This document shows positions 1 to 64,000 of a stretch of DNA of 64,000 nt, piece after piece. The first letter of the stretch is position 1, and each line of letters begins with the position of its first letter. The translations under genes and the position numbers were made by a program. This DNA comes from a virus, in the IMG/VR virus record IMGVR_UViG_3300005690_000024, positions 1 through 64,000 of that record. The stretch is one strand, 5' to 3'. Under the pieces are notes generated by a model. The model did no database searches and was not told where the DNA came from. It was given only the letters and a program-made list of their open reading frames with translations.

Positions 1-27
1 TTTGGGCCAAATGCTCGTTTGTGTGTT

Positions 28-38
28 GCGTATAGTCA
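28..38 (+). promoter_or_regulatory. CGTATAG motif copy (putative phage promoter), upstream of terminase small subunit
   Basis: GCGTATAGTCA, ~55 nt before ATG 92. Confidence 0.6.
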
Positions 39-91
39 TAATGGTTACGAAGGTGGTTGAAGTTTTGCGATGGTTGCTATACGGGGTGGTC

Positions 92-667
92 ATGTCTCCA
101 AAGGCTCGAAACGACGCGGATTTGAAGAGGATGACGGCTGTTGAGCTGTCCGGTGTAGTTGGCATCGGTGCTACTTCGATCCAGAAATGGAGGGAGTCAC
201 ACGGGACGTTCCCAGAAAGGGACAAAAGTAACCGCTACGCGATACGTGATGTTGTCCTGTGGTGGCTGTGCAACAAGGCACCGAAGGCGTTGATGGAGTC
301 GACATGGGAGAAACTGGGGCAGGAACTCGGGAAGACTTCAGAGCCGGTTGTTGCGTCGGTTGCACCTGTTGGGATGCCATCGAACAGTGGCGGGGCGAGT
401 CAGGAAGAGTTCGAGCGGCACAAGCGGATCATGGAACTGAGGTTGAAGGACGCAAAGTTGCGTGCTCAGTTGGGTGAGTTGATCAGCCTTGAAGCGGTGA
501 AGGATCTGATGCTCGGGTTTGCGAAACAGTTGAGGGAGCGGGAGTTGGTTTTGGAGAAGAAGACTGGGGAACCTGTCTTGGGGACTCTTGAGCCTGCGTT
601 TGATTGGCTGACAGATCGTCTGGCGAAGTTAGAGCCAGCGTCTTCAATGAGTGTGGATGTTGACTAA
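92..667 (+). CDS. Terminase small subunit (Nu1-like, N-terminal HTH)
   Basis: HTH-like N-terminus (MTAVELSGVVGIGATSIQKW...YAIRDVVLWW), helical C-terminus, upstream of GpA-like terL; ATG 92 preferred over track start 2. Confidence 0.65.
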   Translation: MSPKARNDADLKRMTAVELSGVVGIGATSIQKWRESHGTFPERDKSNRYAIRDVVLWWLCNKAPKALMESTWEKLGQELGKTSEPVVASVAPVGMPSNSGGASQEEFERHKRIMELRLKDAKLRAQLGELISLEAVKDLMLGFAKQLRERELVLEKKTGEPVLGTLEPAFDWLTDRLAKLEPASSMSVDVD

Positions 668-687
668 GGTTTTGTGGGGAGTACTTT

Positions 688-918
688 ATGACGATGCCGC
701 ATTTGATGAATTGTGACCATTCTGAAGAGGGGTGGTGCCTTGGATGTGTGAAGAAGCAGTGGGAGGAACTGTGGAAGGAACGAGAAATTCGCGACTACTT
801 GGCACGAGGGGCGGGCATTGTGTGTCATCGGTGTCCTGCCAAGAACGAGTGCGAGGTCGCTTTCGATGGGTATAACGTTGATGTGGAACCGCTAATCGAC
901 TGTCTGGGTGCGAAGTGA
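688..918 (+). CDS. Cys-rich hypothetical protein between terS and terL
   Basis: GGGAG SD; stop overlaps terL start (GTGA). Confidence 0.5.
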   Translation: MTMPHLMNCDHSEEGWCLGCVKKQWEELWKEREIRDYLARGAGIVCHRCPAKNECEVAFDGYNVDVEPLIDCLGAK

Positions 919-2903
919 ACTACGTCGGATCAACTCCTGAGTACGTTTACCTGAACGACATGGTGCTGGAATCGAATCTGGCGAACATGTTGTTGCCGAT
1001 CATTCCGCACATGAAGATCAAGGGGCGAATGCCGATCCTTGACTGGTCTGAGTCGGTGTTTCGGTATCCGACAGGCAAGAGCAAGGGGGAGAAGTACAGT
1101 CGGCGGCATCAACCAGCGACATCTAAGTTTCTGGAGATCGCGGACGATCCGTTTTGGCGTCGGATCACGTTGGTAGCGCCGAACCAGGCGGGGAAGTCGC
1201 TGAGTCTGGTGCAGTTTCTGTGTCACTGCCTGTTCAATATTCAGGAAGACCTGATCTTCGGGGTGCCTGACATCGACAAGATGTGGCAGGCGAAGTGGAA
1301 AAAAGACCTGTTGCCGGTGATTCAGGCCAGTCCGGACCTTCGAAAGTTGCTTCCTGACGAGGGTAGAGGCACGAAAGGCGGGGTTCCGTCGATTGTCCTG
1401 TTCCAGAACGGGCAAAGCTTTCAGGTGATGGGCGCCAAGGCTGGGAGTACTCAGCGATCGGGTTCAACGGCCAGAATCGTGCTCGTGACCGAGTTGAAAG
1501 ACTGGGGAGACACGGACGGGGACGAAGAAGGCACGAAAATGGACCAGTTGGCGAGTCGAACCCTGAGTTATCAGGGCGATGAGCTGCTGTTTGCGGAGTC
1601 AACGATCACCGACACGAAGAATATCGCCTGGACGGAGTTCCTGAAGGGCACGATGTCGATGCCACACTTCGAATGTCCGGGATGTCGGGAGTATATTTCG
1701 CCGGATCGGTGCGATTTGATCGGCTGGCAGGACGCAAAGAGTCAGTTGGAAGCGCGGGAGAAGTCGCGGTTTGCGTGTCCGTGCTGCGGATATGTGATCG
1801 AAGAGGCGCAGAGGAAGCGTCTTTTGCAGGACATGATCGTGCTGCATCACGGTCAGACGGTGGACAATGGCGTGATTGTGGGCGATATGCCGCCTACGAC
1901 GCACTTCAGTTACCGATTCACGGCGTCGACGAACATGTTTGCTGACGCGGGAGCGATCGGGCAAGAGGAATGGGACGTTGCACACGAAAAGGACGTTGGC
2001 AGGAAGGCGTCTAAGGGACGCTGGATCTCGCAGGCGTTGTTTGCCATCCCATCGGATGGATCTGAGTTCGAAGTCGATCCACTGGACGGTAATGCGTTGC
2101 TACAGCGTGTTCGGTCGCCTCAGTTCGGTATGGTTAAGGCTGGTAGCAAGTTCTTGTGCGCTGGCGTGGACGTTCGAAAGACGCAAGTGCACTGGAGTGT
2201 GATGGCGTTTGGCGCTGGAAGTGGACCGCAGGTGGTTCAATGGGGCGTCGAAAGGGTGCTCCAGGACATTCCGTTTGAGGAAGCGTTGAAGATTGCGGGC
2301 ACTCAGTTGCAGCATCGGTTCAGGGAAGGCTTCCACGTTGACGGATCGACGCAAAAGATGAGCGTGTCGTTGACGATGATGGACAGTGGCTGGCAGACGG
2401 ATGCTGTGCGTCATATTTGCGATCAAGACCCGTTTTGGATGTCTGTTATGGGTCGCGGATCGGGCTATTTGAAGAATGCGAAGTACATTTCACCGTCGAA
2501 ATTGAGCAGTTCGGTGCTTTATATTGGCGACAAGATGCATTTGGAGCATGTTGACGGGCATTGGAAGTGCCAATTAGACGCGAATCGGTGGAAAAGTAAG
2601 CTGTATGAGGCGCTTCGATTGCCTCCGGATGACGGGTATTCGCTCACATTTCCGGCCTCTCCAGACGCACTTTTGCGTGAATATGTCGCCCATTTGCTGT
2701 CTGAAAAGCAGGTAATTGAGCAAAAAGGCGGTGAATCGATGATCATATTCGAGGATGCGAGTGGTCCGAACCACTGGTTTGACGCGAGTTACTATGCGTG
2801 GGCGGCAAAAACGGTGCATGAGTTCATGCTGAGCCTGTACGTCGAGGAAGAGATTATTGAAGAACCTTCGAAAAAGCATGTGAATGGTCCATTGTTTGGC
2901 TGA
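915..2903 (+). CDS. terL: Terminase large subunit, lambda GpA family
   Basis: Walker A-like APNQAGKS; degenerate Walker B; Zn-ribbon CPGC...CPCC; nuclease motifs AGVDVRK, MDSG, NHWFD. Confidence 0.9.
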   Translation: MNYVGSTPEYVYLNDMVLESNLANMLLPIIPHMKIKGRMPILDWSESVFRYPTGKSKGEKYSRRHQPATSKFLEIADDPFWRRITLVAPNQAGKSLSLVQFLCHCLFNIQEDLIFGVPDIDKMWQAKWKKDLLPVIQASPDLRKLLPDEGRGTKGGVPSIVLFQNGQSFQVMGAKAGSTQRSGSTARIVLVTELKDWGDTDGDEEGTKMDQLASRTLSYQGDELLFAESTITDTKNIAWTEFLKGTMSMPHFECPGCREYISPDRCDLIGWQDAKSQLEAREKSRFACPCCGYVIEEAQRKRLLQDMIVLHHGQTVDNGVIVGDMPPTTHFSYRFTASTNMFADAGAIGQEEWDVAHEKDVGRKASKGRWISQALFAIPSDGSEFEVDPLDGNALLQRVRSPQFGMVKAGSKFLCAGVDVRKTQVHWSVMAFGAGSGPQVVQWGVERVLQDIPFEEALKIAGTQLQHRFREGFHVDGSTQKMSVSLTMMDSGWQTDAVRHICDQDPFWMSVMGRGSGYLKNAKYISPSKLSSSVLYIGDKMHLEHVDGHWKCQLDANRWKSKLYEALRLPPDDGYSLTFPASPDALLREYVAHLLSEKQVIEQKGGESMIIFEDASGPNHWFDASYYAWAAKTVHEFMLSLYVEEEIIEEPSKKHVNGPLFG

Positions 2904-2909
2904 TTCCTT

Positions 2910-2923
2910 GCGTATAGGTACTG
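2910..2923 (+). promoter_or_regulatory. CGTATAG motif copy
   Basis: GCGTATAGGTACTG just after the terL stop. Confidence 0.65.
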
Positions 2924-2942
2924 AGGCGGGTATTCTGTTGGG

Positions 2943-2969
2943 CAACAGTGGAATAACTGTTCTCTGTTG
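2943..2969. repeat. Short intergenic repeat A (AACAG-N7/8-CTGTT...GTTG)
   Basis: CAACAGTGGAATAACTGTTCTCTGTTG; related copies at 3577 and 3947. Confidence 0.7.
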
Positions 2970-2996
2970 GCTGGAATTGAAGTTAAAAGGCTCGTT

Positions 2997-3575
2997 ATGA
3001 ACTACGGAACGATCGTTGCCGATCCACCCTGGGAATACAAAACACCAGGGCAGATTGGGAAAACTCTGGAGCATCGCCCTAATCGAGACAAAGGCGAATC
3101 GAGGCACGGCGCAGGGAGTGTGGCGCGATATGGGGCAATGTCACTTGACTCGCTCAAAGCACTTTCGGTTGCAGCTATTGCAGCCGAAAGTGCACATTTG
3201 TACCTATGGACGACCAACACGTTCATGGAGCCTGCATTCTCAGTGGCTCGGGCATGGGGATTTGATCCAAAGACGATTCTGACTTGGACAAAAATTAAGT
3301 CGGACGGAACCCCGTCAATGAAAATGGGGTTTTATTATCGTGGCGCGACGGAGCATTGTTTGTTTTGTGTGCGCGGCAGATTGAGGCTCGCTGGGCCTGC
3401 GGCATCAACAGCAATCCTGACTTCCAGAACTCCGCACAGCGTAAAGCCGGATGCATTTTATTCACTCGTGGAACTGCAAAGCCCTGGTCCTCGATTGGAT
3501 ATGTTTGCAAGACGGCATCGTGTCGGGTGGGACGTCTGGGGCAATGAGATTGAGTCGTCTGTGGTTTTGGCGTGA
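2997..3575 (+). CDS. MT-A70 family adenine methyltransferase
   Basis: IVADPPW catalytic motif; HLYLWTTN, HSVKP, LDMFAR motifs. Confidence 0.9.
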   Translation: MNYGTIVADPPWEYKTPGQIGKTLEHRPNRDKGESRHGAGSVARYGAMSLDSLKALSVAAIAAESAHLYLWTTNTFMEPAFSVARAWGFDPKTILTWTKIKSDGTPSMKMGFYYRGATEHCLFCVRGRLRLAGPAASTAILTSRTPHSVKPDAFYSLVELQSPGPRLDMFARRHRVGWDVWGNEIESSVVLA

Positions 3576-3576
3576 T

Positions 3577-3603
3577 CAACAGCGAATAACTGTTCCTTTG
3601 TTG
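3577..3603. repeat. Short intergenic repeat B
   Basis: CAACAGCGAATAACTGTTCCTTTGTTG directly after the MTase stop. Confidence 0.7.
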
Positions 3604-3613
3604 GTGGGGTATC

Positions 3614-3949
3614 ATGAGTTTCAAGCATGTGATTGAATGGAACAGGGAGCATCTGGCGTATTACGCGGAGACACCACTGACGGGAGGTTACATCCACGGA
3701 CGCGGTGGCAATCAGTCTGGCCATTGCGAAGACTACTGTGAAACGCTGATCAAAGATGATGATCTTGTGACTTACGTGAAGCCGCTCGGCAGAGAGTGCA
3801 AAACTATCGGCGATGTCATAGAGGCACTTCAGAAAGAGGCAGGCGAGTACCGTCGCAGTATGAATGTCCTGGATCAGATCATCTCAGAACTTTCCGCGTG
3901 CGATAAATCGGCGATGCTTACGGACAGGTATGCAAAGCGAACCGAGTGA
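3614..3949 (+). CDS. Hypothetical protein
   Basis: SD and ATG; flanked by repeats B and C. Confidence 0.6.
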   Translation: MSFKHVIEWNREHLAYYAETPLTGGYIHGRGGNQSGHCEDYCETLIKDDDLVTYVKPLGRECKTIGDVIEALQKEAGEYRRSMNVLDQIISELSACDKSAMLTDRYAKRTE

Positions 3950-3978
3950 CAGCGAATCACTGTTCAGGTCTTGTGTTG
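3947..3978. repeat. Short intergenic repeat C (degenerate)
   Basis: TGACAGCGAATCACTGTTC overlapping the stop codon. Confidence 0.55.
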
Positions 3979-4001
3979 CAATATTGGTGGAGTACTAAGG
4001 T

Positions 4002-4241
4002 ATGGGTGTGTTGGCGTGTGACAGGGCAGGCTGTGAAAACATCATGTGCGATATTTTGGTTGATAACCAGTATGTCTGCAATAAGTGTGCAAACGAGTTT
4101 CGGTCGCTGATGGGTGATGGGTCAACGACTCTTCGTGAGATGGGTTTAGCGTTCGATTCGTTCATGGATAGCAAAAAACCAAATTACGTCAGCGATGTGA
4201 TCGTGAACGTCGATGAGTTTCTTCGGCCAATGGGAAGATGA
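4002..4241 (+). CDS. Cys-rich hypothetical protein
   Basis: GGAG SD; CxxxxC and CxxC motifs. Confidence 0.55.
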   Translation: MGVLACDRAGCENIMCDILVDNQYVCNKCANEFRSLMGDGSTTLREMGLAFDSFMDSKKPNYVSDVIVNVDEFLRPMGR

Positions 4242-4243
4242 GT

Positions 4244-4468
4244 CTGGTTTGTCGGGAGCACACGATTCATTGAGGGTGTCGCGCCACTAAGGCGTAGCGA
4301 TGGGTGACAGTGACTGTTGAAATGCGATTGGGCACAGTCACGAAGATGCCGACTGCCAACGCTTGTTGTTTTGTCAGCAAGTAGCCCGACTCCATGCGGG
4401 GCAGATTCGATCGGGCAGCCACATATTGCAGACGAGCGACCTGAGATCGTGTGTTCCGGACAGATCAG
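4244..4468 (+). ncRNA. Candidate structured ncRNA or cis-regulatory RNA (unassigned family)
   Basis: 4244-4267 pairs with 4445-4468 (23 of 24 bp counting G-U); internal hairpins 4281-4295, 4310-4341, 4361-4382, 4384-4416. Confidence 0.5.
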
Positions 4469-4520
4469 TTTGTGGAGGGTTTTATGTGGGAATGGATTTG
4501 GGATTGCGACAGGCGATTTG

Positions 4521-4727
4521 ATGACATCCGATGGTCAAGAGTTCGATTCGGCGTACGTTCTGGGCGTGCTTGGCGTAATGTTAAAGCCATGCCCGTGCTG
4601 TGGGGCAGAGGCACGAATACAGAAAATGGGGATCATGTGCCCGAAGTGTAATCTTCAGATGCCGTTTGGTCATGTTTCTATTGTTGGAAGATTAGTTGAG
4701 CGATGGAACTCGCGAGTCAAGGAGTGA
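4521..4727 (+). CDS. Lar (restriction alleviation)-like Zn-finger protein
   Basis: LKPCPCCG...CPKC...WNSR pattern; start uncertain. Confidence 0.5.
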   Translation: MTSDGQEFDSAYVLGVLGVMLKPCPCCGAEARIQKMGIMCPKCNLQMPFGHVSIVGRLVERWNSRVKE

Positions 4728-4731
4728 TCAG

Positions 4732-4929
4732 ATGGGTGAGCGTTTTCTTTCATATTTATTGTGGTTGGCAACCTGCTTCTTTATTTTGCGTGCTATTCAC
4801 ATGCTGTGGACTACACAGGGTGGAACAGACATCATGCCAATAGTGGGCATGTTCGCGGCGGTTCGCGATGGTGTGGTTGCGTTTGTATTGTTCCTGGTCG
4901 GCGTTCTACTTTTGCCAACTGGCAAGTGA
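4732..4929 (+). CDS. Small two-TM membrane protein
   Basis: Two hydrophobic segments; GGAG SD. Confidence 0.55.
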   Translation: MGERFLSYLLWLATCFFILRAIHMLWTTQGGTDIMPIVGMFAAVRDGVVAFVLFLVGVLLLPTGK

Positions 4930-4967
4930 TCTAGTTTCTTGTTTGGTAGTTTGTTTACAGGGAGTTT

Positions 4968-5270
4968 GTGATGCTTAGTATCAAGAAGAAGTCGAGTGGC
5001 GAATACACAGAAGTGTCGGGCTCGTCAGCCGAGGTGATGATGTTTTACTGCTTCTGGCAGTCGCATCAGTGGCCAGCATGGGCGGAGCACTCCAAGATTG
5101 GCAGTGAAGGCGATCCTGCGACGATGGAGTGGAAGGCAGTGATTGACTCCATCAAGGATGGTCGTCCTCTGTTGATGATGTTCGAGAAGTCGTGTGACTT
5201 CGCAGCCGAGAAGATGCGGGCTCTTGGTGTCAGGGTCGTTTCAGTGAGTCCAGTAAACCAGAAGGTGTAG
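4968..5270 (+). CDS. Hypothetical protein
   Basis: GGGAG SD; part of tightly packed + strand ORF chain. Confidence 0.55.
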   Translation: MMLSIKKKSSGEYTEVSGSSAEVMMFYCFWQSHQWPAWAEHSKIGSEGDPATMEWKAVIDSIKDGRPLLMMFEKSCDFAAEKMRALGVRVVSVSPVNQKV

Positions 5271-5273
5271 TCG

Positions 5274-5498
5274 ATGCCGTGCTCAGTTTCAAAAGAAGAG
5301 GAAGAGTTCTACGAGAAGTCGAACAACAAGAAGTTGTATGGTCTCAAAGAACTGTCGTCACGTATAACCGAGCGTGTTGCATGTGAGCTTTCGCGTCTGA
5401 TTGAAGATGCGGGGTTTCAGTCCAAGTTGAGCAGTGTCGCTGTGAAGTGGATTGAGCGTCACAAGGAAGAAGATGCCAAGCGTGGGGCTAAGAAGTAA
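5274..5498 (+). CDS. Hypothetical protein
   Basis: Abutting ORF chain; TAATG coupling to next gene. Confidence 0.55.
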   Translation: MPCSVSKEEEEFYEKSNNKKLYGLKELSSRITERVACELSRLIEDAGFQSKLSSVAVKWIERHKEEDAKRGAKK

Positions 5499-5737
5499 TG
5501 AGTCGAAAGAAGGTATTTGTTCTCACGGCAGTGCATGACCACGAAGGAACTGATCTCGTGGGCGTGTATGCGACACGGAAAGGTGCCGAAGACGAGCGCG
5601 ACCGACAAGAGAAACTGAAGAAGCGTGTGCGAAAGCGATGGGAGAACTGGGACGGCGAGAGTGAGATCAAGTCCTGTTCACCGTTCGAAAACTGTGACTG
5701 GTTCAGCATTGAAGAGACGTACTTGAAGGGTCTGTAA
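5498..5737 (+). CDS. Hypothetical protein (DUF7336-like VGVYATxxxA pattern)
   Basis: Translational coupling with upstream stop. Confidence 0.5.
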   Translation: MSRKKVFVLTAVHDHEGTDLVGVYATRKGAEDERDRQEKLKKRVRKRWENWDGESEIKSCSPFENCDWFSIEETYLKGL

Positions 5738-5923
5738 GTGAAGAAGAAGTTCATTGTCTACATTGGACAGGTCAATCAGTCGTCCGTCGAAGTCTATGCC
5801 GAGGACGAGAGTGAAGCGAGGGAGAAAGGTTACGCAAAGTGGCGTCGTGAAAATGCCCATACTCCAGTGACTTACGTGGAAGAGTGCGATAGCGTCGATG
5901 AAACATCAGAAGGGTGTAAGTGA
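5738..5923 (+). CDS. Hypothetical protein
   Basis: Abutting ORF chain. Confidence 0.5.
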   Translation: MKKKFIVYIGQVNQSSVEVYAEDESEAREKGYAKWRRENAHTPVTYVEECDSVDETSEGCK

Positions 5924-6105
5924 TGTCAAAGTTTGATCAGCCTTACCGAGTGTTTGAGACGCAGTGCTACCCAGCATCGTTCAAAGTTGGGCGGTTCGAG
6001 GAAGACGACAACGCGACACTGAACTACTTCAGATTAAGAAGTGATGCGGAGGCAGAGTGTGTTCGAAGGAATTGTGTCAATGGTATATCTAAAGGGTGCA
6101 AGTAA
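5923..6105 (+). CDS. Hypothetical protein
   Basis: Abutting ORF chain. Confidence 0.45.
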   Translation: MSKFDQPYRVFETQCYPASFKVGRFEEDDNATLNYFRLRSDAEAECVRRNCVNGISKGCK

Positions 6106-6341
6106 TGTCGAGCAATAATTCAGTGCAGTTTCAGGTGAAGATCACGGGTGTTCCAGAGTTCTGTCTGAGTGCTTCGGAGGCGAGTCGTCTGGTGAAAGAG
6201 CTGGAAGGCGCAATCGTTGCCGAGCATAATCGGAACATCGAGCAGTCTGTTGCGGCGAATAACACCGAGGGCTTCACCGACGTGTTTCGACACCTGCCTA
6301 AGAAGGCAGAGAAGACTGTGACAGTAACTTGCATTCGGTAG
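6105..6341 (+). CDS. Hypothetical protein
   Basis: TAATG coupling. Confidence 0.5.
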   Translation: MSSNNSVQFQVKITGVPEFCLSASEASRLVKELEGAIVAEHNRNIEQSVAANNTEGFTDVFRHLPKKAEKTVTVTCIR

Positions 6342-6718
6342 TCATTCCGGGAGCGGTCGTGGGGCGTTACGACGAAGACGATGATTCAGGATGCCCTGAA
6401 TGTGGATCACACTGCTTGCGGCGTGTGGAGGGTCCAGACGCGCGTTCAATCGGTGTGAAAGAGATCGACCTGACAAGGTCTGGCTACTATGTTTGCGAGA
6501 AATGTATGACAGAGCATTACGCGGAGTTTGAGAAGCCAAAGCCGAAGTCGCCAGCCGAGCACTTGCCAGGGTTCTCGCCGACAGCACAGTGCCCGCATTG
6601 CAAGAGTTACGAGACCAGTGTTCGGTACATCTACGTTGTGGGTGACACGCGGACTCATAGGTGCAAATCATGCGACAAGAGTTTCAAAACCCGTATTCTG
6701 GATCGTGGCGATGACTGA
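6329..6718 (+). CDS. Double Zn-ribbon protein
   Basis: CPECG...CEKC and CPHC...CKSC motifs. Confidence 0.55.
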   Translation: MHSVVIPGAVVGRYDEDDDSGCPECGSHCLRRVEGPDARSIGVKEIDLTRSGYYVCEKCMTEHYAEFEKPKPKSPAEHLPGFSPTAQCPHCKSYETSVRYIYVVGDTRTHRCKSCDKSFKTRILDRGDD

Positions 6719-6980
6719 TCAACGGCTTCATGAAATTACGGCGGGCTATGTGCGGGCGATTCTGGAACCGTGGCTGCAACTGCACTACGGACCACGATGC
6801 GATGAGTTCGAGTTTGGTTGCGAGTGCTGCATTCGCTGGAAGATGACCGACGAACTTCTCGCAATCGACCGTATAGGCACCCCGGAAGACCTGAAGAAAG
6901 AGATTGAGACGCTGAGAGAGTGTCTGCGGTGGCGTGAGGAACTGTTTGAGAGACTGAGTGACAACAAGAAGGAGTGTTGA
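6711..6980 (+). CDS. Hypothetical protein
   Basis: ATG overlaps upstream stop. Confidence 0.5.
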   Translation: MTDQRLHEITAGYVRAILEPWLQLHYGPRCDEFEFGCECCIRWKMTDELLAIDRIGTPEDLKKEIETLRECLRWREELFERLSDNKKEC

Positions 6981-7295
6981 ATGGCTATCGGATCGTGGGT
7001 GAAGTCGTTGTTCAGCAAGTTGGATCACAATTTCGAAGATCCAGAATCGCCAGTCTGCGATACGCAGGAGATCGAACTTCCTGTGATGTCAGTCTGGTTC
7101 CAGGGCGGTCAGGTTCTCAAGGTCGACGAGCGATCGGAGTTTCATCTGACGATCAGCGACTACCGTACGATGTCTTCACTGAAGAGTCGTGAGCGAGCAT
7201 CATTGATAACCGTGCATGATGGTGAAGTGGTTCATGAGTCGGTCTGGATTGGCCCATCGTGGAAAGAGAACTTTAACTTCAGCATAATTCACTAA
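6981..7295 (+). CDS. Hypothetical protein
   Basis: GGAG SD; ORF chain. Confidence 0.5.
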   Translation: MAIGSWVKSLFSKLDHNFEDPESPVCDTQEIELPVMSVWFQGGQVLKVDERSEFHLTISDYRTMSSLKSRERASLITVHDGEVVHESVWIGPSWKENFNFSIIH

Positions 7296-7309
7296 GCAAG
7301 GATGTGGGA

Positions 7310-7840
7310 ATGACGGCGATCAATCCACAGGATCACATTGGTCTGGCCCGCAAAGCAGCTCGGTCTGCGGCAAGGCGAGACAAGATCCCTGTAGAGGATA
7401 CAGATGAGTTCAGTGTTGCGATGCTCGGAATTGTGGCAGCCGCGCAGAACTACAAGTCGAGCAGAAAGTGTAAGTTTTCCACATACGCTCACCCGTGGAT
7501 AAAGGGTGCCATTGCACGGCTACACGAGGTCAAGAACCGTCAGTTGTCGAAGATCCAGCGTATAGGTGCTGTCGATGTGTCTGTAATCGCAGCCACAGGC
7601 AGCAATCCCGCAAGAGAAGCGGAGATGAGTGAGGAGATCGCTGAACTGCGGATGCAGATACGGGCACTTCCGTATGAACAGCGTCTTCTGATCGGAATGC
7701 GGCTGGCTGGCATGAATATGCGTGAGATCAGTGAAGTGATGGATGTTCGAACAAAGCGTGCTCAACAAATTGAGTTGTTGGCGATGATGGCGTTGCGGGA
7801 TGCGATGCAAAAGAAGTTTCCTAGAGAGAGCGAATTTTAA
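7310..7840 (+). CDS. Sigma70-like factor 1 (regions 2 and 4 only)
   Basis: Region 2-like AMLGIVAAAQNY...KFSTYAHPWIKGAI; region 4 HTH MNMREISEVMDVRTKRAQQIE. Confidence 0.75.
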   Translation: MTAINPQDHIGLARKAARSAARRDKIPVEDTDEFSVAMLGIVAAAQNYKSSRKCKFSTYAHPWIKGAIARLHEVKNRQLSKIQRIGAVDVSVIAATGSNPAREAEMSEEIAELRMQIRALPYEQRLLIGMRLAGMNMREISEVMDVRTKRAQQIELLAMMALRDAMQKKFPRESEF

Positions 7841-8442
7841 TGTCTGTTGAAGAACAGGTTGAAGAGAATACTGATCCGAGTGCCCATGTGAAGTTGGCGT
7901 TGAGTATCGCATCGGAGGTGTTGAAGAAGTTTGACCCGCGTGCATACCCGTCAGATCACGACATGTTCGGTGAAGCCATGCTGGGGCTCGTGCTGGCGTC
8001 GAAAGACTATGACCCAGAGAAGAGGTCGTTCGCGACATGGGCGCAGTACAAGATACGAGGGCGAATCGGCATCTATGCCGAGAAGGAACTTGCGTACAGG
8101 AAGAGGCGAAGTGAACTGGATTCGCTGGAGTTGATATTGTCGCCTGGTTCTGGTGGTGAGTTCGGGGACGATGACGATCTTGTGAAGATGAGTGCCAAGA
8201 AGAGACGCAAGTTGAGTGCGGATACTTGGAGTGAAGAGGATCGGGCAGACTTACGTGATGCGATCGAGCATGTGGGCGGTATGGAGGCGGTCGTGTTGAA
8301 GGCGAGGATGGACAATCACACTTTGGCTGAGATTGGCGCCGAGTACAACATCACCCGAGAGCGTGTCCGTCAGATCGAGAAGCAAGGGATTGAGATGACA
8401 CGGGCGCGTGTTGGGCTGCAGAGTGGCGAAGTGTGGGCGTGA
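7840..8442 (+). CDS. Sigma70-like factor 2 (regions 2 and 4 only)
   Basis: DMFGEAMLGLVLASKDYDPEKRSFATWAQYKIRGRI (2.2-2.4); HTLAEIGAEYNITRERVRQIE (4.2). Confidence 0.85.
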   Translation: MSVEEQVEENTDPSAHVKLALSIASEVLKKFDPRAYPSDHDMFGEAMLGLVLASKDYDPEKRSFATWAQYKIRGRIGIYAEKELAYRKRRSELDSLELILSPGSGGEFGDDDDLVKMSAKKRRKLSADTWSEEDRADLRDAIEHVGGMEAVVLKARMDNHTLAEIGAEYNITRERVRQIEKQGIEMTRARVGLQSGEVWA

Positions 8443-8459
8443 TGTTCAGTTTTTAAGGG

Positions 8460-8771
8460 ATGAGCATGAATCTGGAAACGGCACGGAAAATTGCGGACAA
8501 GTGTATTACTCCATCGACAGCGCGCATGTCGCCGGATGAGCGACACGAGGGTGTTATGCAGATGATCGAGGATTTGGCAATACTGGCCAGTCGAGACGGG
8601 TGTGTCGCGGCAGCGTGGGCTCTTGAGGTTATTGAGTCGATGGCTGACTATCGAATTGAGGACATGCTGTCGGTCAACATTCTTCAAGACCGGATGAACG
8701 ACCTTGAGGATGTGAGGAATCTTTTGAGAGCACTGCAAGCCGAAATGGTGCGCAATAAGCACGTAGGGTGA
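8460..8771 (+). CDS. Hypothetical protein
   Basis: ORF chain, helical. Confidence 0.5.
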   Translation: MSMNLETARKIADKCITPSTARMSPDERHEGVMQMIEDLAILASRDGCVAAAWALEVIESMADYRIEDMLSVNILQDRMNDLEDVRNLLRALQAEMVRNKHVG

Positions 8772-8781
8772 GTAGCGGACT

Positions 8782-9072
8782 GTGGTTCCTTGGTTACTGT
8801 GGGAGAGTTCTGTGACAGTTGATGATGTTTTCGAATACCTCGCGTGCATGCCAACAAAGGATCGCCCAGTAGCACTGCGCACAGCAGGGAAGATGCTATC
8901 GGTGTGGATTTTCCTGCGAAAGGATAATGTGTTCCGCGATGATGTTGTCTATCGGCATGGGTTGCATAACAGGGTCGCAATCGACGAGTCTGATCCGACG
9001 CATCAACACGCTATTGCCAATGCATGGGCACTGTGTTCCAGGGCGGTTTCTCGTTTGAACGATGGGAAGTAA
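8782..9072 (+). CDS. Hypothetical protein
   Basis: ORF chain; start uncertain. Confidence 0.4.
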   Translation: MVPWLLWESSVTVDDVFEYLACMPTKDRPVALRTAGKMLSVWIFLRKDNVFRDDVVYRHGLHNRVAIDESDPTHQHAIANAWALCSRAVSRLNDGK

Positions 9073-9349
9073 AGGCAAAGACATGAGTTCATCTGTAAAC
9101 ATGATCGTTCCTCGATCATTTCTGGAGCAGATCCTGCGAGAAGATATTGAAGCGAATGCAGTCGGTGAGATTGAGGCTGACGAGGATGGTGTGACGATTA
9201 GGCTCATCCATATGGACTTTGGCGGCTATCGCAGGGTTCTTCGGGAGTTGAGGCAAATGCTTGATTCACAAGGTGTGAAAATTAAGCCTGTGATGCCTCC
9301 GTCAATGACGCTCGAAGAGATTGCGGATCTGGAATCGGATGCTGAGTGA
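9062..9349 (+). CDS. Hypothetical protein
   Basis: ORF chain. Confidence 0.5.
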   Translation: MGSKGKDMSSSVNMIVPRSFLEQILREDIEANAVGEIEADEDGVTIRLIHMDFGGYRRVLRELRQMLDSQGVKIKPVMPPSMTLEEIADLESDAE

Positions 9350-9380
9350 CGTTTCATAAAGAAAACTCAAAGGTTGATAA

Positions 9381-9620
9381 ATGAATATCCCGGTTGATTC
9401 AGTGCGTGAAATTGAGTCTGTTCCTCCATCAGACTTGAGGAGTTATGGCAGTGTTGCCCAGTTCACGGAAAAAACGAAGCCTGAACGCGCAACATACTAC
9501 TGCAGTGGAGGACAAGCGTCACAGACAAACCTCGTCTTCGAATGTTCGTGGAGAGAAGAACGAATCGTGATCTACGTGTGCCTGACTATCATTGCTGTAT
9601 GCTGGATTCTCGGGCGATGA
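9381..9620 (+). CDS. Hypothetical protein with C-terminal TM
   Basis: C-terminal hydrophobic stretch. Confidence 0.45.
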   Translation: MNIPVDSVREIESVPPSDLRSYGSVAQFTEKTKPERATYYCSGGQASQTNLVFECSWREERIVIYVCLTIIAVCWILGR

Positions 9621-9913
9621 TTGCGATGTTTCCAGAGTACAAAGATCGGACATGCGGCGGTCATTACAGAACGGGTTGCTACGTCACTTGTGACACTGAG
9701 TACTCCCAGATCACAGTCGGTTACACGCATTCACTGTCAGTTGGTCACGCAATGGCAGAATTGCCCCATGCGAGGCTGGATCGTGTTCTGAGAGCGAAGC
9801 ATGCTCGCATAGATCATGAAACAGCCGATCGAGTGGAGTTGGCGAAGTTGCTTGCCAGAGAATCGCAGCCGGTGCGGCATAAACGAATTCATAGAGCGTC
9901 AGCAAAAGGGTGA
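9617..9913 (+). CDS. Hypothetical protein
   Basis: ATGA overlap with upstream stop. Confidence 0.5.
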   Translation: MIAMFPEYKDRTCGGHYRTGCYVTCDTEYSQITVGYTHSLSVGHAMAELPHARLDRVLRAKHARIDHETADRVELAKLLARESQPVRHKRIHRASAKG

Positions 9914-10188
9914 TGTCGATGGGCGGGCTTAGCAGTACTACGATCGACGGTCAGCCTGTGAAGTACGGAGACCTGTGCAGTGTCGAGATCCACGAGGGCG
10001 ACAAGAGCAGGTTCGTGCTGGCCGACTTCGTCGAGATGTCTGACGCGGGCGATGCGTGGTTTCGGTGTCGGTACGCCACAGACCGCGTCGGAGGTGATCG
10101 GTATTTTTCAGATTACCAAGTCAGTGTCGGTTGTATCACAGTGATCGGCGACGAGACGCCAGACATGTTTTGCGGGGAGAGTATCTGA
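9913..10188 (+). CDS. Hypothetical protein
   Basis: TGATG coupling. Confidence 0.5.
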   Translation: MSMGGLSSTTIDGQPVKYGDLCSVEIHEGDKSRFVLADFVEMSDAGDAWFRCRYATDRVGGDRYFSDYQVSVGCITVIGDETPDMFCGESI

Positions 10189-10223
10189 GTAAGACACACG
10201 TCGTGTGAGTATGTTGGTCAAAA

Positions 10224-10766
10224 ATGTCTCCTCCGAACGAGTGCCTGTCATTATCAGGTGACTCGTTTTCTTTTTTAGTGGGGTGGACTGTGATTTTGAT
10301 AAAGCCGTCTGCTACGGCAGACAGTCGTACGTGTGATGTGGGGCAGGTGACGAAGGAGATGCTGCTGGAGTCAAGCCGACAGCATATTGGCGATGTCGTG
10401 AAGGCGATGGCGTTCTTCAGCGGGAAGCTCGTTGAGGCGGCTGGGGCTCACGATTACGACAAATTGACGGCGATTGATTGGTTCTTCTCCGACTTCCGCA
10501 CGAAGTTTGTAGAACACGGCTGGTGGGACAATCATCGGAAGATCCATCGGCATCATTTGGGGCAGGAAGATGGTGTCCCAGAGGATGTGAATCTGTTGGA
10601 TGTTCTGGAGTACATCGCTGATTGTGTGATGGCTGGTAAGGCGAGAAGTGGTTCCGTGTATCCACTGGTTGCGTCTGCGGAGTTGCTGCAGAGGGCGTTT
10701 CAGAACACGGTGGATCTGATCAGTAGTGAAGTCGAAGTCGTGCGAGAACCGCAGAGGGTTGAGTAA
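10224..10766 (+). CDS. HD-like (DUF5662-type) protein
   Basis: HDYDKL...HRKIHRHH...NLLDVLEYIADC pattern. Confidence 0.55.
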   Translation: MSPPNECLSLSGDSFSFLVGWTVILIKPSATADSRTCDVGQVTKEMLLESSRQHIGDVVKAMAFFSGKLVEAAGAHDYDKLTAIDWFFSDFRTKFVEHGWWDNHRKIHRHHLGQEDGVPEDVNLLDVLEYIADCVMAGKARSGSVYPLVASAELLQRAFQNTVDLISSEVEVVREPQRVE

Positions 10767-10813
10767 ACGCGGACTTGTGATCCGCTGCTCACGGAACAAC
10801 AGAGGAACAAACA

Positions 10814-11341
10814 GTGTCAGCAACACCAGACCAGAACTTTGCATCCGCGATCGAAACGCTGTACGGCGGGACTGCCGACACGTTTGTGGTTTGCGCTGGT
10901 GCTGGTCTGCCGGTTGCTCTCAAGAGTGTTTCGGAAGTCAAAACGCTGCTCGGTCAAGGCACGATGGCGGCGAAGTCCACCTATCAACTTAAGGTCGCAC
11001 TTTCCGGATACGACCAGTTGTTGAGTGCGGGAACAAAAAAAGGGTTTTTCGATATCTCAATTCCCGGCGTGATCACTGGGTTCTCGGTCTGCTGCGATCC
11101 TGCAAACGAGCCGTCCGCAGTTGCAGCAGAATTCGATTTGAACACCGTCAACGCAAGCACTGGAGCACTGACAAGCGTTCTGTCTTCTGTTGCATCCATC
11201 GCAACGGGAGCCAATGTCAGCACGGGTGGCGTTGTCAACGGGAGCCCTTCAGTCGCTGCCGGTGACAAGCTAGCCGTGGACTGCGATCAGGGATCGGATG
11301 GAAAGTTTTACGTAGCAACAATCACAATCACAGCTTCCTAG
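10814..11341 (+). CDS. Putative virion structural or decoration protein
   Basis: Ala/Gly/Ser/Thr-rich, beta-like; first gene of the 10.8-14.8 kb block. Confidence 0.5.
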   Translation: MSATPDQNFASAIETLYGGTADTFVVCAGAGLPVALKSVSEVKTLLGQGTMAAKSTYQLKVALSGYDQLLSAGTKKGFFDISIPGVITGFSVCCDPANEPSAVAAEFDLNTVNASTGALTSVLSSVASIATGANVSTGGVVNGSPSVAAGDKLAVDCDQGSDGKFYVATITITAS

Positions 11342-11351
11342 GATAACGACA

Positions 11352-11924
11352 ATGGCAGTAAACGAACTCACAGGAATTGACCGCGATAAAGACCGGTTCG
11401 TGGTCTTTCTTCCGGGGCAGGAAAACAGCACGAAGACCAACGAGATTTGGCCACGATTGGACGGCGGTCCAGTCAACGGCGGGTTCGTCAACGGTGAGAT
11501 GTACTACAAGAAAGTCCACATCGATCCGCCTCCGTATGACCATCGGTATTCGCTCGTGACTACGCATGGAAAAGTTGAAACGGAGCCGACGCCGCCTGCT
11601 GGCTATCCCGTCGGAACGTGGCGACCGTTTTACGAGTTGGAACTGCGACCGCTGGAAACCCAATTGGCGCACATCGACACCGAATTCCAATACGAGTTGC
11701 AGCGTCGGTATCCACAGGTCGCGGACTTGTCGACGTACATCCTTGCGGCTGACATCATCACGAAAAAGCAAAACGGTGGTGTTCTGACGACTGAGGAGCA
11801 AGCCACACTCGACGCGATTAATGTGGTTGGCGACGGTGTTCGACTCATGGCCGATCGACGGGCTGAAATGAAAGCGGCTGCAACTGCTGGAGAGGATTAC
11901 GACGTCACAGCGTGGCCGTCATGA
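11352..11924 (+). CDS. Putative tail-fibre-associated or assembly protein
   Basis: Position in virion block; ends YDVTAWPS as in fibre chaperone-like proteins. Confidence 0.4.
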   Translation: MAVNELTGIDRDKDRFVVFLPGQENSTKTNEIWPRLDGGPVNGGFVNGEMYYKKVHIDPPPYDHRYSLVTTHGKVETEPTPPAGYPVGTWRPFYELELRPLETQLAHIDTEFQYELQRRYPQVADLSTYILAADIITKKQNGGVLTTEEQATLDAINVVGDGVRLMADRRAEMKAAATAGEDYDVTAWPS

Positions 11925-12688
11925 TGACGCCGGGATTTGGCCCGACTCGCAAGCAAAAGCCGTATTTCCCGTATCCGGAAAAAGATCGAGTGATTATCAA
12001 CAGTCACAATTTTACGCCGGGGTTTTTGTATCCGTCGCTGCGGGACACTCTGCCTGTCGCTGGATATTATGCCCGGCTCGACACTGGTTCTGCAGTGTCG
12101 GATCAATTCACTGCTGATGGATCGCAGGACGGGACGCTGACGAACGGGGCAACGCGGGCAGATGACGGGGGTTTAGCGTATTCATTCGACGGAACAAACG
12201 ACTACATCGCATTTCCGCTGCAGAGCTACGTCACGAGTGATTTCACACTGTCTGCGTGGGTGAAAACTACGTCGAACAATTATCAGTACGCAATTGCGAT
12301 GGAAGGTGCGATCAGTCCTTCTGGACGCTGGGAGCTTCTGCGAGTTGATATTCAGGCAAACCGAGTTATCAGCGGGTATTTGTTTAATGGCGGGAGCGTC
12401 TACATTGGCGGCACAACAATCGCAAGCGACACATGGGCGCACGTGGCTTTCACGCGATCTGGAAACCTGTTTAAGTTTTTCGTCAATGGATCGCAGACAG
12501 GATCAGGGACCTACACGCCGACGTTGATTGCAGCATCACCGAGCATTAACGATCTTGGGGCTCGCCGCAATTCGCCGACGACTCTGCCGCTCGCGGGAAA
12601 AATTGACGACGTGTTGATTTACCCAATTGCACTGGACGCAACGAACATCGGATACCTCGCATCACAGCGTGGTGCGATTTACGCTTAG
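11921..12688 (+). CDS. LamG / concanavalin-A-like domain protein (putative receptor binding)
   Basis: YSFDGTNDYI, FTLSAWVK, WAHVAFTR, FVNG, GKIDDVLIY motifs. Confidence 0.85.
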   Translation: MMTPGFGPTRKQKPYFPYPEKDRVIINSHNFTPGFLYPSLRDTLPVAGYYARLDTGSAVSDQFTADGSQDGTLTNGATRADDGGLAYSFDGTNDYIAFPLQSYVTSDFTLSAWVKTTSNNYQYAIAMEGAISPSGRWELLRVDIQANRVISGYLFNGGSVYIGGTTIASDTWAHVAFTRSGNLFKFFVNGSQTGSGTYTPTLIAASPSINDLGARRNSPTTLPLAGKIDDVLIYPIALDATNIGYLASQRGAIYA

Positions 12689-12696
12689 GGCACACC

Positions 12697-14841
12697 ATGA
12701 CCACACAATATGCAATAATCGGCACACCCGCAGGACTCACCGGGCTGACGATGCGTTTGTTTGCGAGCGAAGAGTCTGATGATGTGCTTTACACTTCAGA
12801 TTCGATGGCAGAGCGGATGAATGCAAAGGGACAAATTCGGTTCGCGTTCGAAGAAGACGATGAAATCGAAGGGGATTATTTTGCAATCGTGACCACAGCG
12901 GGCGGAGCAAGGGTTGCTAGTGGTTGGCGGACGTTTGCGGGGACTGATGGCGAGACTGCGACAACGACGATCGTAACAGCGGAACTGGACTCCGATAGTC
13001 AGACAGCAATCGCAAACGCAGTCAAAGCCAGCAAGTTGGTTCTGTCTGCCACAATCAATGCGGGGAATACTGGTTGGATCACGATCGATGAGCCATCCGA
13101 TGAACTTGCGATCGCAGGTTATCTGGATGGGTGTCTGATGGTGATCACAGACACGTCGACGGGTCTGCAGCAAACGCGATGGATAATGGCACACTTCCTC
13201 AGTGGTGGTGATGCTGGATTCAATCCAGATGCAGCATTCGGGTTCACGCCAGTTGCTGGTGACACGATCGACGTCTACGCAACAGATAGATGGACAGCGA
13301 ATGTCACGTACTGGAAGGGGACGTCACCTCTTGATCTTTCGAGTCAGAGAGTTCAGGTTGCAGATAGTGCGGGGGTGACAACACTCACGAATCGTCTGAC
13401 AAGCTTGCGGGCGGCAAATCTTGACAATCTCGATGCTGCAATCAGTGTGATTCAGTCGCAGGTCACAGCATTAAACAACCTGAGTGCGAAAACCAATATC
13501 TTCGGTCCATTGTTGCTGGAAATACCAGACAGCGGGACGCGAGTATATGTCTATGAACTCGTGATCAAAGACGACGAAGATGCACTCGTCGCGTTGGACA
13601 GCGATCCGACGTGGACTTTGGTCAATGCGTCTGGCACTGATCGTTCGTCGCTAATCACTTCAAGCACAACAATCGCCACAGGGCGATATGCACTGACAGT
13701 GACAGTCGGGACGTCGACAACAACGGAAGCACTGAAGCTATCAGCATCGGGTGCTGTGGGCACTGATCCACGATTCGCTGTTCTGATGCCACAGGTTGTT
13801 GACTATGACAGTGCAACACAGATCAACACGATCTTGACGCGACTTGGCACACCAGCGGTGTCAGTTTCTGCAGACATTGCGTCAGTCAAAGTAGACACAG
13901 GAACAACACTTCCAGGATTGTTTGCCACACTGACAACAAAGATCCGAAAGTTCTTTCAACTTTCACTGCGAAAAGACGCTGCGATCGCAACTGACAATGC
14001 GACAGAGTTGGGAGAGATCAACGCGAACGGTGGAAATGGTTCAGGTGCATATGCAAACACGACAGACTCACAGGAAGCAACCGTCGATCGTGGCAACGTG
14101 GCATGGATTGGTGGCGGCAGTGGAGGAGGTTCAGATGCGACTTTGATGCTGAGTACTGTGATTGACTCTGCCACGAGCCAGACGGTACTTGTTCTTGAAG
14201 ACGGGTCTGATGACAACGACGTGTACAACGGGCAGCTCGTTGTCATAACAGATGCGGAGAACGCATCACAGAAGGCGAGAGTTCTGGCCTTGGATTATGT
14301 CGGCCTCACGAAGACACTCACGCTGGAGAATGCACCTGGATTTGAGGTTGCTGCGGGTGATGAGGTTTCTATTGTCGCCGTCGCTGGACTTACAAAGGCA
14401 CAGCAAGAGTCGTTCGACATTATTGAGGAAGGCGCTAGCCGTATTTCAGGGTCTGCGATTCAGTGGATCGGTAATGTCGCTCCTGGTGGAGTTGTGTACC
14501 TGACGGTCGGTGATGATCATGTGAGCGTCATTGCAAATCAGGTCGATATCCCAATCCCTGACCCTGGCGGTGCATTACATGCCAAGTTGAATGCGGATGG
14601 AGTCACAGTTCAGTGGGGTGCTGGTCAGGGTATCACTGGCGGTAAGATTCTTGGGACGTTTGTGAGTTCGAGTTATAGTAATGGTGTAACGACTGTCAGG
14701 ATTGAAGTTCCGGATTGTCAGCCAACAGGAAATATCCGCCTTGAGTACATCTGGCAGTTGCAGAGAACGCTGGATTCGAAGAAGGCGACACTTTCTCAGG
14801 GGAAACTGTTTGTTCGCGCTGACATGATCGAGGTCCACTAG
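12697..14841 (+). CDS. Large virion appendage or tail-fibre-like protein
   Basis: 714 aa, Thr/Ala/Ser-rich; duplicated module (GYLDGCLMVITD...AGDTIDV and DVYNGQLVVITD...AGDEVSI). Confidence 0.6.
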   Translation: MTTQYAIIGTPAGLTGLTMRLFASEESDDVLYTSDSMAERMNAKGQIRFAFEEDDEIEGDYFAIVTTAGGARVASGWRTFAGTDGETATTTIVTAELDSDSQTAIANAVKASKLVLSATINAGNTGWITIDEPSDELAIAGYLDGCLMVITDTSTGLQQTRWIMAHFLSGGDAGFNPDAAFGFTPVAGDTIDVYATDRWTANVTYWKGTSPLDLSSQRVQVADSAGVTTLTNRLTSLRAANLDNLDAAISVIQSQVTALNNLSAKTNIFGPLLLEIPDSGTRVYVYELVIKDDEDALVALDSDPTWTLVNASGTDRSSLITSSTTIATGRYALTVTVGTSTTTEALKLSASGAVGTDPRFAVLMPQVVDYDSATQINTILTRLGTPAVSVSADIASVKVDTGTTLPGLFATLTTKIRKFFQLSLRKDAAIATDNATELGEINANGGNGSGAYANTTDSQEATVDRGNVAWIGGGSGGGSDATLMLSTVIDSATSQTVLVLEDGSDDNDVYNGQLVVITDAENASQKARVLALDYVGLTKTLTLENAPGFEVAAGDEVSIVAVAGLTKAQQESFDIIEEGASRISGSAIQWIGNVAPGGVVYLTVGDDHVSVIANQVDIPIPDPGGALHAKLNADGVTVQWGAGQGITGGKILGTFVSSSYSNGVTTVRIEVPDCQPTGNIRLEYIWQLQRTLDSKKATLSQGKLFVRADMIEVH

Positions 14842-14850
14842 CGTATAGGT
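14841..14850 (+). promoter_or_regulatory. CGTATAG motif copy
   Basis: GCGTATAGGT sharing the G of the upstream TAG. Confidence 0.55.
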
Positions 14851-15147
14851 ATGCAGATGAGTGTCACAGGGATGGTACTGACAGCAGTGGTTGTGATGCT
14901 CGGAATCTACGACATCATCGCGGCATTCCGTGGAGGCGTGAATTCAACGATATCGCGTGCGATGCAGATGGCTGGGTTTCGTTCTCCAACGGTTGTTTTC
15001 GTTCTTGGAGCAATCTTCGGCCACTGCTTCCTGCAAATGGACTTTCAGGGAGCAAAGACCCCTGAAGACGTGTTGTTCATTGTGATCGTCGTGGCAACGG
15101 TCTGCACGGTGTGTGGCTGGGTTGCTGGGAGGACCAGCAAGGAATAG
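14851..15147 (+). CDS. Three-TM small membrane protein (holin-like)
   Basis: Three hydrophobic segments in 98 aa. Confidence 0.5.
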   Translation: MQMSVTGMVLTAVVVMLGIYDIIAAFRGGVNSTISRAMQMAGFRSPTVVFVLGAIFGHCFLQMDFQGAKTPEDVLFIVIVVATVCTVCGWVAGRTSKE

Positions 15148-15237
15148 TTGTTTTTAACTGATCCACCAAGTGTGGAAACAGATCAGGCACCGTCAGGAAT
15201 GGCGGTGCCAGCATTCAATAACAATCGGGAGGCAGGT

Positions 15238-15831
15238 ATGTGGCGTGTTCTGCTCATGTTGGTTTTCGCTTTCGTGTTTCCTCACAGCAGATTGTTTGGC
15301 CAATATGGTCCACAAGTCCGCATCACCAGCGGTGGGATGCAGTCGTCCGGAGTCGCAATATCCGAGACAGAAGTCCTGACTGTTGGGCACGCCTTCACCG
15401 ATGGTTCCCACGTCAGGCTTGAGTTTGTTGGCGTGGAACACAATGTGATCGTTCCAGGGTATGTCGTCGTCACGGATCACGACAGAGACCTTGGGTTGAT
15501 TCGCCATAAACTGAAGAATGTGGCGTGGCTGAAGCGTCAGAGGGCTAAAGGAAAGTCACTTCAGATCAAGGGGTTTCATGGTCTGGATGAACCTATGCGC
15601 GTTATGAGAGGCGAAGTGATCGCGTCTGGTGCAGCAGGAAGTAATGGGGAACCATTGCTTGTTGTTGATTGCGAAGCAGTGCCGGGACTCTCTGGATCGG
15701 GTGTGATAGAGGGTGTCGATGACGAAGAGTTCGTTGTCGGAATCCAGTCGGCTGGATCTAAGCAGACGTATTGTGCGACTTTTGATCAGATCGAGGTATT
15801 TTTGTCGAGTAATCGCCATCAATCGAAGTAA
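15238..15831 (+). CDS. Secreted trypsin-like serine protease (S1)
   Basis: Signal peptide after GGGAGG SD; triad motifs LTVGHA, DRDLGL, GLSGSG. Confidence 0.8.
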   Translation: MWRVLLMLVFAFVFPHSRLFGQYGPQVRITSGGMQSSGVAISETEVLTVGHAFTDGSHVRLEFVGVEHNVIVPGYVVVTDHDRDLGLIRHKLKNVAWLKRQRAKGKSLQIKGFHGLDEPMRVMRGEVIASGAAGSNGEPLLVVDCEAVPGLSGSGVIEGVDDEEFVVGIQSAGSKQTYCATFDQIEVFLSSNRHQSK

Positions 15832-15836
15832 CCCCT

Positions 15837-15856
15837 GCGTATAGGTACTGTGGGAG
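15837..15856 (+). promoter_or_regulatory. CGTATAG motif copy with GGGAG
   Basis: GCGTATAGGTACTGTGGGAG. Confidence 0.7.
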
Positions 15857-15876
15857 AATTGTTCTGGGGAGAGGCG

Positions 15877-16134
15877 ATGGCAAAGGTAAAAGTAAGTGCT
15901 CGCGATGTTGATAACATCTGCCAAGTTCGGTCACGTTCGCAGTTGGTGTGGGTGGAGCGTCTGGATGCAGATCTTCGAGCGGTTTGCGAAGAGACGCGAG
16001 ATCGTGTTGTGAAGCAAGACTTGCCGCCGTATGTGGTTGCTGAGAATTTAGCGACATACTTGCTGGTGCGCGGATTCAAAATCAGCACTACAACCATTGG
16101 AAGATGGCTCGCACATGCCAAGAAAACGAAGTAA
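15877..16134 (+). CDS. Small HTH-like protein
   Basis: FKISTTTIGRWL helix-turn-helix-like C-terminus. Confidence 0.45.
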   Translation: MAKVKVSARDVDNICQVRSRSQLVWVERLDADLRAVCEETRDRVVKQDLPPYVVAENLATYLLVRGFKISTTTIGRWLAHAKKTK

Positions 16135-17322
16135 TGCAGTCACGGCTGCAGAATCGATCGTCGGAAATGCCATCGCAAAGACTGCAAAAGAACCGCATGA
16201 GTGTGAGCGTGTCGACAGTCAGTGGGTTGGCGATGGATACAAGATATCTGTCGAGACGCTGAAGAGGATCACGACTCCAGAAGAGGCGATGCGGAAGGCT
16301 GGTATCGATCCTCTGGTATGGCGACCAGTGAAGACGATTGTTAATTCGTGGGAAGTTGTCTTGAAGATGCCTGACGGAAAGGGCGGGTTCAAGCCTGTTA
16401 CGAAGCCGTTGTGGCAGGTGAAGGTCGAACTTCATCGGAGAGTGCCAGAGGAATCAGTCAATGCGTTTGAGGCGTTGGCAAACAAACTGCCTCGGCTGAA
16501 TCTCAGTCCAGTGAAGTATCGAAAGTCGAAGGGTGCATCACGTCTGCTGATAGGGTGTGCAGACTTCCATTTCGGAAAAGCGACAGTCGACAAGAAGGGG
16601 AGTCTTGCTGCGGTTGAGTTGTTGTTCGATCGAATGACGAATCACATGATCGATCAGGCAGCGAGTGCAGACCTGAGTCATATCTACTTCATCAATCTGG
16701 GTGATCTGCTGCATTGCGACAATGACGCTCGCACGACGACGAATGGAACGCCCCAGGATACGGTGGCAGGGTTTCATGAGATTTATGAGGCAGCTCAGAT
16801 CAGTATGATCAGGGCGTTGGAGCGGTGCCGTCAGGTAGCGAATACGACACTGGTTACGACGCAGGGGAATCATGACTGGGCGGCGAGCCAACATATCAGT
16901 TCGGCGATGAAGGCGATCTTCAGGGGCACGAAGGGCATCACGATCGACAACAGCCCAGACCCACGAAAGTTCTGGACTTCGGCGTGAACCTTGTTGGGAT
17001 GGCTCACGGGTGTTCTGAGAAGGTGACAATGTATCCAGGGTTGATGTCGATGCAGCGTCCAACGGAATGGGGGCGCACGTCGAACAGGTTGTTCCTGAGA
17101 GGTCACCTGCATCACAGGCAGGCTGTCAGGACTCACGATACACTGGAGCAGGATGGTTGTGTTGTTTACACGTTGCCAAGTCCGTCAGGGGCTGACGGGT
17201 GGCATGATCGGTCAGGGTATGTTGGGAACAAGCGATGTGTGCAGAGTTTCCTGTTGAGTGAGAAGTGGGGTACACAGGCGATCTATGAAGCGTCTGTGGC
17301 TGAGTTGATTGGCGATGTCTAA
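16115..17322 (+). pseudogene. Calcineurin-like metallophosphoesterase split by a -1 frameshift (pseudogene, sequencing error or recoding)
   Basis: ADFHFG, NLGDLLH, QGNHD in ORF 16097..16987; AHG and RGHLHH in ORF 16984..17322; frames join near 16966-16975. Confidence 0.75.
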
Positions 17323-17758
17323 GGGGCGTGTTGTGGCAAAGACAGTTTTCGAGTGCCCAGTTCTGATGGTGGTTGGTGTTGTCGATGGAGACACGCAAGA
17401 CATCATGTTGGATCTGGGCTATTCGACTTACCGGAAAGTGCGTACGCGGCTGATGGGAATTGATACGCCCGAGATGAGCACGCCTGCTGGGAAACTTGTG
17501 AAGGCTGTCGTCGAGAAGTGGCTGAGTGATGTAGTTGTTGAGAAGTACAAACTTCGGTGGATCAGTAGCGACATCGATATGTACGGTCGGTCGGTGGGCG
17601 TGTTTGTGAACTCAATGAATCAGGGTGAGACCTTAAATGCGTTCTTGATGCGCATTCGAGTGGCAAAGGCATACAGCGGAGAAAGCAAACGCCCATCGTG
17701 GTCGATTGAAGAATTGAGGGCAGCAGAGTCTGGGGCGCGAGCGTATTTGGATCGATGA
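17315..17758 (+). CDS. Thermonuclease (SNase) family protein
   Basis: VVDGDT...RLMGIDTPE...DMYGRSV motifs. Confidence 0.85.
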   Translation: MSKGRVVAKTVFECPVLMVVGVVDGDTQDIMLDLGYSTYRKVRTRLMGIDTPEMSTPAGKLVKAVVEKWLSDVVVEKYKLRWISSDIDMYGRSVGVFVNSMNQGETLNAFLMRIRVAKAYSGESKRPSWSIEELRAAESGARAYLDR

Positions 17759-17765
17759 AAGGAAT

Positions 17766-18335
17766 GTGGGAATGCTGAGTAGTGATGAACCCATCATCCT
17801 GTTGGATATGGATGGGGTTCTGGTGAATTTCAATAGAGGTGCCATAGCAGCACATAAGATACCGATCGATGAGGATCAGATTACTGCGTGGCGTTGGTAT
17901 GACCCGTACTGCACGGAGAATGAGTTTTATTCAAGAATCTCGGCTATACCAGACTTCTGGATAAATCTTGAGAAGCACGAGTGGGCGGATGAGTTATTTC
18001 GGATGTGCAGTCTGACGGCAAAGGTGATCTTCGCAACGTCCCCGATGCTGTGTGTTGGTTGCCCGAGTCAAAAGGTTCAGTGGTTGCGGAAGCATGGGTA
18101 TTTGGCAGAGTGGTCTACGGATTACATGCTGGGACCATACAAGGAACTGATGGCGCGGCCGAATACGATCCTGATCGATGACAGGCACAAGAACTTGGTG
18201 GACTTTGCTGTGAAGGGCGGGCATACGATTGCGTTCCCGCAGAGATGGAACAAGGCCAGCCACGAGATCGGGGATCGACTCGGGTATGTGAAGCGTGAGT
18301 TGAATCGGATTGTTGGGCAAATTGTTACGGGTTGA
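17766..18335 (+). CDS. 5'(3')-deoxyribonucleotidase, HAD family (NT5C-like)
   Basis: LLDMDGVLVNF motif I; ILIDDRHKN motif IV. Confidence 0.85.
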   Translation: MGMLSSDEPIILLDMDGVLVNFNRGAIAAHKIPIDEDQITAWRWYDPYCTENEFYSRISAIPDFWINLEKHEWADELFRMCSLTAKVIFATSPMLCVGCPSQKVQWLRKHGYLAEWSTDYMLGPYKELMARPNTILIDDRHKNLVDFAVKGGHTIAFPQRWNKASHEIGDRLGYVKRELNRIVGQIVTG

Positions 18336-18340
18336 GTTTT

Positions 18341-18360
18341 GCGTATAGGCACTGTGGGAG
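18341..18360 (+). promoter_or_regulatory. CGTATAG motif copy with GGGAG
   Basis: GCGTATAGGCACTGTGGGAG then GTG/ATG. Confidence 0.7.
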
Positions 18361-18366
18361 GTTGTG

Positions 18367-19206
18367 ATGCTGTTGGAAGAAGGTAAGAGATACGTTTTGA
18401 TGAATGGGCATGTGACCAGCCAGGTCTCAAGCAAAGGAAGCAGCAGCGGGAAGTTCCGTGGTTGGGTGCTTATTGATGGGGAGTGGGATTCGTTACAGTG
18501 GGACGGCGATGGAACAGTGTATGGCAATCTTAGTAACTGGGATGTGTCCCACGAGTATGTGGAAGAACATGTGGCAGAATCGCCTATCGTCACTCCGTCC
18601 GCAGTGACCATTGATGTCGACAGGAAGTACCAAACGTTGAGTGGTTATCCAGTGAAGATATTGAGTCGGCGTGGCGACGGATGCTTCGTTGGGTTGATCG
18701 AATGTGGAGGTGATCTAGGAGTATCTTACACGGAGGTATTTCAACCAGACGGGACTGTTATTAAGGCGCCTGGCCTGCGAATCACTCACGAGATCACGGA
18801 GACGGTTACAAAAGAAGTACCACCATCGCCAGAACCACTGATCCGCACGTTCGAGACAGGGGCGACTCGCAATCTGGACACGAACAAACTGGACTACGAC
18901 GGGTTCTTCTGCCCGATGTCGATGCACCGATTCGCCGAGTACATGCATTCTCATCGGAGGCAGAAAGATGGGAAGATGCGAGACGCCGACAACTGGCAGA
19001 AGGGCATCGGGTTCGATGTGTACATCAAATCGATGTTTCGCCACTTCATGGACCTGCGACTGCTGCACAAGGGTAAGGTCGCATTGTCTCCAGAAGATCA
19101 GCACGAGATCACGATTGACGAGGCGTTGTGTGCGATCATGTTCAATGTGCAGGGTTATCTGCACGAGTACTTGAAAGCGAAAGAGAAAGAATCCAGCGAT
19201 GTTTGA
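18367..19206 (+). CDS. dATP/dGTP diphosphohydrolase (DUF5664-type) domain protein with N-terminal extension
   Basis: RTFETGATRNLDTNKLDY...HRFAEYM...NWQKGI...SMFRH pattern. Confidence 0.75.
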   Translation: MLLEEGKRYVLMNGHVTSQVSSKGSSSGKFRGWVLIDGEWDSLQWDGDGTVYGNLSNWDVSHEYVEEHVAESPIVTPSAVTIDVDRKYQTLSGYPVKILSRRGDGCFVGLIECGGDLGVSYTEVFQPDGTVIKAPGLRITHEITETVTKEVPPSPEPLIRTFETGATRNLDTNKLDYDGFFCPMSMHRFAEYMHSHRRQKDGKMRDADNWQKGIGFDVYIKSMFRHFMDLRLLHKGKVALSPEDQHEITIDEALCAIMFNVQGYLHEYLKAKEKESSDV

Positions 19207-19732
19207 TCTGCTCGCCCAATTCTTTCAGTACGTCCTGGACTTCCTGCCTCGCCCTCAGATTGTTGGACCAACTGAGGGCGCAGCGTGTTATTGGTTTGGG
19301 AGGTACGGCAGAGAAAAAGGACCAGGAATCTACATCGTGTGGCCGATCGTCCAGTATTGGCGAACGCACGTCGTTGTGAGTCAGATCTGTGAGACAGCGA
19401 TCATTGCAGCAACGGATGAGTCCGGTGAGAGCTGGAAGTGGCGACTTGCGATTGAGTACGAGATCTGTGACTTGCTGAAGTTTGAGAGTTCGTCTTTCTC
19501 CAGTCAGAATCATCTGGAACAATTGGGTGGTTCGGCGTTGGTGTCGATCATCAGTTCAAACAACACTGAACGTCTAACAAACAGTACGTCGTTTTCGATC
19601 TGCAAGAAGATTCGGGAGCGTATTGAGGAACCTGCAAGGAGCAGGGGCATTGAAGTCATCGCCGTGCGATCTGTGATGGCGGTGAAGTGTATGAGCCTGT
19701 TTGTGAGTCAGGCGGAGCGGATAGCAGATTAG
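19199..19732 (+). CDS. SPFH / band-7 domain protein
   Basis: FGRYGREKGPGIYIVWPIV; RSRGIEVIAV. Confidence 0.7.
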   Translation: MFDLLAQFFQYVLDFLPRPQIVGPTEGAACYWFGRYGREKGPGIYIVWPIVQYWRTHVVVSQICETAIIAATDESGESWKWRLAIEYEICDLLKFESSSFSSQNHLEQLGGSALVSIISSNNTERLTNSTSFSICKKIRERIEEPARSRGIEVIAVRSVMAVKCMSLFVSQAERIAD

Positions 19733-19749
19733 TTCTTGTGAGATTATCG

Positions 19750-19784
19750 AAAGCCGTTCAGGGGAATCCTGATCGGCTTTTTTT
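19750..19784 (+). terminator. Rho-independent terminator
   Basis: AAAGCCGTTCAGG-GGAAT-CCTGATCGGCTTT then T-tract. Confidence 0.75.
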
Positions 19785-19859
19785 GTTGGTATTCACATGG
19801 CGTGAGACGCTTCGGGTCAACTTTGGCCAGAAAAGCAAAGGCAGCGTCAATATCGTGGT

Positions 19860-20177
19860 ATGTCAACTCCATCCACATTATTGACGGTTGCTCGCGACTC
19901 CGCGTTGGCGGCAATTGAGATATCCGACTGGTATGAGGTGTATCGTCAGTGCTTAAAGGCATCGGCGATTATATCGACCATTCCAGACTCGGAGGTCGGC
20001 GGAAACATGTCGTCAATGGTCTGGGACCGCAAGGGCATCCAGAACCTGATGGCAGAAGCCAAGCGAAACATGAACGATCCTGGGATGTCCGCCGATCCGA
20101 ATCAGTGTGGATTCCAGTTCTGTCAGGTTGAGTACACAGGCATCAGGGACCGTGATTGCTGCGGAGGTTGCGGCTGA
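19860..20177 (+). CDS. Head-tail joining protein (gpW-like position)
   Basis: Small gene directly upstream of the portal, TGATG-coupled. Confidence 0.5.
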   Translation: MSTPSTLLTVARDSALAAIEISDWYEVYRQCLKASAIISTIPDSEVGGNMSSMVWDRKGIQNLMAEAKRNMNDPGMSADPNQCGFQFCQVEYTGIRDRDCCGGCG

Positions 20178-21781
20178 TGTTTGATTTCATCAGGTCGTTC
20201 TTCATTGGCAAGCCTGCTGGCCCGATGTTCGGCGGTTCTGATGATGCGCAGGATCGGCAGCAAGAGGAGTCTGAGGATCAGCAGATTCGACGATGGGATG
20301 CCGCGCAGACGCATCGTCTGAATAGTGCTCAGTTCGAAAATGTGACTGGGCGGAGTATTAACGAAGATCTTGAGTTCTCTCTTCCTGTTCTGATGTCCCG
20401 CTGCATGGCAGAGGCGACGACGAATCCAGTGATTGAGGGGATTATTGACACGCATGCAATCGATGTCGTTGGTCCGAATGGACCGAACTGGCTTGTTAGC
20501 CCGCGTGATATTCAGTTACTCGAAGGCAACGAACCGCTCAAGGAAGCATTCGGCAAGTACGCAAGTGCTGCTGAAGAGGTTCTTCAAGAGTGGTTTAAGT
20601 CGCCGCATTTGAATGGTGAGTTGACTGGTCCAGAAATGCTGGAGCAGGACATCTGGCATCAGTGGACGTGTGGGAATTCGATCATTCAGGTTGTTGACGA
20701 TAAGTCGGCTCGCCGTGGTGATATCAGCCTGCGATGGCAGGAGATTCATCCAGAGCGAGTGTTTACGAACATTCTGTCGACGGTTCAGGCGTCTAAAGGG
20801 AACGCGGTTGTACTCGGGGTTGAGGTCGACGAGTACGGCAAGAAGATGTTCTACCATGTTCGCGAGGTCGACAAGTTCGGTCGTGGTGACTTGAACTATC
20901 GGCACAAGAGAATCAAGGCGTCTTCGATCATTCATCGATACGTTTCAAGAGAAGCGGGCCAGTTGGCAGGTGTGCCGTGGTTGGCGTCGAGTTTGCCTGT
21001 GATCGCAGATCTGAGGCAGTTCGATAAGTTCACAATGGAAACGGCTAAGCTCGGCGCTAGCCTCGGCGTTATCTTCCAAGATAGAGGCCCAGGTCCAGCA
21101 GGCCAGACTGGCAGAACTGGATCTCGAAATCCTACTCCGCTAAGGAAAAGTGGATTAGCGGAAATGATGCTTGCGCCTCCGAATACAGAGGCGGTTCAAG
21201 TCGATCCAAAGCATCCTGGGGCTCAGTACATCCCGTATCGTGCAGAGAGAATGCGTGATATTGGGCGAGCTGTGCAGATGCCTTTGCTGATCGTGCGTCT
21301 TGGGGCAGAAGATCATAGTTTTAGTTCTGCGCGGTTCGACGCACAGATCTATCAGCGTGGCGTGAGGCGTCTTCAGGCTCGCCTGCTGCATAAGTATCGA
21401 CCGTCAATGATGGACGTGCTTCGAGAGGCTGAGTTGATTGGCCTTATCCCGCGCCGTCCGATGGCGATTGAGATCACGGGTTCATTCACGGACTTGCCAC
21501 ATGTTGACCCCAAGAAAGAGGCGGATGCAACAGCCATTAACCTCGGCAACATGACAACGACATTGATTGATGTGTGGCAAGAGGCAGGCAAGCGCCCACA
21601 GGATCAGGTCGCGAAGTTACGACGGCAGGTAACGCTGCTGAATGATGTTCAGGATGGGTTTGGTGACAAGTGGCTGTTGTCGCAGATTGCGATGAATGGG
21701 CCAGAGCAGTTGTCTCAGGCAGAGGCAGCAAAAATAAACACAGAAGCAGGCGACACGCCAAGTGCAAAGGAGAACGATTGA
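20177..21781 (+). CDS. Portal protein, lambda family
   Basis: Size and position; GQLAGVPWLA, EDHSFSSAR, HVDPKKEA motifs. Confidence 0.85.
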   Translation: MFDFIRSFFIGKPAGPMFGGSDDAQDRQQEESEDQQIRRWDAAQTHRLNSAQFENVTGRSINEDLEFSLPVLMSRCMAEATTNPVIEGIIDTHAIDVVGPNGPNWLVSPRDIQLLEGNEPLKEAFGKYASAAEEVLQEWFKSPHLNGELTGPEMLEQDIWHQWTCGNSIIQVVDDKSARRGDISLRWQEIHPERVFTNILSTVQASKGNAVVLGVEVDEYGKKMFYHVREVDKFGRGDLNYRHKRIKASSIIHRYVSREAGQLAGVPWLASSLPVIADLRQFDKFTMETAKLGASLGVIFQDRGPGPAGQTGRTGSRNPTPLRKSGLAEMMLAPPNTEAVQVDPKHPGAQYIPYRAERMRDIGRAVQMPLLIVRLGAEDHSFSSARFDAQIYQRGVRRLQARLLHKYRPSMMDVLREAELIGLIPRRPMAIEITGSFTDLPHVDPKKEADATAINLGNMTTTLIDVWQEAGKRPQDQVAKLRRQVTLLNDVQDGFGDKWLLSQIAMNGPEQLSQAEAAKINTEAGDTPSAKEND

Positions 21782-24234
21782 TGGTTCAGTTTGTAAGACA
21801 AGGATCGACCCGATCAGACATTTCATGCCGAAGTCTCGAAACACGAGCGAACTCGGCTGATGCTGAGAATATGACAATCGATGCCATTCTCAGTACAGAA
21901 GCACCAGCCCGAATGATGGACTGGTACAACTGGGAGGAGATGGACGAGATCTTGCTGGCAGATGGCAGAAGCAAGCTTCCGCATATCGTGATGCTGGATA
22001 CTCATGATCGATCGAGCATCAACAAGATCCTCGGTCATATGGCAAACCTGCGAACGGAAGGCACTGACACGATCGTTACGTGCACTTTCGATCGAGACGA
22101 TCCAGAAGCCGTGAAGGCGTTCAATAAGTACAAAAACGGTCACGCTCGCGCATTGAGCGTCGGCTACTCGGTGATGAAGTTCGTCGACATTCCCCCAGGC
22201 CAGTCTGAGATGGTTAATGGGCGGGAGTATAAGGCACAGAAGAACCGCAAGATGCGAATCGTCACTAAGTGGCGAGTTGATGAGGGTTCGCTTGTTCCTA
22301 TCGGAGCGGACAAGAACGCACTGTCTCGATCAGGTGCCAGAGGTGCATCGTTCCAGGTTGAAGACGGCGAAGCAGAAAAGATTCTTGCGATGCGAGAGCA
22401 AGATAAAAGAAAAATGCAGCGACGGCGCAAACAGCGTCAAGATCAGGTTGCAGAAATTGAAACTGTCGCGACCGCAGAACTCATCCAAGGTGAGACGCTG
22501 TTGAGAGCAGAACCAAACCAACAGGTGGTGATCAACATCACGAACGGCGAGGTTAAGACAGAGCAGGTTGAGGGAGTGATCACTGAAGTCACTACGGAAG
22601 TGACGAGTGATGCTAGGACAGAAGTTGAAACGTCTCCAGAGTCGGAGACTCGCACAGAAGAAACCGCAACCGTTGCGGATGTAACCATTTTGCCTGCCGA
22701 GTCCGGCGGCGCTACAGAAAGGAAAGGGATCGCAATGAGCGAGACCACCAGCCCTGCCGACAACGAGCAGGACAAGGCACAGATTGAGGCTGCTCGCAAG
22801 GCAGCACGCGAAGAAGGTATCAAGGCTGAACGTGAGCGTCAGGTTCAGATCCGAAAGCTTGCTGGCAGCGACGTCAGTCAGGAGACTCTGGCGAAGTGTC
22901 TGGAAGATGCGGATTGCACTCCAGAGGCAGCCGGTGCACTGTTCCTGGCAGACATTCGCTCACAGCGAGGGAAGCCTGTTGAAGTCGACGCGCCGAACGT
23001 GATTACGACTCGCAATAAGCGTGAGCGTGATTGCAATGTCGACGTTCTGACGACTGCACTCGCTCTGCGAGTTGGTGGCGAGAAAGTCGCTCGTGCCCTG
23101 CCGTTCATTAGCTTTAATGAGCGAACCGGCAAGATGACGATGAAGCCGATTACGGAACTCACGGATGAGCGACGTAAGCAGGTCGAAGACAACATGAACA
23201 AAGCCGAGCGGATGGAGCAGTACTCACAGATTCGTCTGTGTCGTGAACAGCTTCGCAACCGAGGCATTGACGACTTCGATGAAGACGACTTCGAGGAAAT
23301 CGCTCAGCGTTCGTTCTCGACGCCCGGCGTCACAACGATCTACACCCAGACAGTTGGTGCGGTTCTGCTGGCGAACCTGATGGAAATCAGCGATTCGACT
23401 CAGGGCTGGTGTGATGTTCGGACAGTGCCAAACTTCAAGAGCAACGAGTTGCATCGTCTTGAAGGTGGTGCGTTGGCTCGACGTATTCGCGGCAAAGAAG
23501 CGGCTGAATCAGAGTTCGCGGACACGATGGAAACCTACAAGGTCCATGAGTACGCCAACAAGATGAAGATTGATCGTCAGGATCTGATCGACGACTCTCT
23601 TCAGGCTTGGAGCACAGTTGGAAGCAACTGGGCCTATGCAGTTGGTGATCTGCGACCTTCGCTGGTTTACGGTGCTCTGAGTGCGAACGCGGCTCTGAGT
23701 GACGGTACTGCCCTGTTCCATGCAGATCATGGCAACCTGACCGCAAGTGCTGGCTTGAGCCACGAAACTGTTCAGGCGTCGATGAATCGACTGGCAGCGA
23801 TGAAGGGTGCGAATGGAAACATTCTCGGTCTTCGCGATGCGTACCTGGTCGTTCCACAGGCACTGTACTACGACGCGAAACGCATCCTGAATGCGACCGA
23901 AGTTCGTAGCAACGAATCAGGGATCAAGCAGTACGGTACTGCAAACATCCTGAGTGGCGAGCCGATCACGCTGGCTGCAGATGTTCGTCTGTCGAGCGGT
24001 TTCGTGTATCCATACACGGGTATTGCCGTCGCTGGTGCCCCAACGACTTGGTATCTGGCTGCCAAGGGCGGTCGATACGGAGTTGTTGTTGGTTACCTGC
24101 AGGGTACGAATGGTATGCCAACGATGCGAACGAAGACTCTGGACGGTGGAAGCTACGGCATCCAGATGGACATGAATCTGGACATCGGCATCGGCTTCCA
24201 GTCTCACCAGGGTATTGGTAAGCACACGGCGTAG
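21781..24234 (+). CDS. Fused prohead protease-scaffold-major capsid protein
   Basis: Protease-like N-terminus (LDTHDR, LSVGY, EGSLVPIGAD); acidic scaffold linker; capsid C-terminus (PNFK, YLVVP, WYLAA, YLQG); ATG coupled to portal stop. Confidence 0.85.
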   Translation: MVQFVRQGSTRSDISCRSLETRANSADAENMTIDAILSTEAPARMMDWYNWEEMDEILLADGRSKLPHIVMLDTHDRSSINKILGHMANLRTEGTDTIVTCTFDRDDPEAVKAFNKYKNGHARALSVGYSVMKFVDIPPGQSEMVNGREYKAQKNRKMRIVTKWRVDEGSLVPIGADKNALSRSGARGASFQVEDGEAEKILAMREQDKRKMQRRRKQRQDQVAEIETVATAELIQGETLLRAEPNQQVVINITNGEVKTEQVEGVITEVTTEVTSDARTEVETSPESETRTEETATVADVTILPAESGGATERKGIAMSETTSPADNEQDKAQIEAARKAAREEGIKAERERQVQIRKLAGSDVSQETLAKCLEDADCTPEAAGALFLADIRSQRGKPVEVDAPNVITTRNKRERDCNVDVLTTALALRVGGEKVARALPFISFNERTGKMTMKPITELTDERRKQVEDNMNKAERMEQYSQIRLCREQLRNRGIDDFDEDDFEEIAQRSFSTPGVTTIYTQTVGAVLLANLMEISDSTQGWCDVRTVPNFKSNELHRLEGGALARRIRGKEAAESEFADTMETYKVHEYANKMKIDRQDLIDDSLQAWSTVGSNWAYAVGDLRPSLVYGALSANAALSDGTALFHADHGNLTASAGLSHETVQASMNRLAAMKGANGNILGLRDAYLVVPQALYYDAKRILNATEVRSNESGIKQYGTANILSGEPITLAADVRLSSGFVYPYTGIAVAGAPTTWYLAAKGGRYGVVVGYLQGTNGMPTMRTKTLDGGSYGIQMDMNLDIGIGFQSHQGIGKHTA

Positions 24235-24247
24235 CGTATAGGGACTG
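24234..24247 (+). promoter_or_regulatory. CGTATAG motif copy
   Basis: GCGTATAGGGACTG sharing the G of the capsid TAG. Confidence 0.6.
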
Positions 24248-24250
24248 TGT

Positions 24251-24278
24251 GAGGGCAGTCGCAGTGGCTGCCCTCTTT
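24251..24278 (+). terminator. Hairpin / weak terminator after capsid gene
   Basis: GAGGGCAGTC...GGCTGCCCTC then TTT. Confidence 0.6.
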
Positions 24279-24303
24279 CGAGTATCGCCAAAGGGGTTGT
24301 GTC

Positions 24304-24735
24304 GTGGAAGAACAAGAGCAAGACCTGTACTACCTCGAAGACGTGATGGTTGCGTCTTCAGGGTCAGGAATGAAATTGATGGGTCAGGTCGTCGACGTCG
24401 AGGACGTGAAAGACAGCCTTGGGTGGTTGCAGCAGATGCATAAAGTCGGGAATCGCGAAGAGTATTTGTCGCGTTGCCCGCAGCCAGAGGTTGAGGTGGA
24501 AGTTCCAGTCGTTGAGGAATCAACGGTTGTTGAAACGACGCCAGAAGTTGTAGACGTCGACGCTGTCGCGTTGATCGATAAGGCCAAGGAAGTGCTCTCG
24601 AAGGGTAAGAAGAGGCTGGCAGACTTGGCGGTTGATTGTGAGTCCACTGAGGCGGTGCTGAAGCCGTTGTTGACGAAGGAAAATGGTTTCCTGTTGAATC
24701 AGCAGGGTTGGTACAGCGTTCAGTCTGTTTCGTAG
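24304..24735 (+). CDS. Hypothetical protein (head region)
   Basis: Acidic ORF between capsid and cement genes; start uncertain. Confidence 0.55.
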   Translation: MEEQEQDLYYLEDVMVASSGSGMKLMGQVVDVEDVKDSLGWLQQMHKVGNREEYLSRCPQPEVEVEVPVVEESTVVETTPEVVDVDAVALIDKAKEVLSKGKKRLADLAVDCESTEAVLKPLLTKENGFLLNQQGWYSVQSVS

Positions 24736-24777
24736 TTTCAAGAACAAAACCCGCAAGGGAAAAATAGGAGAGTTGCG

Positions 24778-25131
24778 ATGGGTCTGTTTCAGACTTGTGA
24801 TGATGTGAGTATCCAGACTGTTACCTCGACTACGTGGTATTCTGGTCAGTTTAAGACAGCAAAAGACGGTCGTCTTGGTGTCGTTCAGAGCCTGAAGCCT
24901 GCTGCTGTCGGCGATGAAGTATCGCTGGCACACAAAGGCCAGGTGACGTTCGTTGCTGGTGAAGCGTATAACGCCGGGGAAGATGTTTTCATCAACCCAG
25001 CGGATCAGGCGAACACGGATGAAGCGACATCCAATTACGTTTACGCGGGTAAGACGCTGTATGCCGTGTCTTCTGGTGCGAAGGGTGTTCTGTATCTGAA
25101 CTCACCAGCACTGCGTGACACTGACACTTAA
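24778..25131 (+). CDS. Capsid cement / decoration protein (DUF2190-like)
   Basis: AGEAYNAGEDVFIN...YAGKTLYAV pattern; typical position. Confidence 0.7.
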   Translation: MGLFQTCDDVSIQTVTSTTWYSGQFKTAKDGRLGVVQSLKPAAVGDEVSLAHKGQVTFVAGEAYNAGEDVFINPADQANTDEATSNYVYAGKTLYAVSSGAKGVLYLNSPALRDTDT

Positions 25132-25143
25132 TCAAAGTGTTTT

Positions 25144-25206
25144 CCTGCTGCCCAGTATGCCGTATCCCACAGCGGTTCCGAACGCCCCATCGGGCTGGGC
25201 GGCAGG
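25144..25206 (+). other. Large GC-rich stem-loop
   Basis: CCTGCTGCCCAG (25144-55) pairs with CTGGGCGGCAGG (25195-206). Confidence 0.6.
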
Positions 25207-25228
25207 TTTCTCAGATTGGTAGTGAAGT

Positions 25229-25567
25229 ATGTCGCATCGAGAGTTTCAGGCTGAGCACGGCATTGAAAGCCATTTCGAATGGAACGGCGAGTACGTACTT
25301 CTGAATGGGACTGATTCGGTGGTTGCGATCGTAAACCTTGGACTTCCTGTCACAGACTACGATCGTGGGAAAGGTGTTTCTCATCGCGGTAAAGTGATGT
25401 TCCCGGCAGCACAAGTATTGACGATTCACGATCATGTTGTGATCGACAGTGTGCGATGGGAGATTGACAACGGACGTAAGCCAGAAGATGGGGCAAGGAT
25501 CTGGCATATCGTTCGCCGCGAGAAAGAATACACGATGCGGAGATCTGCCCCTTATCGGGGCGAGTAG
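25229..25567 (+). CDS. Head-tail adaptor / closure-like protein
   Basis: Position and size. Confidence 0.5.
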   Translation: MSHREFQAEHGIESHFEWNGEYVLLNGTDSVVAIVNLGLPVTDYDRGKGVSHRGKVMFPAAQVLTIHDHVVIDSVRWEIDNGRKPEDGARIWHIVRREKEYTMRRSAPYRGE

Positions 25568-25620
25568 TGACGTTCCTTCCGTTGTTTGAAGGGAGGCGAT
25601 CCTACGGCGATCGGTGTGTT

Positions 25621-25654
25621 CAGTGGCGTCAGTACCTTGCTGACGCCACTGTTT
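25621..25654 (+). terminator. Perfect 12-bp hairpin, probable terminator
   Basis: CAGTGGCGTCAG-TACCTTG-CTGACGCCACTG then TTT. Confidence 0.6.
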
Positions 25655-25681
25655 GTATGACGGGAACGAACGGGGGTTGTT

Positions 25682-26194
25682 GTGGCTGGGTTCAAGGCAC
25701 TGTATTGCACGATTCAGCATCTCAGAACAATGGTCTCTCAGAGTGAGACGTTCCAAGAGATTACGGGAAGTGCAAACGCGGAGGAGGCGTTAACGCGGAT
25801 CACGATGCTTGCTGCTGAAGATGAGGAAAGCGAGGAAGCAGGTGAGGATTATGTCAGTGTGTCTCAGTTTCCTCGGGCAATTTTGTGGCCACTTGGTCCA
25901 CGGTACATCAGAGGAACGAACAATACATTCAGTAGTGTTTCCCCAATAATCATCACTATGGAAATGGTAATACCGGATAGTGTTCCAGATACGGTGAGTG
26001 ATGGTTTCGATTACTTCTCCCCATTGATGGACGAATTCATTGATGAGGTGCTGAAGATGAGTGTTACAAGAAATCCGGGGATGCTGAATATTGCAGAGGC
26101 TAGTGTGGTGTCTCCACCAATGCCAATTGAGAAAAAGAAGTCACAGGGTGTTCGGATCTGGGACTGTGATGTGGAAGTGATCGCGAAGGGGTAG
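25682..26194 (+). CDS. Tail completion / terminator-like protein
   Basis: Position before tail tube; acidic. Confidence 0.45.
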   Translation: MAGFKALYCTIQHLRTMVSQSETFQEITGSANAEEALTRITMLAAEDEESEEAGEDYVSVSQFPRAILWPLGPRYIRGTNNTFSSVSPIIITMEMVIPDSVPDTVSDGFDYFSPLMDEFIDEVLKMSVTRNPGMLNIAEASVVSPPMPIEKKKSQGVRIWDCDVEVIAKG

Positions 26195-26196
26195 TG

Positions 26197-26664
26197 ATGT
26201 TTCGGAAGATTTCAATCGAAGCAACGATGTTGACGCGGGATTCGATCACGCGACTGGCAACAGAGTTGAATCGTGAGACAGGGCTTGAGCATGCTCGCCA
26301 CACTCTTCCGTTGCACTTCACGATGGGGGCGTATCAGCGATACAAGTACAAGACGCGAAAGCGTGGGTACACAACCAGAAAGAAACGTCGGTTCGGTCAT
26401 ACGAACCCGAACGAATACTCTGGTGCATTGAAAGCAATCATCCTTGCAACCGCACCAGCGGGAGTGAGGGCAACATCCAAGGGTGTACGCATCAGGGCGA
26501 AGGGAACTCGCCAGCATAAGATGTGGAAGTACACGAGGGAAGAGTTGGAGCAGGTTTCAGCGAGTGAGCTGGACCGATACGGAAGCAATTGGGCTCGCGG
26601 CTTTGCCGATCGAGCAAAACGTCCAGAATACAAGAAGAAGACTCGAATCTCGAAAGGCAGATAG
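26197..26664 (+). CDS. Basic neck / virion morphogenesis protein
   Basis: Arg/Lys-rich; position. Confidence 0.45.
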   Translation: MFRKISIEATMLTRDSITRLATELNRETGLEHARHTLPLHFTMGAYQRYKYKTRKRGYTTRKKRRFGHTNPNEYSGALKAIILATAPAGVRATSKGVRIRAKGTRQHKMWKYTREELEQVSASELDRYGSNWARGFADRAKRPEYKKKTRISKGR

Positions 26665-26666
26665 GC

Positions 26667-27569
26667 ATGGCACATACGTCATGGGATATTGTGATTGGCT
26701 CTGGAAGTATCAAGAACATCCAGAGTGTTAGCTTCAATCAGAACGCGGCGATCATCACTGAACGTGCTGCGGGTGCTCATGCACCAGGGAAATTGTATCA
26801 GGGTAACTCAGAACCGATGGTGACGTTGAGTTCAACGGACATCTCTGGTCTGGTTGCGTTGAATACGAGCACGTTCGCTTCGGTCGGGATCTGCCTGAAA
26901 GAAGTGACGACGACTGTACCGCTGGCAAAGCGTGCAGACTGTGCTGTTACGGCAGCGGGTTCTGTGCATACGGCGTTTGCGTGTAACAACACGATCATTA
27001 TCCCGACATCGTTTGAAGCGAGTCAGGATTCGGATACGGGTGCGACATGCAGCATGGAAGCACGATTCCGGTCTTCAGATGGATTGGCCAGTCCGATCAC
27101 TCTGACGAACACGGCTTCACTGGCGTCATCAACGCTGGGCGACTCGTTTGGTCTGGGCCCGGTATTCATCAATGACGTTGAGATCACGGAGTTAGTGGGA
27201 ATCACCGTCACACCGAACATCACTCTGCAGATCCAGCGAGTTGGTGGCGGGATTTATCCTGTTGCTCACTACCTGATCAGCACCGAACCAGTGTTCGACA
27301 TCACGTCAGAGAACGTTGCGTTGCTGACAGATTTCGTCCCGAACTTCGGGTCGTCTGTTGCAATCGATGCGTACTTCCGTAAGCGTCTGGACGGTGGTGT
27401 GTTTGTTGATGATGAGGACGAGGAGCACGTTCGGTTCAGCAGTGCTGGCGGACTTGTGAAGGCTGACTCGATGGAAGTGAATCGAAACAGCAACGGCACG
27501 ATCACTCTTCGATTCCATGCGAAGGCGATGACTGCGGCGGCAGGTGTTGCGATTGAGTATCCTGAGTGA
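26667..27569 (+). CDS. Major tail (tube) protein
   Basis: 300 aa, Ser/Thr/Ala-rich beta protein two genes upstream of the tape measure. Confidence 0.65.
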   Translation: MAHTSWDIVIGSGSIKNIQSVSFNQNAAIITERAAGAHAPGKLYQGNSEPMVTLSSTDISGLVALNTSTFASVGICLKEVTTTVPLAKRADCAVTAAGSVHTAFACNNTIIIPTSFEASQDSDTGATCSMEARFRSSDGLASPITLTNTASLASSTLGDSFGLGPVFINDVEITELVGITVTPNITLQIQRVGGGIYPVAHYLISTEPVFDITSENVALLTDFVPNFGSSVAIDAYFRKRLDGGVFVDDEDEEHVRFSSAGGLVKADSMEVNRNSNGTITLRFHAKAMTAAAGVAIEYPE

Positions 27570-27571
27570 TA

Positions 27572-27580
27572 CGTATAGGG
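27572..27580 (+). promoter_or_regulatory. CGTATAG motif copy
   Basis: CGTATAGGG 2 nt after stop. Confidence 0.5.
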
Positions 27581-27584
27581 ACGA

Positions 27585-27614
27585 TGTGGCGGCAGTGGGT
27601 GCCGCCACAGTTTT
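27585..27614 (+). terminator. Rho-independent terminator
   Basis: TGTGGCGGCA...TGCCGCCACA then GTTTT. Confidence 0.7.
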
Positions 27615-27639
27615 CTGAAGAGTTCTATAGGGGCGAGTG

Positions 27640-28311
27640 ATGTCGAGATACATGATCTTTCTGGAAGACCGTGAAGGTGCTCCAGATACGGTGCCAGAGT
27701 ACTTGAAGTCTGTTGGTCTTGAAGACCATGCTCAGGGCGCAGAAGTGATGGTGGTGACAGCCAAGGAGTCCTTCACAGGGCAGCCTGGCAAGTTGATTGC
27801 ATGGAAAGCGATCGGCGATAACCAGCATCGGATCGATCAGGAGAAGCAGATCTACATTCACAACAAGCGGAATAACTACCATGTTGTGATCTGGAAGGAT
27901 GCTCCCCCGAAAGAGGCTGAGTTGCGTCGGGAGAAGACTCAGGGCGGAAAGTTCATTCGTTTTGGTGAAGACGGCGATCAGTCATCATGGAAGATTGCCG
28001 CACACGGACAGATCGATCAGCGGATTCACTTTGAAGACGATGAGTCGGTTCGGTTCACTCCGATTCGGAAGTATGCGTGGTTCGTTGATGAGTGCCAGAA
28101 GATCCTAGAAGAGACGATGACTATTGAAGGTGATTCGGTCTCTTACAAGTACAGCATGGCGGATGCGGCGGCACTTGTGCTGAAGAGTCTGCGGATCAAT
28201 TATCGGATCACTCCCGAAGTTGTGAACCATTTGAACCTGCTGACGATCAAGAACATCAGTGATGCGTATCAGGCGATTCTCGGCCTGAACTTCAAAGCGG
28301 AAGACGAGTAG
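27640..28311 (+). CDS. Tail assembly chaperone (putative)
   Basis: Between tail tube and tape measure. Confidence 0.55.
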   Translation: MSRYMIFLEDREGAPDTVPEYLKSVGLEDHAQGAEVMVVTAKESFTGQPGKLIAWKAIGDNQHRIDQEKQIYIHNKRNNYHVVIWKDAPPKEAELRREKTQGGKFIRFGEDGDQSSWKIAAHGQIDQRIHFEDDESVRFTPIRKYAWFVDECQKILEETMTIEGDSVSYKYSMADAAALVLKSLRINYRITPEVVNHLNLLTIKNISDAYQAILGLNFKAEDE

Positions 28312-28330
28312 AGAAGACGGGACTTAAAGT

Positions 28331-28361
28331 AGCCGCTGGCAATTGCTGGCGGCTTTTTTTT
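28331..28361 (+). terminator. Rho-independent terminator
   Basis: AGCCGCTGGC-AATT-GCTGGCGGCT then T-tract. Confidence 0.75.
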
Positions 28362-28384
28362 GGCGAATAGAGCGGAAGCGACAG

Positions 28385-31300
28385 ATGTCTAACGAAATCG
28401 ATATTCAGTTACAGAACTCACAGGCATTCGGCCAGTTGCAGAGTGGGTTCACTGCAATTGAGAAGAACATGGCGAGCATCGTCGTGACCCTCGATCAGAT
28501 CGTGAAGGCATCGAAGCATGCAGAGGATGCGCAGAAGAAGGCTGCTGAAGGGCCGCTCGATTCGATTAAGAAGGCACGAGATGCAGTACGCGCATACCAG
28601 AAGCAGGTAGAAGAAGCTGGCAAGGGGACACCACAACTTGCGACTGCGATTGCACGGTTGGCGGATGCGAGAGCAGAACTAACTCGCCAAGAGCGTACAG
28701 CATCTTTAACGATGAACACGACGATCGGAAGAGTCGTGCAGTACAATGCACTTGGTACAGCCGTTAGTACGGTGTCTGGCAACTTGAAAGAGATGTACCA
28801 AATCGCAAGATCAGCAGCAGAAGCTGCTGGGATGAAGAACATTGCGATGGGTGCAGACAGTCTCAATAAGTCTCTTCAGACGACAGTGACACTCCAGAAG
28901 CAGGTGAAGCAATCACAGGACACGACAGCATCGTCCAGTGGCGTAAAGAGTATGGAGGTAGCCACCGATAGCCTGAATCAGTCACTGAAAGAGACGATTG
29001 ATCTCCAGAAGCAAGCAAAGCAGGCGAGTGACAAGCTTTCGGCGTCAGGTGGAACACAAGGGATCACCTCTGGTGTCGATGCGTTGAATAAGTCGTTGCA
29101 AGACACGATTGATCTTGAGCAGAAAGCAAAGCAAGAGCACGATCAGTTAGTTGCATCTGCATCAAAGTCAATCAACGTGGGTATTGTGACTAAGGAGGCA
29201 GTGTCAACTGGTCGTGAACTTCAGTCTGTGACCGAGAATACGTCCAGTGCAATTCGGTCTCAGGAGGTTGTTCGAAAAGAGGTTTTGAATATTGCAAAAG
29301 AAGAACTGTCTATTCAGCAGCAGATTGTGAGAGCAATCAATGATCAGCAGGCGGCGTTCAAGAGTCGTGGTGGCAGGGGAAACATGTCGATTGCTGGACT
29401 GCGAAATCAATTGCAGGGAGTGTCTGGCGGTGACTTTGATGCAGCGTTCAGAGAACTTATTGCAAGCGAAGTGTTGCAGGCAAAGGTTGCGTCTAAGAAG
29501 AATACTGGCGCTGCGGGCAACTTCACAGATGGTGGTCGTGAATTCAGTCAGGTTTCTATTGGAGACCAAGAGAAGTTCCAGTCTGCAATGCGAGCGATGG
29601 CGGCTAAGGAACTTCAGGACGTTCCTAATCGGCAGGGTATGACAACCCGTGAGTTGTACGAGGCAACACGGTCTGCGCGCGAGTCTAGAAGGAGCATGCA
29701 GACACAGTTCTACAACGACTCTCTTGGTCAGAATGGTGGCGGTTTTCTGTACCACACGCTGATCAAAGAGGCGGAAGCGGACAGAAGGAAGGTCAGTGAT
29801 GATCTTCGCCGAGATATCACACAGCGACTCACGAGCGGTCGAAAGGATGAGTTGACGGCTAACCTTCAGGGGATTGAGAATCAACTGAATGACCCAAGCA
29901 CACCCAAGTCGAAGCGGGGATCGCTGTTCAAAAAGAAATATGCGATCGAACGTGAACTCAACAAGAATGACGAAGAGTACAGGAAATTCGTTGAGGAACA
30001 GAATGCGCCAAAGAAAGGATCACCAGACTACTTCCGAGCAAGGATTCGCGAAAAGGAAGACAAGCTTGGTCGAGAGACTGATGAAGATGCAAGGAATCGA
30101 CTTCGCCGAAGCATTGAGAGAAATAAAGAGTTCTTGAACAGGGCGGAGAACGCACCACGTCGACGCGATGGGATGGAGCGGTCACTTCGCACTATCAATG
30201 ATCAATTGGGTGCGTCTGGTTTGAGCGCAGACGCCCGCAAGTCGCTGTACGATCGTAAGTATCAACTTGAACGCCGCATGAGGCGTGATGAAGAGAGGTA
30301 TCAGAAGTACGTCGATAGGCAGGAGGCTGCGCCAAAAGGATCTCCAGACTATTACAGACGACAGATTCAGTTGAAGGAGGAGCAGTTAGGAAGAGAGTCA
30401 GACAAGAGTGTTCGGAATAAATTGTCTGAGTCCATTGACAAAAACAGACGCCTTCTTCAGAAGTCGGAAACGGGTCCAGGAAGACGCGAGCAGATGGAAC
30501 TGTCGCTTGCGGATATCGACAACAGACTTTCTCAACCAGGTGTTACTGCAGCGCAGAGGCGCAGGCTGTTTCAGCGGAAGCACTCACTTGAGCAGAGGAT
30601 GAGTCGTGATAGTGAGCGATATCAGCAGTTTGTGGAGCAACAGAATGCCCCTCCAGTTGGTTCGATTGATCATCACCGTCGCCTGATCAGGGCAAGCGAA
30701 GAACAACTGAACCGTGAGACGGACCCTGTCTTGCGTGAAGCGACACGACTTCGTGTTGAGAGTGAGAGAGACGTTCTGAGAAACCTAGAGAATCCTCCGA
30801 GCCCAAGTGAGCAGCGGCGACGGGACATTCAGGGGATTGATGAACAACTGGATAACCCAGCGCTAACGCCACCAATGCGTCAGGGGTTATTCGCGCGTAA
30901 GCATGCCCTTGAACAACAGATTCAAAATGAGCAACGAGCTTATCAGCGGTTTGTTGAACAGCAGAATGCGCCTCCAGTGGGTTCTCCCGATTCATTCCGT
31001 GATGTGATTCGTCATAACGAAGAACTGATGGGTAGGGAGAGTGACCCCGCAGTTCGTGAACGTATGCGACGTAGTATTGATGGCTATAGGAATCAACTTC
31101 GTGATGCAGAATCGCCACCAGGACGAATGGACCTACTCCGCAGGAGTCTCGGGGATATTGATGCCGAGATCGACCGTCCAGGGGTGGCGGGCTCAAGGAA
31201 GGCTCATCTGTATCATCAGAAGTACGTATTAGAGGAGCAGATTCGAGAAGAGTCAGAACAATACAAAAGATTCGTTGCCGCCCAAAATGCAGCTCCTGCT

Positions 31301-34300
31301 GGTTCTCCAGATTACTTCAGAGAGACGATACGCAGGCGAGAAGAACGAATGAGTCGGGAGTCTGACCCGGCTGTTCGAGAGAGACTTCGTGAGAGTATCG
31401 TGCGTAATCGCGAAAGGCTCCAAAACGCGGAGAGTCCAGTCACAGCGAACTCGCCAGCATTCTTTGATCAGGAGCGGCGGAAGTTGCAGGAGCAACGCGC
31501 GTCGATTCCAGCGGGTGACTCTGGTGCGATGAAGAAGAATGCACAGGATCTTCGTGATCTTGAGATGCAGGCTCGCCGCACAGAGCAGGAATACAGAACA
31601 CTCAATGCGACGATGACGGCAAGTGCGAGTGCTGGTACAGCGAATGAGTATGAGGAGAAGATCTCAGCATTGAAGACTCTCCAGAGTACGACGGCTGGAA
31701 ATTCGTCTGAGTATCGGCGACTGGGTGCCGAGATTAAGCAGACCGAGCGTGAACTGGCAACGTTCAAAGGCGAGATTGTCTCTACGTCAGGTTCTGCCGA
31801 TAAACTTGAAACAGATATCAAGCAGCTCCAGGACTCAATCAATAAACTTCAGCCAAACACCCCTGAGTGGAAGCGATTGAACGATGAGTTGTTCACGACA
31901 AAGCGTCGATTGGATGACGTGAATAAGCAGACAAAGCAATATCAGTCGATGCAGGGCAAGGGGTGGTTTGGTCGCACGTTCATGACGCAAGTCGGTGGCG
32001 CTGGAGGTACGGGACCTGGTGCTGGATTTGCGGGAACTGCTGTTGGTCAGATCAAGACATTGGCAGCAACATACCTTGGTCTGTACGAAGGCATCAACGC
32101 AGTAATGCGTGAAATGGAACACGGCAAGGAAGTTCTGCGAAGTCAGTACGACACAGGGATTGTAGGTCAGCAAGAACTTGTGCGACAGACGCCGAATATT
32201 GGAACCGAAGATATCGGCAATATGGCGAAGTGGGCACAGGAGAGCCAGAAAGAGTTGATGACGAGTCAGGAGAATATCCTGAACTTGGCAGGGTTCACAA
32301 AGTCTATGGGTGTGACAGACCCTGAAGGCATGAAGCAGATGACATCACTGGCGCTGAAGGCGACTCGTGGTGATGTTGAGACTGCGCGTGGTCTGCAGCA
32401 GTTGGCGTCAGTGTTGTTGAAGACTCAGGGTTCAAACAACTACAAGGGTGCTTTGGGACAAGCAAGGCAGATGGCAGAAGTGTCTGCGGGTGTCGTTGAA
32501 TCGATCTTCAACGCAAACATCTCAGACCGATTGGTGACGATGTCGATCGCATCGCAGAACCAGAAGATTGATGGTCTGTCTGTGGAGCAGATCATGGAGT
32601 TCATCGGCACTGGTTCGCGAACATTCTCGGATCAGTCGGGTGATAATATGTCCCGTGCTGTTCTGGTCGGTATTGACAAGTTGATCGATTTCAAGCCTCA
32701 GAAGTCGTACAAGGGTGCTCGCGTTCCAGACGAGGTGATGGCGGCGTACAAGGCTGCTGGATCGGTTCAGGAACGATATGACGTCGTTTCACAAAGCAAG
32801 GAACTCGGGTTTCAGTTTGCTGAGCGAATGGCTGCTGCACAAGGCCCGTTGGCTGGCATGATCGACAAGATGTTCACATCTTCTGAGTTTCGAAAGAACC
32901 TGCTTGAGACTCAGAAGCTTGTCACCCCTCTTGAAGAGGCGGGTCAGTTCCTTGACGAGCAGACTCAGGAACTGCAGAAGAACACTGAAGTACTTGGGAT
33001 TGTGAATTCCACGTTGATGGGTCTTCAGGAAGTGCGAACATCCCCAAAGGGGATCGCAAGTGGCGCGACACAGAAACTCATGGATGATGTGTCGAAAATC
33101 GACTTGGCTGGTGTAGACTTCATGGCAACAGCACAAGGTGCGCTTGCAGAGAACTTGGCACGAAAGGAGATGCTGAGTAGTGGAATGCCATACAATGAGG
33201 CAATGCTGAAACTTCAGAATGTGCAAACGATCATTCGTCAACAAAAATCGAAGGGGATGCCTGAAGACTCAGCAGCAATGATGCAGTTGCGTGAGATTGA
33301 GAATGGTCTTGCTGAACTTGCAGATAAGATAACGCAGGTGATGACTCCAGCAGAGAAGGAGTTGCGCGAGATCAATGCGAAGCTGACTCCATATGACACA
33401 AAACGTGCGCTCGCACCAGGGCAAATGGAGCAGAATCGACAGCGACGTGAAGAGATACAGGAGTTGAGAAAGCGTCGAGATGTTTTGCTTACGCCAGAGG
33501 GTCAGGCAGAGTTTAATCGTGACGCAAAGATGAAGGATAATATTCGCGGGGTATTCCGCGATGAAGTCAATGGCGGTGGTGCTGTTGGTGGCAAGGCAAT
33601 GCCGAAGGGTGTGATCAATATTCAGGGTGGCGGAGGAGGTCTCTTTAGCGTTCCGGCAGAAGTCTTACGAAAGGCTGCGATGCCTTCAAAGAAGACAGAC
33701 TTCCTGGGTGAAGTTCAGGCGGCAGCGTCAGCACTCAAACAAGAGCGAGAGGCGTCAGGTCGTGCTGCGTTCCCCAAGTCGAACAGGTTCGTAGAGAACG
33801 GTGCGTTGCGAGCACACATGGCAACGGGCAAGGTGGGAGACATCTTCAGTGGTCTACCAGCAAACGGGTCGTCTCTTCAGGCGGCAGGGATGGCTGGTAA
33901 TCTACGGGCGAAGATGGGAGAGATTGAACCTGGACTCATGGGCGCCGCAATGAGGCAGGCGAACGGGTATAACGGGTTCGTTGCTGCCATGAACGATCCG
34001 AATAGGCTCACGCCTGCCGAGAAAGAGCGAATCGCCAAAGCAGCAGCCGAGCGAATCGTCAACGGCGGTGCTGCGGCTGATCCAACGAACCTTGGGAAGC
34101 GATTCGGAAAAGGCAGCCCGATTGCGGTTGATTCAGCCTTCGTGCAAACAGGAAAGACATGGTGGGAGCGTGAGCAGTCAGCACAGGCGGCTGGTAATGT
34201 TCGGCTCGACATGGCGATGCCGGAAGGGTCAGCCCGCGCTGTGAGAGCCGCGAAGGCAAAGATGGAGGCAAAGCGACTGGGGCTTGTTCCTGTCGAAGAA

Positions 34301-35389
34301 CCACTGACAAAGAAGCAGTTGGCGACACCAGAGGGAAGGGCGGAGCAAAAGGCACGAGAACTTCGCGCGCAGCGTATTAAAGACCTCGGACTTGAGAATT
34401 CGATCGTCGATTCAGCAAAGGCGGCGTCGAACCAAGTGTCAGGCAACCTGAATGGCGGTCAGGATCGGTTCAGGGGGTTGCTGAAAGAGGCGGTTGACGA
34501 CGCGAAGGCATGGGAGGCGATGTCGTCACCAGAGGCCAAAGATCTTGTTGGTGCAATTGCTGATAAGCGTAGTCCTGATCCAAAGATGCCGTTCGGTGAG
34601 GTGGTTGTTCCGAAGAAGAAGAAGGTTGAGTCTGAGAGCATGCACCCTCCGATGGAGCAGGTCAAAGAAGCGGCACCTCCAATGGAGTCAGTGCCTGTTC
34701 CTGACCCGAACGTTCCAAACACGAACTGGCGTGAGGCCGTGAATGCATCCAGGATGTTTAGATCTTCGGAGGCTGCACCAAATAGCGAAGGGAACGATTG
34801 GTGGAATGCAAAGGCGTTCTACGGAAAGAACGTTCAGTCAGATGGCCTGGAAACCGGGATAGCGTTAAATGAAGAGGCCCTTCGGAGAATAGAGGCCGAT
34901 GCCAATGATGGTTTGGATGATCTGATAAAGAAGAGGGATGCTGCCGAACAAAAACTCGATGAAGGAAAGGCCAAGTTGGATAAAATCAAGAACGAAGGAA
35001 TGTCGCATCGTGAAGACAAGAAAATGTATAAGTCAGCCAATCCATTCTCCTGGTTCACTGGAGGTGCATCCAAGTTTATGGAGCACGATCGGAAGGAGAA
35101 GGAACAGATGCAGAAGTACGAGGAACTGCTACCAGCAGTAAAGGCTGATTTAGGGACGTGGCAAAATCTTGAGAGCGAAGTTCGGCAGAAGCAGAGACAG
35201 AAAGCAGCCACAACGAACGACGCTGTTATGCCTCAGTCCTCAGTGGACCCAGAGATGAAAGACATTCTCAAGCAGTTGGCAGTCGCGTTGATGGCGTTTG
35301 AGAACAAGTCAAAGGGCGTTGCTGTTCCAGAAGTCCGGACGGCAAGAATTCCGACTCCGAGACAGCCTGTTGCCACGAGTGTATCGTAG
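28385..35389 (+). CDS. Tape measure protein
   Basis: ~2334 aa helical protein after tail tube and chaperone; internal repeats; ATG 28385 preferred because the track start lies inside a terminator. Confidence 0.85.
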   Translation: MSNEIDIQLQNSQAFGQLQSGFTAIEKNMASIVVTLDQIVKASKHAEDAQKKAAEGPLDSIKKARDAVRAYQKQVEEAGKGTPQLATAIARLADARAELTRQERTASLTMNTTIGRVVQYNALGTAVSTVSGNLKEMYQIARSAAEAAGMKNIAMGADSLNKSLQTTVTLQKQVKQSQDTTASSSGVKSMEVATDSLNQSLKETIDLQKQAKQASDKLSASGGTQGITSGVDALNKSLQDTIDLEQKAKQEHDQLVASASKSINVGIVTKEAVSTGRELQSVTENTSSAIRSQEVVRKEVLNIAKEELSIQQQIVRAINDQQAAFKSRGGRGNMSIAGLRNQLQGVSGGDFDAAFRELIASEVLQAKVASKKNTGAAGNFTDGGREFSQVSIGDQEKFQSAMRAMAAKELQDVPNRQGMTTRELYEATRSARESRRSMQTQFYNDSLGQNGGGFLYHTLIKEAEADRRKVSDDLRRDITQRLTSGRKDELTANLQGIENQLNDPSTPKSKRGSLFKKKYAIERELNKNDEEYRKFVEEQNAPKKGSPDYFRARIREKEDKLGRETDEDARNRLRRSIERNKEFLNRAENAPRRRDGMERSLRTINDQLGASGLSADARKSLYDRKYQLERRMRRDEERYQKYVDRQEAAPKGSPDYYRRQIQLKEEQLGRESDKSVRNKLSESIDKNRRLLQKSETGPGRREQMELSLADIDNRLSQPGVTAAQRRRLFQRKHSLEQRMSRDSERYQQFVEQQNAPPVGSIDHHRRLIRASEEQLNRETDPVLREATRLRVESERDVLRNLENPPSPSEQRRRDIQGIDEQLDNPALTPPMRQGLFARKHALEQQIQNEQRAYQRFVEQQNAPPVGSPDSFRDVIRHNEELMGRESDPAVRERMRRSIDGYRNQLRDAESPPGRMDLLRRSLGDIDAEIDRPGVAGSRKAHLYHQKYVLEEQIREESEQYKRFVAAQNAAPAGSPDYFRETIRRREERMSRESDPAVRERLRESIVRNRERLQNAESPVTANSPAFFDQERRKLQEQRASIPAGDSGAMKKNAQDLRDLEMQARRTEQEYRTLNATMTASASAGTANEYEEKISALKTLQSTTAGNSSEYRRLGAEIKQTERELATFKGEIVSTSGSADKLETDIKQLQDSINKLQPNTPEWKRLNDELFTTKRRLDDVNKQTKQYQSMQGKGWFGRTFMTQVGGAGGTGPGAGFAGTAVGQIKTLAATYLGLYEGINAVMREMEHGKEVLRSQYDTGIVGQQELVRQTPNIGTEDIGNMAKWAQESQKELMTSQENILNLAGFTKSMGVTDPEGMKQMTSLALKATRGDVETARGLQQLASVLLKTQGSNNYKGALGQARQMAEVSAGVVESIFNANISDRLVTMSIASQNQKIDGLSVEQIMEFIGTGSRTFSDQSGDNMSRAVLVGIDKLIDFKPQKSYKGARVPDEVMAAYKAAGSVQERYDVVSQSKELGFQFAERMAAAQGPLAGMIDKMFTSSEFRKNLLETQKLVTPLEEAGQFLDEQTQELQKNTEVLGIVNSTLMGLQEVRTSPKGIASGATQKLMDDVSKIDLAGVDFMATAQGALAENLARKEMLSSGMPYNEAMLKLQNVQTIIRQQKSKGMPEDSAAMMQLREIENGLAELADKITQVMTPAEKELREINAKLTPYDTKRALAPGQMEQNRQRREEIQELRKRRDVLLTPEGQAEFNRDAKMKDNIRGVFRDEVNGGGAVGGKAMPKGVINIQGGGGGLFSVPAEVLRKAAMPSKKTDFLGEVQAAASALKQEREASGRAAFPKSNRFVENGALRAHMATGKVGDIFSGLPANGSSLQAAGMAGNLRAKMGEIEPGLMGAAMRQANGYNGFVAAMNDPNRLTPAEKERIAKAAAERIVNGGAAADPTNLGKRFGKGSPIAVDSAFVQTGKTWWEREQSAQAAGNVRLDMAMPEGSARAVRAAKAKMEAKRLGLVPVEEPLTKKQLATPEGRAEQKARELRAQRIKDLGLENSIVDSAKAASNQVSGNLNGGQDRFRGLLKEAVDDAKAWEAMSSPEAKDLVGAIADKRSPDPKMPFGEVVVPKKKKVESESMHPPMEQVKEAAPPMESVPVPDPNVPNTNWREAVNASRMFRSSEAAPNSEGNDWWNAKAFYGKNVQSDGLETGIALNEEALRRIEADANDGLDDLIKKRDAAEQKLDEGKAKLDKIKNEGMSHREDKKMYKSANPFSWFTGGASKFMEHDRKEKEQMQKYEELLPAVKADLGTWQNLESEVRQKQRQKAATTNDAVMPQSSVDPEMKDILKQLAVALMAFENKSKGVAVPEVRTARIPTPRQPVATSVS
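28850..29140 (+). repeat. Three 111-nt (37-aa) coding repeats
   Basis: D[SA]LN[KQ]SL..T[VI].L..[KQ].KQ at 28850, 28961, 29072. Confidence 0.75.
29860..31435 (+). repeat. Five 321-nt (107-aa) coding repeats
   Basis: GS[PI]D anchor codons at 30017, 30338, 30659, 30980, 31301, each exactly 321 nt apart. Confidence 0.85.
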
Positions 35390-35457
35390 GTAATGCCACA
35401 AAATGGGCGGTTCAATGTGCCGCCCAGTCATAATGAGTGAAAGAAAGGTTCCAGAAG

Positions 35458-35835
35458 ATGTCAGGTATCACGGCAGAACAAGCGGTTGAGATGATCCAGC
35501 CAGGCGAGAACCCATCCGATGCGTATACACGTATCTTCGCACATCAGTGCAAGCCATGCGACTTTCGCAGATGGTTCTCGATGCTGAAGCAGAGCAAAGA
35601 ATGCAAGGAGATCAGTGAAACCGTTGCGCAGGACATTAGTGTCCTGATCGAAGAGGGACTTGACGATCACGCGGCATTCCTGGAGATGTACCCGAACTAC
35701 GTGACGCATGCGGCATTCGACACTGCATGGATCAGGAAGAAACGTAAGAAGCCTGTACCTGTTGTTGAGGAAGTTGTAGAGGAAGACGCGATTTCTGAAG
35801 ATTTGGCAATCAATATCGACGCACCGCTCGTATAG
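35458..35835 (+). CDS. Hypothetical protein
   Basis: ORF after tape measure. Confidence 0.55.
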   Translation: MSGITAEQAVEMIQPGENPSDAYTRIFAHQCKPCDFRRWFSMLKQSKECKEISETVAQDISVLIEEGLDDHAAFLEMYPNYVTHAAFDTAWIRKKRKKPVPVVEEVVEEDAISEDLAINIDAPLV

Positions 35836-35841
35836 GTACTG
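35829..35841 (+). promoter_or_regulatory. CGTATAG motif copy
   Basis: CGTATAGGTACTG overlapping stop, 2 nt before ATG 35844. Confidence 0.6.
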
Positions 35842-35843
35842 AG

Positions 35844-36230
35844 ATGACTATCACGCACAACAGCATCGTGTTCCCACACATCTTCCACGAGAACCCACTG
35901 TATGGGCCGTTCCAGTCCCCTGTGACGGTCCAGACGTGGCTAGGCGTGCGTGGGGCGAAGGTCAGGACGTATTCCGCTCAGACGCGGGAGATCACGCTGG
36001 AGGCGACTCTGACGGGGTTCTCGACGGAGGCGGCATACAACGCAGCTCGCGTGTTGCTGGAGCAGTACAAGAACAACGGACTGAATGGCACGCTGACTAT
36101 CGATTCTACGTCGTTCACACTCTGTGTGTTCTTGGGGTGGGAACCGCGAGGTATTCACTTCTTGGATGGTTCTGGTCAGAACGGGTGGACTCAGTTTGGT
36201 CAGTTGAAGTGGTTGCAGGTTGCTAGTTAG
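35844..36230 (+). CDS. Distal tail protein-like
   Basis: Position; small beta protein. Confidence 0.5.
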   Translation: MTITHNSIVFPHIFHENPLYGPFQSPVTVQTWLGVRGAKVRTYSAQTREITLEATLTGFSTEAAYNAARVLLEQYKNNGLNGTLTIDSTSFTLCVFLGWEPRGIHFLDGSGQNGWTQFGQLKWLQVAS

Positions 36231-36238
36231 GGGTAATC

Positions 36239-38491
36239 GTGGTTGATGTAACAGAAGAGACAGCACTGATTGCGTATCAGCCGACGTGGGCGTGTCGTGT
36301 CTCCAGCGAGACAGACCCAGTTCACGGGGCGATGCCGCCGATTCTGAAGTCTGACCTGAGCACCATTCTGCTGCCACGTAAAGTCGGTGTGTACGCTGGT
36401 GGTCATCGTATGGACTATGCGGAGGTGGAGTTCATCTTGAGTGGTCCGATTCTGGATCAGGATCAGCCTGCTGAGTTCACGAAGATGGTCGATGTGTTGA
36501 TGCCGACCAGTGATAGTGAGCGAGAGGTCGGGGAAGACGGTAGTTTTGACTTCGAGACATCGAACAAGCGAGTGTTCCTCGGTGACTTCCTCGCCCAGTT
36601 AGATACGGTAAACAGCGGCGGTGAATCGATCAACGGGCAGGTGCAGATGCGCCCGAACTTGTATGGCATCCCATTTGGTGGCGTGAAGTGGTGGGATGTA
36701 CGGGAGTCTGAGTTCGTTGAGATCTCTGGCACCGATGCGATGTTCAATCCGAATATCGACGGTACTGTGATGCCGAATCGTTCGGATAAGAAGATCCCTG
36801 ATGACGATCAGGAAACCACATACGGATGGACGGACGCGGAAGTTGGCGTGAATGCGTTCTCGATGACGTATCACGATCAGATTCCATCGATGTTCACGCT
36901 GAAAGACGCAGTGGCGTCTGTGATGTGGACATGCAATCCAGATGAGGTGTTTATCAGGAATGCACGCAATGCAGACCTTGCAGTGCTGGATGATGCGCCA
37001 CCAGTTGAAGATGTGATCATTGAGGGTGGCAGGTACTTGCCGTTCTACCTTGACGCATTGCTGCACCCTGTTGGATACAACTGGACGACTGACTACGACC
37101 AGGAACCAGAGGAAGAGACAGAGACAAATCTTGAGTACGAGCGTCCAAAGATCCGGGTATTTAAGAAGGGTGTTGGTGATGAGGTCTACCTGAATTGGCA
37201 GCGTCCAGATGCTGTACTCGTGCTGGCGACAGGTAATGATGCTGCTTCAACAGGAAGCGATATCAACCAGTATGTACTGGCTCGCAATATTGGCGATTCC
37301 GTCAACCGAATTCGGATCTGGGGGGATTACATCCGAGCTGAGGTGACGGTTCCGCTTTACCCAGCCTGGCCCGCTGGTGATGATGAACTGACGGCTGAAG
37401 ACCTGGATAAGTCAGCGGAGGGGTCAGTCTACCAGTTGCATCGTGACGCTCACCGTCGATGGGTGGCGAACGAGAGCGGTGAGTGGTTTGGGTTGAGGAC
37501 GGGCACGTTCTATCCGATCCCAGAAGATCCACCAGACTTCAGTGCGATCTTTGCGCTGCCTGAGTATGTTGGCGCCGAAGAGGCGGAACGTGTCCATACG
37601 ACAACAATTCCGATCCGTCGCAAGATGGAAGGTCCGCTGACATATACGGGGACATCAGACAATCCTTCGCGTCGTGACTTGCACCTTGAGTTCAGCCTTG
37701 AGGGGCCGACATGGGCAGAGGTGATTGCAGGTGGTGAAGAGGCATTGGCAGCAGAGGCCGCGCGTGAGTGGATGCAGTGGCGAATCTCTGATGATGCTGA
37801 CGGAAATACGGGGCTTGGTTCGTGGTCTGTGATGGCAGACCAGATTGGGATTGAGTTCAATAACCAGCGTCCACCGATTGATGCTGACGACTATCTGGAA
37901 GCGTGGGAGGCAGGCAAGCTGCGACTGCGGATCACGGGTACGATCGTTTCAGACCATCGGCTGCATAATGACGAGGCAGAGCAGACGGCAGGGGTGTCAG
38001 CGAACGCCCGTGAGAATATTCTGGATCTGCATCTGCACCAGAAGTATCGGTACTGGTTCGTCGTGAAAGAGGGCATTGAAGACCGCCCTGAACTGGCTGA
38101 GTCGAAGTACAAGAGTGTACTTGCTGGTGAAGAGGCTGGTGCAGACGAGCATGACGATCGTGAAGCTATGAACGAGTATGCGATCGCATTGGTGACGCAG
38201 GCTCAGAACGCTGAATACGATCTTGACGCAGGTCTTCCAGGGTGGCACACGAACCTGAAGATTGGCGATCTGCTGGTGAAGATCAACGGGCGAAACATCT
38301 CGCTGAATCAGAGCGTTGATGATGAGCAGCCAGCGTATTGTCAGATCGTTGGTCTCGAATACGTGTTTGATGATCAGATGGGTCCAATGACGTTTCTGTT
38401 GGTGGATCGTGGAACCAAGTACGTTTCCGATGTGAACACGCGCCGTAAGCGTAGAGTCACCGATGGTGAGAACAAGCAATTCGTAGATTGA
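36239..38491 (+). CDS. Tail hub / central tail protein
   Basis: 750 aa, acidic; DSVNRIRIWG...AEYDLDAGLPG pattern; position. Confidence 0.6.
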   Translation: MVDVTEETALIAYQPTWACRVSSETDPVHGAMPPILKSDLSTILLPRKVGVYAGGHRMDYAEVEFILSGPILDQDQPAEFTKMVDVLMPTSDSEREVGEDGSFDFETSNKRVFLGDFLAQLDTVNSGGESINGQVQMRPNLYGIPFGGVKWWDVRESEFVEISGTDAMFNPNIDGTVMPNRSDKKIPDDDQETTYGWTDAEVGVNAFSMTYHDQIPSMFTLKDAVASVMWTCNPDEVFIRNARNADLAVLDDAPPVEDVIIEGGRYLPFYLDALLHPVGYNWTTDYDQEPEEETETNLEYERPKIRVFKKGVGDEVYLNWQRPDAVLVLATGNDAASTGSDINQYVLARNIGDSVNRIRIWGDYIRAEVTVPLYPAWPAGDDELTAEDLDKSAEGSVYQLHRDAHRRWVANESGEWFGLRTGTFYPIPEDPPDFSAIFALPEYVGAEEAERVHTTTIPIRRKMEGPLTYTGTSDNPSRRDLHLEFSLEGPTWAEVIAGGEEALAAEAAREWMQWRISDDADGNTGLGSWSVMADQIGIEFNNQRPPIDADDYLEAWEAGKLRLRITGTIVSDHRLHNDEAEQTAGVSANARENILDLHLHQKYRYWFVVKEGIEDRPELAESKYKSVLAGEEAGADEHDDREAMNEYAIALVTQAQNAEYDLDAGLPGWHTNLKIGDLLVKINGRNISLNQSVDDEQPAYCQIVGLEYVFDDQMGPMTFLLVDRGTKYVSDVNTRRKRRVTDGENKQFVD

Positions 38492-38499
38492 GGTGAGCG

Positions 38500-38964
38500 A
38501 TGGAAAAGAACAGGGACTTTCTATTCCCTCGTCGTCAGCCGCGAATTGTTGAGGCTGGTGGAGGCGGAGGCGGTGGGGGAGGTGGTGCATTTATTAACTT
38601 CACTGTTGTCGATGTGTTCTGTCCAGGCGATTATGACAACGATGACCCAGACAACCGATTTTACGTAGAGGCGACGGTCGATGCTTACAGTGCTTCATGC
38701 ACAGCGGCTCCTTATGGGTTCGATGAGTACACAAATACCATTCGTGTTTACGATTCTTGCATTCTTCAGTATTACACAGAGGATCAGTTGCTCGGTATAG
38801 GAACAATAACAGGACTACCACTTTCAGGGTTTGCGGTTCTGATGCGTCCGTTTCGCACAGGAGAGTGTGTCCCGTACTGGGAGTGTAAGTCAGTCTGCGG
38901 TGAGCCAACCTGCGGTAACTCATGGTCGCCTCCTGATCCCGACGAAGAGGAAATTGAAGAATGA
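38500..38964 (+). CDS. Tail-associated protein with poly-Gly linker
   Basis: G9 tract; Cys-rich C-terminus. Confidence 0.5.
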   Translation: MEKNRDFLFPRRQPRIVEAGGGGGGGGGGAFINFTVVDVFCPGDYDNDDPDNRFYVEATVDAYSASCTAAPYGFDEYTNTIRVYDSCILQYYTEDQLLGIGTITGLPLSGFAVLMRPFRTGECVPYWECKSVCGEPTCGNSWSPPDPDEEEIEE

Positions 38965-41045
38965 GTACTGTCGGGCCAAATCTCGGTATGGGGCCTGTTC
39001 ATTATCAGGTCCACAAGATCAAGAAGTGCGACGAAAAGGTTATTGATTCGTGCAAGTCAAGCACAGGCTGTTGCGCTGTTGTTTCGTGCGAGTATTGCCT
39101 GAAATGGGAGGCATATGGTGAGGAGCCTGTCTTTGGTTTAGCCTCGTCGACAGGTGAGGGGGGTATCACTGGTGAGGTCGATGGGATGGAGTTTGTCGCT
39201 GATTGGGTTCGACGCGACACGCCAGTCATTGAGGATGAATACGAAAACTCAGTCGGAATGCGTTTTGCGAAGATACCCGCTGGCGCGTTTTATATGGGCA
39301 GCCCAGAGGATGAAGTTGGTCGTGACGCCGATGAAGAACGAGTACTGATTAACTTCGAAGACGACTTCACGCTTCAGACGACACAAGTCACTCAGGTACA
39401 GTACGAAGCAGTCGTTGGTTCCAATCCCAGTACATTTCTCGACCCAGCCAATCCTGTCGAGACACTCACCTACGCACAGGCTCAGGCGTTCTGTTCAATC
39501 CTGTCCTCTCTCCCGGAAGAGATAGCAGCAGGCCGATCGTATCGCTTGCCTACAGAAGCAGAGTGGGAGTATGGATGTCGAGCACGTTTGGAGACGCCAT
39601 ATAATTACGGGACAGATCCTGGACTGCTTTCAGATAACGCATGGTTCGAAGACAACAGTGGGGGTATGACGCATCCTGTCGGAGAGAAGTCTGCTAACAG
39701 GTGGGGCCTGAGCGACATGCACGGGAACGTCTGGGAGTGGGCGAGCAAATCCCGTCTGGGCGGAACGGAGACTGACCAAGTAATACGCGGCGGTGCATAC
39801 GACTCGCCGGAGGAAGAGTGTCGTTCTGCTGAACGGGAACTTGTTCCAGAGGACATAGCGGAGAGTAACATTGGCTTCCGTGTTCTGATGGTGCCGACAC
39901 CCCAGATTCAATCGATGTGTTTTCTTGATGTCTACGTCAACGATGTCCTGCAGGCTCAAATCCCGCTCTGTGGTGAAACCGGCGTGACATGCCGAAACCT
40001 GTCGTACATCCTTGGTCAACTGGTCACGAAGAATGACTATTACGGATACGAGACTGAGCCGGGGGAACTGAGTTGGACGCGACGAGAACTCAGGCCGATG
40101 CCGCTTCGCAAGGATGAGTTTCTTTGCACGCACAAATTCTGTGGGAACTGTGACTGCACATGCCGCGAGCTGTGCGTTACCTTCACAATACCGGCTGTCT
40201 ACATTGGGCTTGATGATGATCTGACTTGCACGACAGTTCTTGCAGAGTCTGAGTACCAGACAGATTGCGACGGTCCAGTGTGGGAAGGTGAGGTTCAGTG
40301 CGGCGACAAAACGAAGTATCTGTCGTTTGCGATTGAAAAGGATGTGTATTCGGACGACTGTGTTTTTGTCGCACAGGTCAATGATGAGGAGATCACGTAT
40401 CCGCTGTACGATTGCAGCGATATCGACTTCACTTTTGAACTTGAGGATGGCACATCGATCACAGTTCGCTGCAAGGGTTGCGAAGAATGTGAAGAGGTTT
40501 GCCCAGACGATGCATGTGCGTGTGAGTTCTCGACACCAACGTGTGTGCGTGGTGATATTGTGTCGACGACAGAACCGGATGACGAGTGTGCTGGTGATGT
40601 TGTTGCTGGAAGTCCGATCACCGTTCCTGGCGGTTGGGATAAACCGTGGGTTGAAGGCGAAGACACAGCGAATCAGTACATTTTCGATGGGTTCAATATC
40701 ACAATTCCATGTGGCCTTGACCCGCTTGCTCTGATTGGCGTCTTGGTTCGCAGAAGCCCGAACCCAACCGAGGATGCTCCGGGAGTCGATTACAATATCG
40801 TCGAGCCGTGTGATTATTACTTGGTCATGTACGATGCACTTGGTAATGTGGCGAGTATCAATTACTCCTACGCCCTGTGCTGCTCACCAGCGTTCGCATC
40901 TCCGCTTTGTACAACGCGACTTGTTTGGATAAAGTTCTCTGGCGTCCCGGCTGGGCGTGGCGTGTATGACTTCATCTTCTGGCGACCTCGCGGAACTGAC
41001 CTGATCACTTCTTGTGGAATGGATGAAAACCCATGCGAATCGTAG
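38961..41045 (+). CDS. Cys-rich tail protein with embedded FGE-sulfatase (SUMF1 / C-type lectin fold) domain
   Basis: IPAGAFYMGS, YRLPTEAEWEY, GLSDMHGNVWEW, VIRGG, IGFRV at ~39258-39897. Confidence 0.85.
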   Translation: MSTVGPNLGMGPVHYQVHKIKKCDEKVIDSCKSSTGCCAVVSCEYCLKWEAYGEEPVFGLASSTGEGGITGEVDGMEFVADWVRRDTPVIEDEYENSVGMRFAKIPAGAFYMGSPEDEVGRDADEERVLINFEDDFTLQTTQVTQVQYEAVVGSNPSTFLDPANPVETLTYAQAQAFCSILSSLPEEIAAGRSYRLPTEAEWEYGCRARLETPYNYGTDPGLLSDNAWFEDNSGGMTHPVGEKSANRWGLSDMHGNVWEWASKSRLGGTETDQVIRGGAYDSPEEECRSAERELVPEDIAESNIGFRVLMVPTPQIQSMCFLDVYVNDVLQAQIPLCGETGVTCRNLSYILGQLVTKNDYYGYETEPGELSWTRRELRPMPLRKDEFLCTHKFCGNCDCTCRELCVTFTIPAVYIGLDDDLTCTTVLAESEYQTDCDGPVWEGEVQCGDKTKYLSFAIEKDVYSDDCVFVAQVNDEEITYPLYDCSDIDFTFELEDGTSITVRCKGCEECEEVCPDDACACEFSTPTCVRGDIVSTTEPDDECAGDVVAGSPITVPGGWDKPWVEGEDTANQYIFDGFNITIPCGLDPLALIGVLVRRSPNPTEDAPGVDYNIVEPCDYYLVMYDALGNVASINYSYALCCSPAFASPLCTTRLVWIKFSGVPAGRGVYDFIFWRPRGTDLITSCGMDENPCES

Positions 41046-41156
41046 TGGCGGAAATCTTCCTTGTGTGTGGCGTTGTTTTGTGTGCGGCAATGGTTGCAGC
41101 AGCGGTAACAACATGGGCGACACTGCCTGAGTATGTGCATCACGTTCGGAGGTAAC

Positions 41157-42596
41157 ATGGGGCTGACTCGCAAATTTATGAACGAGCACGGGCGATGGGT
41201 CCGCGAGCACACGCCAACGTCGCGTGAGACACGGGCGATTCATCGCGCAAGTCGACGGACGATTCGGGAACCTGTCGGCACTGCAATGACTCGGCGGATT
41301 GAGGGATTGATCGGAGTGCGTGGCGGTAAGGGATGTGACTGCAAAGACATCGCACAGAAGATGGATCTTTGGGGAATCACTGGCTGTGAAAAACACCGTA
41401 CGTCAATCATTAACGCAATCCTCGCCAACCGCGAAAAACTGGAAGTGTCACTTCGCACTGCGGCTGTTGAATTCACAAAGTCGGAAGGGATTGTCGAAGC
41501 AGCATCACTCGGGCTGAAACTCGTCGGCGACTGGTGGCATCACAAGGATGTTCAGACAGAAGCGTTTACCCGTGGTGCGCATTGGCTGCTGGATAAGTCG
41601 ATCGAAGATGTTCGAAATGGTGTTGTCACCACGTCGGGAATCGTTAGGAAGCCTCCAGCACAGCAGCCTGCGCAATCAGGCCCCACTCGCAGGCGTCGTC
41701 GTGGTTTCTTCCGATCAGATGGGAATTATCCTCGATTCATCACCACACAGCAGTTCCAGCACGACATCAAGACACTGGTCGGTCTGATTCCGCCAGACAT
41801 CACAGCAATCGCAGGCGTGGCTCGTTCTGGTCTATCGGCGGCGACGATGATCAGCATGTATCTTCATCTGCCAATGATCACGATCCGGCAGACGATGAAT
41901 GACATTGTCCCGACTGGGAATGGATGGCGTCTCGGCGGTTCACGTCACGTTGACCCAAAAGGAAAGATACTTGTCGTCGATGATACTGTGATGACAGGGA
42001 ACAGTTTGAAAGCAATCCGACCGCTGGTGCAATCACAGCTCGGCAACGCGGTCTACGCGACGGTCTACTGCAATCCGCACGCAGCGCACAAACCGGACAT
42101 CTTCGCGGTCAGTCTCGGTTGGCCGCATATGCTGGAGTGGAATATTTTCAATTCGATTCTGTCGCCATCTGTGGCGATGGACTTCGACGGAATTCTATGT
42201 CAGGACTGCCCCGCTGGATCGGATGATGATGGCGAACGATACCTCGACTTCATCCAGAATGCTCGCCCGCTTTACGTTCCTCGCCGATGCCCTGTTCCCC
42301 TGATCGTGACGGCGAGAATTGAGAAGTATCGCAAGCCGACTGAGGAATGGTTGAGGCGTCACGGTATCAGTTGGCACAAACTGGTGATGCATCCGGCGAA
42401 GACTCTGCGGGAGCGGCAGAAGGATAACATCCCGGCGTACAAGGCAAAGCATTATTCAGACTGGGCACTCAAGCACAGACCAACTCCTGGCCCGATTGTG
42501 TTCATGGAATCAGAGGACTGGCAGGCACAGAGGATTGCTCAGATTTCGGGGCGAATGGCAGTTTGCCCATCAACAGCAGGAGTCTACTTGAAGTGA
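41157..42596 (+). CDS. Fusion: Cys-motif N-terminal domain + type I phosphoribosyltransferase + HAD-like domain
   Basis: GVARSG; PRPP-binding ILVVDDTVMTGNS; AMDFDGIL; LIVTAR. Confidence 0.8.
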   Translation: MGLTRKFMNEHGRWVREHTPTSRETRAIHRASRRTIREPVGTAMTRRIEGLIGVRGGKGCDCKDIAQKMDLWGITGCEKHRTSIINAILANREKLEVSLRTAAVEFTKSEGIVEAASLGLKLVGDWWHHKDVQTEAFTRGAHWLLDKSIEDVRNGVVTTSGIVRKPPAQQPAQSGPTRRRRRGFFRSDGNYPRFITTQQFQHDIKTLVGLIPPDITAIAGVARSGLSAATMISMYLHLPMITIRQTMNDIVPTGNGWRLGGSRHVDPKGKILVVDDTVMTGNSLKAIRPLVQSQLGNAVYATVYCNPHAAHKPDIFAVSLGWPHMLEWNIFNSILSPSVAMDFDGILCQDCPAGSDDDGERYLDFIQNARPLYVPRRCPVPLIVTARIEKYRKPTEEWLRRHGISWHKLVMHPAKTLRERQKDNIPAYKAKHYSDWALKHRPTPGPIVFMESEDWQAQRIAQISGRMAVCPSTAGVYLK

Positions 42597-43264
42597 AAGA
42601 ATTCGGTGTCGTCTACATCCACTCGGGTGGAATCTGGTCTGAGATCTGCGAAGTTAGTCAGACTACTTTACCAAAGGGTACTGAGATCACTGTGCTTCGT
42701 GTCGCAAACCATGAGGAGAGCCTGCGAGTCAGGTTATCTCTGGCTGGAGATCTCCCGTACCGGCGAACGCTGTATCTCGACTGTGACACTGTGTATTGTC
42801 AGAAGGCTTTCCCGGAGTGGCTGACGCAGAAGTTGATTCCCACAGGCATAACAATGTCGGCATGGCGAGTCACAAATCAGGTTTGGTCCTGGCCCTCATC
42901 ATGGGCTGGGGAGTTTTGTTCGATTGAGGAATTGGTTCGCCTGCCGCATTGGTTCCGCACACCAAACGCAGGTCTGATGCTTCTGGAGAGCCATTGTGAT
43001 CCAATGCTGACGCGGTGGCGGGAATCATGGCAGTCGCTTGCGACTCCGCTTATTGAGCCTGCGTATGCGGATGCGTTCGCAAATTTACCACAACAGTTTG
43101 ATTTGCTGCCTGCAGACTTTCATGTCCCATCAACCAATGTGGGGCAGGACTTCATCCGGCTTCCTGAATACCATTTCATTCACGCCATTGTTCCGACACA
43201 TCGAAAGATTGACGAGATGTTCCGAGTTCTCACTGAGGCAGACCAATGTCACGCGATGAAGTAA
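42593..43264 (+). CDS. Nucleotide-diphospho-sugar transferase (GT-A / GT8-like)
   Basis: TLYLDCDTV DxD motif; PNAGLML. Confidence 0.65.
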   Translation: MKEFGVVYIHSGGIWSEICEVSQTTLPKGTEITVLRVANHEESLRVRLSLAGDLPYRRTLYLDCDTVYCQKAFPEWLTQKLIPTGITMSAWRVTNQVWSWPSSWAGEFCSIEELVRLPHWFRTPNAGLMLLESHCDPMLTRWRESWQSLATPLIEPAYADAFANLPQQFDLLPADFHVPSTNVGQDFIRLPEYHFIHAIVPTHRKIDEMFRVLTEADQCHAMK

Positions 43265-43785
43265 TTCAGCAATGTTACCTCGTTCCTGGTCAGACATGGC
43301 CGACAGAACTTGGGTGGCTATACGATGAGATTCAGCACAGCAAGTCACATGCGGAGATAGGAACATTCTGTGGGCGATCACTACTTGCGAGTTGCGGAGG
43401 GATGTTGCCAAGTGCTCAAGTAGTATCTGTCGATAATTTCAGTGACTGGGTGAACAAGGAGTGGGTCGAATCTGTGATAGATGCGACACTGAGGTTGATT
43501 CGGCAACCCGTTCGCAGCATGCGAATGCATTCCTGCGATGCAGGGAGAATCCTTTACAAAGAGGGTTGCAGGTTTGACTCAGTATTTATTGATGGAGACC
43601 ATCATTACGCAGAGTGCAAAGCGGACATTCAGGTGTGGTCTGAGCTGATTAAGCCAGGTGGTTTGATTTGTGGGCATGATTACTGGGCGAAGGATGTTGG
43701 CGTGATGGATGCTGTCAATGAGTGCCTTCCCGGCTTTCAGGTGTTCAGCGGCACAAGAATCTGGTTTAAGCGATTGGGGAGATAG
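43246..43785 (+). CDS. Class I SAM-dependent methyltransferase (Methyltransf_24-like)
   Basis: AEIGTFCGRS, FIDGDHHY, IKPGGLICGHDY. Confidence 0.85.
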   Translation: MSRDEVIQQCYLVPGQTWPTELGWLYDEIQHSKSHAEIGTFCGRSLLASCGGMLPSAQVVSVDNFSDWVNKEWVESVIDATLRLIRQPVRSMRMHSCDAGRILYKEGCRFDSVFIDGDHHYAECKADIQVWSELIKPGGLICGHDYWAKDVGVMDAVNECLPGFQVFSGTRIWFKRLGR

Positions 43786-43787
43786 AA

Positions 43788-44054
43788 ATGGAAGATGTTC
43801 CTGTTGTGCTGCAAGTCGCCGTTTCTGCCTGTTCTGATGGGCGATGCGGGAGAAAGGTACTGACGAAGCAGGTCCTGATGTGGGACACAATGCTTCCTGT
43901 AGTTGGCGATATTGTTGAAACGCAGACACAACCTGTCTCAATGCGCCTGCGTGTTATTGGGCGGCTATGGGCACTTCGTCACCCAACGTTGATCTGCAAG
44001 CCAGTGAAGTCGTTCTCTGTTCAAAATCTGATTGATGTGGGCTTTGAAGAATAA
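43788..44054 (+). CDS. Hypothetical protein
   Basis: ORF ending before terminator. Confidence 0.5.
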   Translation: MEDVPVVLQVAVSACSDGRCGRKVLTKQVLMWDTMLPVVGDIVETQTQPVSMRLRVIGRLWALRHPTLICKPVKSFSVQNLIDVGFEE

Positions 44055-44077
44055 GTCGCGTCGTGTTTCCGTTTTAC

Positions 44078-44111
44078 AAGGGCATCCCTGTTTATCAGGG
44101 GTGCCCTTTTT
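44078..44111 (+). terminator. Rho-independent terminator
   Basis: AAGGGCATCCCTG-TTTAT-CAGGGGTGCCCTT then TTT. Confidence 0.8.
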
Positions 44112-44228
44112 CGTTTGTGGGCAGTAGCGGTCTCATATTGTGAGTCAATCTTGTCCAATCGCGCGGTGATCATCGATTTTGCGTCAAAATAGCGGTCAGG
44201 TCAGAATCTGATTTTGAGAGAGTGCGCC

Positions 44229-44561
44229 ATGTCAACAGCAGTCGGAGACATCACTGTGCGTCAGAGCAGCAGTAACAATAGCCAGATATACATCACAAAC
44301 TTGGCATTGAAGGTTCTTGGTGCAATTGGCTCAATCGCCCTCGTTGGCCTGATTGGCTGGATGGGTTCCATCGAGTCTCGCATGTCGGCATTGGCAGAGT
44401 CCAGTCGGGGCGTCCAGCAGGAGCAAATCAGCCTTCGGACAAACAATGATGAGTTGAAGAAGTCGATCGACAAGATCAGTGATACGGTGAATCAAATTTC
44501 GGTTGGTGTGGCTGCGCTGCAACGCGACGTGGCTCACCTGAGTGAGAAGCAGGCTAAGTAA
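44229..44561 (+). CDS. Single-TM coiled-coil protein (holin / XhlA-like)
   Basis: One TM followed by coiled coil. Confidence 0.55.
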   Translation: MSTAVGDITVRQSSSNNSQIYITNLALKVLGAIGSIALVGLIGWMGSIESRMSALAESSRGVQQEQISLRTNNDELKKSIDKISDTVNQISVGVAALQRDVAHLSEKQAK

Positions 44562-44566
44562 AGGGG

Positions 44567-44818
44567 ATGACTGTGGATGTGCTGGTGAAGAAGGTGAGAG
44601 AAGCCATGAGTGCTGTAAAGAAGGGTAGTTGGAAGACTACTGTGGCTGGAGTGCTGACTGGAGTTGCATCACTCGCAATGCAGTTGTCGTACTTTCTTGA
44701 CGACAATCCATCTACGGTGGTGAATTTCAATGAGGTTTGGATCGCATTGGGCGTGCTGAGCGTTGGCTTGGCGGCAAGAGACAATTCTGTGTCCAGCGAA
44801 CAGGATGGCGTGAAATAG
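44567..44818 (+). CDS. Holin-like two-TM protein
   Basis: SWKTTVAG...GLAARDNSVSSE pattern of small phage membrane proteins. Confidence 0.6.
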   Translation: MTVDVLVKKVREAMSAVKKGSWKTTVAGVLTGVASLAMQLSYFLDDNPSTVVNFNEVWIALGVLSVGLAARDNSVSSEQDGVK

Positions 44819-44827
44819 GAGACGGTT

Positions 44828-45316
44828 ATGTTTGGGGTGAGTGCTGAAATGGCCCGCTACATTGGAGCGGGCCTTATTGCTGTAATCTGGGTGCTGAAGT
44901 TGTCTGCACCGTATTTGAAGGCTGCTGCAAAGAGCGCAGCGAAGCGAGTGTCGGCATTGTGGCCGAAGGTGAATCAGAAGACGAATGTTCTGAGTGCCTG
45001 GCCACTGATCGGCATCCTGCTGATCCTGTGCGTACCTGTGCCTGGGTCAAAGTGTCCAGTCCCTGAGCCTGTAAAGCCGCCCGATATTGTGGCGAAGTGC
45101 AGTGAGGCCAATCGGGTGCTGATTGCAGAGCAGATCCGCAAGTTCTCGGGTGAGAAGTATGAGACTGTACAGGCGGCTGAAGACGCTATGAATCAGAAGA
45201 TTCTGGAGGCGTATCAGGCGAGCTACGAACCGTTGTTCCAGAAGATCAATGAGGCTCGCAAGGCAGACAAGTTGGTTGAGTTTGCTGGTCAGATTGAAAA
45301 AGGGGAAATCCAGTGA
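44828..45316 (+). CDS. Membrane-anchored hypothetical protein
   Basis: Two hydrophobic segments then Pro-rich linker. Confidence 0.55.
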   Translation: MFGVSAEMARYIGAGLIAVIWVLKLSAPYLKAAAKSAAKRVSALWPKVNQKTNVLSAWPLIGILLILCVPVPGSKCPVPEPVKPPDIVAKCSEANRVLIAEQIRKFSGEKYETVQAAEDAMNQKILEAYQASYEPLFQKINEARKADKLVEFAGQIEKGEIQ

Positions 45317-46167
45317 GTGAATTCACCGGGTACGAACTAGGGTGTGAAGATTGGGAAGCACTCAAGCGGGAGTGTGTTGATATCGACTTTGCACAACTTG
45401 TGCAGGGTGATGAGAAGCCGCAGCCGCGCGGGATGGTTGAGTTGTTCAAGAAGTACAATGTGCGGCGTGATCAGGGCGGGATCGGCAGTTGTGCTGGGTT
45501 CGGTCTGTGCCATGCGGCGGCGTCGTGCTTCTACATGCAGGCGGGTAACTTCCGAATCTTCAACCCGATGTGGACCTACAAGTTGGGTCAGAAGATCTTC
45601 GGGACTCGTGGTGCGCAATCGGGCACGTCTATTCATTCGGTGGTCACGTCTGGGAAGCGGGACGGGCTGTTGCCTGAAGATATCGAGCGGGATGGCAAGG
45701 TTGAGTTCCCGTATTCGGATCGTGCTTACGATAAGGCGTTTCCAGCGTCGGCTGCTGGTATTGCCCAGAACTGGAAGATCGGTTTCGCGGTTCGGCTGAC
45801 GAGCTGGGATGCGATGGTGAAGGGGATTACTTCAGGCATTCTGAGCATCGTGACGGGAGGCGACTGGGGAAATTGGGCGCACGACAAAAATGGGGTATGC
45901 CGCAAGTTTCGTAGGGGCGGTGGTGGCCACGCTCGATGTTACAACGACATCAAATACCTCCCGAACGGCGAGTTGACTCTGTGTGAGCCAAACAGTCACT
46001 ACAAGACTTGGGGTGACGACGGTTGGACGTATCACACACGGGAGTTTGTTGAGGCTCAACTGGAGTCGCCGAGTTTCGTGGCGATTGGGATCAGCGATCT
46101 GACATTGGGTCCAGACCTTGTGTTGCCGAAGCCGCGTAAGGTTCCTCGGTTTGTGAAGTTTGATTGA
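45313..46167 (+). CDS. Papain-like cysteine peptidase (C1A-like)
   Basis: RDQGGIGSCAGF (Gln and catalytic Cys), GGGGHARC (His), PNSHYKTWGDDG (NSWG equivalent). Confidence 0.8.
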   Translation: MSEFTGYELGCEDWEALKRECVDIDFAQLVQGDEKPQPRGMVELFKKYNVRRDQGGIGSCAGFGLCHAAASCFYMQAGNFRIFNPMWTYKLGQKIFGTRGAQSGTSIHSVVTSGKRDGLLPEDIERDGKVEFPYSDRAYDKAFPASAAGIAQNWKIGFAVRLTSWDAMVKGITSGILSIVTGGDWGNWAHDKNGVCRKFRRGGGGHARCYNDIKYLPNGELTLCEPNSHYKTWGDDGWTYHTREFVEAQLESPSFVAIGISDLTLGPDLVLPKPRKVPRFVKFD

Positions 46168-46170
46168 TTT

Positions 46171-46189
46171 CGTATAGGCACTGTGGGAG
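46171..46189 (+). promoter_or_regulatory. CGTATAG motif copy with GGGAG
   Basis: CGTATAGGCACTGTGGGAG then ATG 46196. Confidence 0.7.
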
Positions 46190-46195
46190 GCTGAC

Positions 46196-47329
46196 ATGGG
46201 AATTCTATTGTGGGCAATGCTGCTGTTGTTTCAGGACTCTGTGAGTGAGGCTAAGGCCCGCCTGTCGCTCATAGAGACTCAGCGTAAGCAGAGTGAGGCG
46301 ATCGCCGCACAAGTGGCTGAGAAAGCCGCACAGGAACTGGCAGAGGCTAATGCCAAGGCAGTCCAAGAGCAGGCGGTACAAGAGGCACAGGCTGCGGTAG
46401 AGGCAGATGCCTTTGAAGAGGTCAAGGAAGAGGTTGAGCAAGAACCGCAACCCGTCATAACATTTGAGCGGGCGGTTCAGTCGGCCAGCGTGATGCGGCG
46501 CAGCGAGAAGATCGTTACCGAGAACTGGTTGGTGACGACGGCGTATTGTCCCGCTTGTCCAGCGGCAAAGGCACGGTTCAAGAAGGCTGGTAATCCAGAG
46601 AGTCGGATCATCTCGCCGCAGCAGGCGTTTGATCTTCACGGTCAGGTGGTGAAGTCTGTGCCGTTCGAGTACGAGGTGAAGGTTGCAACGGTGTTGCTAC
46701 AGCCTCCGACGTATCGCCTGGCTAACAAGATGAAGTCGACGCTGGATGGGAATCATACTCCAAGCAAGTCGGCTATTCTGAAGCATCTGAGGACTGGTGG
46801 TCCACATGCTGGTAAGCATTGGCAGCAGTGGAATCTGGAAGTCTGGGATGTGAAGCAGTTGTATGCTTTGCATGATGATGATCACGATGATGTTGTGCCA
46901 ACATTTGAGGCAGAAGATGTTGTTGTTGCGACTGTGGAGAACAGCCGTGGTGTCCAAGACGTTGTGGCAGCTTTGGCGGCTCACCTGATCGAGAGTTCTG
47001 GGCAGAAGCAGGATGAGCAGGCGTACGGTTCGTTCTTTGATTTTGAAGTCGATGTGCCTGATACGGTTCGTGACGCGATTGCGAAAGTACTCACGTCGAA
47101 GTCGATGTCATTCCCGAGTGCTGGGCTGAAGGTTGACTGGAGTGGCGATTCTCGATCACTGATTCTAGGGAAGGACAAGATTGAGATCAGTCCGCCCGTG
47201 ACGGTGTCGGTCAACAAGTGGGTGTTCAGTTACTCAGCGTCGTTGCGTGGGATGTGGTACGAACCTGATCTGAGTTCCGTGACATTCGATTTGCAGGGTG
47301 CGCCTGACCTGAAAGTGGTGTTGAAGTGA
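46196..47329 (+). CDS. Secreted protein with CxxC (thioredoxin-like) motif
   Basis: Signal peptide; TTAYCPACPAAK; HLRTGGPH...LHDDDH. Confidence 0.55.
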   Translation: MGILLWAMLLLFQDSVSEAKARLSLIETQRKQSEAIAAQVAEKAAQELAEANAKAVQEQAVQEAQAAVEADAFEEVKEEVEQEPQPVITFERAVQSASVMRRSEKIVTENWLVTTAYCPACPAAKARFKKAGNPESRIISPQQAFDLHGQVVKSVPFEYEVKVATVLLQPPTYRLANKMKSTLDGNHTPSKSAILKHLRTGGPHAGKHWQQWNLEVWDVKQLYALHDDDHDDVVPTFEAEDVVVATVENSRGVQDVVAALAAHLIESSGQKQDEQAYGSFFDFEVDVPDTVRDAIAKVLTSKSMSFPSAGLKVDWSGDSRSLILGKDKIEISPPVTVSVNKWVFSYSASLRGMWYEPDLSSVTFDLQGAPDLKVVLK

Positions 47330-47655
47330 AGCGGAAACGAAGCGTCGTTGAGTGCTACAGCATTAAGGCAGATGCCATTGAGCGGTTCTGCCCCGTGACG
47401 AGCAACGGCAAGAAATCGTCTCGTGAAGCAGAGAAGATTGCGGCGTGGGTGGATTCGTTCACTACGAAGATGAACAGTGACAAGCCGTACGAGACTGTCG
47501 ATGAGGCAGTTGAGGCGTTGGCGCCGATCGCAATTACGCTGTTCGGGTTCATGTTTCGGTGGGCTATTCGGAAGTTGGCGATAGCGGTGATCAAGTTTTC
47601 GTGGTCACGGTGGCACGAACCAGTGAGCGTGACTGTGGGTGCGGGTTATCACTGA
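47326..47655 (+). CDS. Hypothetical membrane-associated protein
   Basis: GTGA overlap; amphipathic C-terminus. Confidence 0.5.
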   Translation: MKRKRSVVECYSIKADAIERFCPVTSNGKKSSREAEKIAAWVDSFTTKMNSDKPYETVDEAVEALAPIAITLFGFMFRWAIRKLAIAVIKFSWSRWHEPVSVTVGAGYH

Positions 47656-47857
47656 TGTCGTTTGTCAGTAGCTATACGATGGAACTTATGAAGGGTATCG
47701 GTTGTCCTGATACCCTTTTTTGCTGCGCCGTGGGAATATTGCGGAATTGCGAAGAATTGGGTGGGTCTTCGGTATAGGCTGTCTGTGTCGGCGGGATGCT
47801 GGCAGGGATTGCAGAAAGGAGAGGTTGTTCTACAATTCTGTTTTGAGGAGATTGCTT

Positions 47858-48385
47858 GTGTCGCATCAAATTGTTTTCAGCATCCCTGACGAGCTTGCGG
47901 GTCGATTGGTAGATGTCACGGGTCGTACGCCGACAGATATGGCGCGGGACTATTTGCAGGGGTACTTTGAGGACGGGCGGAATCAGAAGTTTCCGAGGCA
48001 GAGGATTACGTTGGCGTGGAGTGCGGACGTGTACGCTGGGATCATTCGCCATGTTGGTCGAGGGGCTGCGGCGGATTGGATCAGGCGTACAGTGTATGAG
48101 CGGATGGGGAAGACGGCTGGGTTGACTCCTCCGCCGACGTGGTTGCCGAGTCGGATCGAGAATTCGAAGGCACCGAAGATTGTGGTATTGACGCCTGGGG
48201 CTGGTCGTCAGAGCATCAATATTCCGTTAGTGATCCCTAAAGACTGGGTGGTTTGGCTGAAGAAGAACTATCCGGAGAACTTCTCGATGCCGATCAAGGC
48301 GTGGTGTCAGTTGCGACTGGAGAAGGAGACGGGTCGTCTTTTCCCAGCTCAGCGAGGCATGAGCGAGATGTTGGGACACGATTAG
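47858..48385 (+). CDS. Putative DNA-binding protein with three RHH-like modules
   Basis: GAGGAG SD before GTG 47858; repeated strand-helix-helix pattern. Confidence 0.4.
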   Translation: MSHQIVFSIPDELAGRLVDVTGRTPTDMARDYLQGYFEDGRNQKFPRQRITLAWSADVYAGIIRHVGRGAAADWIRRTVYERMGKTAGLTPPPTWLPSRIENSKAPKIVVLTPGAGRQSINIPLVIPKDWVVWLKKNYPENFSMPIKAWCQLRLEKETGRLFPAQRGMSEMLGHD

Positions 48386-48437
48386 AGATTTCGGCTTGAC
48401 AAACTTTTTGGAATCGCCATCATTCGGCGACAGTCTT

Positions 48438-48451
48438 GCGTATAGGTAGTG
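48438..48451 (+). promoter_or_regulatory. CGTATAG motif copy
   Basis: GCGTATAGGTAGTG before ATG 48479. Confidence 0.65.
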
Positions 48452-48478
48452 ATGGTGGTAGTTTCGAAGGGGAGTGCT

Positions 48479-48718
48479 ATGGAAGACATGAAAGAGCAAA
48501 ATGAGGCTATTGTCTCTATTGATGTTCCTGCGAGTGCCGTGGCTGCAGTGACAGACTTTTTGGAGAAGCGATCTAGAGGCGTTGACGCTGGTTTTTGTTT
48601 TGGTGTTGCATTGCCAACATTCGGCACTGGCATTAAGTCGTGGGCAGTTCTTGACGTTGTTGAACGTAAGTGGAGTATTTGCACCGAGCAGGATGCTCAT
48701 GGTGCTGGGGCGCGATGA
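48479..48718 (+). CDS. Hypothetical protein
   Basis: GGGAG SD. Confidence 0.55.
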   Translation: MEDMKEQNEAIVSIDVPASAVAAVTDFLEKRSRGVDAGFCFGVALPTFGTGIKSWAVLDVVERKWSICTEQDAHGAGAR

Positions 48719-48746
48719 ATTCAGGAGTCAAGTGATTGGGGGGTCT

Positions 48747-49040
48747 ATGAATCGTTACTGGGTGAGTTGGGTGCAGGTGACAGAGGATTATCGGCCAATG
48801 AACTTTCCGCCGCATGATCGGGTGCTTGGCTGGTGGAAGTCGGGCGAGTGTGAAGAGGGCGCAAATCTGTGTGCTGTGGTTGAGGGTGAGAGTGAGTTGG
48901 ATGCTTGTGAGTCGATCAAGCAGGAGTGGCCCGAGTGCGAGGACGGCGGTGACTGGCGGTTCTTTCAAGAGGTCGATAATGACTTCCATCCTAGTGATCG
49001 ATTCGTGTTGTCTGACTGGATGGTTCCAAGGTTTGCGTGA
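48747..49040 (+). CDS. Hypothetical protein
   Basis: GGGGG SD; RYWVSW...DYRP...GWW pattern. Confidence 0.6.
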   Translation: MNRYWVSWVQVTEDYRPMNFPPHDRVLGWWKSGECEEGANLCAVVEGESELDACESIKQEWPECEDGGDWRFFQEVDNDFHPSDRFVLSDWMVPRFA

Positions 49041-49309
49041 GGGGGTTTGCTGTGTGGTATAGAACGATACTCATTCCGATGCGTCGTAATTTCGGCAAAG
49101 GGCGTGTGGCTACGGTTTGGGATGCGTTTGGTGATTCTGTTGGCTACTTGTCTGGCCGAGAAGTTGTTGTTCTTAGCATGGGTCAGCGACGTGGTGCTGT
49201 GCATGTGAGATTTGCTGATCATCGCGAGTCGTGCTCGGCTGAGTGCACGGAAAAGCCAAGTAAGAACTTCAAGTACGTGATTCGTGGTCTTATTCGGCGT
49301 CATCGCTGA
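49037..49309 (+). CDS. Hypothetical protein
   Basis: GTGA overlap. Confidence 0.4.
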   Translation: MRGFAVWYRTILIPMRRNFGKGRVATVWDAFGDSVGYLSGREVVVLSMGQRRGAVHVRFADHRESCSAECTEKPSKNFKYVIRGLIRRHR

Positions 49310-49310
49310 G

Positions 49311-49323
49311 GCGTATAGGCATT
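49311..49323 (+). promoter_or_regulatory. CGTATAG motif copy
   Basis: GCGTATAGGCATT 1 nt after stop. Confidence 0.65.
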
Positions 49324-49340
49324 CATTGTGGGAGGGTGTT

Positions 49341-50381
49341 ATGTGGCGGTTGATCGAGCAGGGCGAACTGATGTGTTCGTGCGACGAGATTTATGATGGG
49401 AATGGCGGATGGGCTTTCCTTCCGCATTGGCATGTTGGGATGCCGTTGTCGTTTCTCTGTCCAGTTCGTCGCAAGGTGTTCGAGCCAGCGAAGCCGAGTG
49501 GTTCGGTTCCTGATCCTGGCGAAGGCTGGAGGCTGATCGACAAGGTGAAGGATACACCGCAGAGTGGCGATCAGGTGTGGGATGATGAAGAGAAACGATG
49601 GGTTGACCGTGATCATCTATTAGACGGCACAACTTACTGTAAACCGGATATCTATCGCAGACGTGTTACGCCTCAGTCTTCCGAACCGATCCGCATCGGT
49701 GATCGCGTGACCGTGGTTGCAGGCGTTTGGTCTGGCTGCACTGGAAGCGTTGATTTGAACTTCTGGAATGGTTGGTTTGGGTTCGTCAAACTCGACAACG
49801 TGCTCGTCGGTGGAAAGCCTCTCTGTGTGCGGGTTTCGCCGTCTGACGTATCGGTGATGAAATCATCGCCGAGTTCTTGCCCAGATCCAGGTGAAGGTTA
49901 TCGTCTGATCGATAAGGCTGTCGACAAGCCAGAACCGGGAGATCAGATTCTCAACGGGATCATCTGGGAGGATCGTGGAGAGTATGAGGGCACGCATTTC
50001 CGTGAATGCCGGGAGTACCGCCGCAAACTTCCTGTTCTGGCAGACCCTGAATGGCGGTCGCTGGCTGTTGGCGAGTATTTCCGAGAGGGTGATGAGATCT
50101 CTTTTTACCATGAGAAAAGATGGAGTGCAGTGAGGCATTGTGGTAAATCAAAGGTTGGTGACAACAAGGCCGATGGGACACTCTATGTGTTTCGCCGTCG
50201 TGTGCGTCTCCAGTCACCGGGCTGGCGTTATCTGGATGAAGGTGAGGTAATCGCTGATGGTGACGAGATTCTGTGGGGTGGTTGGGCTCCTGTCTGTGAA
50301 TCGCTTAAAGGTCGGTTTGCAAGTGCCACAGATAAGTCGTGCCGCATGCTTCGCCGCCGAACAGTCCCGTTTGTTGGTTAA
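49341..50381 (+). CDS. Modular repeat protein with KOW/SH3-like insert
   Basis: Repeated W/Y-R-L...GD[EQ]...RR[RK] modules; IRIGDRVTVVAGVWSGCTG. Confidence 0.6.
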   Translation: MWRLIEQGELMCSCDEIYDGNGGWAFLPHWHVGMPLSFLCPVRRKVFEPAKPSGSVPDPGEGWRLIDKVKDTPQSGDQVWDDEEKRWVDRDHLLDGTTYCKPDIYRRRVTPQSSEPIRIGDRVTVVAGVWSGCTGSVDLNFWNGWFGFVKLDNVLVGGKPLCVRVSPSDVSVMKSSPSSCPDPGEGYRLIDKAVDKPEPGDQILNGIIWEDRGEYEGTHFRECREYRRKLPVLADPEWRSLAVGEYFREGDEISFYHEKRWSAVRHCGKSKVGDNKADGTLYVFRRRVRLQSPGWRYLDEGEVIADGDEILWGGWAPVCESLKGRFASATDKSCRMLRRRTVPFVG

Positions 50382-50391
50382 TCGTCCGTTC

Positions 50392-50400
50392 CGTATAGGT
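50392..50400 (+). promoter_or_regulatory. CGTATAG motif copy
   Basis: CGTATAGGT before GAGG and ATG 50418. Confidence 0.55.
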
Positions 50401-50417
50401 TTCAAGTGAGGTGTTAA

Positions 50418-50642
50418 ATGCGTTCGTTGCGTCGTTCGATGGTTGGTTTGGATGCGATTGCGATCGTGGCAGGGATGGCAAGTGCCGGAATGGCGATCCC
50501 TGCCATTTCGTATGTCGACCCACGGGCAAAGCGTGTGAAGGGTGTTGGCGAGCGTCCAGAAGGGGCAGCGACGGAGGCTCAGAAGATGGCGCGTCCGCCG
50601 AAGCGAGGCAAGGGTACACGTCGTCAGCGTCGTGGCAAGTAA
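50418..50642 (+). CDS. Small basic protein
   Basis: GAGG SD; Arg/Lys-rich C-terminus. Confidence 0.45.
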   Translation: MRSLRRSMVGLDAIAIVAGMASAGMAIPAISYVDPRAKRVKGVGERPEGAATEAQKMARPPKRGKGTRRQRRGK

Positions 50643-50668
50643 TGCAATGAGTTTCTTGGGAGTGTGGA

Positions 50669-50860
50669 ATGGGAGGGTCTGTGGAGATTTCTGATTACCA
50701 ACGATATGAAATGGCAAAAATGCGGGCACAAGCCTACATCACTGAACTGACCAATGGTATGCGATTGCAGGAGTTGAAGGCGATTGCAGCACACGTTGAA
50801 GGTGCAGTTAGGCACGTTGATTTCAATATCAAGATGAGGAACGGCGAGCAGATTCGGTGA
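50669..50860 (+). CDS. Hypothetical protein
   Basis: ORF chain; start uncertain. Confidence 0.4.
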   Translation: MGGSVEISDYQRYEMAKMRAQAYITELTNGMRLQELKAIAAHVEGAVRHVDFNIKMRNGEQIR

Positions 50861-50882
50861 TTCCGTTGGATGAGGTGAGTAT

Positions 50883-51143
50883 ATGATGCAACCGCGACTA
50901 CATCAGTGTGATCCAGATTATCGAAGAACGCCGAAGACTGATCGGTATTGCTGGCACTGTCAGCGGGACATTAAGCATGAATCAGTCATCGCGAAGACGT
51001 TCGTTTGTGCTGATCCGATCATGTGTGTTGTGCACCCAGATGATTCACACATGGTTGACTGTTCATTGCTTGAGATTGGGCCTGAGTGTTTAAAGAAGAT
51101 TCCGTTTGCGTTTATTGTACGTGATACACAGCCGCCCCAGTGA
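50883..51143 (+). CDS. Hypothetical protein
   Basis: GAGGTGAG SD; YCWHCQRDIK...VHP...IGPEC pattern. Confidence 0.55.
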   Translation: MMQPRLHQCDPDYRRTPKTDRYCWHCQRDIKHESVIAKTFVCADPIMCVVHPDDSHMVDCSLLEIGPECLKKIPFAFIVRDTQPPQ

Positions 51144-51254
51144 CGCGGTAATCGAAAGGGGTTGATCGTCCGAGTAGCAGGCTGGATGCTCTCCAGTCCG
51201 CCTCTCCTGGGTGCGGTTAGTGTTGCGTGAGAGATCGATGTACTAGGGGGCTAT

Positions 51255-51575
51255 ATGATCGAAGATGAAGAGTTCAGTGTGTTTGTAGATCCAGACACGG
51301 GCGAGAGAGGCTACACAGACGCAAGGCTGACAGATCTTCCAATCAGTGAAGTCGTTCGCAGACTGCGTGAGTCTGGCGACCATCAAGCCGTTCATGTGAT
51401 CCAGCATCTGCAATATTGCCTGTGGGATGCGACGCGCAGCGAAGATTCGTATGGCGTTCCAAATTCATCGTGGGATGTGTGTGGGATCTGTGACCGAGCT
51501 GAAGCAGGTCCAGGGAAGTTTCGAAGCGGGATTGCACATGCTGAATGTTGCCCGCTTTGTGGTTGGGAAGAGTAA
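51255..51575 (+). CDS. Hypothetical protein with C-terminal Cys/His motif
   Basis: GGGGG SD; CGIC...HAECCP. Confidence 0.55.
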   Translation: MIEDEEFSVFVDPDTGERGYTDARLTDLPISEVVRRLRESGDHQAVHVIQHLQYCLWDATRSEDSYGVPNSSWDVCGICDRAEAGPGKFRSGIAHAECCPLCGWEE

Positions 51576-51589
51576 TACGGGGCTGAATC

Positions 51590-51907
51590 ATGGTAGGTCG
51601 ATGTCGATGGTTAAGTATTGGTCGAAGTGAGCCGCAAGTTCCAGATGCAACAACGCCTGAGCAGAGGGTGGAGATTGCCAAGTGCGAGATCTTCATCATT
51701 CCTAGATTTCGGGTGATTCGCGAGTGTCGGCTTGACGGCGTAACGATCGGCTATGTGAGGACGACATTTGGAGGGCAGGAGTTCAAGCGGGATTTGGAGG
51801 ATGAATGGCAGTTTGCCGGTTCGGCATGGTCGCTGGACGATCCTCCGCATGGGCTGGCGATTCTCGGTCTGTTGGATCTTCTGAAGGAATCGCGTGGTGA
51901 AGGCTGA
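51590..51907 (+). CDS. Hypothetical protein
   Basis: ORF chain; start uncertain. Confidence 0.4.
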   Translation: MVGRCRWLSIGRSEPQVPDATTPEQRVEIAKCEIFIIPRFRVIRECRLDGVTIGYVRTTFGGQEFKRDLEDEWQFAGSAWSLDDPPHGLAILGLLDLLKESRGEG

Positions 51908-51933
51908 ATCTTCAGTCAGGTGTTGTGGGTTTT

Positions 51934-51947
51934 GCGTATAGGTACTG
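51934..51947 (+). promoter_or_regulatory. CGTATAG motif copy
   Basis: GCGTATAGGTACTG before ATG 51976. Confidence 0.7.
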
Positions 51948-51975
51948 TTGGTGTTTTCTTTACAAGGGGTAGTCT

Positions 51976-53463
51976 ATGTCGAGTTTGTTCGCTGAGGAAG
52001 AAAAGGTCGCTGCGGCACCGAAGAAGAAGCGTGTTGCCAAGATCAGCAACGTCGGGGCGATTGATGTTCTTGAGATCCCGATTGAACCTGGTCGAGTCGT
52101 TGTGTTGCGTGGTCGCAATGGGGCAGGGAAGTCTACGGCGCAGGAGGCAATTCGAGTTGCTGCGACAACAGGCAGCAAGTCAAAGGGAGCGTTGACGCCT
52201 CGTGATGGCAATGAGGCCGAGGGTGGCAATGTTGAGATGAACGGGGTCAGCCTTCGTATCGGCGCCCGCATGACGGAGCGTGGTGTTCCAGAAGAGTCGT
52301 ATGTGCTGCTGGATGACGGGAACGCTCTGCAGGACTTCTGTGAACCGAGCGTCAAGACGCCAAAGCTTGCGGACAACAAGCGAATCAAGGCGATGCTGGC
52401 AATGGCTGGCGTGAAGATTGATGCTGCGAAGCTCAAGGCGTTTCTGGGTGATGCAACATACAACGGGTTCATCGCTACGTATCGCGGCATCCTTGAGAAG
52501 CCGATGGTTGACGTTGTTGAAGAACTGCGGGATTGGTTGCAGAAGCAGGGTCTTGGCGAGAAGAAGGCGGCACAGGAGGCTAAGGGAGCAAAGGATGCGT
52601 TGTCCGACGTGGCTGAAGTTGACGTTTGTGCTGCTGTACCTGTTGGCGATTTGCTGGCTGTTTTGACAGACGCAAAGTTGAAACTTCAGCAGTGGGCACA
52701 GAGTCGCAAGCAGGCTGACGAGGCGTTGGAGGCGCTGGGGGCTGTCGATGAGTCTCGTGAGGCTGGAGTCATCCGAGAAGAACTCGATCTTGTGAAGGCG
52801 TCACTGGTTGAGTTGCGGGCGCAGATTCGGGAGTTGGAGATTCGTGAAGGATCGCTCGACACTGAACTGACATCGCGTCTGGCCAGCGATAAGCGAATGG
52901 AAGCAGCTCGCGCGAAGATCGACACGGCACCGTCAGCGGAGCAGATCAGCGAGTTGACCAAGGAAGTGCTGTCTTTGCAGAGTCAGTACGAGACGGCTGT
53001 TGTCGCAGAGTCGAACTTCAAGACGTTATCTGAGAAAAAGGCGAAGTACGAGACAGCGCGTCAGGCGTATGAGAGTTCGACAATCTTGAGCGAGCAGATG
53101 TACAAGAAGGCGGAGAACTGCATTGATCTTCTGCGTGATTCGATCAGCAAGTTTGAGGGCTGGTCGATCAACGGGGATTTGCGGTTGTGCTGCAAGCATC
53201 CGACCCGTGGCGAGATCCTGTTTGCGGAGTTCAGTCCAGGTGAGCGATTGAAGGAAGCGATCAAGTTGATGCTGCCTGCGTTCAAGGTCGAGGCTGGCTG
53301 GGTTCCGATTCTGGAGGTTCCTCAGTCGTTGTTCGAGTCATTGGACATCGACGGTCGGGAGGAGTTGGTTCGGCTGTGTGCTCAGTACGGCATCTGTGCT
53401 GTGTGTGCTCAGTGTCGTCAGAGTCACGATGAACCTGTTGGTTTGAACGTGATGGTTCTGTAG
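51976..53463 (+). CDS. SMC / Rad50 / SbcC-like ABC ATPase with coiled coil
   Basis: GRNGAGKST Walker A; long coiled coil; FSPGE signature-like motif. Confidence 0.75.
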   Translation: MSSLFAEEEKVAAAPKKKRVAKISNVGAIDVLEIPIEPGRVVVLRGRNGAGKSTAQEAIRVAATTGSKSKGALTPRDGNEAEGGNVEMNGVSLRIGARMTERGVPEESYVLLDDGNALQDFCEPSVKTPKLADNKRIKAMLAMAGVKIDAAKLKAFLGDATYNGFIATYRGILEKPMVDVVEELRDWLQKQGLGEKKAAQEAKGAKDALSDVAEVDVCAAVPVGDLLAVLTDAKLKLQQWAQSRKQADEALEALGAVDESREAGVIREELDLVKASLVELRAQIRELEIREGSLDTELTSRLASDKRMEAARAKIDTAPSAEQISELTKEVLSLQSQYETAVVAESNFKTLSEKKAKYETARQAYESSTILSEQMYKKAENCIDLLRDSISKFEGWSINGDLRLCCKHPTRGEILFAEFSPGERLKEAIKLMLPAFKVEAGWVPILEVPQSLFESLDIDGREELVRLCAQYGICAVCAQCRQSHDEPVGLNVMVL

Positions 53464-53476
53464 AGGTCTTTGTTGT

Positions 53477-53505
53477 CCCCTGTGGTGATTTGCCACAGGG
53501 GTTTT
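53477..53505 (+). terminator. Rho-independent terminator
   Basis: CCCCTGTGG-N7-CCACAGGGG then TTTT. Confidence 0.65.
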
Positions 53506-53514
53506 GGAGGTTAT

Positions 53515-53760
53515 GTGGAAAAGCCCTGTCGTGTTTGTGTGAATGAAGACGGAAGCGTATCGAAACTTCGCTCAATGATTGGCCCTTGTGATGAATGCGT
53601 AGACAGGGCGATGGCTGATGCGATGGAGCGTTTTGCCCGTGAAGTTGCTTTACGTCAGTTAGAGCGTATTACTGGAATTTTGTATTGCGGAGGGTGTGAT
53701 AATGAAGCGTCGAGTGCAGATCCCGTCTCTGATTTGGATGACAGTGACTGTCGACACTGA
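53515..53760 (+). CDS. Cys-containing hypothetical protein
   Basis: GGAGG SD before GTG; CxxC motifs. Confidence 0.4.
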   Translation: MEKPCRVCVNEDGSVSKLRSMIGPCDECVDRAMADAMERFAREVALRQLERITGILYCGGCDNEASSADPVSDLDDSDCRH

Positions 53761-53953
53761 GTCAGATGACGAGAGTGAGATCATTGAAGAGGCGATGGAG
53801 TTTGCCAATCTGACTGAGTACGGCGGCAATGGTGGATCTCATGGGAAGCTCGTTGGTACGGATGAAGAAAATGTGATTATCGAAGTCAGCAATAACGAGC
53901 CTTTTGAGTGTGAGGGGATTTCGATCACTGTTTTGGAGGAGAGAGAGCGATGA
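53702..53953 (+). CDS. Acidic hypothetical protein
   Basis: GGAGGG SD. Confidence 0.5.
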   Translation: MKRRVQIPSLIWMTVTVDTESDDESEIIEEAMEFANLTEYGGNGGSHGKLVGTDEENVIIEVSNNEPFECEGISITVLEERER

Positions 53954-54147
53954 TCAATGATGACCGGCTGTTTGATGCATACGAGCGGGAATGCGATGTG
54001 ATCGAGCGACAGCATTCGATGGGTCAGATCACCCGTGAGGAGCGTGACGATCAGTTGCGAGACTTGGAGCGAGATGCGAGGGAGGAGGCGCGATATATGG
54101 TGAGTCAGGTGGGAACCTTTTATGGCGACGACCCGAATGAGTACTAG
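53950..54147 (+). CDS. Hypothetical protein
   Basis: ATGA overlap. Confidence 0.55.
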   Translation: MINDDRLFDAYERECDVIERQHSMGQITREERDDQLRDLERDAREEARYMVSQVGTFYGDDPNEY

Positions 54148-54409
54148 CCTGCCCAGTATGTTTTCTGCTACGGGAACAGAATCATGGCTTTCTTTGGATG
54201 TACCCGATAATGGGTTTATCATCTTTGTTGGGCCAGATTGGCTGGTGTGTGTTGATGGTCCTGTCTATTCAGACTCTGAGTGCAAAGCCACAAGGTGGCC
54301 GACGAAAAGATCTGCCCAGCGTGCATTGAGTCGTCTTCGGAAGCAATGCAAGAAGAGTTTCGCAAGGGCGAGTGTGTGTGAGATTAGAGAAGGGGTGAGA
54401 CTGGAATGA
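54122..54409 (+). CDS. Hypothetical protein
   Basis: ORF chain; start uncertain. Confidence 0.4.
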   Translation: MATTRMSTSLPSMFSATGTESWLSLDVPDNGFIIFVGPDWLVCVDGPVYSDSECKATRWPTKRSAQRALSRLRKQCKKSFARASVCEIREGVRLE

Positions 54410-54690
54410 TTAAGTTTCTTGATACACATGACTTGTACGTCCAGCGAGTCAATCAGGAGGGCGACAACTTCCATCTTGCTGTTGCGATGTTCCCGATCAG
54501 AGTGGTGAATGTGGCGATGTCATTGCGTGATCTCATTGAGAGCAAACGATGGGCGGCGCCGCATCCGAGTCACGATGAGATGGTGAAGTACCTGAGTGAG
54601 AAGATTCAGGACGAGTATCGGGCTTTGTTTGGCGTACCAATGGGAGGTGGCTGTGAGCAGAAAGAAGACGCGGCAGGAGATGGCGGCTGA
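54406..54690 (+). CDS. Hypothetical protein
   Basis: ATGA overlap. Confidence 0.5.
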   Translation: MIKFLDTHDLYVQRVNQEGDNFHLAVAMFPIRVVNVAMSLRDLIESKRWAAPHPSHDEMVKYLSEKIQDEYRALFGVPMGGGCEQKEDAAGDGG

Positions 54691-54922
54691 TCAGCCTGAG
54701 CGGTGTGGTGGCGGCTGTCGTGCGAAGAAGCGGAAAGTTGAGAAGCCGTATCGGGTTTATTGGCGAGTTCCATTGGAGCGTGATGTGTGGCATCCAATTG
54801 CCCATGAATGGCATGGGTACAAGCGGTACGAGACGATGGAACTGGCTGAGGCGTATGTGTTGAAGAGGCAGCGGACTGAGACGCTGGTGAAGTACGAATA
54901 TCAGATTGTGATTGATAACTAA
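54680..54922 (+). CDS. Hypothetical protein
   Basis: GGAG SD. Confidence 0.5.
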   Translation: MAADQPERCGGGCRAKKRKVEKPYRVYWRVPLERDVWHPIAHEWHGYKRYETMELAEAYVLKRQRTETLVKYEYQIVIDN

Positions 54923-54935
54923 CAAGGGGAAGTTT

Positions 54936-55895
54936 GTGCAGACGAGAACGATCAAGGCAGTCCTTCGTAAGAAAATTGACGCATGGGCTGATTCTGTGAA
55001 GGATGAGGAGATCCAGAAGATCATCCGCCAGCAGACTGTTGTGACGGGCGGTTCGATTGCGTCCATGCTGTTGCAGGAAGAGGTGAACGACTACGACGTG
55101 TACTTCAAGACGGGTGAAGGTGCGTTCGCGGTCGCCAAGTACTACGTCAACAAGATGAATGAGACTCGGAAGGCGAAGAACGGGAGTGGCATTGAGATCC
55201 CGTTGTTTCTTGCTGACCCGTTGACAAAGGCGCCGATCGATTCGTTCTCAGGGAAGCGGTTCGTGATCCTGGCGAAGTCTTCGGGTATCGCTGAAGAGGA
55301 GAACGCGGGCGACTATCAGTACTTCGAGCAGAATGATCCAGAGGGCACTCAGGCAGAGGCGTATCTGGATGACACCAAGAAAGCAGCAGAAGCTGCGGCA
55401 AGCAAAGAGAAGGGGGCGTATCGAGCCAAGTTCATGTCATCGAATGCGATCACGCTGAGCGATGATGTGCAGATCGTGATTCGGTTCTGGGGTGAACCGA
55501 GCGAGATCCACCAGAACTACGACTTCGTTCATTGTACGTGCAGTTGGACGTCTTGGAATGGCGAGCTGCGAACTCCAGAGGCGGCGTTAATTGCGTTGAT
55601 GTCACGCACGTTGACGTATGTGGGAAGTCTGTACCCGATCTGTTCGTTGATTCGAACCAGGAAGTTCATCCAGCGCGGGTGGCGAATCACGGCGGGGCAG
55701 TATTTGAAGATGGCGTTCCAGGTGTCGAAGTTGAACCTGTGCGACGTTCGGGTTTTGGAAGATCAGTTGACGGGTGTGGATTCGGCGTTCTTCGCACATT
55801 TGATCTCGATCGTGGAGAAGGATGTGAAGGAAGGCAAGAAGCCGGAAGAGATCGACGCGGCGTATATCTGCCAGTTGGTGGATCGGATCTTCTGA
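54936..55895 (+). CDS. Pol-beta superfamily nucleotidyltransferase-like protein
   Basis: VVTGGSIASMLLQEEVNDYDVYF (GG...DxD); NYDFVHC. Confidence 0.65.
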   Translation: MQTRTIKAVLRKKIDAWADSVKDEEIQKIIRQQTVVTGGSIASMLLQEEVNDYDVYFKTGEGAFAVAKYYVNKMNETRKAKNGSGIEIPLFLADPLTKAPIDSFSGKRFVILAKSSGIAEEENAGDYQYFEQNDPEGTQAEAYLDDTKKAAEAAASKEKGAYRAKFMSSNAITLSDDVQIVIRFWGEPSEIHQNYDFVHCTCSWTSWNGELRTPEAALIALMSRTLTYVGSLYPICSLIRTRKFIQRGWRITAGQYLKMAFQVSKLNLCDVRVLEDQLTGVDSAFFAHLISIVEKDVKEGKKPEEIDAAYICQLVDRIF

Positions 55896-55901
55896 GATTG
55901 T

Positions 55902-55915
55902 GCGTATAGGCATTG
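55902..55915 (+). promoter_or_regulatory. CGTATAG motif copy
   Basis: GCGTATAGGCATTG 6 nt after stop. Confidence 0.65.
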
Positions 55916-55954
55916 ACGGTGGGAGTGTGGTTGCTATTCTTCGAGGAGTGATTG

Positions 55955-56257
55955 ATGTCCAGGGCGAGCGAAGTTCTTCAGGCAGCGTTTGAATCCGATC
56001 CGAATGCGATGCATGCGTTGGTGGTGAATCGTTATCCGTGCAATCAGGCTTTGGCAGACGATCCGTTTGTGATTGTGGATGTACCACCAGTTCTTGGCGG
56101 GACTCACTTTCAGGTTGGGATGCTTGGCGTGTTGAACGGTGTTCTGGTCGCCAACGGTCTTCCGAAGGTGGCTGTGAAGTGGTCGAACGAGCGAGATGAA
56201 GACGGACAATGCATGGTTCTTGGTTTCTGCGACTACGTGGAACCATCGGCAGAGTAA
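55955..56257 (+). CDS. Hypothetical protein
   Basis: GAGGAG SD. Confidence 0.6.
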   Translation: MSRASEVLQAAFESDPNAMHALVVNRYPCNQALADDPFVIVDVPPVLGGTHFQVGMLGVLNGVLVANGLPKVAVKWSNERDEDGQCMVLGFCDYVEPSAE

Positions 56258-56283
56258 ACGTGGAATTCCGTTCCGCTGTTGCG

Positions 56284-56376
56284 GCGGAACGACTAAAATC
56301 AGCCGGTTTGCGGACGGTTGACTTCCAATTTCAAAGCAGCGTTGCCCGCAAACTCGGCTGCATTTTATTGTTATTT
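56284..56376 (-). mobile_element. attC site 1 (canonical on minus strand)
   Basis: Minus strand: R'' AAATAAC, spacer AATAA, L'' AATGCAG, stem, L' CTGATT, spacer TTAGTC, R' GTTCCGC. Confidence 0.8.
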
Positions 56377-56388
56377 TGCGAGGGTGTA

Positions 56389-56589
56389 ATGGCAGACCCA
56401 AAACACAGCGATGAAATACACAAGAGAAAATTGATAGTTGTAAGGGCAATTCGCGATGGCTGCCCAGATTGCCCCGACGAAGGATTGATGTGCGAAAAGC
56501 ATTTGAGGGAGTTGAGGCCACTGTTCACGCGACCTAGGCAGCGGCTGAAAGCGTTTGAGGATCGGTTGTTTTCGGATCAGTCAAAATAA
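56389..56589 (+). CDS. Cassette ORF 1, hypothetical (66 aa, CPDC...CEKH)
   Basis: GAGGG SD right after site 1; stop TAA inside CAAAATAAC. Confidence 0.65.
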   Translation: MADPKHSDEIHKRKLIVVRAIRDGCPDCPDEGLMCEKHLRELRPLFTRPRQRLKAFEDRLFSDQSK

Positions 56590-56670
56590 CGCTCGCGATC
56601 AGCGGTGGCCGCGAGAGATTTTGTTAGCAGTGGAGACGTTGACGGCCTCCGCTGCATTGCGTGGTTATTT
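56584..56670 (-). mobile_element. attC site 2 (canonical on minus strand)
   Basis: R'' AAATAAC, CACGC, L'' AATGCAG, stem, L' CTGATC, GCGAGC, R' GTTATTT. Confidence 0.85.
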
Positions 56671-56686
56671 TGCATTGGGGAATGCG

Positions 56687-56911
56687 ATGAAAATTGGACC
56701 AGTGAATTTTGGAAGCCTCAATGCGTGGCGGTACGCATGGAAGATGCGGGGATCGGTTCCGATGGTATACCTTCTGCGAAACAGCAAGGGTGTCATACCT
56801 GGGCGATGGGGCTTCGTCGTTCTCGGCTTTGAGTTCGGCTCTCGCAACTCAGATAGCAAGTTTGGACAGTGGTTGCACCGTGTTGGGCTGTGGCCGTTCA
56901 TGTCAAAATAA
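56687..56911 (+). CDS. Cassette ORF 2, hypothetical (74 aa)
   Basis: GGGG SD after site 2; stop TAA inside CAAAATAAC. Confidence 0.65.
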   Translation: MKIGPVNFGSLNAWRYAWKMRGSVPMVYLLRNSKGVIPGRWGFVVLGFEFGSRNSDSKFGQWLHRVGLWPFMSK

Positions 56912-57008
56912 CGCTTGGCATAAGCCGGGCGAGTGTCGACGTGGTGTGAGTGTAATTTTCCCGCATGACGACAGAGGTTAACGCCTCGGCTTCATGCCAT
57001 TGTTAGTT
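56906..57008 (-). mobile_element. attC site 3 (canonical on minus strand)
   Basis: R'' AACTAAC, AATGG, L'' CATGAAG, stem, L' CTTATG, CCAAGC, R' GTTATTT. Confidence 0.85.
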
Positions 57009-57021
57009 TGCGAGGGTGATC

Positions 57022-57249
57022 ATGAGCATTCAGTTGAACCGACATCAAGCGGAATTGTTGCTATCGTTTTTTGATAGCGGGGACTTCGATGACGTGGTTT
57101 TAGAGGTTGAGTTTCATGAGGTGGGACCACACGGGCCGGGGCTGTACTGTTGGCATGCTGAGTATCCGGAGGAAGGCAAGTCGTTTTTGCCATCCGTTAG
57201 CGAAGCCGTAAAGCAATGCGAAAAGATAGTTGCTGATACGTCAAACTAA
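57022..57249 (+). CDS. Cassette ORF 3, hypothetical (75 aa)
   Basis: GAGGG SD after site 3; stop TAA inside CAAACTAAC, the exact complement of GTTAGTTTG at 57002. Confidence 0.65.
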   Translation: MSIQLNRHQAELLLSFFDSGDFDDVVLEVEFHEVGPHGPGLYCWHAEYPEEGKSFLPSVSEAVKQCEKIVADTSN

Positions 57250-57253
57250 CTTG

Positions 57254-57430
57254 ATGGATTACCGAGAAGCCCGAGAGAAGGCGATACAGACCGTTTTGCG
57301 GTTGGTGATCGAGTTACCGTCTCCATTGCGTTCGCTCTTGGATGCTTTGAGGGAGAGGCCACAATTGTTCGGACCGGATACTTGTGTGTCGAGTTCGAGT
57401 GGGAAGGAAAGCCCCGGCGAATCTACATAG
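57254..57430 (+). CDS. Hypothetical protein
   Basis: ATG 3 nt after the last cassette boundary. Confidence 0.4.
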   Translation: MDYREAREKAIQTVLRLVIELPSPLRSLLDALRERPQLFGPDTCVSSSSGKESPGEST

Positions 57431-57509
57431 CCGAGAGCGATATCGTTTCAGGTCCATAAGCAGCGGACTGCGGTTCCTCGTTTGAAGATTTGAAAACCCT
57501 GGAGATTTT

Positions 57510-57698
57510 ATGAGTCGGATACTGAAGTCGTTTAACGATAATGTTGTTTGTAATCTGATCAGAGAATTGAGTAAGGCAATCGATGGTTCGCAACCTCAAA
57601 AGGCTCGTCATCTCTTGAGGGAGTTGAGAAAACTCGGTTTTGATTATCGCTGCAATGATACTGCGGTTCTCGATGAAGCCATTGAACAGAGAAAATGA
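57510..57698 (+). CDS. Hypothetical protein
   Basis: GGAG SD. Confidence 0.5.
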   Translation: MSRILKSFNDNVVCNLIRELSKAIDGSQPQKARHLLRELRKLGFDYRCNDTAVLDEAIEQRK

Positions 57699-58047
57699 GC
57701 AGCGGATTGTGAGTTCTCGTTTACTTTTGGGAGATCATTGGATGTGGGCAAAAACGGAAGTACCTTTACCGCTCGCTCAAGAGTTGTCTGCCAGGGGCTC
57801 GAAGCCCATAGCGTTGCATCTGTACGAGCAAGGAGACAAGCGGCTTGCGGTAATCGTGTCGCACGATCCCAGCGGGCTTGACGGTGCAATTGAGACGCAC
57901 GCAAGTATCTCTGCTTCCGTGTGTGGATTTCGGATACGTCCGACTTACGATGATGTGCGATTGACAGTTCAGCAGCTTGGTTTCGGGGCTCATACGGTCG
58001 ATGCTAAACCGGGGGCGAATGTCGTGCATATTTGGGCATCGCAATGA
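57640..58047 (+). CDS. Hypothetical protein
   Basis: ORF chain; start uncertain. Confidence 0.4.
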   Translation: MIIAAMILRFSMKPLNRENEQRIVSSRLLLGDHWMWAKTEVPLPLAQELSARGSKPIALHLYEQGDKRLAVIVSHDPSGLDGAIETHASISASVCGFRIRPTYDDVRLTVQQLGFGAHTVDAKPGANVVHIWASQ

Positions 58048-58337
58048 ACAGCGGATGTGAGTTCCGATCGTATTCTGGACGTCAGGGGAATCTCATGTGG
58101 ATAAAACCAGATCTGCTTGGTCCACAGAAAGGGCCAGCCACTCAGCCGAGGTTAAAGGCTCAGTGGCGTCAGATCGATCGTGAGAACAGGGAGGCGATTG
58201 CTGTCCGTATTGAGTGGATGCATCTACTTGGGTTCGATGGCGAAGAGATTGCAGATGCCTGCAAGGATGCGTTTGACTTGGATCTTGTGGATGAACTGGC
58301 CGAACTTGTGGCGGCGAAGATGCTGGCGAAAAAGTGA
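58044..58337 (+). CDS. Hypothetical protein
   Basis: ATGA overlap. Confidence 0.45.
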   Translation: MNSGCEFRSYSGRQGNLMWIKPDLLGPQKGPATQPRLKAQWRQIDRENREAIAVRIEWMHLLGFDGEEIADACKDAFDLDLVDELAELVAAKMLAKK

Positions 58338-58592
58338 AGTGTGGCCACACTTGAAGGTGGTTAAAATCAGGCCAGATAAGTCAGTTGCTGGTGTGTGTAG
58401 TTGCTGAAAACACGGGATTTTATGGGGTTGTTAGTTGTTGTTCTCGCTTTCGTAAAGCGTAGGTCATCGATTCGAATTCGATCGGCGGCTCTTTTTTGAG
58501 AGCCAAAAACACAAGGGAATCAGTGAAAACTGGTTCCCTTTTTTGTTGCGCTGTGTTTGGTAAACTACGCTTCCACACTTGTTCCCACACTT
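58337..58592. repeat. CCACACTT repeats flanking attP core (putative integrase arm sites)
   Basis: Palindrome AAGTGTGGCCACACTT 58337-58352; direct copies 58573-80 and 58585-92. Confidence 0.65.
58445..58490 (+). other. attP core: 3' half of tRNA-Thr(CGT)
   Basis: Anticodon arm CGCT-TTCGTAA-AGCG, variable loop AGGTC, T-arm ATCGA-TTCGAAT-TCGAT, acceptor strand CGGCGGC-T; no 5' half upstream; ~115 nt before integrase. Confidence 0.8.
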
Positions 58593-58603
58593 GGAAGCGT
58601 GAA

Positions 58604-59782
58604 ATGGCAGACCGACCAGAGAAACCTTATCCAGACTTCCCGTTGTTTCCACATGCAAAGGGGTACTGGTGCAAGACGATCAAAGGGAAGCAGTGGGCGT
58701 TTGGTCCGTGGGCTGACCCTGATGCGGCGTTGCAGAAGTATCTGGACTGGCGAGACCAGATCATGGCGGGGAGAGACCCGCGTAAGCAGGCTGCTGAGAC
58801 CGCTGTGGGCGTCACGCTGAAGGAACTGTGTAATCTGTTCCTTGTCGCGAAGAAGGGCGCCATGGAGCGGGGAGAGCTTTCTGTGAGGTCATACGCTGAG
58901 TACAGGGGTGAAGCGAAGTGGCTGTGTGACTGCCTGGGGCGCGAGACAGGTGTGGCCACACTGATGCCAGCCGACTTTGCGAAGTTGCGGGCGAGCTATC
59001 CGAAGACGTGGGGCATTGTCACGGTGTGTGGGCACATCACGAAGACGAAGTCGATCTTTCGGTTTGGTTACGAGAATCGGATCATCGAGCGGGAGGTGTC
59101 GTTCGGGTCGGAGTTCGTGAAGCCGACACGGTCACAGTTTCGGAGGAACAGGCAGCAGGCTGAATCAGAGCGGGGGTTGCTGCTGTTCAGCCGGGAAGAG
59201 TTGCTGGTGATCATTGAGAAGGCGGAAGGGTGGCTGAAACCAGCGATCCTGTTGGGCATCCAGGCGGGGTTGGGAAATCGTGATGTCTCGGGGCTGACGG
59301 ACAGGCATGTTGACTTGGAAGGTCGGTGGGTTTCGTACTCGCGCCCGAAGACGGGGGTGTATCGGAGTTTTCCACTGTGGCGAGAGACGGTGGATGCGAT
59401 CGCGGCTTATCGGAAGACTCGGGTTGATGCGAAGCGGGTCGAGGATGGCGGGCTGTGCTTTCTGACTCGGCAGGGCTGTCCGTTGGTCACTGAGATGGTG
59501 CATGCAGACGGGCGGCATATTCAGGTGAACAATCCGACGTTGTCGTTTGCGAAGCTGTTGAAGCGGGAGGGGCTGAAGCGGGCTGACCTGAACTTCTATT
59601 CGCTTAGGAGGACGTTTGAGACGATAGCGGGGCAGTCGAAGGATCAGGTGGCGGTGGACCACATCATGGGTCATGCGGACGACAGCATGGGCGGGGTGTA
59701 TCGGCAGGGGATAGATCGTGAGAGATTGGAGGCAGTTGTACAGCATGTGCATCGGTGGCTATACGGTTCTGGTGAAATTTAG
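58604..59782 (+). CDS. int: Tyrosine recombinase / phage integrase
   Basis: GLGNRD (R), YSLRRTF (H-x-x-R variant), MGH, GGVY; N-terminus KPYPDFPLFPH typical of planctomycete integrases. Confidence 0.9.
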   Translation: MADRPEKPYPDFPLFPHAKGYWCKTIKGKQWAFGPWADPDAALQKYLDWRDQIMAGRDPRKQAAETAVGVTLKELCNLFLVAKKGAMERGELSVRSYAEYRGEAKWLCDCLGRETGVATLMPADFAKLRASYPKTWGIVTVCGHITKTKSIFRFGYENRIIEREVSFGSEFVKPTRSQFRRNRQQAESERGLLLFSREELLVIIEKAEGWLKPAILLGIQAGLGNRDVSGLTDRHVDLEGRWVSYSRPKTGVYRSFPLWRETVDAIAAYRKTRVDAKRVEDGGLCFLTRQGCPLVTEMVHADGRHIQVNNPTLSFAKLLKREGLKRADLNFYSLRRTFETIAGQSKDQVAVDHIMGHADDSMGGVYRQGIDRERLEAVVQHVHRWLYGSGEI

Positions 59783-59823
59783 GAAAAACCGTTTGACTGA
59801 TGTTGTCGCGTGATTGGCGTTTT

Positions 59824-59837
59824 GCGTATAGTCACTG
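59824..59837 (+). promoter_or_regulatory. CGTATAG motif copy
   Basis: GCGTATAGTCACTG before xis. Confidence 0.65.
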
Positions 59838-59860
59838 AGGGAAGTTTTTGGGAGTGATCT

Positions 59861-60097
59861 ATGCGAGACTTGACAATCAGTGAAGTGGCGAAGCGTTTGG
59901 CGATTTCGCGGGCCAATGCGAAGACGTTGGTGTTGAGTGGTCGGTTGAAGGGTTACCGTCTTCCGATGGGTAAGATTGGCCAGTTGCGTGTTCGCGAGAG
60001 TGATTTGGATTTATTTCGGGAGTCGCATGTTGTTTCGGTTGCTGCGTATAGGCACAGTCGGAAGCGTGTGAAGGTGGTTGATCTTTTGGATGGGTAG
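59861..60097 (+). CDS. xis: Excisionase-like HTH (HTH_17 / MerR-like)
   Basis: LTISEVAKRLAISRANAKTLVLSGRLKGYR...RVRESDL next to integrase. Confidence 0.75.
   Translation: MRDLTISEVAKRLAISRANAKTLVLSGRLKGYRLPMGKIGQLRVRESDLDLFRESHVVSVAAYRHSRKRVKVVDLLDG
60044..60057 (+). promoter_or_regulatory. CGTATAG motif copy inside the 3' end of xis
   Basis: GCGTATAGGCACAG ~50 nt before ATG 60106. Confidence 0.45.
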
Positions 60098-60105
60098 GAG
60101 GTTTT

Positions 60106-60315
60106 ATGTCGAAAGATGCATCGGCATGTCAGCGGTCTGCGTGTGGCGTTCCGCTGGATCGTGGCAGGTATCGGATATGGAACAATCCAGGTTCGTTCCC
60201 TGACTACCGTGATTACTGTGTTGTGTGTGGCCGTTCGATTATTGAGTACGACAGAAGCACATCTGGTCCGAAGTTGAAATTTGTCCGTATTGGTCGTGAG
60301 GAGAAAGAGTTATGA
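60106..60315 (+). CDS. Small Cys-containing protein
   Basis: GGAGG SD; YCVVCGR. Confidence 0.55.
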   Translation: MSKDASACQRSACGVPLDRGRYRIWNNPGSFPDYRDYCVVCGRSIIEYDRSTSGPKLKFVRIGREEKEL

Positions 60316-60632
60316 AGTTTGTGGCAATGATCCCTGGTCGTTATGGGAACCGTGCTCTTGTCGAGCTGACTGAGCTGGAGTTTGGATCGCTGACAGGTAA
60401 GCAATGCAGGTTAGAGCATTCGATGGTCGGCATGTCTTATGACGTTAATGGGCTGCGTGATGCACTGTTTGCGATCGCTCGCAACAGCATTGATATTAAG
60501 CGTACTCGGGCGTCGATGCAGGCGTTTCTGGATCTGACTGAGGACGCGGCGATTCTGGCAGTGTTGGAGAAGTGTGGCGTTCCGGTTGTTGTTCAGGAAC
60601 CTGTTGTTGGAGACGACGATGCAGAAGCGTGA
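60312..60632 (+). CDS. Hypothetical protein
   Basis: ATGA overlap. Confidence 0.55.
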   Translation: MKFVAMIPGRYGNRALVELTELEFGSLTGKQCRLEHSMVGMSYDVNGLRDALFAIARNSIDIKRTRASMQAFLDLTEDAAILAVLEKCGVPVVVQEPVVGDDDAEA

Positions 60633-60978
60633 GAAGATTGGGGAAGTGTCGTTTGTTATTGATTGGGCCTGTAACGAACTGCGGGCTCGTAAGGCGTGGC
60701 AGTTCCTGTTCGACTACTACAGGAACAACGGTGGCGATGTCGGCAAGCTCGACAATATGCTGATTGATTACACCCTGCTGTGTAAGTTCTTCAGTGAGTA
60801 CCCTCAGTCGTGTAAATCATTCTTCGAATGGGATTTCTTCGACTGCCACACATCGTTCATTTCGAATGGTCCACTGTGTGGTGCTGATGACTGGTTGATT
60901 CGTGGCGAGTGGGATATCGACGGTCGTTTGGTCACGTTCTATCTCGTGACGGAGGTTCCAGATGAGTCGGGGGATTAA
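60619..60978 (+). CDS. Hypothetical protein
   Basis: ORF chain. Confidence 0.5.
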   Translation: MQKREKIGEVSFVIDWACNELRARKAWQFLFDYYRNNGGDVGKLDNMLIDYTLLCKFFSEYPQSCKSFFEWDFFDCHTSFISNGPLCGADDWLIRGEWDIDGRLVTFYLVTEVPDESGD

Positions 60979-61192
60979 CGTCGAGAAGGCTGTTGGTCGG
61001 ATCATCGGGCGCCCGTTCAGGGACGGTCAGTACGTCACAGCAGAAGAGAAGTTGGCAATTGCGTCCGACTTGAGTATAGGCATCGTGGCAATGCAGTGTC
61101 CTCACTTGCATGCTTCGTTGGAGACGTGGATCAGTGCGAGGGTGAAGCGAGAGTGTGAAAGGATCAGAAGTGAACCAGGAAGAATGCGTTGA
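60962..61192 (+). CDS. Hypothetical protein
   Basis: GGAGG SD. Confidence 0.45.
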   Translation: MSRGINVEKAVGRIIGRPFRDGQYVTAEEKLAIASDLSIGIVAMQCPHLHASLETWISARVKRECERIRSEPGRMR

Positions 61193-61397
61193 GGCGTTTA
61201 AGTTGATTGGGGCGATCACTGGTTGTGAGGGTGATTCGGTGACGATTCATTCGGGCAACCCTGATTTCCAGCAGACTGATGAGATTGATTTCTGTGTGAG
61301 TGTGGTCCAGAACTTTGGTGACGCGGAATACTTTTACGGGGCATCGATTGTTGACGCCCTTCGCAAAGCGGTGAAATCGGTTCTTGGTGGAGCGTGA
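61155..61397 (+). CDS. Hypothetical protein
   Basis: ORF chain. Confidence 0.45.
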   Translation: MKGSEVNQEECVEAFKLIGAITGCEGDSVTIHSGNPDFQQTDEIDFCVSVVQNFGDAEYFYGASIVDALRKAVKSVLGGA

Positions 61398-61398
61398 T

Positions 61399-62373
61399 AT
61401 GGGATTCAAGGTTGGCGATCGGGTGTTTATCAAGCGTGGTTGTTGGACGGGCTGTTACGGGAAGATCTCATACTTGGGTCGAGATACGGAGCTTGTTCAG
61501 GTTGATGTCGAGAACTGGATTGTCGGTGGGAAGTGCGTTTGCGTTTCACTGCATGCGGACCAGCCTGATTTGCTGGACAGTATCGAGGCGGCGCCATTGG
61601 TTCGGTACTTTGTACCAACAGGCTCCTACGCTTCGCGGTTTGCTTATATTGTCGTTAACGAAGACGACATTGGTTCCGTGATAGAGTTCGATGGGACCGT
61701 CAGGAATAATGATTCTGGTGCCGTGTACTCAGTGGATTACCATGTTTCCACGGGATGCTGGACGCAGGTGACTGAGGAAAAAGCAAAGTCCCGTGTGTGC
61801 AACATTCGGTATTACATCCCAACGGGGTTCTTAGCGAACTCGTTTGCATATGTCGAGCGATTGAATGGCAAGGCGACGTCATATACTGTCTCTGGCAATC
61901 TGAACCTGCAGACTGAATGGGGTGTGAATCAGGATAAGATTGTTAGTCGTGGCGACTGGAAGGAGGTCAGCGAGTCAGAGGCGAAGGCGAGGGTGAGACA
62001 GGATCGGTACTACATACCAGTGGGGATGACCGCCAATGATCTTCGCTACCTAGTTCGAACGAACGGCTTTTACCGCCTTTGCGAGAATGATAGCGTTCTT
62101 TATGAGAGGAGGTACAACTGGGGTCCGGCAGAAGACGAGTGTGTTGAGCGTGGCGACTGGAAGGAAGTGACAGAGGCAGAAGCGAAGGCTCGATGTGTTG
62201 TTCGCGTGCCAGTTCGGCTGTGGGTTAATGAGTCTAGCCTGAAGGCTGGTTCATTGAATGTTCGTTGCAGTCCAGAACGCCCAGACGTGGATCGTTACGG
62301 TCCAGGGTTTGTTGAGGTTCATTCGGACAAAAAGGGCGGGTTCTACGTGGAGGTGCCCGATGGAGGACGGTGA
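61399..62373 (+). CDS. KOW/SH3-like domain plus three tandem modules
   Basis: FKVGDRVFIKRGCWTGCYG; RY[FY][VI]P.G...W.[QE]V[TS]E..AK.R x3. Confidence 0.6.
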   Translation: MGFKVGDRVFIKRGCWTGCYGKISYLGRDTELVQVDVENWIVGGKCVCVSLHADQPDLLDSIEAAPLVRYFVPTGSYASRFAYIVVNEDDIGSVIEFDGTVRNNDSGAVYSVDYHVSTGCWTQVTEEKAKSRVCNIRYYIPTGFLANSFAYVERLNGKATSYTVSGNLNLQTEWGVNQDKIVSRGDWKEVSESEAKARVRQDRYYIPVGMTANDLRYLVRTNGFYRLCENDSVLYERRYNWGPAEDECVERGDWKEVTEAEAKARCVVRVPVRLWVNESSLKAGSLNVRCSPERPDVDRYGPGFVEVHSDKKGGFYVEVPDGGR

Positions 62374-62635
62374 GATTTGCATTTCAACCTTGCGGGTTGA
62401 TCTTGTTCAGAACGGGAACACGCTTGGAACAACGGAGTCTGTTGAGTCCTTGCAGGTTTCGTTTGAGTCAGAGACGTTCTTGGATGAAGAAGATCAGGGG
62501 TTCATGGTGATCAAGACGAACGGCTGGAGCGTTGATAGTGTGGAGCAATTGGCTTCGTTGCTGAACGCGGTGGCCGACTTGAGGTGTGGTTTGTACGACA
62601 AGTTGAACGGGAAGGAGTCTGGCGATGTTGAGTAG
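62360..62635 (+). CDS. Hypothetical protein
   Basis: GGAGG SD. Confidence 0.5.
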   Translation: MEDGEICISTLRVDLVQNGNTLGTTESVESLQVSFESETFLDEEDQGFMVIKTNGWSVDSVEQLASLLNAVADLRCGLYDKLNGKESGDVE

Positions 62636-62828
62636 AGAGGTGAAGCGCCAGGCGGAACAGGGCGATGAGCTTGCGAAGGGGTATGTGGATGCGTTGGAGT
62701 TTTTGGTTCGCATCCAGAAGGCTGAGCGTAAGTTGCATTGGGAAGAGGGTGACAGTTTGGAGGGCGTCTTGGAAGAGTTGAATGCTTTTCTGGACAACCA
62801 TTTGGGTTTGCGTCGTAAGCGAGTTTGA
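62625..62828 (+). CDS. Hypothetical protein
   Basis: GGAG SD. Confidence 0.5.
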   Translation: MLSREVKRQAEQGDELAKGYVDALEFLVRIQKAERKLHWEEGDSLEGVLEELNAFLDNHLGLRRKRV

Positions 62829-62854
62829 AAGTTTTCTTTTGTGGAGAGTTGTTG

Positions 62855-63652
62855 ATGGCGTCGATTGATAAGAAGCCAGTTGTGTCATGTGTTGCACAGT
62901 CTCAGTTGAACATGGATGGAATCTATGAGTACCTGCATGCAACAGGGAATGATGAGTTCATTGGGACGATCGCAGCAGCCAGGGGAGATGGCTTGTCTGA
63001 CATGGAGATCTTGGTTAGTTTGATGGCGAAGTTGTGTTACAAGAGTCTGACGCTCGGCCACAACTCGAACATCACTCGGGTGCGGGATATTAAGAGCAAT
63101 ATTGAAGCGGCGATCAGCTCTGAACACGGCAGCGTGTTGGAACATGCCTCGATGTCATTCATTGTCCGTGACTGCAGCCGGATCTACACGCATGAGAAAG
63201 TGCGCCACCGCGCTGGAACAGCGTTCAGTCAGAATTCGGGGAGATTCATTCGGCTGGACGAGATTGATCTGATTGTTGACCCGATCCTCGATCCTGTGCG
63301 AGAAGAACTTCTTGAGGCGGTGAAGTATCTTGAGGATGTCTACGCTCGTATGGCTGACAAGCTTGGCATGAATGAGCCAGGGCTTGACTTCACGCGAAAG
63401 AAGAAGTTGACATCAGCTCTCCGCCGCATCGCGCCGAATGGTCAGGCGAATGAGTTGGGTTTTTCAATCAACCTTCGTTCGCTTCGGTTCACGATCATGA
63501 AGCGTACTGATAGGGCTGCTGAGTGGGAGATTCGGTACATCTTCGCACAGATCTATAAGATCGCAAAGCAGGCTGTTCCGACGCTGTTCTGTGATGCTGT
63601 TGAGAATGAGTACGAGGGGCTTCCTGAGATCAAGTTCGGTCACCACACATGA
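62855..63652 (+). CDS. thyX: FAD-dependent thymidylate synthase
   Basis: HGSVLEH; THEKVRHRAGTAFSQNSGRF (RHR-x7-S-x-R); AEWEIR. Confidence 0.9.
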   Translation: MASIDKKPVVSCVAQSQLNMDGIYEYLHATGNDEFIGTIAAARGDGLSDMEILVSLMAKLCYKSLTLGHNSNITRVRDIKSNIEAAISSEHGSVLEHASMSFIVRDCSRIYTHEKVRHRAGTAFSQNSGRFIRLDEIDLIVDPILDPVREELLEAVKYLEDVYARMADKLGMNEPGLDFTRKKKLTSALRRIAPNGQANELGFSINLRSLRFTIMKRTDRAAEWEIRYIFAQIYKIAKQAVPTLFCDAVENEYEGLPEIKFGHHT

Positions 63653-63676
63653 GTTCACAGAATAGTTGAGATTTTT

Positions 63677-63688
63677 GCGTATAGTCAC
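63677..63688 (+). promoter_or_regulatory. CGTATAG motif copy
   Basis: GCGTATAGTCAC after thyX. Confidence 0.6.
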
Positions 63689-63764
63689 CTTTACAGGTGT
63701 CACTGGCGTTGCGTATGTTTCTTTGCGATGTTGGTGGCACCTTTTTTCTTTGTGGGAGATTGTG

Positions 63765-64000
63765 ATGAGAGAGTCTGTTGGTAATGCACCGATTGGTGGT
63801 CGCAAGAAGAACATTGTTCGCAATACGGCGACTGAGTTTACGGGGAACCCTGCATTGAATCCGGCGTTGCCGATCTTTGGTGGTTCGTCGGAGGCGATTC
63901 TTCGTCAGGAAGCTGCTGGCCAGTTCGAGGTCTGCGTGAGCGATGTTCTCCCTGTTCGTGGGGTTGACTCTGTACGGAAGATGATCGAAGACGCGGGCGG
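63765..64000 (+). CDS. Hypothetical protein, truncated by window end
   Basis: GGGAG SD; ATG 63765 open to the end (MRESVGNAPIGG...). Confidence 0.55.
   Translation, partial: MRESVGNAPIGGRKKNIVRNTATEFTGNPALNPALPIFGGSSEAILRQEAAGQFEVCVSDVLPVRGVDSVRKMIEDAG

Follow-up and report, generated by a model that had tools for sequence, protein, structure and literature searches.

Background

The locus described here raises the question of how three small phage genes came to be arranged as integron-type cassettes in a genome without an integron integrase, and why all of them face against the polarity of their recombination sites. Integrons are generally viewed as a bacterial device, in which recombination of the attC bottom strand fixes the polarity of the cassettes in such a way that Pc expresses their genes. 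The record in question (IMG/VR, IMGVR_UViG_3300005690_000024) is a 120-kb uncultured phage; the window, that is the whole stretch of DNA analysed, comprises its first 64 kb.

Organization of the cassette array

The array occupies positions 56290-57249, in an accessory region of the phage 1.3 kb upstream of int, and consists of three units of 300, 322 and 338 bp as measured between the AA|C crossover points. The order within every unit is the same: an attC hairpin is followed by a Shine-Dalgarno site and by one small ORF, whose TAA forms the unit end and is, in all three units, the final triplet before the C of the AAC box. This is the layout that the sequence-only reading had described, with one small ORF per unit, its own Shine-Dalgarno site and a TAA inside the core site. 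Cassette 1 (56290-56589, 300 bp) contains attC site 1 (56282-56378), the Shine-Dalgarno site and the 66-aa ORF cas1 (56389-56589). Cassette 2 (56590-56911, 322 bp) contains attC site 2 (56582-56672) and the 74-aa ORF cas2 (56687-56911), and cassette 3 (56912-57249, 338 bp) contains attC site 3 (56904-57010) and the 75-aa ORF cas3 (57022-57249). All cassettes and sites are given on the plus strand. The left box of attC site 1, GGCGGAAC (56283-56290), is the outer junction of the array; its right box is GTTATTTTG (56370). With its three attC sites inside 730 bp and with IntI absent from the record, the array is a CALIN, defined as at least two attC sites with no integron integrase nearby, and not a complete integron, which would have intI, attI and Pc beside it. 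No promoter-like site was found on the plus strand inside the three units, and the cassettes are apparently transcribed by read-through from the phage operon. No tRNA was found in the window.

When six frames were compared under a codon model trained on this phage, the plus-strand ORF was the best in each unit, with values of 0.012 for cas1, where the coding support is weak, 0.155 for cas2 and 0.226 for cas3. No family match was found for cas1. The cas2 protein has relatives at 43-92% identity, and its 15 relatives from metagenomes are phage genes of the ordinary kind that have no hairpins beside them; the cas2 family had no match in the viral contigs. For cas3 there are PHROG matches at E 4e-6 and a relative 84% identical, likewise ending in ..TSN, the residues encoded by the box. 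The Protein Atlas has no function for either cas2 or cas3, and when the small proteins of the window were compared by tblastn with all the loci retrieved, one weak match was the only result.

The hairpins have relatives of their own. The attC3 site shares 84% identity across 95 nt with an attC of viral contig L284, in which the outer boxes are identical and the same mini-ORF is present, whereas the cargo ORF differs. In attC3 this mini-ORF lies in the loop (13 codons, 56965-57006) and its stop is the TAG of the GTTAG box. The nearest relatives of attC1 are attCs of Planctomycetota MAGs and of the viral locus L108. In many loops of the family there is either a Shine-Dalgarno site together with ATG or else a mini-ORF that is conserved (MT.EV...). 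It is known that blocks to translation are relieved by short ORFs located inside attC sites (reviewed in PMC8876359).

Identity and polarity of the attC sites

As DNA, the hairpins fold with z-scores of -4.1, -4.4 and -4.3 on the plus strand (-4.08 and -4.36 to two decimals for the first two) and of -3.3, -3.4 and -3.0 on the minus strand. On the plus strand each begins with a left box ending in AAC, after which come 3 unpaired nt, 6 bp of stem, a bulged C in the 3' arm, a further 6-bp stem (mAGCCG/CGGCTk), a stem of 4-8 bp, a variable loop and, at the far end, the right box GTTAkTTTG. A second irregularity on the 3' arm is a T bulge in hairpins 1 and 3 and a T.T mismatch in hairpin 2. Both extrahelical positions are therefore on the plus-strand 3' arm, 6 bp apart, the first bulge being 9 nt from AAC and 8 nt from GTT. 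Inverse-core (..AAC) and core (GTT..) boxes bound all three palindromes, and AAC and GTT are invariant in 28/28 and 33/33 aligned family members. The elements that had been proposed for the three imperfect palindromes were all recovered at the same positions.

In the paradigm sites aadA1 and aadA7 the first extrahelical base is G and the central spacer is unpaired. Here that first base is C in all three sites of the window and in some 97% of the family, bacterial members among them, and the spacer has 3 x 2 unpaired nt, the remainder being mostly base-paired. Because the IntI-linked bacterial members of the family share both features, we regard the C bulge and the paired spacer as marks of a subfamily, not as grounds for exclusion.

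Two covariance models built for this analysis stand in for that of IntegronFinder: R1, from phage copies, and R2, from bacterial copies (33 copies only). The R2 copies were gathered with a pattern derived from the window, so that the model owes its pattern, but not its sequences, to the window; its external anchor is a match in plasmid R100. In the 64 kb R2 matches only the three hairpins, all on the plus strand, at E 1e-11 to 3.5e-9, and nothing else at E<=1. The scores are 69.4 bits (R1) and 57.8 bits (R2, E 1.1e-11) at site 1, 54.5 and 51.0 bits (E 4.2e-10) at site 2, and 57.1 and 47.1 bits (E 3.5e-9) at site 3. The covariance-model check suggested in the sequence-only reading, run with these surrogates, has thus given significant matches at all three sites. 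An Rfam scan of 54000-60500 at E<=10 returned no attC-like family and chance matches only.

R1 also matches the aadA1 attC of R100 (35.6 bits, E 4.6e-8) on its bottom strand, opposite to aadA1, and so does R2, both over the full model length. In the alignment to this site the columns are the same as in the window, with the first bulge 9 nt from AAC and 8 nt from GTT, followed by 6 bp and the T bulge. Judged by this geometry and by these matches, the three hairpins are integron attC sites. Since both models match the aadA1 attC on its bottom strand, the plus strand of the window is the attC bottom strand, and the three plus-strand ORFs therefore face opposite to those of classical cassettes, in which the ORF lies on the top strand and runs toward its attC. 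The antisense polarity noted earlier is in this way anchored in R1, R2 and R100.

Complementary ends of the cassettes

The two ends of each unit are exact 9-nt complements (56370/56582, 56664/56904 and 57002/57242). In cassette 1, GTTATTTTG (56370) is complementary to CAAAATAAC (56582). In cassette 3, GTTAGTTTG (57002) is the exact complement of CAAACTAAC (57242), and this pair contains the one compensated change that is informative (T to G on one side, A to C on the other), which pairs the two ends of one unit and not the two arms of hairpin 3. All three end pairs proposed earlier are exact as stated, with the amendment that hairpin 1 has the left box GGCGGAAC and not one of the CAAAATAAC type.

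The motif CAAAMTAAC or its complement occurs 7 times in the 64 kb against 0.59 expected, a number reached in 0 of 100 shuffles, and six of the seven copies are within 56370-57250. The seventh (63014) is a chance occurrence in coding sequence; there are no further copies elsewhere in the 120-kb record. Across the viral loci, complementarity of at least 4 nt beyond AAC/GTT is seen in 71% of same-cassette pairs, compared with 20% of same-hairpin pairs and 13% of random pairs. The corresponding values in bacterial loci are 51%, 11% and 5%. The signature of a former circle, in which the start of a unit is complementary to its own inverse core, is real and statistically upheld across the family, as had been supposed from the three units of the window.

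Insertion into a phage gene

Joining 56289 to 57250, the outer crossover points, restores a 95-codon ORF that starts from the ATG at 56209. Its 5' part (56209-56289, plus strand) has 27 codons, and its 3' part (57250-57457, plus strand) has 68 codons plus the stop and is without a start codon of its own. The predicted junction of the empty site is GCGGCGGAA|CTTGATGG. The 3' part has eight homologues (best E 1.4e-14, 58% identity), all of which extend at least 27 residues N-terminal of the aligned stretch, the shortest being 91 aa. The codon model gave a tie between two frames after the array, and the homology search decided between them; a word-index search with the post-array fragment returned no match. 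On the evidence of the restored frame and its homologues, the array is located at a G|TT secondary site within a small phage gene. The insertion appears recent, because the 3' part is still an open frame of 68 codons, 58% identical to its homologues.

The same attC family in other viruses and in bacteria

The attC family is present in at least 115 uncultured viral contigs, and the same pattern is found in at least 120 bacterial loci. Four of five bacterial genomes tested that carry the pattern have an IntI above the curated cut-off, and the intI genes found include those of Fuerstiella and Blastocatellia. In Acidobacteriota, Planctomycetota and Cyanobacteria the family is located next to true intI genes, with canonical polarity. 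For example, in a Blastocatellia genome the hairpins begin 1.6 kb upstream of intI, with the bottom strand on the intI-sense strand.

The search of phage and bacterial genomes for the family and for ORF orientation, as proposed in the sequence-only reading, separates the two groups. The cassette ORF is on the plus strand in 52 cases and on the minus strand in 7 among viral contigs (strand calls rest on ORF length and stop position, and 34/93 viral cassettes are ambiguous), which means that reversed polarity prevails there, whereas in bacterial arrays, called in the same way, the numbers are 23 minus versus 2 plus, the canonical arrangement. The units are also smaller in viruses, with a median of 321 bp versus 579 bp in bacteria. 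In the viral family the stop codon is inside the AAC box in 36/69 cassettes, and the neighbouring phage genes (replication initiator, RusA, HNH, clamp) lie without exception on the plus strand of the hairpin.

The hairpin core is kept together with the GTT-side flank (46 pairs, median identity 0.86). It is not kept with the AAC-side flank, for which the median is 0.64 (21 pairs). This is the outcome to be expected if the bottom strand is cut at AA|C. Hairpins mark mosaic breakpoints across the viral contigs, and the arrays differ between phages sharing one flank; no pair of phages sharing both flanks and differing in cassette number was present among the fetched loci. Counts of G.T versus C.A pairs have no strand bias and are therefore silent on which strand is selected to fold.

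Several narrower searches were carried out as well. The window's own 9-nt-box pattern has three matches in the viral contigs, and the two inspected were rejected as chance occurrences in coding or AT-rich DNA; a right-arm-only pattern has four matches. Relatives of the upstream 327-aa protein (37-47% identity) have no such hairpins. BLAST searches of hairpin 3 against plasmids, and of one viral array against isolated phages, gave no match.

Recombinases

The IntI model TIGR02249 has no match in the 120-kb record even at E<=10, and no IntI was found in 100 other viral records with the attC family. The sole tyrosine recombinase in the 120 kb is a phage-type Int (58604-59782, plus strand; PF00589, E 5e-10; phrog_1), which stands outside the cassette machinery. 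It has no NCBIfam match and no similarity to IntI or Xer models, and it has an attP-like region of its own. These results bear out the earlier view that there is no IntI and that the nearby integrase is of phage type. Elsewhere in the family, a phage-type tyrosine integrase is encoded in 19/25 near-complete viral records, and six complete viral genomes with hairpins, two of them having terminal repeats, encode no tyrosine recombinase at all. An Xer-like recombinase near the array in provirus G038 was considered as an IntI and rejected, being part of an IS91 insertion.

Origin of the array

The integron integrase cuts the folded attC bottom strand between A and C of the AAC box. We consider it likely that the array consists of three integron-type cassettes (a CALIN) in reversed polarity, inserted in a phage gene, moved by the IntI of a host and belonging to a phage-specific pool. 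The plus strand, being both the mRNA-sense strand and the attC bottom strand, would be the one that folds and is cut at AA|C, and the IntI of an integron-bearing host, most likely the recombinase concerned, would act on it in trans while the phage infects or is lysogenic. Indirect support for a host IntI comes from the side of the crossover and from the same attC family adjoining intI in bacteria. The host is probably a planctomycete, with two weak hints: hairpin 1 resembles attCs from Planctomycetota, and a tRNA 3' half is matched at 88%. The cassettes would represent a pool specific to phages, small and of reversed polarity, which is exchanged among phages and is not the host's own cassette stock. 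It was reported that IntI1 can recombine phage-borne attCs (PMC9892861).

It is unlikely that the array is instead an inert relic, in which one off-target IntI event dropped three cassettes into a phage gene where they are now immobile. Such a relic would fit the interrupted gene and the lack of an IntI on board. However, the hairpins remain intact, with scores as good as those of bacterial copies, and the exact 9-nt complementary ends are kept in all three units. The still open 3' part of the interrupted gene also points to a recent insertion, and the occurrence of hairpins at mosaic breakpoints, together with the different arrays of flank-sharing phages, is not what immobile cassettes would leave behind. 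We infer that the array is still mobile.

Slightly less probable again is recombination by a phage-encoded or other non-IntI enzyme (the neighbouring phage integrase, an Xer-like recombinase or an HUH enzyme) which either came to attC-type substrates by convergence or derives from them. The phage-type integrase 1.3 kb downstream of the array, its counterparts in most of the near-complete viral records and the absence of IntI from all viral records searched are consistent with this, but the six complete phage genomes that have the hairpins have no tyrosine recombinase to offer, and the window's Int differs from the IntI and Xer models and has its own attP-like region. Moreover, the site family adjoins true intI genes in bacteria and the crossover side fits IntI chemistry.

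A primary role at the RNA level, with the hairpins serving the phage transcript as processing sites, attenuators or translation leaders and spreading by homologous recombination between repeats, is very improbable: the better-folding strand is indeed the one carried by phage mRNA, and the ribosome sites and mini-ORFs of many loops, like the relief of translation blocks by short ORFs within attCs (PMC8876359), would suit such a role, but homologous recombination leaves unexplained both the complementary unit ends and the travel of the hairpin with one particular flank, the G.T and C.A counts are without strand bias, and the attC family in question is the one found in arrays that bear IntI. The hairpins may well have an RNA role too, beside the recombination role and not in its place.

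If cassettes moved by a host IntI are the right explanation, the reversal itself has a possible reason. The co-oriented genes and a plus strand that is G-rich throughout put the attC bottom strand on the sense strand. This would make it both the non-template strand and the template for lagging-strand synthesis, a setting in which single-stranded folding, and hence recombination, may be favoured. Of the two attC strands, the bottom one is more recombinogenic by a factor of about 1000, and its location on the lagging-strand template increases excision (PMC13108822). A broader and more tentative proposal, to which we give a little less than even chances, is that phages of integron-bearing bacteria keep a pool of cassettes with inverted polarity, traded via the host IntI and shuffled during replication, from which the array in the window was freshly inserted. 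In such a pool the attC would serve as the 5' leader of a small accessory gene, often giving it a ribosome site, a start codon or the stop of its neighbour. The inversion, by setting the bottom strand on the lagging-template sense strand, would allow cassette shuffling within the short time of phage replication.

If true, this would mean that phages exploit host integron integrases as a gene-shuffling service, and that there is a second, phage-specific cassette pool of small genes; in screening it, an obvious class to look for would be anti-defence genes. The polarity of cassettes with respect to replication and transcription would then be a tunable design feature. The two models and the pattern provide a sequence handle for mining phage accessory genes.

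Comparison with known systems

Classical cassettes, such as aadA1 in In2 of R100 and those of the chromosomal integrons of Acidobacteriota, Planctomycetota and Cyanobacteria, have the AAC and GTT boxes and the bulge spacing in common with the present units, are matched by the same covariance model, and share with them the signature of complementary ends and the crossover side. In contrast to them, the ORF here is on the bottom strand, the attC precedes the gene and the stop is in the AAC box; the first bulge is C and not G, the spacer is mostly paired and the units are small (300-338 bp). Classical integrons differ further in having intI, attI and Pc, none of which is present here.

The PeSL (promoter-stem-loop) cassettes of T4-type phages consist of repeated stem-loops that flank small early genes and mark shuffling points; they carry promoters and are thought to act via homologous recombination. 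Unlike PeSLs and the repeats at phage mosaic boundaries, the present array has the geometry of integron attC sites, units whose ends are complementary, and a crossover on a fixed side.

The reverse-oriented cassettes of sedentary chromosomal integrons, for example toxin-antitoxin cassettes, likewise have ORFs against the usual attC polarity, but they are a minority in canonical arrays and have their own promoters (PMC13108822), whereas here all cassettes are reversed.

The closest precedent is the report by Qi, Rajabal, Ghaly, Tetu and Gillings (2023, Front Microbiol) of 17 CALINs in isolated phages, whose attCs are substrates of IntI1, the bottom strand being more active (PMC9892861). The impression that such arrays are rarely described in phages has to be corrected to this extent; what stands is the reversed polarity, since ORFs on the attC bottom strand are mentioned neither in that report nor in the other literature searched, and co-oriented cassettes are called typical of bacterial arrays in the same report (PMC9892861). 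The published phage CALINs and the present locus are alike in combining an attC array and small cassettes with a phage genome that has no intI. They differ in that here a single attC family, with an IntI encoded in 0/100 of the records searched, extends over at least 115 uncultured viral contigs, the polarity of the cassettes is reversed, and the array interrupts a gene.

attC sites and their orientation

The viral record is 120,507 bp long, of which the window is the first 64 kb, and its completeness is estimated at about 80%. The + strand carries nearly all genes, and GC skew is positive along the whole window. Between a 101-aa gene upstream (55952-56257) and the gene for a phage-type integrase downstream (int, 58604-59782) lie three imperfect palindromes, attC1 (56282-56378), attC2 (56582-56672) and attC3 (56904-57010). 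The sequence-only reading had placed them here with shared boxes, which both folding and a box search confirmed; one point is corrected, the left box of hairpin 1 being GGCGGAAC, the outer edge of the array. As single-stranded DNA, the three fold far better than shuffled controls, with z of about -4 on the + strand and about -3 on the - strand. In + orientation, each has a left box with terminal AAC, three unpaired bases and a 6-bp stem. Next come a C bulged on the 3′ arm, a second 6-bp stem (mAGCCG/CGGCTk) and a T that is bulged or mismatched, also on the 3′ arm; the distal part has an additional stem and a variable loop, and the right box is GTTAkTTTG. The motif CAAAMTAAC, counted together with its complement, has seven copies in 64 kb where 0.59 would be expected. 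Six of them are at the array; outside it, the whole 120 kb holds none except one chance copy in coding sequence.

A degenerate two-arm pattern derived from these hairpins matched at least 115 other viral contigs; in bacterial genomes it matched at least 120 loci, including, among the matches listed, Acidobacteriota, Planctomycetota, Cyanobacteria, Verrucomicrobiota and Proteobacteria. Of five pattern-bearing bacterial genomes tested, four encode an integron integrase (IntI) that passes the curated TIGR02249 cut-off. In one Blastocatellia genome, the hairpins begin 1.6 kb upstream of intI and lie on its sense strand. This is where a divergently transcribed array should have its attC bottom strand.

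As an external anchor we used a 60-nt aadA7-type attC. It is 100% identical over 58 nt to plasmid R100, at a site immediately 3′ of aadA1 and on its strand, intI1 being divergent. A covariance model trained on 28 hairpins, all in the window's + orientation, matched this attC at full length on the strand opposite aadA1 (35.6 bits, E 4.6e-8) and gave no match on the aadA1 strand. A second model, trained on 33 bacterial copies only (gathered with the pattern derived from this window), gave the same outcome (29.2 bits). In the 64-kb window the second model picked out the three hairpins, each on the + strand (57.8, 51.0 and 47.1 bits), and nothing else at E<=1. The palindromes are thus attC sites, as had been proposed from the sequence. 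Since both models match the R100 site opposite aadA1 and the window's hairpins on the + strand, the + strand is the attC bottom strand. As in the aadA1 attC, AAC and GTT are 9 and 8 nt from the first bulge, followed by 6 bp and a T bulge. Two differences, a C in place of G as the first bulged base and a spacer that is mostly paired, are shared by bacterial members of this attC subfamily.

Cassettes and their cargo

A bottom-strand cut at the AA|C position of the AAC box divides the array into cassettes at 56290-56589 (300 bp), 56590-56911 (322 bp) and 56912-57249 (338 bp). Each contains a hairpin, a Shine-Dalgarno-like site and one ORF (cas1, cas2 and cas3; 66, 74 and 75 aa), whose TAA forms the final three bases of the unit in all three cases. 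Two further early claims hold. First, the unit ends are complementary: over 9 nt, the box downstream of each hairpin pairs exactly with the one that closes the next ORF. The third unit has a T-to-G change at its start that is compensated by A-to-C at its end, so that the ends of the unit pair perfectly and the arms of its hairpin do not. Second, the ORFs are antisense to attC polarity, all three being on the + (bottom) strand, opposite to the aadA1-attC arrangement.

The + strand ORFs score best of the six frames under a codon model trained on the long genes of this phage. Relatives of cas2 are 43-92% identical; cas3 has PHROG matches and one relative at 84% identity. The box-encoded C-terminal residues, ..SK and ..SN, are kept in the relatives closest in sequence. 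cas1 is a weak candidate for a coding ORF. Family searches assigned no function to any of them. The 15 metagenome relatives of cas2 are tightly packed ordinary phage genes with no hairpins; the cargo therefore has the look of phage genes and not of cassettes borrowed from bacteria.

The viral contig L284 carries at least ten hairpins, one of them 84% identical to attC3, with the same outer boxes and a different ORF. Its positions 4460-5013 and window positions 56904-57250 share the attC type and identical outer boxes (GTTAGTTTG and GTCAAACTAAC), with unrelated ORFs. This hints that an attC frame can stay conserved while its cargo is replaced, or that existing attCs serve as the base for new cassettes. 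The loop of attC3 also holds a 13-codon mini-ORF (MTTEVNASASCHC, 56965-57006) that closes at the TAG of the GTTAG box and is conserved in the related L284 attC (about 4520-4561). In many viral attC loops, AGGAG..ATG precedes MT.EV.., which reads on through the 3′ arm, and the mini-ORF may be a translation leader or coupling device.

Downstream of the array, three consecutive genes are each followed, one base past the stop codon, by a second short repeat, CAGCGGAyTGyGrGTTC, on the + strand (57459-57483, 57698-57722 and 58047-58065); an inverted copy is at 56256-56278. The repeat resembles pieces of attC (CAGCGG of the inner stem, then ATTGyG..GTTC of the right end), and its copies may be collapsed attC relics. 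The gene after the second copy (57742-58047) has a 27.6% identical relative inside a true attC cassette of L284.

Family-wide pattern

An nhmmer profile recovered 250 copies in viral and 199 in bacterial loci, and in both sets all arrays are co-oriented. Complementarity of boxes, measured as at least 4 nt matching beyond AAC/GTT, was found for the two ends of one cassette in 71% of viral and 51% of bacterial cases, for the two arms of one hairpin in 20% and 11%, and for random pairs in 13% and 5%. By heuristic strand calls, cassette ORFs are on the bottom versus top strand in 52 versus 7 viral cases (34 ambiguous) and 2 versus 23 bacterial cases (11 ambiguous). Median cassette length is 321 bp in viral and 579 bp in bacterial loci. 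Without exception, the conserved phage genes that flank the arrays (replication initiator, RusA, HNH, sliding clamp) share the + strand with the hairpins, and 36 of 69 cassettes have the stop codon of the + ORF within the AAC box. In a bacterial minority (L157, L174, L189, L213 and other loci; 11 of 125 hairpins), coding around the hairpin is mostly on the bottom strand, as in the phages; these loci may be prophages within the respective MAGs.

Phages sharing only the GTT-side flank keep the variable hairpin core (46 pairs, median identity 0.86), whereas those sharing only the AAC-side flank do not (21 pairs, 0.64). The core travels with the GTT-side flank, so exchange takes place at the AAC box, as in IntI bottom-strand cleavage. 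Homologous recombination between repeats accounts for neither this exchange nor the complementary ends.

The interrupted gene

Judged from the reading frame and its homologues, the array is inserted inside a gene. When the outer crossover points (56289 and 57250) are joined, the frame stays open through the junction; for the 3′ part (57250-57454) the window offers no start codon. Searching 1.8 billion proteins with HMMER, without a profile, yielded eight homologues of this part (best E 1.4e-14, 58% identity), in all of which the aligned stretch is preceded by at least 27 N-terminal residues. The joined ORF, from the ATG at 56209, has 95 codons and aligns colinearly with a 91-aa homologue. On the top strand the target sequence is ..AAG|TTCC.., which makes it a GTT secondary site. 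The insertion looks recent, as the 68-codon remnant is still open and conserved.

Reversed polarity and probable mobility in trans

The only tyrosine recombinase in the record is the phage integrase, which does not match the IntI model at a threshold as loose as E<=10, nor any NCBIfam model. The lack of IntI noted earlier thus stands, and it extends to 100 other viral records with this attC family, none of which was found to encode IntI. No tyrosine recombinase of any kind is present in six complete genomes with the family, of which two have terminal repeats. In provirus G038 (L134, 9933-12100), a Xer-like recombinase scored 190 bits against the IntI model but is not an IntI; model positions 179-237 are absent from it. 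It adjoins an IS91 transposase amid an attC array of the same family, and so an IS has inserted into that array.

Most likely, the units are integron cassettes moved by IntI acting in trans, the enzyme in turn most likely being supplied by an integron-bearing host. This host is probably a planctomycete, since the nearest relatives of hairpin 1 are in Planctomycetota MAGs. We infer that the array is mobile at present. Upstream of int, a stretch of about 50 nt (58445-58495, within 58337-58604) has matches in 63 of 301 Planctomycetota genomes, up to 88% identical, as the 3′ half of a tRNA would have. This agrees with an attP core and with a planctomycete host and proves neither.

With reversed polarity, each attC forms the 5′ leader of its own gene, and the cassette ORFs can be read along the + strand transcription of the phage. 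No promoter-like site was found inside the units on the + strand; there is one at 55913, and a terminator at 58513. The latter is a strong hairpin (58513-58540) with a weak Rfam match to the sRNA BjrC68. The attC bottom strand is about 1000-fold more recombinogenic, and cassette excision increases when it is on the lagging-strand template (PMC13108822). Given the co-oriented genes and the G-rich + strand, the reversed design would, we infer, put the bottom strand on that template.

Comparison with published systems

Isolated phages were reported to carry integrons and 17 CALINs (attC clusters lacking IntI), and phage attCs to be recombined by IntI1 (Qi et al. 2023, PMC9892861). Phage CALINs are therefore already published. 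Reversed polarity is not mentioned by Qi et al., nor did we find anything else on it in the literature searched.
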